Shown piece after piece: positions 1 to 21,737 of a stretch of DNA of 21,737 nucleotides. The stretch covers positions 1 through 21,737 of the forward strand of contig JAHQWG010000041.1 in assembly GCA_029856045.1 (NCBI GenBank). The letters run 5' to 3'. Origin of the DNA: Promethearchaeia archaeon (GTDB lineage: Archaea; Asgardarchaeota; Lokiarchaeia; Sigyniarchaeales; SOKP01). The notes beneath the pieces were generated by a model. The model had not been told where the DNA came from. It searched no databases and worked only from the letters and a program-made list of their open reading frames with translations. The position numbers and the translations under genes were made by a program. Each line of letters starts with the position of its first letter. The first letter of the stretch is position 1.

Positions 1-128
1 ATAAAGCTTTTAATCGCCGAGAAAAACGACGAGAATAACTCCATTTTTCCATGACTTATCCTTTGAAAACTCTTATCAAACATCAATAATCCGGAGTTTG
101 TTTGATAAAGGAAAATACTATAAAGCAT
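1..128 (-). CDS. Longin-like domain protein, N-terminal part (runs off the window's left edge; absent from ORF track)
   Basis: Manual translation from ATG at 128-126: MLYSIFLYQTNSGLLMFDKSFQRISHGKMELFSSFFSAIKSF..., open to the edge, with an in-frame stop at 147-149 upstream. Beta-strand + SGLL + 'ELFSSFFSAIKSF' helix is the Asgard longin-like N-terminal pattern and parallels 'SGICL...DLITSFLSALLSF' in 11614..12243. Confidence 0.75.
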   Translation of the reverse strand, partial: MLYSIFLYQTNSGLLMFDKSFQRISHGKMELFSSFFSAIKSF

Positions 129-187
129 GTCGCTGTTGGAAACCTTCTAAGTATTAATAAATAATTAGTATATCATCTATATATAAT

Positions 188-2851
188 TTAATTGTTTGAA
201 ATTTTTGGATCTTTAATTTTTTCAATCATTTTTGGAATAAATAATAATTTCTCTTTTATATCCTCATTCAATTTTAGCGATTCACAGATATTTTTAATCG
301 TTTGAAAAGAATGTATTAGACTTTCAAAAAAATCAATCAAATCACCGCGATATATAATTATCTCAAACTCTTTTAATAGGTAATAGTAAATATCATCAAT
401 TGAATATTTCTTATCGATTCTTAATGAGAAAACCAGGTTTTGGAGATTATTCAGCCCGCAATTACAATACGGGCTATCCTTACATTCACAATTAAATAAA
501 ATTTTAATCCAATTTGTTAAAAGATCTATTAAAAATTTTGGAAAACTTTTTCTCTTATTATAATTTCTACTTTCCATAATTGAAAGTATTGTTCCGGAGA
601 ATAATTGATTAGATACATATTTTGCATTAATGCTTTTTGATACTTCAGAAACGATCTTATTGCTAACATACACATTTTTCAAGGGTTCCAAATTTAAAGC
701 GACAATTTCTAATGGAATTTTCTCAATAAATATTTGCTCTTTAATTAATAATGCTTCATTGATTGTTAAAAAAGACGTAGAGATAGCAGTCCCTAATTTA
801 GTAGAGTTATATAGAGAATCTTCTTTCTTTATCAACTTCTTTTGTATGAGAACTTTCAAAAAATCGTCTAACAAATAATCACTATTAATTAAATTCTCTT
901 GAAAATCATAGATATCTTCATATTGTGTGTGTTTTTTCATGGAAATAAATGATAACAATTCAGTCAGCATTCGATCTTGATCCGGTTCAACTTCAATTGG
1001 TTCAAGTTTACCATTTAATAAATGAAGTGCAACTTTTTCCTCTGTATCTTTACTTTTTAAATTAAAAATTCGATTTGGTATAACTAAAAGATAAATTTTA
1101 CCGAGATCATGCTTTTTGAACCGTCCGGCTCTACCATACATTTGCTCAAATTCTGACACTTTCAACCACTTGATACCCATCGAAAGAGAATCAAATATAA
1201 CTTGACTTGCAGGAAAATCTACACCAGCTGCAAGTGCTGCAGTAGTAACTACAGCAGATATTTTCTGTTTAATGAATAAATCTTCAATTTCTTTTTTTTC
1301 CTTATATGTTAATCCTGCGTGATATGCTTCGATTTTAATTCCTTGGCTTCTTAAATATTCGCTTAAAGTATGACAATTTTTCCTTGAATTAGTAAATACT
1401 ATTGTTTGACCCTTAAATCCGTAATTTGAAACTTTAGAAAATTCATGCTTAATAAGTTTAGACATATTTCTATTTTTTTCATGCTCATTTAAACATAATA
1501 ATAGATGTCTCTGCATGGGAACAGGCCGTTCACTATATTTTATTAACTTGGCATTTAATTCAGTTGCAATATCTTCTGGTTTTCCGATAGTTGCACTTAA
1601 ATATAAATATTGACATTTTCTGGGAGGGTACAATGATTTTAATCTGGAGATAAACCCATCAATAGTGAATCCTCTTTCGGAGTCTCCTAAATTTTGAATT
1701 TCATCAACAATAATTGTTTTAAATTCACCTAATTCTTGAAAGTTTCCGCTTCTAAGGAAAAAATCAAGCGCTTCATAAGTCCCCACAATAATTTGGGAAT
1801 TTTTTATATCTCCAGAATCATATAAATAATCTTCTCCAATTAATGTCTTTCCAACTCTTATGGCAACGTTGATCCCTAATTTGTTATATCTTTCTTTAAA
1901 TTCCTCATAACGTAAATTAGCTAAAGCCACAATTGGGACTAAATATAACATCTTATTTTCTTTATTCATCAATATCCTCTTTATACCAGCTAATTCGGCA
2001 ATTAAAGTTTTACCAGAAGAAGTCTGTGATACAATCATTAAATCAATATTTTTATTTACATCAAGTAATCCTGATTCTATAGATTTAATTTGAATTGGCA
2101 GCAGTTCTCCATATCCTTCTTTTTTTAATAATTCTTTAAACTCATCTGGAAGATCAATTTCATTAATATTTAATTTATATTCTCTTTCTTCCTCTTTTCT
2201 TTTTTCTAATAAATCATATAAGGTTAAATCAGAATTTTTTATTGGATTGAAATTTGGGGTGAAAGTAGTTAATATTTTTTTGACATCCTTAAATTTTAAA
2301 ATTAAATGTTTTAAAAAATCTTTTAATTTTGGATTTATATTAATATCCCGCATTTTCAATTCATTACTAATAAATGAAAGAGCGCAATTAGGACATATTA
2401 ATTGATTCTTAAAAGAATTGATAATTTCTGATTTATCCAATAAGGTAAATTTATTATTGTTTAGGCATGAATTACAGAGCGTTAAACGTTCAATTCTATT
2501 AAATTGGAAGGATTTTAGCATTTCCATTAAAGATTTTAAATTCTTTATATCTGTTTGGTCTGAGATTGCCAGAAATTTATTTTTATTAGATTTTAAAAAT
2601 TCTTTAAACAATCTCGGATCAACAGGTTTGGTTCCTCCTTTGAGATGTTTTTCAAATTTTACTGGGCGGATTTTATTTTTAAAATCCAATCCAAATATCA
2701 ATTCCCCCTTAAAAAATGGCTGGCTAGAATAAATTAATTGCCTGCCAGTTTTCTTTTTTAAATAGAATAAATAGACTGTAAATATTTCATTTTTTGTATA
2801 TAATGGATTTTTATCAAGAACTATAAAAAAATCTTTATTAATTGAAACCAA
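188..2851 (-). CDS. Archaea-specific superfamily II DEAD/DEAH-box helicase (COG1202-like, Ski2/Hel308-related) with Cys-rich Zn-binding segments
   Basis: Q motif LLPIQ, Walker A SQTSSGKT, DEIQ, SAT, YHAGL, TTAALAAGVDFP, QMYGRAGR; N-terminal CNSC...CPNC and C-terminal CECKDSPYCNC; TTG start. Confidence 0.9.
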   Translation of the reverse strand: MVSINKDFFIVLDKNPLYTKNEIFTVYLFYLKKKTGRQLIYSSQPFFKGELIFGLDFKNKIRPVKFEKHLKGGTKPVDPRLFKEFLKSNKNKFLAISDQTDIKNLKSLMEMLKSFQFNRIERLTLCNSCLNNNKFTLLDKSEIINSFKNQLICPNCALSFISNELKMRDININPKLKDFLKHLILKFKDVKKILTTFTPNFNPIKNSDLTLYDLLEKRKEEEREYKLNINEIDLPDEFKELLKKEGYGELLPIQIKSIESGLLDVNKNIDLMIVSQTSSGKTLIAELAGIKRILMNKENKMLYLVPIVALANLRYEEFKERYNKLGINVAIRVGKTLIGEDYLYDSGDIKNSQIIVGTYEALDFFLRSGNFQELGEFKTIIVDEIQNLGDSERGFTIDGFISRLKSLYPPRKCQYLYLSATIGKPEDIATELNAKLIKYSERPVPMQRHLLLCLNEHEKNRNMSKLIKHEFSKVSNYGFKGQTIVFTNSRKNCHTLSEYLRSQGIKIEAYHAGLTYKEKKEIEDLFIKQKISAVVTTAALAAGVDFPASQVIFDSLSMGIKWLKVSEFEQMYGRAGRFKKHDLGKIYLLVIPNRIFNLKSKDTEEKVALHLLNGKLEPIEVEPDQDRMLTELLSFISMKKHTQYEDIYDFQENLINSDYLLDDFLKVLIQKKLIKKEDSLYNSTKLGTAISTSFLTINEALLIKEQIFIEKIPLEIVALNLEPLKNVYVSNKIVSEVSKSINAKYVSNQLFSGTILSIMESRNYNKRKSFPKFLIDLLTNWIKILFNCECKDSPYCNCGLNNLQNLVFSLRIDKKYSIDDIYYYLLKEFEIIIYRGDLIDFFESLIHSFQTIKNICESLKLNEDIKEKLLFIPKMIEKIKDPKISNN

Positions 2852-2969
2852 TTTGCTGTCCCAAAATAATGTCTAAATCTATAACTATGAATTAATAAAA
2901 TATTTATCAATAATAACCTTTTCTTGAAAAGGAGTGAATTTAGGAAAATAAGAACTAAAATTTGATTAG

Positions 2970-3131
2970 TTAAAATCCGAAGACGGTCTTAATTCGATTA
3001 AAAATATCGAGAATTTGTCTTAATTTAGGTTCTTCACCACTATTAAGAAAATGTTCAATCCATTGAGATAAACCTCCACTTTTTATCCACTCTAAAAAAT
3101 ATTCGACACTCTGCTTATCTAGATCGGACAT
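2970..3131 (-). CDS. Small hypothetical protein, 53 aa (absent from ORF track)
   Basis: ATG 3131-3129 to TAA 2972-2970: MSDLDKQSVEYFLEWIKSGGLSQWIEHFLNSGEEPKLRQILDIFNRIKTVFGF. Visibly more GC-rich than the flanking spacers, amphipathic-helix pattern, same strand as and upstream of the helicase. Confidence 0.55.
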   Translation of the reverse strand: MSDLDKQSVEYFLEWIKSGGLSQWIEHFLNSGEEPKLRQILDIFNRIKTVFGF

Positions 3132-3301
3132 TATCTCGTCATACCTTTTGAGTATATAATTAATATGTTTTCAAACTTATTTAATTCTTAATTATTTATT
3201 ACTTTTTTTATTGAGATATTTAATATATAAATAAAGTATTTAATTATTAATTTCTAATTTATTATATTACATTTTTAAAATATAATTTTAAGCGAGATTA
3301 A

Positions 3302-4255
3302 ATGCCTGATGTTAGAATTAAAAGTCCAAATATAGATGATATTTTCAATAAATGGAAACAAAAAGCATATAGACAAAAGAAAAAAGAATTAGAAAAGCAA
3401 TTTGGAACCAAAGGTGCAGTATTTTCACTTGATACTATTTCTGCTGGTGAAACGGTAAAAGAAACCATGAAAGAAGCCTCCGTCTACTTTTTAATCGAAC
3501 AGAAAGAAGAAACATCTAAAGATCAGAAAGAAGAACGTGGGGATATAAAAGAACTAAGCAAAAATACTTTTTATTCATTAAGTGGGGCTAAGATTGAAAA
3601 AAGTAAATGGAAAGGTCCTGATATTGTGCCAATGTATGAAACAATTGAACCAGTGCCCTGCAGTGATTGTAAAGGAAAAGGGTATACCGAGACAAAATGT
3701 AAAGAATGTACCAATGGCACTAAAACAACCGATATGGTGGTATTAACTGGCGCTGAAGCAAAAAAAGAAAAAAAACCGTTCAAGTATAATTGCAATTTTT
3801 GTTATAAAACTGGAGTGATTAGAAACAAATGTAAAACATGTGATGGATACGGAACTACATATAAATGGAAAGAATTACCTGTACCTTTCATATCTAAAAT
3901 GGCTAATGTTCCAAAACTCTATTCAAGTGCTCCAACTAAATACGAAAAACAAATAGGGGAAGAATTAGGAGAATTAATTGAATCTGTTGAAGGAATTAAA
4001 TTTACTAATGTAAAGGATTTATCGGATAAAACTATTGAACCAAACTTGGGTTACTATAATAAAAATATATCAAAAGTAGTCAAAAGAGCTGCAAATGATT
4101 ATCAGAAATTTGAAAAGGACAAAGACTATAAGATTAAAAGTCCAATCCATGTATTTCCGTTGATACAAATATTTTGCGAGAGTAAAAAAGGGAAGAAATT
4201 CGAGATTTATGCAGTAGGAAGCGAGCAAAAATTTATAACTTATAGTAATTTCTAA
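3302..4255 (+). CDS. DnaJ-type zinc-finger (CxxCxGxG repeat) protein without a J-domain; SSUH2-like architecture
   Basis: Four CxxC motifs: CSDCKGKG, CKECTNGT, CNFCYKTG, CKTCDGYG; no HPD motif; C-terminus IHVFPLIQIFC-x-KGKKFEIYAVGSEQKF. Confidence 0.7.
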   Translation: MPDVRIKSPNIDDIFNKWKQKAYRQKKKELEKQFGTKGAVFSLDTISAGETVKETMKEASVYFLIEQKEETSKDQKEERGDIKELSKNTFYSLSGAKIEKSKWKGPDIVPMYETIEPVPCSDCKGKGYTETKCKECTNGTKTTDMVVLTGAEAKKEKKPFKYNCNFCYKTGVIRNKCKTCDGYGTTYKWKELPVPFISKMANVPKLYSSAPTKYEKQIGEELGELIESVEGIKFTNVKDLSDKTIEPNLGYYNKNISKVVKRAANDYQKFEKDKDYKIKSPIHVFPLIQIFCESKKGKKFEIYAVGSEQKFITYSNF

Positions 4256-4306
4256 ATTTAATTATTTTTTATTTAATTTTTATTTTTTAAATTTATTAAA
4301 ACCAAT

Positions 4307-4909
4307 TTAAAGTAAATCGATATCAATTTTTTTAGATTTAACTTTCTTTTTCACATTTTCTAATTTTTCTTCAAGCAACTCGCTATAAATCTGTGCTAGG
4401 TAAAAGTTTTCCTTTAATTCCTCATTAAAACCGGATAATTTTTCAAATCTTTTAATTAAAGTATAATTAATAACTTTTTTTCTAAAACTAATGAATAAAA
4501 CAATTACGATTGCGGAAATAATTAAAATAATCGTCATATATAGATTGTAATGAAATCCCTGAGTCTCACAAAATAAATGATAGAAGAAAAAGGAAATAAG
4601 ACCACCAATGTTCACAAATGCAATATCAAAAATTGTATTAATACCTGAATCACGTCGACCTTCGAATTTTAATCCAGCTTTAAATAGAATAACATTTTCA
4701 AATAATTCCCAAATTAGAGCACAAAATTGTAAAAATGAGAATGCATCTGGGGGTAAAAATAAATTTAATAATAATGGGAATCCAATTAATCCCATTAATA
4801 TATGACCGAACGTATAATAATCAATACCCGTAGTTCCTACTTGTATTAACGTTTTTGCAAATATTGGCAAACCTTTATCGTCTTTTTTACTTGACTTCTT
4901 TTTTTCCAT
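4307..4909 (-). CDS. Integral membrane protein, DUF2585/VanZ-like putative metal-dependent membrane hydrolase
   Basis: About 4 hydrophobic segments carrying the polar motifs DYYTFGH, WELFEN and DSGINTIFD; charged coiled-coil-like C-terminal tail. Confidence 0.55.
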   Translation of the reverse strand: MEKKKSSKKDDKGLPIFAKTLIQVGTTGIDYYTFGHILMGLIGFPLLLNLFLPPDAFSFLQFCALIWELFENVILFKAGLKFEGRRDSGINTIFDIAFVNIGGLISFFFYHLFCETQGFHYNLYMTIILIISAIVIVLFISFRKKVINYTLIKRFEKLSGFNEELKENFYLAQIYSELLEEKLENVKKKVKSKKIDIDLL

Positions 4910-5170
4910 AATTTTTCACAATTTAAATAATTCTATTTTTACAATCGATTTTATCCATTAATTAATATAAAATCTGGCTATTTTAGATTTATTGGTTTAT
5001 GTTAAAAAATAACTGAATTTATTTATAGATAAAGATTAATTTAAAAATCCTTAAATGAATTCAGAATCTTTTTTTTAATTGAAAGTAAAATTTATATGTA
5101 AGTTGAAACTTATATATAAGTTAGAGCCTATATATTTAAAATTAGGTTATCTAAGAAAAGTAAGATAAAG

Positions 5171-5953
5171 ATGAGTAAATTAAAAAATAACACCAATGTT
5201 GAGGAAATGCGTTCTTCAATTAAGATAGCCACGACGGCAATGATGACTGTTTTGGTTTGTATTGTGACAATGATGTTTTCGGTTTATTTACCATCAAGTA
5301 ATGGATTTTTTAATGTTGGTGAAGCGATGGTTTATATTAGTGCAATATTGTTTGGTCCATATGTTGGTGCAATTTCAGGAGGTTGCGGCTCCATGTTGGC
5401 GGATCTTTTATTGGGATTCCCTCATTATGCTCTTGGAACATTAGTTATTAAGGGAATTGAAGGTTTTATTGTAGGTTTTTTTTATTTTAAGATGAAAAAA
5501 TTAGCATTATCTCAGAAAAATTGGTATCTTTTAACGATTTTAATTGCTTCTTTAATTAATTTAGCAGTAATTCTTATTGGATTTATATATTATCAAGGTT
5601 TAGCTTATGTTGGTGGATATATTGGAGGAACTCCTATTTGGGAAATTACTGCAGAATTTAATATGATATTATGGCTCATAATAGGTGTAATTGGATTCAT
5701 TTCTATCGTTGTTATTGGATATAAATATAGTCAAGATATTGGACTTAAAATCATTTCTATGTTATTAGGTGGCATTATTATAGTAATTGGCTATTTATTA
5801 TATGCTACATTTGTTTTACAGTATGCAGGGGCATTTACAGAAATTCCATTTAATTTTCTTCAATCTTTTATTGGAATATTAATCGCTGTTCCAACTATTT
5901 CTTCTTTAGAAAAATACAGTGGGGTTATCACATTCACTAAGTTTAGAAAATAA
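5171..5953 (+). CDS. Solitary ECF transporter substrate-specific (S) component
   Basis: GFFNVGEAMVYISAILFGPYVGAISGGCGSMLADLLLG...YALGTLVIKGIEG and C-terminal EIPFNFLQ are typical S-component motifs; 260 aa with an extra central TM hairpin. Confidence 0.85.
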   Translation: MSKLKNNTNVEEMRSSIKIATTAMMTVLVCIVTMMFSVYLPSSNGFFNVGEAMVYISAILFGPYVGAISGGCGSMLADLLLGFPHYALGTLVIKGIEGFIVGFFYFKMKKLALSQKNWYLLTILIASLINLAVILIGFIYYQGLAYVGGYIGGTPIWEITAEFNMILWLIIGVIGFISIVVIGYKYSQDIGLKIISMLLGGIIIVIGYLLYATFVLQYAGAFTEIPFNFLQSFIGILIAVPTISSLEKYSGVITFTKFRK

Positions 5954-6071
5954 ACCCTGCTAATTTTTCTTATTTATAACTTCTTGAAGATAATGATTAT
6001 ATTTATAAATTAATGAAATCTGAACTATATATTATATTAATTATTTACTAACTATTTCTGAGTTAATTACA

Positions 6072-6443
6072 ATGGGAAAAAATAAGTATGGAAAAGGATT
6101 TCAGAAAAAAAGTAAAAAACAAGGACAACCATCAAAAGGATCCGAAAAACAAGGTGGGGCTTCAATCCGTGGTGGAAAAATAAAAGCAAGTCATATTTTA
6201 GTCCCCAAATTAAAAAAAGCGCAAGAAATTTATGAGGATATACAGTTAGGAGAAAAATTTGAAGTTCTCGCTAGAAAATATTCTATATGTCCTAGTAAAA
6301 ATAAGGGAGGCAATTTAGGAGAATTTGCTAAGGGGACTATGGTGCCCACATTTTGGAATGCTTGTATCAAATTAAAAATAGGAGAAATCTCTCAGCCTGT
6401 AAAAACAGAACATGGTTTTCATATTATTAAACGTACAGGATAA
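6072..6443 (+). CDS. ppiC: Parvulin-type peptidyl-prolyl cis-trans isomerase with a basic Lys/Gly-rich N-terminal extension
   Basis: ASHILV, FEVLARKYSICPSKNKGGNLGEF, MVPTF, VKTEHGFHIIKR. Confidence 0.9.
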   Translation: MGKNKYGKGFQKKSKKQGQPSKGSEKQGGASIRGGKIKASHILVPKLKKAQEIYEDIQLGEKFEVLARKYSICPSKNKGGNLGEFAKGTMVPTFWNACIKLKIGEISQPVKTEHGFHIIKRTG

Positions 6444-6504
6444 TAAATAAGTGGATATTATATGAAACAATTATTTTTTTTCCTTTATTGATACGTTTTT
6501 GAGA

Positions 6505-7911
6505 TTAGAATAAGTCAACTAGAGTCTGCATTGCCTTCAAAACTTTTTTTCCTTTTACAGTGATTTTATAATATATTCTCTTTTCTTGTTTTTTATCTCT
6601 AGCAATAAGATCTCTTATTTCAAGTTCAGATAGATGCTGATAAACTGCAGGAAGTGAGATATCTCCTAAATTTTTTTGTATTTGAGTTCCATACATTGAT
6701 TCAAGTTCAATTAATTGTAAAATTTTAAGTTTTGTACTTAGAAGAGCACCAATACCTACAGTTTTTGATTTATGAGTCAATGCTTGCAATACATATGGAG
6801 CCTTCAAACCACTTCCAGTGATAAGACAACAAATTTTCTCATTTTTATCTATTATATTTTGGTCATTTAATTGTTTAACGGAGGCAACAGTCAAAGCAGA
6901 AGATGGCTCAGCAAATATTCCTTCAGAACTTGCTAACTTTCTTTCTGTAGGTAAAATTAAATTCTCATTTATTGCAATCGCTTTTCCATTTGATTCTTTT
7001 ATTATTTTTACTGCTAAATCTTTATATATGGGATTTTTTACTAAAATACCTAGAGTATGTGTAACTTTAAGACTTGATTTAACTTGTTTCTTCAAATTAT
7101 ATTTATCAACTATTGGTGACCATCCTTCAACTTGAGCGCCAACCATTTTAGGTAATTCATTGATTACTCCTAATTCTTTTAATTCATTCAATCCTTTCCA
7201 AATACTTATCAAACATCCTCCGCTTCCCATAGGGACAATTAACCAATCAGGAACACCAATTTCCCCTACAATTTCATACCCAATAGTTTTTTGAGCTTCA
7301 ATTGTTAAAGGATTAAGTTCGGCTGTAGCTTGATAAAAATCTTCTTCATTAGCTCTTTTTTCAGCATGAATTAATGATTCATCAACTGTATCTCCCTTTA
7401 TTTCAACAACTGAATCATATGCATACATTTGAGCTCTCTTTCCTTCATCTATTCTTTTAGGGATGATATTTAAACACTTTATTCCTGCATATGAGGAATA
7501 AGCTGCTATGGATGCACCTTGATTTCCCGCAGATGCACATATTATTTTTTTATAATTTTGACTGTTCGCGTGAGAAACTAAAAGTGCCCCTACTCTATCC
7601 TTAAAAGAATTTGTTGGATTTTGAGTTTCATCTTTAAAAAATAAATTACTTAATCCTAAAGATTTTCCAAGATTTTTGGATTTAATGCAATTTGTTCCTC
7701 CCTCACTTAGAGAGATTTGGAATTTCTTTTCAATTGCTGGAAAGAACTTATGATATTTCCAAAAATCTCCTTTTCCAATTCTTAATTCGTCTATATTTAT
7801 TGCATCTATTATTTGAGGCTTAAGAAGTAATAAATCTCCACATTTGGAACATTTATGCTTAATTTTTTCTGATTTTATTTGTTCATTACAATTTGTGCAT
7901 TTATATTCCAT
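6505..7911 (-). CDS. thrC: Threonine synthase family PLP enzyme with an N-terminal Zn ribbon and a fused C-terminal winged-helix (ArsR/PadR-like) domain
   Basis: CTNC..CSKC; EGGT; NPTNSFKDR (PLP Lys); ASAGN; VPMGSGG; AEPSSA; LITGSGLK; then TKLKILQLI...ISLPAVYQHLSELE...RIYYKITVKGK. Confidence 0.85.
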   Translation of the reverse strand: MEYKCTNCNEQIKSEKIKHKCSKCGDLLLLKPQIIDAINIDELRIGKGDFWKYHKFFPAIEKKFQISLSEGGTNCIKSKNLGKSLGLSNLFFKDETQNPTNSFKDRVGALLVSHANSQNYKKIICASAGNQGASIAAYSSYAGIKCLNIIPKRIDEGKRAQMYAYDSVVEIKGDTVDESLIHAEKRANEEDFYQATAELNPLTIEAQKTIGYEIVGEIGVPDWLIVPMGSGGCLISIWKGLNELKELGVINELPKMVGAQVEGWSPIVDKYNLKKQVKSSLKVTHTLGILVKNPIYKDLAVKIIKESNGKAIAINENLILPTERKLASSEGIFAEPSSALTVASVKQLNDQNIIDKNEKICCLITGSGLKAPYVLQALTHKSKTVGIGALLSTKLKILQLIELESMYGTQIQKNLGDISLPAVYQHLSELEIRDLIARDKKQEKRIYYKITVKGKKVLKAMQTLVDLF

Positions 7912-8063
7912 AATAATTTTAATAAGCCTTAATAATTTTTTAATTAAAAATTTTTAATATTAGTTGTTTAAATAGAAATTTTTAAGAGTACTAACCTCCT
8001 CCATCTTTTTACTAATATTTATTAAAAGATCTCTTTTACATTTATTTTTATTTAAACTTTGAT

Positions 8064-8600
8064 TTAAATTAAACCAACATTCCTCATAATTAAATGAGCT
8101 ATAAAAGTGAATATGTTTTCTACCATTTCACCTGTTTTAGAAGAACATTCAATTGGTCCATATAATTTACGAGAAATTGATACCTTTCTTGCTTTTTCTA
8201 AGTAGACTACTCGTTTTTTCTCAAGATCTAACTTTCCTCCAATCAAAAGTATAGGCGGTTTTTTTACATTATCAATAGAGCCTTGGTAAAATACATCTAA
8301 CCATTCATCTATATTATTTATACTATTCATTTTTGTAATATCATACATAAATATACCAGCAGAAGCCCCTGCTGCATAACCAGGCAACATAAATCTGAAT
8401 CGTTCCTCGCCAGCGAAGTCCCATATCTGAAGTAAAATTTTCTTACCTTCTATAATTAGACTTTTTAAAGCAATATCAAGTCCTATAGTCATTTTAGTAT
8501 CTACTTCAAACATACCAGTAAGGTATTTTCGGATTAAAGTAGTTTTCCCAACTCCACCATTTCCAAATATACATAATTTGTATGTTGCGTCTCTGCTTAT
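8064..8600 (-). CDS. Rab/Ras-like small GTPase; probable ATA start at 8600 (the ORF-track start at 8513 omits the P-loop)
   Basis: In-frame upstream extension ISRDATYKLCIFGNGGVGKTTLIRKYLTG contains G1; G2 TIG; G3 WDFAGE followed by ERFRFM; G4 GGKLD; G5 SSK. In-frame stop at 8619-8621; no ATG/GTG/TTG before the P-loop. Confidence 0.88.
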   Translation of the reverse strand: MSRDATYKLCIFGNGGVGKTTLIRKYLTGMFEVDTKMTIGLDIALKSLIIEGKKILLQIWDFAGEERFRFMLPGYAAGASAGIFMYDITKMNSINNIDEWLDVFYQGSIDNVKKPPILLIGGKLDLEKKRVVYLEKARKVSISRKLYGPIECSSKTGEMVENIFTFIAHLIMRNVGLI

Positions 8601-8960
8601 CTTAAAAGCCTCATTTTTTTACAAATTTTTTTTAATAAAAGATGTATATAATTATTTTTGAATTTATCTTACTAATAAGATTTTCAATTTTCTCAGAGAG
8701 ATTTTAGTAAGAATTCACGGGGGGTTAACTTCTTGAGTTTTCTAAAGTTTAAAATTGCCTATGCTATTTCAAGTTCATTTTTTTTTATGATTAAGTATAG
8801 CTTTTATATTTAATTTATCTAGATAGACCCTTTGTCGGGATTCAATACATCTAATATAATCAATAGTTATTTTCCTTTTTAATTATGATCTAATCAAAGA
8901 CACAAAAAATTTCTCATTGGCACTATAATTTAAGTACATTTTATCATTAATTACAATTAT

Positions 8961-9917
8961 ATGAGTCCGCATATAATTAGTTTAGGCGAGTTATTAGTTG
9001 AAATAATGAGGATAAGTATAGATGTGCCTCATGGTAAAGTTGGTGCAAATTATAGAGGTCCCTTTCCAAGTGGAGCACCCACTATCTTTATCGATTCTGC
9101 TTCAAGGATGAGTAAGCCTTTTGGTTTTACTACTGGTTTTATTGGAGTTGTTGGAGATGATGAATTTGGCACTTGTATTGTTGAAAAATTAAAACTAGAT
9201 AATGTAGATATTTCACAAGTTAGAATTGAAAAGGGAAAAACAACTGGAATAGCATTTAATCAATATAATTCAGATGGTTCGAGAAAATTCATCTTCGCTG
9301 CTGGAGCTGCTGGAGAAACGACTCCTAATGATATTAAAGAAGATTATTTTAAAGGAATTAAAAATTTGCACATAATGGGTAGTGCATTATCCATTAGTAA
9401 AAAATCTAGAGACGCCTGTTATCAGGCAATAAAAATTGCACAGAAAAAAAATCCCAAAGTTGTAATATCATTTGATCCAAATTTACGCCCAGAAATGCTG
9501 GATATTAAAATTATTTTAAAAATTTGTCAACCTGTTTTAGATTCTTGTAAAATCCTTCTTCCTAGTGGTGAAGAAGCGGAAATGTTGACAGGTATAAAGG
9601 GAGAAATAAAAGCCTGCAAAAAATTATTAACATTAGGTCCTGAAATAGTTGTTTTAAAACAAGGGAGTAAGGGTTGTACAATTTTTACCAAAGAAGAAGT
9701 AATATATGTTCCAGGATTTAAAGTCGAAGAAATCGATCCAACTGGTGCTGGAGATTCATTTGGAGGTGCATTTATTGTGGGTTATTTAGCTGGTTGGGAT
9801 CTAGAAAAAGTAGCAAAATTTGCTAATGCGGTAGGGGCTTTAAAAGTAAAAAATTTTGGTCCAATGCCAAACACGACTTATGAGGAAGTTAATCAATTAA
9901 TTCTTGAAAATAAATAA
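8961..9917 (+). CDS. PfkB/ribokinase family sugar kinase
   Basis: GPFPSGAPTIF, IGVVGDDEFG, FDPNLRP, DPTGAGDSF, FANAVGAL. Confidence 0.92.
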   Translation: MSPHIISLGELLVEIMRISIDVPHGKVGANYRGPFPSGAPTIFIDSASRMSKPFGFTTGFIGVVGDDEFGTCIVEKLKLDNVDISQVRIEKGKTTGIAFNQYNSDGSRKFIFAAGAAGETTPNDIKEDYFKGIKNLHIMGSALSISKKSRDACYQAIKIAQKKNPKVVISFDPNLRPEMLDIKIILKICQPVLDSCKILLPSGEEAEMLTGIKGEIKACKKLLTLGPEIVVLKQGSKGCTIFTKEEVIYVPGFKVEEIDPTGAGDSFGGAFIVGYLAGWDLEKVAKFANAVGALKVKNFGPMPNTTYEEVNQLILENK

Positions 9918-9922
9918 AAAAA

Positions 9923-11347
9923 TCAGAATTTTTTACGTTTCTGATAATAATTAAAATAGACTGCAATTATGCTTAAAGAACTTATTATGATTAATATTGA
10001 AATATCGAACCCATCTATTATTGTAATTATTGGTTCTGTAGGTCCACCTGAACCATCTCCGTATATTGCAAACCACCAATCCCGGTTTCCATCAACATCA
10101 CCATCATCTTGAGGTTTTGGACAAGAACTTCGAGCCCAATTGCCACTGCTTATAATTAAGGTGTCATTATCAATAATACAATATTTGCAATGTTGAAAAG
10201 TAAAATCTTCTGAAGCCCATAAGCCTAGTGCAGTATTATTTTTACTTGGATCGTTCTTATCGGGTATTCCAAGAACCGTTAAATTAAATAGAGACCATCT
10301 GTTATATGCCTTTTCATAAATATTAACTGTATCATTTTCGAGTAAAAGTCGCACTTTTACCCCAGCAGCAATTCTATCGAGCATAATTCCTAATAAGTAA
10401 GGATGGGATAATGTATACACACTTAGATCAATTGAATTTTCTGCATCATTGATTAATGAAGCGACTACATCATAACAATTATCAGGAGCTGCAATACAAG
10501 AGGTAGTCATTTTTCCTGTGTAAGTTGTAGCTTGAAAGTGATTTGTATAAGTGGATAATTGAATTGAATTTGTCTTAGAATCTGATGATGCACTGCTGGG
10601 TCCAGGACCATTATAATCATCTGCAACGTTCCAATCATGATTGAAAAGACTAATATAATACCCAGCAACCTCTTCACTCTCAATCAATATTGCAGTTTCT
10701 CTATTATCCCTTAGACTGGTTGGTGAGCCATTAATTGAAGATATTAAAACCTTTTTTCCATCGACAATGACCCCTTTATTATGTAAATCAAAATATTGTG
10801 GTGAAGTGCCGTCTATTGTTTTAACTGTTATTCCTGCATTCTCCAATGCATCTGCTGTTCCTTTTACTTTTGAATCTGTGGTCTCTTTAAAAATCACACA
10901 ACAATTTACGCCACGAGCATTTGCTGCAATAATGGCATCAACTAGATCAGTTAAAGTGTTATAAATATACATAAATTCTATGTAGAGAGATTGCTGGGCA
11001 CTATCAATTAATTCAATTATTTTGGTTTCAGAATTATCTGGAGATAAAATGGGTGTAATACTCATGGTTTTATTAACAAAATCCTGCTTTGGAAATGGTT
11101 CATAGCTACTTCCATAACGATCCCAACTTGCCGCAAAGCCTAATCCATCATTCTCTGGCACATATGCATATCCATTGCTCCAATCCTCCTCAAAAAGTCC
11201 ACGGAAATAATTAATAACCTGTTGTCCAGCATTTATTTCTCCATCTTGACTTAACTCAAGTTCGGTACAAGACACAGAAGGATTAAAACATATTATTGAA
11301 GTAAAAAAAAGAAGTAATAATAAATATATATAAGATTTTTCTTTCAT
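9923..11347 (-). CDS. Secreted, membrane-anchored phospholipase D-family protein (two HKD motifs) with a Loki-CTERM-like anchor; probable start ATG at 11347 (474 aa)
   Basis: HNKGVIVD and HCKYCIID; signal peptide MKEKSYIYLLLLLFFTSIICFNPSVSC; C-terminal IDGF + TM helix + KRKKF. The 43-codon TTG extension to 11476 looks like AT-rich spacer. Confidence 0.85.
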   Translation of the reverse strand: MKEKSYIYLLLLLFFTSIICFNPSVSCTELELSQDGEINAGQQVINYFRGLFEEDWSNGYAYVPENDGLGFAASWDRYGSSYEPFPKQDFVNKTMSITPILSPDNSETKIIELIDSAQQSLYIEFMYIYNTLTDLVDAIIAANARGVNCCVIFKETTDSKVKGTADALENAGITVKTIDGTSPQYFDLHNKGVIVDGKKVLISSINGSPTSLRDNRETAILIESEEVAGYYISLFNHDWNVADDYNGPGPSSASSDSKTNSIQLSTYTNHFQATTYTGKMTTSCIAAPDNCYDVVASLINDAENSIDLSVYTLSHPYLLGIMLDRIAAGVKVRLLLENDTVNIYEKAYNRWSLFNLTVLGIPDKNDPSKNNTALGLWASEDFTFQHCKYCIIDNDTLIISSGNWARSSCPKPQDDGDVDGNRDWWFAIYGDGSGGPTEPIITIIDGFDISILIIISSLSIIAVYFNYYQKRKKF

Positions 11348-11613
11348 ATTAGTTTCGCACAATTTTATTTTTAAATTGATTGGTAATGAAGTACTTTCCT
11401 TATTTATCTTTAAAATTACTGATATAAAAACTAAATCTAAAAAAATATAATAATCAGCTAATAATTTTGAATTCAAATTTGGTTTTAATAAAATACGCGA
11501 AAGATTACTTCAACTAGATTTTAAATGTGTAATTAAAGAAATATAAGTAAAGGAATTTTGATACTATATAATTGAGATTTATTTAACTAAAGTTTGAGTG
11601 AGTTTGATAAATC

Positions 11614-12243
11614 ATGGGAGGAAATAATAGTAGCAGAGTTGAATATTTAATAGAAGGGTTATGGATTCTAGAAAATCTATCTGGAATATGTCTTTTTGAA
11701 GAAATTTATAGTGATTTTACTAAGGAAGGAATCTCAACCGATTTGATTACAAGTTTTTTATCGGCATTATTAAGTTTTGCAAACGAAGCTTTCACAGATG
11801 CAATACAACATATTCAATTATCAAGCCGTAAAATTTTGTTTGAATTAACTAAAAATGTATTATTTGTTGCAGCTATAAACGCAAAAGCACCTGCTGCTGA
11901 TGCTGAAATTAAATACGCAATTCGAAAAATTGCTAAAGTATTTAATAAAAAATTTAAATCTTCTTTTAAAGATGGGAGTTGTGGTGGGAAAGTTAGTGTT
12001 TTTAATTCATTCTCAGATGATTTAAGAAAAATCGTGAAAAAGGAGCCTTTAACACTAAAATTTTTAACTGTCGAGCAAGCTATAAATAAATATCAAAAAC
12101 AAATGTTAAAAACAACTCAAGGGTATTCTAAAAAAATACAAGATTTTCAAAAAACACAAACGAATATGACAAAAGATTATATGAAGGAAGCGCGAGAACA
12201 TATGCTTTTGAGAAAAAAAGAGAAAAGAAAAAAGAAACTTTAA
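11614..12243 (+). CDS. Longin-like domain protein with a basic coiled-coil C-terminal tail
   Basis: IEGLWIL..SGICLF...DLITSFLSALLSFANE...IQHIQL..RKILF...LFV...IRKIAKVFNKKF...FNSFSDDLRKIV matches the Asgard longin-like pattern; tail ends RKKEKRKKKL. Confidence 0.72.
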   Translation: MGGNNSSRVEYLIEGLWILENLSGICLFEEIYSDFTKEGISTDLITSFLSALLSFANEAFTDAIQHIQLSSRKILFELTKNVLFVAAINAKAPAADAEIKYAIRKIAKVFNKKFKSSFKDGSCGGKVSVFNSFSDDLRKIVKKEPLTLKFLTVEQAINKYQKQMLKTTQGYSKKIQDFQKTQTNMTKDYMKEAREHMLLRKKEKRKKKL

Positions 12244-12680
12244 ACTAAATTATCAATGAATTTTATTTTAACAACGGATGATAACTCATCTAATACTTGA
12301 CCGATTTCTTCTTCTTTTTTCATATAAACTGGTATGATACGTATTTTTCCAATTGCCAGAGAATAACAATCGGCAATAGAAATTGGAAATTTGCACTTCA
12401 AATGAAATGCCTCATCTCTCAATTCGCTTTCGGAATAAATTATAAAATCTTTTAAGAATTCTGATACAAATTCTTTTGCATTCTGATACCCACTTTTACG
12501 GCAAAAAATATATTTCAGTTCCATATCAACTAGAGGACTTATATAAAATGTCTTAAATTGAGGGTTTTCTAGAATTTCGTGAAAAAATGCTTTACCTAAT
12601 GTTGAATCCTCAAGAACTTCAATTAAAACTCCAGTATCAACTGCGATTGAAGTGATTTGTGAGTCTTTTTTCTCGTTCAT
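12240..12680 (-). CDS. vapC: PIN-domain ribonuclease toxin (VapC family)
   Basis: VDTGVLIE, ELKY and ISIADCYSLA acidic PIN residues; overlaps the upstream antitoxin by 44 nt. Confidence 0.85.
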   Translation of the reverse strand: MNEKKDSQITSIAVDTGVLIEVLEDSTLGKAFFHEILENPQFKTFYISPLVDMELKYIFCRKSGYQNAKEFVSEFLKDFIIYSESELRDEAFHLKCKFPISIADCYSLAIGKIRIIPVYMKKEEEIGQVLDELSSVVKIKFIDNLV

Positions 12681-12918
12681 TATCTTCTTTCCTCAATTCT
12701 TTAAGCAATACTTTACCTTCGCCAGGCTTAAGTATACCTTGATATTTTTTAATATTTTTAAGAAAATCCACTTTATTTACTTCAGTTTTTCGTTCTTCTA
12801 ACAAATAATTAATAATCTCATCGTATGTAACCCTCCGCCCCCACATCTTTTCGAGTTGATTCATAACGATAAATAATTTTTTCTTAGTTTCTTCAGAAAT
12901 TTGAATTGTAGTTGCCAT
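12637..12918 (-). CDS. Antitoxin, archaeal VapB-like ribbon-helix-helix protein
   Basis: MATTIQISEETKKKL...VTYDEIINYLL RHH-like N-terminus, directly upstream of and overlapping the PIN gene. Confidence 0.78.
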   Translation of the reverse strand: MATTIQISEETKKKLFIVMNQLEKMWGRRVTYDEIINYLLEERKTEVNKVDFLKNIKKYQGILKPGEGKVLLKELRKEDNEREKRLTNHFNRS

Positions 12919-12930
12919 TTTTAATTTAAC

Positions 12931-12970
12931 CTATAATCACTATAATGATTATAATTACTATAGATTATAA
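12931..12970. promoter_or_regulatory. Putative autoregulatory operator/promoter of the vapBC pair
   Basis: 9-bp tandem units CTATAATCA/CTATAATGA/TTATAATTA/CTATAGATT (12931-12966) containing the inverted repeat TATAATCA-N6-TGATTATA (12932-12953), starting 12 nt upstream of the antitoxin ATG. Confidence 0.55.
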
Positions 12971-13025
12971 ATTTTATTCTCATCATCTTAAAAATTTTAA
13001 ATTTCTCAAATTACAAAAGATACAA

Positions 13026-13928
13026 TTAAAAAAAATATGTAAAAAATATTGAATAAAGGGAAGGAAATTGAATAAATGGGATAAAATGAATGAGACTTAA
13101 TAAATAATACATAAAAAGTGCCCCAATTGTGAGAATAAAAATAATATCCTTCTTTTTAAAAGGAATTTCTATTAGATTTGTTCGAGTTTTGTATAAACCA
13201 AAACATCTATTTTCCATTGATATGGATGTGATATCTCCTTTTCTTAATATTGAGACCAGAATTGTGATGAGCCTTTCTTTTATAAAATTATAAGCTTTTT
13301 TAACTGTATTAGCCTTTTCCCTCCCAAATCCTCTAGCTCTTTGAGCAAGTCCAATTGTTCTTGCTTCTTGTTGGATTAGGGGGATATATTTAAGTCCAAC
13401 CATAAAAGCAAAACTATATTTATAGGAGACCCCGGTTTTCATCAATGCATAGACAAAATCCTTCATGGAAGTTGTATGGGTAAAAATTATTGCAGATAAG
13501 AATAAGATAAGGATCCATAATGCGTTTCTTAATGCATAGTAAACGGCCAATCTTCTAATCGGTAAAAAAGTAAGATTAAATAAATAGAATAAGATTTGAG
13601 ATTCTTCATTGGGGATTGCGTTAAAGAAGATATTTAAGATTATAGAAAAGAGACTTAATATTAGAATCCATTTAAATTTATAAAAAAGAGATTTAATTGA
13701 CATTTTGCTTGACAGCGCTAAAAAAAAGGTTAATAAAAAAACGATTGAAAGAAAAGTCAGACTCTCGATTGAGAATACAAAAATCGTAAATAATATCAAG
13801 AAAAACAATTTGCTTATGGGATTTAATTTATGCAAGAAAGAATTATTTGGAACATAGGAAAAGAAATCCCTTGTCTTATCTAAATTGAATTGTTTCCTTT
13901 TAATTTTTTGTTTTTTGTATTTAGTCAT
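13026..13928 (-). CDS. ecfT: ECF transporter transmembrane T component
   Basis: SFLHKLNPISKL, TT..DFVYAL, KYIPLIQQEARTIGLAQRARG and SMENRCF (the two ARG-like coupling motifs). Confidence 0.92.
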   Translation of the reverse strand: MTKYKKQKIKRKQFNLDKTRDFFSYVPNNSFLHKLNPISKLFFLILFTIFVFSIESLTFLSIVFLLTFFLALSSKMSIKSLFYKFKWILILSLFSIILNIFFNAIPNEESQILFYLFNLTFLPIRRLAVYYALRNALWILILFLSAIIFTHTTSMKDFVYALMKTGVSYKYSFAFMVGLKYIPLIQQEARTIGLAQRARGFGREKANTVKKAYNFIKERLITILVSILRKGDITSISMENRCFGLYKTRTNLIEIPFKKKDIIFILTIGALFMYYLLSLIHFIPFIQFPSLYSIFFTYFF

Positions 13929-13934
13929 ATCTTT

Positions 13935-15626
13935 TTAGATTTTACCTAACTTTTTATTTATAATATTTAATAAAGAAATTGGCCCTAAACTTTGGTATTT
14001 TTGGAAGTATGAATAATTTTCTTCATATTCTATTAAATTACCGTTATCTAACTCAATTATTTTATCCACATGATTTAGAAGTAAATGATAATCATGTGAA
14101 GATATAATAATTGTTTTGCCTTTTTGCTGCTCCTGATAAAGTATATTAATTAATTCATCTATTGTTTTTTGATCTTGACCTATGAATGGCTCATCTAATA
14201 AAATAATTTCAGGATCATAAATAAAAATTGAAGATAAGTTTAACCTTCTTTTCTGACCCCAACTAAGGTTAAATGGATTTCGATCATATTCAACATTTCC
14301 AACCATTCTCATTAATTGATTTAAATTCTCTTCATCAAATTGATTTAGGAGATTAAAATTTTTTGGGGCATATAGAATTTCATCTCTTATTGTATTTTTA
14401 AATAGCATATTTTCGGGATTTTGAAATATGAATCCTATCTTTTCAGCATATTCATAAAAATCAATTTCCAAAAGATTTCTTCCTTTATAATATACTTTCC
14501 CCTTAGATGGATTATATAATCCAGCTAATAGGTAAAGTAATGTTGTCTTCCCGCAACCATTATGACCAACTAATCCAATAAAATCTCCTTTATAGATTTT
14601 TAATGAAATATTGTTTAAAGCCATTCTATTAAGTTTAGGGTATTTAAATGAGGCATTCTTAAGTTCTAAAAGAATCTCACCTTCCATTCCGTCAGAATAT
14701 TCTTTATGGTTCATAAAATTTTCATAGAGTCTATTTTTCAATAATTCCAGATTCCTATTCGTTTCTTTATTAATTATTTCAATAGCAGTATCAAAAAACA
14801 ACGGAATTTCACGTTTTGGTGTTTCCAAGGCAGAAATAAAAAGATCTGGAATCCAAGGGATTCTTAGATTACAAGATTTTAAATCATTGAAGTGGTTTCG
14901 AAATAGATTATTAATTGAACCTTTAAGTGCAATTTCTCCATTATGATTTAATACTAACAAATAATCAGCAATATCTAATACCTTAGATAATCTATGCTCA
15001 ACAATTATTATAGATAAATCCAATTCTTTATCTTGATAGAGCTTTTTTAATCGATTCAATAATAAAGTGGAAGATTTTTGGTCCAAAAAGGCAAATGGTT
15101 CATCTAAAATTAAAATTTTAGGTTTCATTACCAAGTAGGAACAGATTACAACGATTTGCTTCTCTCCTCCACTTAAATCATCAATATCTCGATCAATTAA
15201 ATGCTCAATATTCATAAACTCTACTATATCATCTACTCTTTCGATTATTTCCTCCTTCGGAAGATTTAAATTCTCTAATCCAAATGAGATTTCATCTCTT
15301 ACAGTAAATGTCACTAATTGTTCATCTGGGTTTTGTTTAACTAATCCCACTTTTTTTGATAATTCAGCTAAACTTTGATCCCAAACACTTAAACCGAAAA
15401 CTTTTACATCTCCCTTCATATATCCAATTTGTCTAAAAGGAATAATTCCATTTAGAGCATTGCATATCGTGGATTTTCCACTTCCACTACTCCCCGCAAG
15501 AATTAGAGTTTTTCCTTTTTCTAGTTTAAAAGAAATATTTTTTACTGCAGGTCTAACATGATTATCATTTCCATATATAAACGTAAATCCATCAAATTCC
15601 AAGGCAAAATTGTTTTGTTTGTACAT
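13935..15626 (-). CDS. ecfA: ECF transporter fused double ATPase (A-A')
   Basis: GSSGSGKST / QNPDEQ / LSGGEKQ / LDEP / EH and GHNGCGKTT / FQNPE / LSWGQKRR / LDEP / SH. Confidence 0.93.
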   Translation of the reverse strand: MYKQNNFALEFDGFTFIYGNDNHVRPAVKNISFKLEKGKTLILAGSSGSGKSTICNALNGIIPFRQIGYMKGDVKVFGLSVWDQSLAELSKKVGLVKQNPDEQLVTFTVRDEISFGLENLNLPKEEIIERVDDIVEFMNIEHLIDRDIDDLSGGEKQIVVICSYLVMKPKILILDEPFAFLDQKSSTLLLNRLKKLYQDKELDLSIIIVEHRLSKVLDIADYLLVLNHNGEIALKGSINNLFRNHFNDLKSCNLRIPWIPDLFISALETPKREIPLFFDTAIEIINKETNRNLELLKNRLYENFMNHKEYSDGMEGEILLELKNASFKYPKLNRMALNNISLKIYKGDFIGLVGHNGCGKTTLLYLLAGLYNPSKGKVYYKGRNLLEIDFYEYAEKIGFIFQNPENMLFKNTIRDEILYAPKNFNLLNQFDEENLNQLMRMVGNVEYDRNPFNLSWGQKRRLNLSSIFIYDPEIILLDEPFIGQDQKTIDELINILYQEQQKGKTIIISSHDYHLLLNHVDKIIELDNGNLIEYEENYSYFQKYQSLGPISLLNIINKKLGKI

Positions 15627-15642
15627 ATCTCTTTCAAAATTG

Positions 15643-16320
15643 TTAACTTTTATCTAAATTTGTAATCTCATTTGTTTTTACAGTAAAAATGGCTTGAGCT
15701 GCAATAGGTACACCTGCTTTTATTAAGTAGTTTTTAATAACTTTCCCTAATAAACCAGCTATAAACACACCTGATAAAAATGCAAAAATCATTGCTAATA
15801 TGAATAAAGATATATGAAGAGTAAATAATTTTCCCGAAATATACCAAAAAACGGGAACTTGAGTTATATTTCCAATTCCACCTGCAATCCCCCAACCTAA
15901 TTTTGAATCTCCTTCATTAAGGTGTTCCATAATAAAGAAACCTACAAGTAATGAAGCACCTTCTAATAAATTTATTCCTATAATAATAATTCCATAAGAA
16001 CCAGTTATGAGAAATTCGAGTATTCCTTTTGTAAACATAGAGATAAGAATCCCAGGTTTATTTCTTGTTAAACCATAAAAAATCGCAACCCAAATAATAT
16101 GATGTGCAGATGCTAATTGTGTTCCGCCCGTAAGAGGGTACCACACTTTTATTAATAAATCAAAGGGTATAACACTTGAAATGATTCCTCCAAGAGTCCC
16201 AAAAATTGTTGCATAAAGTAAAGTTCTAATTGAAATTCCAAATCTGCTTTTTTCAATTTCTAAATTTTCTACTCCAGTCCTTTTAAATTCTTCTTTTGTG
16301 TCTTCAAGATTTTTTTCCAT
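15643..16320 (-). CDS. ECF transporter S component (dedicated, group I; YkoE-like fold)
   Basis: About 6 TM helices with the pattern HHIIW..., KPG..., KGILE..., G...LLEG; adjacent to ecfA and ecfT. Confidence 0.75.
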   Translation of the reverse strand: MEKNLEDTKEEFKRTGVENLEIEKSRFGISIRTLLYATIFGTLGGIISSVIPFDLLIKVWYPLTGGTQLASAHHIIWVAIFYGLTRNKPGILISMFTKGILEFLITGSYGIIIIGINLLEGASLLVGFFIMEHLNEGDSKLGWGIAGGIGNITQVPVFWYISGKLFTLHISLFILAMIFAFLSGVFIAGLLGKVIKNYLIKAGVPIAAQAIFTVKTNEITNLDKS

Positions 16321-16341
16321 AGAGCAAAATCACCATTAATT

Positions 16342-16914
16342 TTAATATACCCTAATTGCAACTGTATGTTTTGCAGTATATATGGTATTCCAATCTGGAA
16401 ATAAACTTCTATTCACTATTCCTTCTATCGGACCTCTATCCGGTTCCCCTCCCATGGGCATCCCGTTCCTCTCATAAGCTAGCAAAACCAATTCAGGATT
16501 TTGTTCAACTACCGAAAAGAGGATATTTCTACTAACATATAAATCGCTCGCTTCAAATCGAAATCTTGTGGAATTGGGATTTAAGCAATTTTCTTTATTA
16601 AAAATGTCCCATATAACCGCCCCAGAATAATTATCAACCCAAGTATTCCCAAAATCATTAATAAAATAAAATCTATGATTTATTACTTGTTGATAATTGG
16701 ATTTTAACTGAGTTAATGTGATATTGACTTCTCGTTTTACATTTCCGTATATTTTAATTGAAATTTCAGTATTACCATTTATTTGTTGTTCTATAAATTG
16801 CAAATTATAGATTGTTAGTCCAATTGATGCACTTATAACTATTCCAAATAATATAAAAATAGAAAGATTCCTTTTTGATAAAAAGTCTCTAATTTTATGT
16901 TTTGAATTATTCAT
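16342..16914 (-). CDS. Membrane-anchored molybdopterin-oxidoreductase (sulfite oxidase/MsrP-like) fold protein
   Basis: N-terminal TM; IKIYGNV..ITLTQL; YSGAVIWDIF; RFEASDLY; LLAYERNG; RGPIEGIV; AKHTVAIRV. Confidence 0.7.
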   Translation of the reverse strand: MNNSKHKIRDFLSKRNLSIFILFGIVISASIGLTIYNLQFIEQQINGNTEISIKIYGNVKREVNITLTQLKSNYQQVINHRFYFINDFGNTWVDNYSGAVIWDIFNKENCLNPNSTRFRFEASDLYVSRNILFSVVEQNPELVLLAYERNGMPMGGEPDRGPIEGIVNRSLFPDWNTIYTAKHTVAIRVY

Positions 16915-16925
16915 TTTGTAAATAA

Positions 16926-17840
16926 TTATCTATTATTCTTTATTGCAATAAATTTCCTTTTCCAAATTATAATTAATCCAGTTAAAAAAATCATAATAAA
17001 TAAAGTGAAACCTAATTGATAACCTGAAATAATAAGAGCTGGAAATTCAGAAAAATGTAAAGCATAAATCCACGATATTGCGTGATCTTCACCTTCTCCT
17101 GTACCATATTCATTATCCAATATAGCGATTGTAAATTCATATATCGTCTTTTCTTCGAATTGAACATCATATTGCTCACCGGTTGTTAAAGGTCGAGAAA
17201 TTTCTATTTGATAACGATTTGTATCATTAAACCAGGTTCCATAAATCATACCTGTCTCTATTTGGCTAATTTCAGAATTGTGAGGATACCAACCATCATC
17301 TCCAAAACATGTATCATAACCGTTGTATGAAGAACCATTTTCTTTTCCTATCCGATATCCCCATTGCCAAGTATCCACATCTCCTCCACCATACGGACCT
17401 GTCTTCATACCTTGGTAAAATGCCGCAGTATAATTTGACATATTTATGTTCCAACACATTGAAAATTGATCCCAATTGCTCAGTGGAGTTGAATCCTCCC
17501 AACTAGCCAAAATAAATAAGTGGGTATCACTATGAGCGAAAGATATATTAACGTATCTAATAAAAAAATTAGGAGAATAAAAATCAGCGGCAACGGGTAT
17601 CAATATAGAATTATTTTTTCCAGAAACATGCCAAAAATCTTCATTATCCTGACCATCAAGAGTAATAACCGCATTTGGGTCATAATATATATCCACATGA
17701 GTAGTATGATGATAATATTGGCAATCTCCTTTACCAGGCCACGAAGACCCTATAATTATAGGAGCAGATATAGCTTGAATTATGAGAAATATTAAGAAGA
17801 AAAAAAAAAATGGAATTAAAGTTTTTTTATGGAGCGCCAT
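16926..17840 (-). CDS. Secreted DOMON / ethylbenzene dehydrogenase gamma-like putative heme-binding protein with a Loki-CTERM-like anchor
   Basis: Signal peptide; ITLDG...EDFW; HLFILASWEDST; DQFSMCW; GM; DTWQW; EISRPLTTG..DVQF; FTIAILD; H; C-terminal ISGY + TM + KRK. Confidence 0.7.
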   Translation of the reverse strand: MALHKKTLIPFFFFFLIFLIIQAISAPIIIGSSWPGKGDCQYYHHTTHVDIYYDPNAVITLDGQDNEDFWHVSGKNNSILIPVAADFYSPNFFIRYVNISFAHSDTHLFILASWEDSTPLSNWDQFSMCWNINMSNYTAAFYQGMKTGPYGGGDVDTWQWGYRIGKENGSSYNGYDTCFGDDGWYPHNSEISQIETGMIYGTWFNDTNRYQIEISRPLTTGEQYDVQFEEKTIYEFTIAILDNEYGTGEGEDHAISWIYALHFSEFPALIISGYQLGFTLFIMIFLTGLIIIWKRKFIAIKNNR

Positions 17841-17871
17841 TACTTTATCACAATTATTTTTTATTTATTTT

Positions 17872-18978
17872 CTATATTTCAATATATATACTAGTTAACC
17901 ATTTGTTATATCCCTTCTTTAATTGCCCTGGAACTATTAACTTATAAGGACCACCATCAACGAGCTTTAAAGATGTAGGATTTCCAGAGCCCACTTTTTG
18001 ATGCTGAATCTCTGCATTCACAATCCACATTAGATTACCCTCTGGGGCATGAATTGAATCCATTGGCATCGGAAATCCAGTGCCAGGAATACAATCTCCA
18101 GTTGTTGCATTCAAAGTACAATTAACAATAGATGGTTCCACCAATCCTGATTCAATGTCTGTATTATTGTATCCTGAGCTTGGCCAAGAAAATCCGTCTA
18201 CACAATCCCATGTAATGTTATAATTTTCCAAAATATTCGCTTCTTTTGTGAAATTTTTTAAGGTCCTTCCTTTTATTGTACAATTCCAGTCAAAATATTC
18301 CGTTCCATTATCATCATACCACCAATGATATGTATTGTAATCTCCGATTCCTTCCATCATTTTATTTGTATCTATTGTGTAATTCAGAATTCCATTCACA
18401 TAAACCGGAATTACCCACTCAGATATAATCTCTATGCTTGTTACATTCATAATCGCCGTGGAGGCATTAAGATCTCCACCAAATAATGAAAAATTTCCAT
18501 AAGCAGCACCTAGCGGAGAATTTTTTAACCAATTATCATTAGCCATTATTCCAATAATTAGAGGGTTTGTTGTTTGAGGATTTTTTACCATATTTCCATC
18601 AGAATTAATCATAAACCCAACATCTGTATCCAGATTATCGGAAAAATTATGAACCTTTACACCCCAAGGAGCATGAAACCCAAAATAATTAAATAATTCT
18701 ACGACATTTACACCAGTTATATTATATCCTTGTCCAGTTGTTTCAGTATCCTCAAATTTTATTTGAGTTAAATCTCCAGATTCAATTAAATCTATTATAG
18801 TTGAAGCATTTATTGACTTCTCAGTTCCATCCCAATATTTTATTTTGAGATCTTGTAGAGGAGGGGAAGTATCAGATGTTGTCCCAATTTGCGTAATAAG
18901 CCATATTCCACCACTGACTCCAGCAATAATCACAGCAACTACTATTATACTTGTTATAATTAGATTTCTTTTCTCCAA
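17872..18978 (-). CDS. Membrane-anchored extracellular glycoprotein, probably two degenerate molybdopterin-oxidoreductase-like domains
   Basis: TTG start; N-terminal TM; ITGVNVVELF and IKGRTLKNF; DCVDGFS; GGPYKLIVPG...KWLTSIYI at the C-terminus; 14 N-x-S/T sequons counted. Confidence 0.55.
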   Translation of the reverse strand: MEKRNLIITSIIVVAVIIAGVSGGIWLITQIGTTSDTSPPLQDLKIKYWDGTEKSINASTIIDLIESGDLTQIKFEDTETTGQGYNITGVNVVELFNYFGFHAPWGVKVHNFSDNLDTDVGFMINSDGNMVKNPQTTNPLIIGIMANDNWLKNSPLGAAYGNFSLFGGDLNASTAIMNVTSIEIISEWVIPVYVNGILNYTIDTNKMMEGIGDYNTYHWWYDDNGTEYFDWNCTIKGRTLKNFTKEANILENYNITWDCVDGFSWPSSGYNNTDIESGLVEPSIVNCTLNATTGDCIPGTGFPMPMDSIHAPEGNLMWIVNAEIQHQKVGSGNPTSLKLVDGGPYKLIVPGQLKKGYNKWLTSIYIEI

Positions 18979-19001
18979 ATTTGATCAATCTCAAAGCTTT
19001 T

Positions 19002-19029
19002 ATCATTATGAAAGCTTATACATAACGAT
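19002..19029. promoter_or_regulatory. ModE-box-like palindromic operator upstream of the 18978-13026 operon
   Basis: Minus strand ATCGTTATGTA-TAAGCT-TTCATAATGAT. The outer 9-bp arms ATCGTTATG/CATAATGAT are complementary at 8 of 9 positions. Same 11-6-11 geometry as the ModE consensus ATCGnTATATA-N6-TATATAnCGAT; 23 nt upstream of the TTG start. Confidence 0.65.
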
Positions 19030-19050
19030 AATTTTTCATCAAATTTAAAG

Positions 19051-19776
19051 TTATTTTTTTAAAATATAGCTAAAGATGGGAATAAAAAGAAAATATTTGT
19101 TATTCTCTATAGCTACATTCATTTTTTTATTTTTAAAATTATGATTAGTTAAAATTTTTTTAAAAAATTTTAGTTCTTTTAATAAATTATCTTTATTCTT
19201 ACTCGAAGTCCAAGGAACACTTATACAATATCGCTCAACTATCTCGAATTTTTGAGAAAAATATTGATTCATTTTTCTCCCCACTTCAGGATCGGCTCCA
19301 TTATCTTTCAAATTTGAGATTAATGCATCTTTTAAACCTGTTTCTGGAGATTCAATAACCCCTCCATAATCGGGCTCTGCAAGTATTAATAGAATACCTT
19401 CTTTTTTTAAAATTCTATGAATTTCATTGAAACATTTTTCAAGATCCTTAATCCATAAAAATAAATAATGTGTAATAATCACTTCAAATTTCTCATCTTC
19501 GAAGTCATTATTTAAAATATCCATATATTGAAGATTTGCCTTGATGTTCTCTTGATTTAAATTGTCTTTGGCAATTTTTAAACGATGTTCATCAATATCA
19601 ATTCCATATAAATTTAGATTAAATTCTTTCCCAATTTCTTTTAGAAGTGCTCCAGTGCCACACCCAATTTCCAAAAGATTTTTCTTGGTCTCCAGATTTA
19701 TTATCTTATAAATATGACTCCTGAATTCATAAGTCCACTTTAATTGTTCGCTGAATCTTATATTCCAATCAATCAT
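19051..19776 (-). CDS. Class I SAM-dependent methyltransferase
   Basis: LLEIGCGTG, GIDID, HRILKKEG, AEPDY, GADPEVGR. Confidence 0.9.
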   Translation of the reverse strand: MIDWNIRFSEQLKWTYEFRSHIYKIINLETKKNLLEIGCGTGALLKEIGKEFNLNLYGIDIDEHRLKIAKDNLNQENIKANLQYMDILNNDFEDEKFEVIITHYLFLWIKDLEKCFNEIHRILKKEGILLILAEPDYGGVIESPETGLKDALISNLKDNGADPEVGRKMNQYFSQKFEIVERYCISVPWTSSKNKDNLLKELKFFKKILTNHNFKNKKMNVAIENNKYFLFIPIFSYILKK

Positions 19777-19820
19777 AAAATAAGTGTTTAGTTATTGATA
19801 AAAAAAAATAAATTAAAAAA

Positions 19821-21212
19821 TTAAAAATTTGGAATATTACAAATTAATTTCTTTTGATCGATGTACAATGGGCATCCTCCGCCACAAATTCGTAATAATT
19901 CGCATTTTTTACATTTAGGCTCAATATATTCATGGTTTCTTATACTTTTAAACAGTTTTGAATTCCAAATAGTGTCCCAGTCATCTTTTAATATATTCCC
20001 AACAGGTTCATAGTAAGATTGGCAAGGTAAAACATCTCCATTTGGTTCAATTGCAATGCTTGTATTTGCTGCAGAGCATCTTTTTGGTCCCAAACCAATT
20101 TCTACTGGATTAATAGAACAATATTGAGTTGGAGTATACCAGATAAATCGCATGTCCAATTTTCGAGCTCGATTATTTATCTTGTTTAGTATTGGCTCTA
20201 ACTCTTCTTCAGCAATGCCGTGCTCAAACTCCTTTCCCTTACCAGAATAAATTAATCCATTACAAGCAAAAGTTTTTACGTTTAATTCATGAAGGAAATT
20301 TATTGTATCTTTAATTCCCTCGACGTTATGCTTGCATAATGTAGTATTAGTCATAAAGAAAATATCTTCTTCTTCAAAATTTTTGATTGCTTGAACGGTT
20401 TCATCAAACCCATCTACACCAACCATTTTATTATGGATTTCTTTATCATGAGATTCCAAAGTTATCTGAGCATAATCTAAACCTTTTTGTATTGCTTGTT
20501 TTACTAAGTTTTTATCAGCAAATTTCCTTCCATTAGTTATAATCCCCATTACAAAACCTTTTTCTTGACCATATGCGATCAAATCCAGAAAATCATCTCT
20601 CATTGTTGGTTCTCCTCCCGTTAAGGCTATATGCGGGACTCCAACATCCCATAATGCATCCATTATTCTTTTCATAGACTCTGTATCAAGTACTGGAAAA
20701 TCTCGTTCTCTTGCAACGTAACAATGTCCACAATTATTGTTACAGTCGTAAGTAATTGCTAAATCAATTCTTAAAGGAAATTCTGAAACTTTAAATGGCT
20801 TTTTTGCGTCTATTCCAATTTGGGAAAAGGGATCAACATCTTCCTCTGATAGTAAAAATTCTACTTTATCTAAAAGAGTATTATAATCTTCTTCTACTTC
20901 TTCGGCTGTTGTCCGAAAATATTTTATGAAAAATTCTTGAATTTCGGTTAAAGATTTTCCTTCAATAAACTCCTTGAAATACATCATAGCAAATTGATTT
21001 AAATAAAGTACATATTTTGCATCAATTATTAGGATTCCTTTACTATTTTTCAATATTCTTAAGTGAAATTTATGAGATCCAGTTTTTCTAAATTCAATTA
21101 TATTTGAATATACTCTAGGAATAGAATCATCAAAAACGAATTTTGGTAATATCTTCTTTTTTAATTTCTTGAAGAATTTTTTTGTTTTTCCTTTGGGTTT
21201 TACTATACTCAT
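19821..21212 (-). CDS. Radical SAM/SPASM-domain enzyme with an N-terminal PqqD-like RiPP recognition element
   Basis: CNNNCGHC; TGGEP; ITNG; SPASM CSAANTSIAIEPNGDVLPC...CKKCELLRICGGGCP; N-terminal LYLNQFA...EGKSLTEI...AEEVEEDYNTLLDKV three-helix RRE pattern. Confidence 0.92.
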   Translation of the reverse strand: MSIVKPKGKTKKFFKKLKKKILPKFVFDDSIPRVYSNIIEFRKTGSHKFHLRILKNSKGILIIDAKYVLYLNQFAMMYFKEFIEGKSLTEIQEFFIKYFRTTAEEVEEDYNTLLDKVEFLLSEEDVDPFSQIGIDAKKPFKVSEFPLRIDLAITYDCNNNCGHCYVARERDFPVLDTESMKRIMDALWDVGVPHIALTGGEPTMRDDFLDLIAYGQEKGFVMGIITNGRKFADKNLVKQAIQKGLDYAQITLESHDKEIHNKMVGVDGFDETVQAIKNFEEEDIFFMTNTTLCKHNVEGIKDTINFLHELNVKTFACNGLIYSGKGKEFEHGIAEEELEPILNKINNRARKLDMRFIWYTPTQYCSINPVEIGLGPKRCSAANTSIAIEPNGDVLPCQSYYEPVGNILKDDWDTIWNSKLFKSIRNHEYIEPKCKKCELLRICGGGCPLYIDQKKLICNIPNF

Positions 21213-21215
21213 CTT

Positions 21216-21737
21216 TTATCTACCTCCTCCAGCACACGCACATGCACACCCTGCACAAGCACAAGCACAAGCGCAACCTCCAGCTCCACCACGACCTCCA
21301 CCACGACCACCAGTACTTCTTGGTCGAGGAGGGGCAACTGTATTAACTATACTCTCAGCGAAATTGGTGAAATTCTTAACTATTGTATTGCTAACATTTT
21401 CCATACCCCGGACAATCGAATCTGAAAATGTATGGATATTAATATGCTGTTTAGGAAGTATATTCGCACTTATAGATCTTCCGGGATGATATGTATAGTA
21501 ATGATGCCGAGGCCAATAATAATGATACCAATAATAACGCGGATACCAATATGGATAATGAACATAATAACGGTGACTTAGATATCGTTCTGAACGTTTT
21601 TCAAATAGGTCATCTAAAACTATCCAGTCATATTCATCTTCAATATCTTCAAATTCTATTTCATTTGGCATCTTTTTAATTGTTTCCCATGCTTGATTAA
21701 TCATGTTATCATAGTAATAAGTTGTAGCGTCCAATTC
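21216..21737 (-). CDS. C-terminal part of a protein ending in a Gly-rich linker and the Cys-rich tail GGCACACACAGCACACAGGGR (putative radical SAM substrate; 5' end outside the window)
   Basis: The frame stays open past the TTG at 21734 to the edge (GAA at 21737-21735). Tail has 7 Cys; stop lies 3 nt before the rSAM ATG. Confidence 0.85.
   Translation of the reverse strand, partial: ELDATTYYYDNMINQAWETIKKMPNEIEFEDIEDEYDWIVLDDLFEKRSERYLSHRYYVHYPYWYPRYYWYHYYWPRHHYYTYHPGRSISANILPKQHINIHTFSDSIVRGMENVSNTIVKNFTNFAESIVNTVAPPRPRSTGGRGGGRGGAGGCACACACAGCACACAGGGR

Follow-up and report, generated by a model that had tools for sequence, protein, structure and literature searches.

Here we describe a six-gene operon of a Lokiarchaeia archaeon which, with a probability of roughly 0.78, imports preformed W(Mo)-molybdopterin into a cell that appears unable to make it. 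Judging from its genes, this is a group I ECF importer of the YkoE type, accompanied by surface proteins of the sulfite-oxidase fold, and in related genomes the operon takes the place of the genes for tungstate uptake and cofactor synthesis.

The host genome, which is 100% complete, has a considerable demand for this cofactor. It holds ten AFOR_C matches and 9-10 AOR-family genes (in nine AOR open reading frames, most retain the cluster and active-site motifs), in addition to two FwdB and one MobA-like gene; about eleven of its predicted enzymes would need a W/Mo-pterin cofactor. However, family searches of the same genome detected none of moaA/B/C/D/E and moeA (MoaC, MoeA_C, MoaE and the MoaA C-domain gave no match), nor any tungstate or molybdate binding protein (TupA, ModA/WtpA). 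A single PF00994 match, checked in the host genome only, was rejected as MoaB/MoeA, being CinA-like. Cofactor enzymes without synthesis genes, together with an importer that replaces those genes in relatives, indicate that the cofactor is probably taken up ready-made.

The operon and its surface proteins

The window analyzed here is the whole stretch of 21,737 nucleotides. Six minus-strand open reading frames form one operon in it, with intergenic gaps of 31, 11, 21, 16 and 6 nt, exactly as the first-pass annotation had read them:

19002..19029, no strand: palindromic operator, core CGWTATGT-N8-ACATAWCG, from motif search and conservation in relatives
17872..18978, minus strand: surface protein A, 368 aa, TTG start, putative cofactor-capture protein
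16926..17840, minus strand: surface protein B, 304 aa, EB_dh/NxrC-like DOMON fold
16342..16914, minus strand: surface protein C, 190 aa, transmembrane anchor and one sulfite-oxidase-fold domain
15643..16320, minus strand: ECF S component, 225 aa, YkoE (PF09819) type
13935..15626, minus strand: fused ECF ATPase A-A', 563 aa, ECF_ATPase_1 and ECF_ATPase_2
13026..13928, minus strand: ECF T component, 300 aa, CbiQ/EcfT family, PF02361

The identities proposed earlier for the transporter genes were confirmed. A-A' scores over the cut-offs of both ECF_ATPase_1 and ECF_ATPase_2, and T belongs to CbiQ/PF02361 in a Pfam search. S itself has no direct Pfam match; PF09819 is present on homologues of 50-60% identity, and the only PDB match of the S profile is YkoE 5edl (E 1.7e-4). 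S, T and the ABC ATPase thus lie in one operon, with S homologous to a known S family, as in a group I ECF transporter, and ATP-dependent import by an S-T-A complex is predicted.

The same relationship raises the reading of an ordinary YkoEDC-like thiamine/HMP importer, all the more as S homologues are annotated 'thiamin/HMP permease', and yet this is scarcely credible. Of the five residues with which YkoE binds thiamine, four are changed in the S alignment (W49 is His74, Q95 is Glu120, D131 is Trp159 and Y46 falls in a Ser/Val region), E77, retained as Glu102, being the sole ligand matched, although in so distant an HMM alignment single positions may shift. Furthermore, ThiC, which is present in the host genome and in 53 of the 63 Lokiarchaeia carriers, has no association with the operon and does not show the alternation described below for the moa/moe genes, and an Rfam scan of the whole window gave zero matches, the TPP riboswitch included. 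The YkoEDC system of Bacillus subtilis (YkoE 5EDL; PMC5037267) similarly combines a PF09819 S, a fused ATPase and T in one operon; here, in contrast, the pocket is different, the partners are membrane-anchored pterin-fold proteins (fused to S in other lineages), and the links are to tungsten-cofactor genes and their operator, none being to thiamine.

Protein C carries a transmembrane anchor at residues 17-35 followed by one domain, whose predicted fold (pLDDT 95) superposes on sulfite-oxidase/PruR structures (TM about 0.70 against PruR, 0.73-0.78 against SorA 2blf and MsrP/YedY 1xdq). Protein A has a single N-terminal transmembrane helix (7-25), two sulfite-oxidase/PruR-like domains, 14 N-glycosylation sequons and no conserved Cys. 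Its structure search matched the first domain only (VIA Z 13.4, rmsd 2.5, 127 aligned), and the weaker second domain is assigned from the profile (hhalign probability 90%, E 1.7e-6, 48 columns). The molybdopterin-binding fold foreseen for these proteins is therefore present in C and A, and the presumed loss of the Mo-ligating Cys also held: its position is Asn86 in protein C, on a full-length hairpin of sulfite-oxidase length, and Asn in 77 of the 97 aligned relatives, Cys being absent among the common residues. Overall, this metal-ligating Cys is replaced by Asn, Gly or Arg, with Gly in 14/14 of the forms fused to S. As for the linkage of S to such domains, S adjoins surface pterin-fold proteins in 39/43 loci and is fused to one in 14 of the 18 non-Lokiarchaeia Asgard loci examined; protein C is the core partner of S. 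Neither of the two refuting conditions set in the first-pass annotation, on the fold and on the S component, was thus borne out. The predicted S-protein C complex, with a score of 0.23 against a mark of 0.32, speaks neither way.

Protein B, found in 28 of the 35 loci having protein A and hence optional, displays a DOMON fold flanked by N- and C-terminal hydrophobic helices, as the earlier reading supposed. It matches PF09459 (EB_dh) below the cut-off (E 2e-6) and NxrC 7b04 (E 4e-5), and with a TM of 0.75 in structure comparison it shares the DOMON/EB_dh fold of the heme-b subunits EbdC/NxrC. Cys40, His44, Cys129 and His253 are invariant, heme binding is putative, and the operon holds no catalytic Mo/W partner subunit for protein B.

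The enzyme fold of the surface proteins and the similarity of B to heme-binding gamma subunits would suit an extracellular Mo/W redox module, made of MsrP/SorA-like catalytic subunits and a heme subunit and served by a transporter of its own; the first-pass annotation had kept such a redox module as its alternative. This is most improbable with the metal-ligating Cys lost, no twin-arginine signal seen in the surface protein sequences and protein B optional; moreover, a true Cys-bearing homologue is located separately in some loci. Sulfite oxidases (SorA 2blf, MsrP/YedY 1xdq) possess the same molybdopterin-binding domain, while catalytic Cys, dimerisation domain and Tat signal are lacking here, in a host apparently unable to make the cofactor.

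Exchange with the tungstate uptake and synthesis cassette

The operon and a tupABC-moaCADE-moeA-moaB-moeA cassette alternate between identical flanking genes (16 ECF and 12 moa loci), and well-supported tree branches force at least eight switches. Of the 98 relatives whose completeness reaches at least 90%, the operon alone occurs in 37, the moa/moe genes alone in 51, both in six and neither in four; Fisher P for this exclusion goes down to 3e-16, a value overstated because kin are not independent, so that the switch count on the tree is the fairer measure. TupA occurs in 62 genomes, only two of which carry the operon. Both moaC and moeA are missing from 52 of the 63 Lokiarchaeia carriers, about 11 of which keep moa/moe genes, and outside Lokiarchaeia the other Asgard archaea comprise 70 S carriers (0/70 with MoaC, 70/70 with AOR) and 51 MoaC genomes, none with S. 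Most of the genomes behind these absences, which come from family searches, are drafts; MK-D1 and Loki-B35, whose genomes are closed, likewise have the operon and no moa. The expectation that carriers would lack moa and tungstate- or molybdate-uptake genes was thus strongly borne out. Three conserved upstream genes considered as tupABC were rejected, corresponding to one kinase-like and two coiled-coil proteins. Loci G052, G153 and G154 lack tup and have the operon ahead of moa, in the usual position of tupABC, an order that tungstate import would explain as well.

TupABC/WtpABC with moa/moe and the operon share the chromosomal slot, the operator and the end product, W-pterin enzymes; the former bring in the oxyanion, with which the cofactor is then made de novo, whereas the operon replaces both uptake and synthesis. 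Group I ECF transporters for Ni and Co exist, and with this precedent, the near exclusivity of TupA and the operon, their common operator and the three loci just mentioned could be taken as signs of a new tungstate/molybdate oxyanion importer replacing TupABC. We consider this quite improbable, given that in the 52 Lokiarchaeia carriers without moaC and moeA, and the 70 others without moaC, an imported oxyanion would find no pterin to enter. In addition, G030, G080 and G151 hold the operon together with Wtp or Tup, and pterin-fold surface domains would be superfluous. Bare tungstate or molybdate is unlikely as main substrate, most carriers being devoid of MoeA and the pterin pathway. Between the two metals, tungsten is favored over molybdenum by the enzymes of the host and by the cassette with which the operon is exchanged.

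A non-homologous cofactor synthesis, or cofactor-free AOR/Fwd homologues, would make the operon merely a locus marker; both options were left open for 'orphan' molybdoprotein organisms (PMC6147048). Some genomes have indeed neither system: besides the four Lokiarchaeia at least 90% complete, this holds for 21 genomes in one other family and for all 12 in a second, both families being counted irrespective of AOR. Nevertheless, such explanations are very improbable in view of at least eight independent exchanges at a single locus, an operon coding for surface and transport proteins only, and the retention of AOR motifs and MobA.

A shared operator

A spacing of 24 nt separates the operator from the first start codon, and a TATA-like element (19049-19043) lies directly upstream of the operator. 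The box at 19002-19029 has four mismatches to the ModE consensus, and with ten such sites in this AT-rich genome the match by itself is not significant. Likewise, the window's own site reaches 15.4 bits, as do 4-15 shuffled sites, and the operator is credible only because the box is conserved ahead of the operon in relatives (26/34 loci with at most two mismatches, a circular count, as the pattern derives from those sites). In an out-of-sample test, a model trained on ECF promoters only finds 24 of 26 tupA and 27 of 33 moaC promoters over a background of 2-3%. The operator is common to tupA, moaC and one AOR promoter, and the best match in the host genome lies before an AOR-family gene. A ModE-like box had been proposed upstream; the motif stood, conserved before the operon and shared with tupA and moaC, but no ModE protein was found. 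There is no TIGR00637 match in the host genome, its sole HTH_1 match is a 304-aa LysR-sized protein, and it contains no homologue of a winged-helix gene that adjoins the operon in two loci. By these sequence comparisons the operator is real, and its regulator does not appear to be a recognisable ModE.

Operator and exchange also bear on a metal-free pterin as substrate. The candidates would be molybdopterin itself, one of its late precursors or breakdown products, or some pterin without relation to it, such as a methanopterin or folate precursor. The top structural matches of the pterin-fold surface proteins are PruR proteins (7kom, 7kp2, 7kos, 7rkb), which bind monapterin/neopterin (PMC11194511), and the PF02649 cyclohydrolase is absent from MK-D1, Loki-B35 and FW102. 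The host genome, however, keeps PF02649; carriers without MoeA and tungstate transporters have no known way of loading metal-free molybdopterin; and an unrelated pterin leaves unexplained the same-locus exchange and the operator shared with tup-moa. PruR and the surface proteins are alike extracytoplasmic, stand-alone sulfite-oxidase folds without the Mo-ligating Cys, but in PruR the Cys is replaced by Trp, the hairpin is truncated and the protein acts as regulator of the cyclase DcpA (PMC11194511); here we find Asn/Gly, a hairpin of full sulfite-oxidase length, a transmembrane anchor and an importer partner, and neither the Pro-Trp motif in a truncated hairpin nor a DcpA-type regulator in the operon. 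Altogether, we hold a metal-free substrate to be improbable.

A candidate route for cofactor salvage

The preferred reading is the salvage of a metal-loaded pyranopterin cofactor, most likely tungsten-molybdopterin, by a dedicated group I ECF importer. The archaea concerned would have retained AOR and formylmethanofuran dehydrogenase, while the uptake of tungstate, the synthesis of the pterin and the insertion of the metal were lost. The outward-facing Cys-less domains would bind and shield the labile cofactor coming from neighboring or lysed cells, and protein C would pass it to S. Following the standard ECF mechanism, A-A' and T would power the toppling of S, freeing the cofactor inside, where MobA would add GMP for Fwd and the AORs would take the nucleotide-free form. 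The operon may be shut off by a repressor that senses the cofactor or tungstate, a role for which the operator would be suitably placed. Where the first-pass annotation had allowed either intact Moco/W-pterin or molybdate/tungstate to be captured, folds, linkage and moa exclusion support the intact cofactor, and the bare oxyanion became unlikely as main substrate.

The literature provides precedents and cautions. A Cys-less SUOX-fold protein, PruR, binds pterins extracellularly, although these are small non-Moco pterins and it is probably unable to hold Moco (PMC11194511). Moco is stable and bioavailable when protein-bound, whereas the free cofactor is unstable (PMC7849362). Dietary Moco uptake in Caenorhabditis elegans likewise uses a cofactor made by another organism, but this is an animal whose transport machinery is undescribed, and homology is not implied (PMC7849362). 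The statement that no ECF importer of Moco has been characterized agrees with the literature searched, of incomplete coverage, which gave no prokaryotic Moco importer.

It is quite likely that a large share of the Asgard archaea, among them the cultured Promethearchaeum syntrophicum MK-D1 and Ca. Lokiarchaeum ossiferum, cannot make W-pterin and are auxotrophs which capture their partners' intact cofactor with catalytically dead sulfite-oxidase domains and import it via this ECF, which would be the first prokaryotic Moco/Wco transporter. The exchange list of MK-D1 comprises B12, biotin, lipoate and TPP, the W-pterin cofactor not being listed, and its medium contains a Se/W solution (PMC7015854); that tungsten would be unusable by known means for a cell without MoeA. 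A further nutritional dependence of cultured Asgard archaea is thus predicted. Comparative genomics had left 'orphan molybdoprotein' prokaryotes unexplained (PMC6147048), and the operon offers named candidate proteins for Moco/Wco uptake and a genetic pattern predicting dependent organisms. The Cys-less binding domains might double as cofactor-stabilising carriers and, if this reading is true, the W-pterin cofactor would be a cross-fed vitamin.

The operon and its surface proteins

The window corresponds to contig C40 in an assembly of 3.34 Mb, with completeness rated at 100% and relatives in Promethearchaeota/Lokiarchaeia. The six co-oriented genes described in the first-pass annotation were recovered with the same ORFs and gaps:

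18978 to 13026, minus strand: six-ORF operon, gaps of 31, 11, 21, 16 and 6 nt
19002-19029, upstream of the operon: palindromic box, core CGWTATGT-N8-ACATAWCG, conserved in relatives

The 225-aa gene encodes a YkoE-type S component (PF09819 on homologues), and YkoE was the sole match of the S profile against the PDB. The final two genes encode a fused ECF ATPase and then an ECF T component, and this architecture is that of a group I ECF member. Identity as the YkoE thiamine importer was rejected, since ligands and context do not fit. Proteins A, B and C, encoded ahead of S, carry hydrophobic helices at the N-terminus and 6-14 N-glycosylation sequons each, and therefore probably face outward.

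The pterin-binding fold, and the apparent absence of the Mo-ligating Cys, had both been proposed from the sequence, and both were borne out. Structural matches of the protein C model (190 aa, pLDDT 95) are PruR, SorA, YedY and sulfite oxidase (TM 0.68-0.79), and the first domain of protein A folds likewise, with Z 13.4 against PruR. The second domain of protein A is supported by a profile alignment at 90% probability; it contains the Asp-Gly and Gly-Pro motifs of the family and has Arg as the most frequent residue at the Cys-equivalent site. Protein B, of EB_dh/DOMON fold, is absent in 7 of 35 loci with protein A. When protein C is aligned with a homologue that truly has the Cys, taken from a related locus, Asn86 lies at the Cys site, 12 residues ahead of a near-invariant Gly in a hairpin that is not shortened; Asn occupies this site in 77 of 97 aligned relatives. 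A sulfite-oxidase-type enzyme was thus rejected. PruR proteins are periplasmic, lack the Cys and bind small pterins, and their hairpin is truncated and Trp-bearing (PMC11194511). The absence of Cys is common to both, whereas an enzyme-length hairpin is retained here. The operon proteins are not a PruR system; they probably resemble PruR in action, with pterin bound outside the cell.

Elsewhere in the window, a further ECF S component (PF07155; 5171-5953) has no A/T genes of its own, and a pair resembling a PIN-domain toxin-antitoxin (12240-12918) lies immediately downstream of T. Upstream of the operon (19051-21737), a methyltransferase, a radical SAM/SPASM protein and a protein with a Cys-Ala/Gly-rich tail at its end are co-oriented; this group, possibly a peptide-modification system, adjoins the operon in close relatives only.

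Cofactor demand and the distribution of synthesis genes

The host genome holds ten AFOR_C matches and two FwdB accompanied by FwdA/C/F; a MobA-like gene is also present (E 2e-30, under the family cut-off). Its AOR ORFs carry the four-cysteine-type cluster motif in 7/9 and the Glu-Tyr-Glu motif in 6/9. In this genome, BLAST with Lokiarchaeial MoaB, MoaC, MoaD, MoaE and MoeA gave no match, MoaA recovered unrelated radical SAM proteins only, and neither the family searches (MoaC, MoeA_C, MoaE, MoaA C-domain, ModA/WtpA) nor a TupA query gave any match, with controls positive. The host requires a W(Mo)-pterin cofactor, yet shows no route to make it. Three closed genomes, P. syntrophicum MK-D1, Ca. 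L. ossiferum B35 and Ca. Harpocratesius repetitus, likewise have the operon and AORs, and MoaC, MoeA_C, MoaE, MoaA and TupA were not found in them.

Across the class, AOR occurs in 160/161 genomes and S in 67, with close orthologues in 63 of the latter. Of 98 genomes with completeness of 90% or more, 37 have the operon only, 51 moa/moe only, 6 both and 4 neither; the corresponding numbers are 25, 35, 2 and 1 at 95% completeness, and 37, 49, 8 and 4 when distant S copies are counted as carriers. Six genera contain both states, ThiC shows no association with the operon (39/4 vs 52/3), and only two carriers are among the 62 genomes with TupA. Outside the class, MoaC is found in 0/70 S carriers, all 70 with AOR, and S in 0/51 MoaC-positive genomes. 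These counts agree with the earlier idea that carriers might lack moa and uptake genes. In genomes G241-G252 and G106, G110, G117 and G143, MoaC is missing and no S was detected; the last four are Lokiarchaeia with AORs, so a different uptake route is possible, as are gaps in the assemblies.

The 43 loci as a rule follow the order A-(B)-C-S-AA'-T, with protein C immediately before S in 39. The 70 genomes beyond the class, recovered with an S profile, come from three other Asgard families plus a single additional genome; in 14 of 18 loci examined there, S is fused to a pterin-fold domain with Gly at the Cys site, usually beside ECF A and T. Of the four unfused loci, three are second copies within a single family, and the domain of the fourth scores below threshold.

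Several related arrangements were observed. Directly ahead of the fused S gene in another Asgard family lies a metallophosphoesterase-like protein that carries a pterin-fold domain (L159:8082-9638). Additional S copies adjoin a divergent FwdB/FwdD-like pair, with operator sites between (L047:6361-9130, L060:7887-11946). Metagenomic loci (L091:543-4403, L088:8-10614) present S/SUOX-like or SUOX/ECF combinations, one joining S, a SUOX-like domain, MobB and a MobA-like gene, the other a four-repeat SUOX surface protein, an NTPase, ECF A/T and a ModA/WtpA-like binding protein. A possible counterpart in bacteria is a set of S-layer-homology proteins whose SUOX-like repeats number up to eight, encoded close to two moeA genes (CP020559; L089:6836-17225).

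A shared operator and a shared locus

The palindrome precedes the operon in 32/34 loci (at most 4 mismatches). The upstream box first described as ModE-like thus stands as a conserved element, while a search for its regulator found none. A matrix trained on ECF promoters of other genera only exceeds 16 bits before 24/26 tupA genes and 12 bits before 27/33 moaC genes, against a 2-3% rate in random windows, and its top match in the host genome lies ahead of an AOR-family gene. Through the operator common to ECF, tupA and moaC promoters, the operon is linked to the tungsten-cofactor regulon on grounds separate from gene content.

In the host's family, a slot flanked by a kinase-like/coiled-coil block and a MoxR-vWA pair contains either tupABC-moaC-moaA-moaD-moaE-moeA-moaB-moeA (12 loci with both flanks in view) or the ECF operon (16 loci); in the window's own genus, the operon has other surroundings. 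The MoxR gene tree needs 10 changes of slot content, at least 8 forced by well-supported branches, which may reflect recurrent loss in lineages whose ancestor had both, or recurrent exchange. Candidate intermediates are ECF with tup and moa (L046), ECF with moa (L038, L045, L056), and ECF with moaD and moaB remnants (L035, L039, L040, L049, L050).

In five genomes, all without moaC and moeA, a true Cys-bearing MsrP-like protein accompanies moaD and moaB remnants after the operon (L035:4036-5085). An APH/RIO-like kinase gene of about 270 aa (L036:3133-3975 and homologues; own copy, C51:266525-267349 of G000) adjoins both cassette types, ECF and tup-moa, in Lokiarchaeia, and in another Asgard family the operon with fused S; it is possibly a pterin (re)kinase, or synteny only. 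In one genus, some genomes encode a 308-aa radical SAM protein ahead of one or the other cassette type (L059:11976-12902, L076:13239-14168).

Proposed import of a metal-loaded pterin

The host shows no tungstate transporter, pterin pathway or insertase, yet retains AOR, Fwd and MobA, and would thus need a metal-loaded pterin. The main rivals to W-MPT are a metal-free pterin, which we consider improbable in a genome missing the insertase, and tungstate, slightly less probable where the pterin pathway is missing too, but suggested by three loci that have ECF ahead of moa without tup. For W-MPT, the simplest reading of the gene content would be capture at the cell surface, transfer by protein C to S, and release into the cell driven by ATP. 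Protein-bound Moco is stable and usable between organisms (PMC7849362). Decay of the cofactor may be slower in anoxic sediments, and the surface phosphodiesterase-like protein found before S in one other Asgard family, sometimes with the same pterin-fold domain, might trim dinucleotide forms.

Organisms with orphan molybdoproteins have been listed as unexplained (PMC6147048), and our literature search found no paper describing an importer of this kind. Strong comparative evidence makes a W-MPT importer probable; the transporter kind, group I ECF, is known, and the substrate class is probably new. In place of all the missing genes, the operon supplies an importer together with catalytically dead versions of a domain whose ligand is a single molybdopterin.

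Follow-up and report, generated by a model that had tools for sequence, protein, structure and literature searches.

A candidate ModE-type operator heading an ECF/Mo-fold operon in an Asgard archaeon

The window analysed here is the whole of a 21.7-kb contig (C40) of a Promethearchaeia assembly, G000, which comprises 3.34 Mb in 55 contigs and has a GC content of 29.4%. The window DNA is present in marine-sediment and salt-marsh metagenomes, and the congeners of G000 are deposited as Promethearchaeota (Asgard) MAGs. On the minus strand of the window, a short palindromic element is followed by six co-oriented genes, of which genes two to six span 13026..17840 (Table 1). The operon combines an ECF-type transporter with surface proteins of molybdenum-enzyme fold. 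In the homologous operon of relative G030, two surface proteins, including the product of the first gene, pass the Pfam Oxidored_molyb cut-off. In at least 10 relatives the S component lies at most 2-3 kb from the first operon gene, on the same strand. The first gene is preceded by a Shine-Dalgarno-like stretch which presumably serves in ribosome binding; the sequence TTTGAG...ATTGAT before this gene is invariant in five congeners and resembles an anti-16S Shine-Dalgarno sequence. The start codon of the first gene (window 18976-18978) is TTG in four congeners and ATG in G003 (L004:323).

Table 1. Palindrome, promoter-region elements and operon genes of the window
Feature	Position	Strand	Remark
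Stop of methyltransferase ORF, upstream of the spacer	19053-19051	-	
TATA-like box TTTAAATT	19042..19049	-	14 nt upstream of the operator core; putative promoter
28-bp palindrome ATCGTTATGTA-TAAGCT-TTCATAATGAT	19029..19002	-	direct sequence reading
Conserved 24-bp operator core CGTTATGT-ATAAGCTT-TCATAATG	19004-19027	-	
Left half-site CGTTATGT	19020..19027	-	perfect against the family consensus
Right half-site TCATAATG	19004..19011	-	degenerate against consensus ACATAACG
Shine-Dalgarno-like GAGATTGATC	18983..18992	-	5-14 nt upstream of TTG; putative
First gene, 368-aa membrane-anchored surface protein	17872..18978	-	TTG start; without Pfam family
EB_dh/DOMON-like protein	16926-17840	-	
190-aa Oxidored_molyb-like protein	16342-16914	-	
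225-aa membrane protein	15643-16320	-	without family; putative ECF S component
Fused double EcfA ATPase	13935-15626	-	
CbiQ/EcfT	13026-13928	-	

The two arms of the palindrome agree at 9 of 11 positions. An earlier note on this DNA had placed the palindrome in a spacer of 72 nt, 23 nt before the start codon, and reading of the sequence shows its coordinates, the spacer (19050-18979) and the gap to be correct. The conserved core within the palindrome ends 25 nt before the TTG start codon and has one mismatch to the pattern CGWTATG-N10-CATAWCG, which describes the element across the order. Among 28 symmetrised half-sites, the columns C, G, T, A, T and G are each found in 22-27. Relative to the consensus, the right half-site of the window has T in place of both the C of the outer CG and the A at the inner edge. 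This degenerate form is common to the close congeners G001, G002 and G004, and G003 has TAATAACG.

The palindrome had been called ModE-box-like, with the E. coli regulator as the reference, and this description holds for one known box and not for the other. The E. coli ModE consensus is ATCGNTATATA-N6-TATATANCGAT (modA operator; quoted in PMC545781), and the window site agrees with it at 16 of 20 positions, leaving four mismatches. Such agreement is at chance level, as G000 contains 10 sites with at most four mismatches where about 7-10 are expected; Markov simulations of order 1, 3 and 5 give 6.5-8.5 four-mismatch sites, and six of the nine other sites lie inside ORFs. The archaeal ModE box, in the form RTTATGT-N8-RCATAAY that was predicted by Studholme & Pau 2003 and is quoted in PMC12327845, describes the box of Methanosarcina acetivorans and is matched by the window core CGTTATGT-N8-TCATAATG at 13 of 14 positions. 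The window reads GTTATGT-ATAAGCTT-TCATAAT and departs from the archaeal box only where the right arm begins, with T in place of R. The archaeal core is not enriched by count in G000 either, with 2 sites at no more than one mismatch against 0.83 expected; both are intergenic and each heads a W/Mo-linked operon. The case for a real site rests on position and conservation, not on the number of matches. On sequence, the E. coli consensus is the less fitting reference and the archaeal box the real match.

For orthologues of the 368-aa gene, the upstream DNA was compared at 14 loci, which represent four families within the order. The pattern CGWTATG-N10-CATAWCG heads the orthologous operon at all 14, with 0-3 mismatches and with no more than one in 11 of them, and it is retained where the protein identity of the orthologues has fallen to about 25-30%. 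The 8-10 bases at the centre and the flanks diverge among the loci, and the half-site sequence is kept. The operon of G021 opens with a different gene, and there the operator still precedes that gene. Judged by sequence, context and conservation together, the element is a predicted member of the archaeal ModE-box family.

Other copies of the element were sought with a PWM built from the sites of the orthologous transporter operons. In G000 the scan gives two outliers, namely the window site, which at 24.1 bits has the top score of the genome, and C38:328-351 with 22.8 bits; the third-best match, at 17.4 bits, lies inside an ORF. The C38 site, which was outside the training set, lies 107 nt upstream of an AOR operon (C38:328-4783, L092) encoding an AOR with AFOR_N and AFOR_C domains (tungsten-type), two ThiS/MoaD-like proteins and a DUF1847 protein. 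Of the ten AOR paralogues of G000, the remaining nine have no operator, their best PWM scores being below 0, so that only one AOR orthologue group would be under operator control. Members of this group in G005, G009, G012, G020, G023 and G024 are 76-80% identical, and all have sites.

Across the order, 40 of 41 genomes contain one or more sites with a single mismatch or none. The pattern is matched about 83 times among the 41 genomes, compared with about 35 times for a reversed-pattern control. When intergenic sites are counted by gene context, with G000 included where it has one, the operator lies upstream of AOR in 14 genomes, of a TupA-like binding-protein gene in 9, of moaC in 4, of a WtpA-like gene in 2, and of a MOSC-moaC-moeA-tupA cluster and an ECF S-component paralogue in 1 genome each. 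Exact sites (0 mismatches) number at least 14 among the 41 genomes and are intergenic in every case examined; those listed adjoin AOR, transporter, cofactor-related or hydrogenase-type genes, except for G026:C6:17847, which stands before an SCP2-like gene. The earlier note had expected the motif both upstream of orthologous operons and before other Mo/W genes, and it is found in both places: at the 14 loci described above, at AOR in G000, and at AOR, tupA, wtpA, moaC and MOSC in the relatives. From the genes that it precedes, the operator set is best described as a putative W/Mo regulon. Its content of AOR, TupA and WtpA makes tungsten more likely than molybdenum to be the metal of the regulon. 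The proposal that the window operon is Mo/W-regulated is thereby supported, through the conservation of the operator and its regulon, with tungsten as the likelier of the two metals.

Some sites lie before genes of less familiar type. In G036:C56 (L036:1501-1635) two operators stand 111 nt apart before a 90-aa ORF without Pfam family, which may be a further regulon member or the product of a mis-called start. In G008:C24 (L104:1504-2650) an operator lies 29 nt before the gene of a 364-aa multi-pass membrane protein that may be another transporter. A perfect operator in G018:C202 (L095:928-1527) lies 151 nt before an MvhD/FlpD-like gene of 141 aa.

The position of the element relative to the promoter differs between classes of genes. 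In the window, the TATA-like box is the putative archaeal promoter of the ECF operon, and because it lies 14 nt before the core, transcription would be expected to start inside the left half-site, a placement typical of archaeal repressors. Among the 14 transporter promoters, most have a comparable A/T box, which precedes the operator by 4-14 nt. A promoter separate from that of the upstream genes had been proposed earlier, and the TATA-like box in the spacer agrees with it, as does the upstream neighbour, which is a different or divergent gene elsewhere. The transporter operators end 18-79 nt (median 35) before the start codons (n=15, G021 included), and the AOR operators end a median of 95 nt before theirs (n=15), a difference for which the Mann-Whitney test gives p = 3e-5 with start codons called by the analyst and with genomes that are related to one another. 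In most of six aligned AOR upstream regions, a TATA-like box follows about 20 nt downstream of the operator. An operator placed just after the TATA-like box most likely serves in repression of the ECF operon, and the position upstream of the TATA-like box at the AOR genes suggests activation.

The regulator expected by the earlier note was a ModE, and a search for such proteins gave a divided result. Proteins consisting of a ModE N-domain only (ModE_N), 120-150 aa in length, are encoded in 33 of 41 relatives, including the congeners G001 and G004, with E-values of 1e-8 to 1e-22; the other 8 relatives gave no ModE_N match, and a scan with a single ModE_N protein found 4 loci. A profile of six ModE_N proteins matches PDB 2ijl (E = 4e-14) and also E. 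coli ModE over its N-domain (1b9m, 1o7l). The expectation holds for the DNA-binding domain and not for metal binding, since the Asgard regulators give only N-domain matches and no Mop/TOBE domain. In many relatives, the Tup and Moco genes occur together with stand-alone Mop proteins. In the ECF-only genomes, defined below, no stand-alone Mop/TOBE protein was found, and TOBE matches are limited to two ORFs of about 370 aa (G001, G017), at their C-terminal ends.

Two genomes place modE_N beside its predicted targets. In G030, modE_N and the ECF operon are transcribed in opposite directions away from a common spacer of 113 nt, which contains a perfect operator directly after a TATA-like box. The genes of G026 are arranged as mop - ... 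- tupA - modE_N; an operator precedes tupA, and a 19-bit site lies between tupA and modE_N. This cluster (L085, C6:9000-20000) contains a stand-alone Mop/TOBE ORF of 97 aa (C6:7831-8019), tupA and modE_N, and has the appearance of a split ModE. Autoregulation of modE_N was considered and rejected: most modE_N genes have no operator near them, and in G030 the site belongs to the divergent ECF operon as well. In G004 (L082:1652-2849) and G001 (L083), modE_N lies 52 nt downstream of a 249-aa metallo-beta-lactamase-fold (MBL-fold) gene on the same strand, and the MBL-fold protein could be a partner or a sensor. Directly downstream of modE_N in G004 is a 520-aa actin-like gene (L082:3015-4577), to which the paralogues in G000 are only 24-39% identical.

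In the G000 assembly itself, no match to TIGR00637 (ModE N-domain) and no TOBE/Mop match was found, and tblastn and blastn searches of it for modE_N and its 5.5-kb neighbourhood gave no match. G000 is also without counterparts of the genes that neighbour modE_N elsewhere, namely a 232-aa membrane protein, the MBL-fold protein (G001, G004) and the actin-like gene (G004), and it is 0.3-0.5 Mb smaller than the high-completeness congeners G001, G002 and G004. Metagenome runs containing 0.93-0.94 of the window's words were examined by aligning their contigs to the modE_N locus of G004. Contigs of 3.4-3.5 kb from the probable source sample cover the MBL-modE_N stretch of G004 with 119 differences in 1,585 bases, which corresponds to about 92.5% identity, and G000 and G004 are 91.9% and 92.7% identical at two other loci. 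Because the identity of these contigs equals that between G000 and G004, the source population probably carries modE_N on a short unbinned contig, although a co-occurring congener could give the same result. The search for a ModE-like regulator thus gave proteins in the relatives, contigs of the probable source sample that cover the congener's locus, and no match in the assembly.

The strongest alternative accepts a real W/Mo operator and assigns it to another factor, either the single LysR-type regulator of G000 or an unrecognised one. The LysR-type protein (contig C44, 300 aa) contains an HTH_1 domain, a relative of the DNA-binding domain of ModE, and interrupted dyads are bound by LysR-type proteins as well. 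Its gene is present in G000, where modE_N was not found, and homologues occur in 35 of the 41 relatives. As the binder of the element, however, this regulator fits neither by distribution nor by neighbourhood. G030, G038 and G040 carry perfect or near-perfect operators and gave no match to the LysR protein; of these, G038 is a single-contig genome with ModE_N and 4 operators. The neighbours of the LysR gene in G000 are DsrE-like and endonuclease IV genes, not Mo/W genes, whereas modE_N adjoins the operator and the ECF operon in G030 and tupA in G026. The motif is, moreover, the same as that bound by M. acetivorans ModE in EMSA (PMC12327845). We consider binding by a factor other than ModE_N to be unlikely.

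Much less weight is given to the view that the element is a chance AT-rich palindrome which overlaps a promoter and has no dedicated regulator. The genome counts would allow it, with E. coli-consensus matches at the chance rate and the archaeal core not significantly above its expectation. Conservation of the operator across orthologous loci nevertheless rules out chance for practical purposes: the half-sites persist at every one of the 14 loci between diverging flanks, and the exact sites examined are intergenic and all but one beside AOR, transporter, cofactor-related or hydrogenase-type genes, with the excess over the reversed-pattern control noted above. This reading is very improbable.

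Least probable of all is an RNA element, in the form of a 5'-UTR hairpin or riboswitch-like structure or of a terminator hairpin of the methyltransferase gene: the sense-strand arms can form a stem of 10-11 bp with one G-U pair and the spacer has an MFE of -11.7 kcal/mol, but the z-score of the spacer fold is only -1.6, the Rfam search of window 18700-19300 at E <= 1 gave one chance snoRNA match and none to any other family, the Moco riboswitch included, the bases at half-site position 3 (W) fail to complement each other in 16 of 26 functional sites, pairing at positions 8-12 is limited to roughly 1/3 to 3/5 of the sites with no covariation, so that the sequence appears to be conserved rather than the pairing, and the AOR-gene operators, being upstream of a TATA-like box, would not be transcribed.

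Our preferred reading, to which we assign a probability of about 0.8, is that the element is an operator of an archaeal ModE-type regulon responsive to W/Mo status and bound by ModE_N. The protein that binds the window site, its effector and the sign of regulation are what we infer. A dimer of the small winged-helix ModE_N, having no Mop/TOBE domain, would bind the half-sites CGWTATGT and ACATAWCG. Occupancy of the operator over the transcription start would block the recruitment of RNA polymerase. The ECF/Mo-fold operon would then be repressed as long as metal or cofactor suffices and released from repression when it runs short, in the manner of E. coli modABC. The same regulator would probably activate one AOR operon from a site about 95 nt upstream of its start codon.

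The nearest known system is that of M. acetivorans, in which ModE was shown in 2025 by EMSA to need the box for binding and by CRISPRi to repress target operons; molybdate was without effect on the binding in vitro (PMC12327845). The half-site sequence and the spacing are alike, the Asgard consensus being C-GTTATGT-N8-ACATAAC-G, and the boxes of both systems are found some tens of nt ahead of the start codons of Mo/W ABC transporter and W/Mo enzyme genes. The two regulators share a homologous DNA-binding domain, and direct metal sensing is unproven in both. They differ in that M. acetivorans ModE has one Mop subdomain and the Asgard ModE_N has none. They differ also in their targets, which in the Asgard genomes are predicted to include the novel ECF/Mo-fold operon and AOR genes and in M. 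acetivorans are the alternative nitrogenases.

E. coli ModE represses Mo uptake genes and activates Moco biosynthesis (summarised in PMC12327845). It shares with the Asgard system a dyad of the form CGnTAT-N12-ATAnCG in which the third position is unconstrained, and a homologous winged-helix domain (1b9m, 1o7l). The arrangement is also alike, with an operator over the transporter promoter (repression) and one further upstream at enzyme or cofactor genes (activation), these signs being predicted for the Asgard genes. The inner positions differ, with ATG/CAT in the Asgard sites and ATA/TAT in E. coli. The two Mop domains by which E. coli ModE senses molybdate are absent from the Asgard ModE_N.

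The one-domain architecture itself is not confined to Asgard archaea, as stand-alone ModE-domain proteins are found in Desulfovibrio and Desulfotalea (PMC545781), and the 135-aa Agrobacterium protein 2ijl, which is the best solved match to the Asgard ModE_N, is of the same kind. Both groups pose the same question of how Mo or W is sensed. The predicted sites of Desulfovibrio have an unrelated consensus, CGGTCACG-N14-CGTGACCG (PMC545781). Desulfovibrio and Desulfotalea genomes keep Mop domains on other proteins, whereas the ECF-only Asgard genomes are without stand-alone Mop/TOBE proteins. What sets the Asgard system apart from the known ModE-box systems is its lineage, its Mop-less regulator and the novel ECF/Mo-fold operon as a predicted target, in genomes with no apparent capacity to synthesise the cofactor.

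The distribution of this operon bears on its role. Of the 41 genomes, 23 have a strong S-component orthologue and 14 a TupA-like protein. No genome has both, for which the random probability is 9e-8 when relatedness is ignored; the two alternate within genera g4, g6, g7 and g14. MoaC is found in 19 and MoeA in 20 of the 41 genomes, mainly together with Tup or Wtp, and 19 of the 23 ECF genomes are without both MoaC and MoeA. The mutual exclusion of ECF and TupA, together with the missing MoaC and MoeA, supports a role of the ECF operon in W/Mo supply. By gene content and operator position, the ECF system would fill the slot of the regulon that is held elsewhere by tupABC or wtpABC.

In G000, no MoaA-C, MoaC, MoaE, MoeA, ModA/WtpA-type binding protein or TOBE was found, and the only PBP_like_2 protein is PstS, beside a PhoU-like gene. 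One protein with a MoCF_biosynth domain is encoded in G000 (265-aa ORF, C47:76043-76567, L110), which might handle an imported cofactor or may be CinA-like. The missing pathway genes, taken with the Moco-fold surface proteins, favour the import of a pterin cofactor over that of tungstate. Three genomes, G018, G031 and G033, have the ECF operon together with moaC and moeA and no TupA-type or strong WtpA-type match, G018 having one weak SBP_bac_11 match. On contig C8 of G018, the ECF operon, moaC and moeA lie side by side, an arrangement that would fit metal uptake. In the literature searched, there is no description of an ECF-type tungstate or molybdate transporter.

A further proposal concerns the ECF-only genomes, by which we mean those that have AOR genes and the ECF operon and are without a Tup/Wtp/Mod transporter, the Moco pathway and stand-alone Mop/TOBE proteins. 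We put forward tentatively, and with more doubt than confidence, that in these genomes ModE_N senses a salvaged tungsten-pterin cofactor, either directly or via a partner, and reciprocally switches the importer and the client enzyme. If this were true, it would be the first prokaryotic regulatory circuit for the salvage of a W/Mo cofactor and a case of ModE sensing that is independent of Mop.

The operator represents regulatory evidence, independent of protein folds, that ties the ECF/Mo-fold operon to W/Mo supply. It raises the specific question of whether tungsten, or the finished pterin cofactor, is imported through a vitamin-type ECF transporter in some archaea. It extends the ModE regulon to Asgard archaea (Promethearchaeota) and provides a natural set of ModE proteins that are devoid of the metal-binding domain, which bears on the question of metal sensing in Methanosarcina. 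Additionally, the pattern CGWTATGT-N8-ACATAWCG is a simple marker for further W/Mo genes in uncultured Asgard genomes.

Follow-up and report, generated by a model that had tools for sequence, protein, structure and literature searches.

The locus raises the question of what a radical SAM (rSAM) enzyme of the kind that matures ribosomal peptides acts on when its neighbor encodes not a short precursor but the Cys-rich C terminus of a large membrane protein. The window, that is, the whole stretch of 21,737 nucleotides analyzed, is the entire contig C40 of a 3.3-Mb Promethearchaeota (Loki) MAG. It contains three open reading frames (ORFs), all on the minus strand and spaced by 3 and 44 nucleotides, just as laid out in the initial annotation, which was made from the sequence alone. 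Their positions and those of the features within them are given in Table 1.

Table 1. Features of the locus, with positions counted from the first letter of the window unless another contig is named
Feature	Position	Strand	Basis or remark
Tailed membrane-protein gene, 3' part (last 173 codons; full protein ~631 aa)	21216..21737	-	ORF open at window end
Tailed membrane-protein gene, 5' part	contig C14, 784-1		contig end
RRE-rSAM-SPASM enzyme gene, 463 aa	19821..21212	-	clade dedicated to Cys-Ala tails, without a name
Class I SAM-dependent methyltransferase gene, 241 aa; a clade of its own, with an accessory role in the Cys-Ala form	19051..19776	-
Cys-Ala tail (CA)4-G-(CA)3-GGGR with free C-terminal Arg; putative substrate	21219..21275	-	column conservation
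Flexible linker rich in Pro, Gly, Arg, and Ser, variable in length and sequence	21276..21332	-	pLDDT < 50
GGAGGAGGT, three Gly codons, Shine-Dalgarno-like site for the rSAM gene	21222..21230	-	window sequence
RRE (PqqD-like) domain, ~residues 34-122	20847..21113	-	profile and model
CxxxCxxC motif (C157, C161, C164), then invariant Y165	20721..20744	-	57/57 active members
SPASM region with invariant C365, C379, C397, C434, C437, C443, and C447	19836..20120	-	alignment

Gene order and the tailed membrane protein

The pieces of the tail gene on C14 and C40 are separated by 593 nucleotides that were left unassembled. The end of C14 also carries a gene for a 128-amino-acid protein, which overlaps the start of the tail gene, and codon 233 of the latter is an in-frame TAG, 86 nucleotides from the contig end, where the relatives have GAT. 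GAT likewise stands at codon 233 in another, related strain (about 94% alike), as read from four runs that belong to a single study and are not the window strain's own reads. When the first 400 nucleotides of the window piece were compared with the orthologue of genome G001, 13 differences were found, 13/13 at third codon positions. The interruption of the tail gene in the window assembly is due either to misassembly or to a break that occurred recently, and the family-level argument is independent of the TAG in this copy. The gene that the initial annotation had seen only in part was found intact in three genomes of the same genus, encoding a protein of 631 to 634 amino acids in the order zinc-ribbon gene, tail gene, rSAM gene, and methyltransferase gene. 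The upstream zinc-ribbon gene, whose product has two transmembrane (TM) segments, is present in 55 of the 61 judgeable loci; it lay outside the initial annotation, as did the dead enzyme paralogues and the sister system with (CHSA)n tails described below. An Atlas search with the zinc-ribbon protein returned scores below 0.9 only. A scan of the locus for promoters and terminators gave signals at chance level only. The ECF transporter and other downstream genes of the window are not conserved neighbors of the cassette in 68 loci.

The tail has the seven Cys residues initially reported, but their strict alternation with Ala is interrupted once, by Gly. Among the 2,606 genome ORFs of at least 150 codons, a CxCxC within the last 30 residues occurs in one, the tail ORF, and the fixed seven-Cys pattern has a chance expectation of 4e-8. 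Across 47 proteins of about 30% identity, the tail columns are 87 to 100% conserved and every synonymous codon is used, which rules out an origin of the tail as a DNA microsatellite; what is fixed is the protein sequence, with the synonymous codons being free. Of the 150 best matches to the profile of the whole protein, 134 terminate in the tail, the other 16 ending early or out of frame. The final block of the tail and the GGGR hardly vary; before them come none to several further blocks and a spacer that shifts in position, and family members carry between 2 and 12 Cys per tail. The usual composition is C, A, G, and R only. No conserved cleavage site was found in the linker. At the nucleotide level, GGAGGAGGT sits 9 nucleotides before the rSAM ATG and does resemble a Shine-Dalgarno site, as had been pointed out; the translational coupling of the two genes drawn from this stays conjectural, because its Gly codons vary in other genomes.

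The tailed proteins of the family range from 520 to 770 amino acids and comprise a signal peptide, a beta-sandwich ectodomain of about 200 residues, the TM part (one helix as a rule, three in Loki members), a folded domain in the cytoplasm, an amphipathic helix, the linker, and the tail. The net charge is -0.5 before the first TM helix and +2.9 after the last one, because of which the tail was placed inside the cell; in the predicted topology, the protein is exported so that its ectodomain faces outward while the tail is cytoplasmic. The scaffold of about 550 residues is conserved in fold. The ectodomain matched Ost1/ribophorin I (Z 16, rmsd 2.9 over 181 residues) and also the N-domains of M1 aminopeptidases, and the inner domain gave a weaker match to GOLPH3/Vps74 (Z 7.7 and 6.4). 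The Ost1/ribophorin I and GOLPH3 matches were rejected as a eukaryote signature, being shared folds at 8 to 11% identity.

No Pfam family was found on any of the 47 members, including DUF2207 (PF09972/PF20990), the architecture of which is similar and which was an Atlas structural neighbor (TM score 0.52 over 411 residues; DUF2207 in 16% of a cluster at a score of 0.98). Typical DUF2207 proteins have a Gly-rich tail without Cys. The NCBIfam model TIGR04222 matched 7/47 Cys-Ala members below threshold (best E 7.8e-5) and one CHSA member at 2.7e-8; the scores seen were 17.7 to 33.7 bits against a cutoff of 43. At E<=1e-30, the scaffold profile matched 505 clusters at 50% identity, which makes this a wide system.

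The enzyme, its linkage, and its distribution

The domains assigned to the enzyme at the outset were borne out. Radical_SAM and SPASM pass the Pfam cutoffs in the window enzyme, and PF13186 (SPASM) was found in 36/36 family members. For the N-terminal RRE, the window enzyme alone had no PqqD match at E<=0.01, and 30 of the 36 family members did (best 4.8e-9); moreover, the family profile matched the RRE of TfuB1 (6JX3, E 1e-4), and in the predicted model residues 46 to 122 have the RRE arrangement of three strands and three helices. The enzyme has the CxxxCxxC core, SPASM domain, and RRE of sactipeptide and ranthipeptide maturases; their short leader-core precursor was not found among conserved ORFs of at least 40 codons. 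The distal C459 of the window enzyme is not conserved (a distal Cys is present in 14/36 members), and most members have only three protein Cys for AuxII. The invariant C365, together with a distal Cys that is often missing, suggests that AuxI may be filled. A selenocysteine form, flagged by a TGA in genome G033, was rejected: the ORF has 448 codons and ends after the SPASM motif, with no Sec tail. The tail gene of G033 is a fragment only.

The closest solved sequence was the sactisynthase SkfB, and the closest folds were SuiB, SkfB, and CteB. At the six positions near the catalytic site (PMC10288494), the Cys-Ala enzyme has Y/T/I/T/Q/S, compared with Y/T/F/S/Q/L in SkfB and Y/T/I/S/K/L in StsB (PMC10288494), which amounts to three of six identical residues plus one conservative change in either comparison when the positions are mapped by motif rather than by the paper's scoring. 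CteB, with F/F/T/S/H/Q, is unlike the Cys-Ala enzyme. The 25 best-scoring families of NCBIfam all stayed below their cutoffs; the top scores were those of heme-pathway enzymes, so far under the cutoff that heme or PQQ biosynthesis was ruled out. The StsB family model scored 103 bits (cutoff, 625) and the SbtM family (TIGR04082) 78 bits (cutoff, 350), the latter lower than many other families, and the CrpC family TIGR04463 was absent among the 25 best and hence scored below about 65 bits.

The linkage of tail and enzyme genes, on which the initial reading hinged, is conserved. Of the 60 loci that extend 1.5 kb or more downstream, 54 contain an enzyme of the clade, 52 of them directly downstream. 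The five genomes without linkage that were tested all encode the enzyme at another site (E<=4e-178), three of these beside the methyltransferase. Among 251 Asgard genomes, both genes occur in 83, the tail protein only in 3, the enzyme only in 14, and neither in 151; the counts are descriptive, because kin are not independent. A divergent tail gene adjoins the enzyme in 1 of the 14 enzyme-only genomes, and 9 others form one family of incomplete MAGs with the tail gene often at contig ends. The 68 loci come mainly from Anaerolineae (Chloroflexota), with Heimdall- and Promethearchaeota, Thermoplasmatota, Cloacimonadota, Zixibacteria, and more among the other hosts. Similar tails do occur on membrane proteins of Chloroflexi, as the initial annotation had stated, and the Asgard setting turned out to be incidental; with most loci in Chloroflexota, an Asgard-specific or eukaryote-signature system was ruled out. 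One of the six search seeds was the tail itself, so the presence of the tail in the 68 loci is biased, and the neighbor counts are unbiased. These loci showed no conserved protease or exporter, no MNIO gene among the conserved neighbors, and no other conserved substrate gene of at least 40 codons, the sole conserved small ORF being that of the zinc-ribbon protein.

In one Asgard family, probably Thorarchaeota, the scaffold is shared (hhalign 99.8%); its tail there is of the (CHSA)n type, and the accompanying enzyme is divergent. A metagenome scan with the CHSA-repeat motif only returned mostly C-terminal tails on this scaffold. The enzyme was found in 44/47 judgeable CHSA loci, and the methyltransferase and zinc-ribbon genes in 0/27 long ones. 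A single branch of the enzyme tree (SH-aLRT 100) parts the Cys-Ala from the (CHSA)n enzymes, with archaea on both sides, and the substrate-facing active-site positions 251 and 398 are T/Q in the former versus S/S in the latter. As judged from this tree, the enzyme clade follows the tail type and not the host across Archaea and Bacteria; the two groups parted only once, and the pattern is not one of recurrent coevolution. By linkage, joint presence and absence, and the tracking of tail type by enzyme clade, the tail of the large protein, the substrate envisaged in the initial annotation, is the enzyme's most probable partner.

Chloroflexota loci often add an enzyme paralogue that has lost all cluster Cys residues and kept the RRE and several barrel residues. 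Such dead paralogues have a second origin in the enzyme tree (G143), and a further dead copy, outside the tree, was found in G037. The active enzyme is nearly always retained beside them.

Tailoring by the methyltransferase had also been put forward. Its gene is indeed linked, in 34 of 44 judgeable Cys-Ala loci, but the sister system does without it, and elsewhere it stands alone: the clade occurs in 45/47 Cys-Ala genomes, 0/39 CHSA genomes, and 14 genomes without the enzyme. The methyltransferase is therefore either accessory or provided with a second substrate. In five Loki methyltransferase-alone cases examined, the gene has the same flanking ACT-like gene as the whole-cassette site of G011, as if the other three genes had been lost. 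The top solved match was LahSB (PDB 6UAK), by a narrow lead (4e-24 versus 2e-22 for generic methyltransferases). LahSB is a RiPP methyltransferase that acts on C-terminal carboxylates of precursors ending in Met, Ile, or Val, not Arg (PMC11285071). Carboxyl methylation of the LahSB type would fit the invariant terminal Arg, but this match leads by a small margin.

Proposed modification of the tail and rival readings

We propose that the four genes form a protein-modification system made up of the zinc-ribbon protein, the tailed protein, the RRE-rSAM-SPASM enzyme, and the methyltransferase. The RRE would grip the C-terminal region, the flexible tail would be threaded into the barrel, and the tail Cys residues would be modified successively by radical chemistry, the tail staying attached to the protein. 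Covalent modification in place, by whatever chemistry, is in our estimation likely. Sulfur-to-alpha-carbon thioethers to nearby Ala or Gly would be the most likely product, a choice that we make tentatively. As to the thioether chemistry first suggested for the enzyme, the catalytic-site residues resemble those of SkfB and StsB and fit hairpin sactisynthases, but the Cys layout of the auxiliary clusters differs from that of CteB and CrpC, and the tail varies in repeat number and register. The extra C365 and often absent distal Cys suggest an AuxI layout that speaks against a simple sactisynthase, and the varying repeat number and spacer position speak against a fixed hairpin. Where the methyltransferase is used, the favored role for it would be to cap the carboxylate of the C-terminal Arg, although we regard even this as doubtful; S-methylation in its place seems quite unlikely. 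The dead paralogues would be noncatalytic binders of this tail. For the finished tail, the most plausible role, tentatively put, would be that of a metal- or redox-responsive cytoplasmic element in a complex that it and the zinc-ribbon protein form at the membrane. More broadly, we lean slightly toward a cross-domain family of anaerobe membrane proteins, the cytoplasmic RiPP-like core of which would be turned in place into a poly-thioether or poly-thiooxazole, with at least two tail codes, each having an enzyme clade of its own, and with dead "reader" paralogues that evolved repeatedly in the Cys-Ala form.

Within the same reading, the product that ranks next after thioethers is oxidation at Cys, with the hydrogen abstracted at the Cys beta carbon as by anSME and SbtM and each Cys becoming a metal ligand of the thiooxazole or thioamide type; SbtM converts Cys to thiooxazole (PMC11002830). 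The cassette would then be an anaerobic counterpart of the MNIO enzymes, proposed substrates of which are the Gly/Ser-Cys tails of TIGR04222 membrane proteins (PMC12452194). Chemistry of this kind, acting on each Cys separately, tolerates a variable repeat number and a spacing of 2 or 4, the sister (CHSA)n tail adds His ligands, the scaffold weakly matches TIGR04222, and a possibly filled AuxI is compatible with it. We nevertheless rate it as rather unlikely, given the low SbtM family score, active-site residues closer to those of sactisynthases, and TIGR04222 tails that are predicted to be periplasmic, whereas the Cys-Ala tail is predicted to be cytoplasmic. Release of the modified tail as a free RiPP, the membrane protein being its carrier or leader, had been entertained as well. 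The flexible Gly/Arg linker between the invariant core and the folded part would suit such a product, and an RRE-fused enzyme with a LahSB-like methyltransferase is a typical set of RiPP parts, but because no protease or exporter is conserved nearby in the 68 loci, this fate is highly unlikely; the linker without a conserved cleavage site and the conserved fold of the scaffold itself argue against it too.

Arrays of CxC or of Cys and His are well known as metal sites that need no modification. An unmodified tail might accordingly serve as a metal- or Fe-S-binding or sulfur-donor element, which the rSAM enzyme would bind, load, or use as a cluster ligand when acting on another substrate. A zinc-ribbon partner, an AuxII mostly without a fourth protein Cys, and best NCBIfam scores from heme-pathway enzymes, all far under their cutoffs, agree with this; moreover, paralogues that lack the clusters but keep RRE and barrel have had more than one origin, so that selection can act on binding by itself. 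We consider it unlikely all the same: metal-binding tails rarely need invariant Ala residues and a terminal GGGR, the active enzyme nearly always accompanies the dead copies, and the conserved gene for such another substrate (at least 40 codons) was not found. Radical SAM epimerases use an extra Cys such as C365, invariant and located between barrel and SPASM, as a hydrogen-atom donor, and the alternating sequence of the tail would agree with alternating D and L residues. Epimerization is nonetheless barely credible here, with no epimerase family among the 25 best matches and with the invariant Cys residues and spacing-4 sister tail left unexplained.

Relation to known systems

To our knowledge, experimental examples of rSAM thioethers on large proteins are few (QhpD and CrpC). 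CrpC/CrpA of Methanococcus voltae (TIGR04463) is an archaeal RRE-rSAM-SPASM system with thioethers shown on the protein (PMC13692751), and, as in the present one, the enzyme gene adjoins that of a large protein whose C-terminal region is rich in Cys. CrpA is built with a leader at its N terminus, ten 17-residue repeats, and CxxQ/D acceptors, with no mention of a membrane protein in its description (PMC13692751); here, by contrast, a 19-residue Cys-Ala tail without an acidic or Gln acceptor is borne by a membrane protein. The SPASM Cys layouts differ as well: CrpC has three AuxI and four AuxII ligands, its open AuxI being thought to bind the substrate Cys (PMC13692751), and the Cys-Ala enzyme has the opposite arrangement. 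QhpD is an RRE-containing rSAM enzyme that installs several thioethers in the protein subunit QhpC (as described in PMC13692751). It is alike in placing thioethers within a protein and different in its Cys-Asp/Glu links, small subunit, N-terminal leader, and lack of a membrane scaffold. StsB cross-links a CxCxC core to Gly, the CxCxC donors of StsA being joined to the alpha carbons of Gly residues (PMC10288494). The catalytic sites of StsB and SkfB (6EFN) are similar to that of the Cys-Ala enzyme, but their substrates are short free precursors with a fixed hairpin, whereas the Cys-Ala system has a varying register and no small precursor among ORFs of at least 40 codons. The Cys-Ala system would act like CrpC/CrpA, QhpD/QhpC, and StsB/StsA but lacks the features that define their substrates (PMC13692751, PMC10288494).

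TIGR04222 membrane proteins, mostly from Actinomycetota, have a low-complexity Gly/Ser-Cys C terminus and lie beside a Cys-modifying MNIO (DUF692) enzyme, with a function that is proposed only (PMC12452194). Membrane protein, low-complexity Cys-containing C terminus, and Cys-modifying RiPP enzyme recur here, with a weak sequence match, and we regard this pairing as the nearest architectural parallel; the enzyme class is different, the linkage of the MNIO pair is loose, and its tails are predicted to be periplasmic. No published description or curated family of the Cys-Ala system was found in the literature consulted, which was mainly openly accessible, and we conclude that the system is real, undescribed, and testable.

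If true, this would be the first rSAM modification of the thioether or oxazole type on the tail of an integral membrane protein found in that literature, and it would give a first function to a DUF2207/TIGR04222-like branch of membrane proteins. Tools that mine for precursors by short length or by a high overall Cys content miss the system. The two tail codes with their matched enzymes allow a specificity swap, and the proposal is directly testable because the candidate substrate is a near-invariant stretch of 19 residues and cultured carriers exist, such as Ornatilinea apprima and Bellilinea caldifistulae.

Variants of the tailed protein and its enzyme

The tail gene, whose 5' piece lies at the end of contig C14 of the same assembly, G000 (L091:1-120), carries an in-frame TAG at codon 233 as the result of a local three-base change; relatives have Asp there. 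Paralogues of the tailed protein stand in tandem at two loci (L066:4535-8504 and L108:3282-5536). Some members of about 770 aa (P0001-P0003 and P0007) contain a second matching stretch, which is probably a duplicated ectodomain. In seven other members (P0127, P0131, P0135, P0138, P0147, P0149, and P0150), the tails are longer, with repeated seven-residue CxCxCxx blocks containing Val, Ser, or His, and have altered ends; these are possibly a third tail subtype.

A half-dead paralogue of the RRE-rSAM-SPASM enzyme, found at L075:5258-6584 and L077:509-1816, has lost the SAM-cluster motif and retained the C-terminal SPASM cysteines. An intact orphan methyltransferase is retained in 13 Loki genomes without the tail gene or the enzyme (L236-L240).

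Genes around the cassette

Genes of the window outside the cassette
Feature	Position	Strand	Remark
317 aa protein	3302-4255	+	repeated CxxCxGxG motifs
Threonine-synthase-like PLP enzyme	6505-7911	-	fused C-terminal PadR-like helix-turn-helix
Ras-family small GTPase	8064-8513	-	
PIN-domain gene	12240-12918	-	overlaps small upstream gene
Co-oriented gene run	13026-18978	-	starts 72 nt downstream of methyltransferase

The co-oriented run opens with three predicted membrane-anchored or secreted proteins, with weak molybdopterin-oxidoreductase and EB_dh matches, followed by a transporter of the ECF type, made up of an S-like component, a double ATPase, and CbiQ. The run is not conserved next to the cassette in other loci. 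The PIN-domain gene and its overlapping partner look like a VapBC-type toxin-antitoxin pair.

In the GTPase gene, the P-loop is in frame but upstream of the first ATG. This frame has no standard start after the preceding stop, and an ATG just upstream is in a different frame; an ATA start, a frameshift, or an assembly error is possible. The 317 aa protein had no match in Pfam, and its repeats resemble the DnaJ zinc finger.
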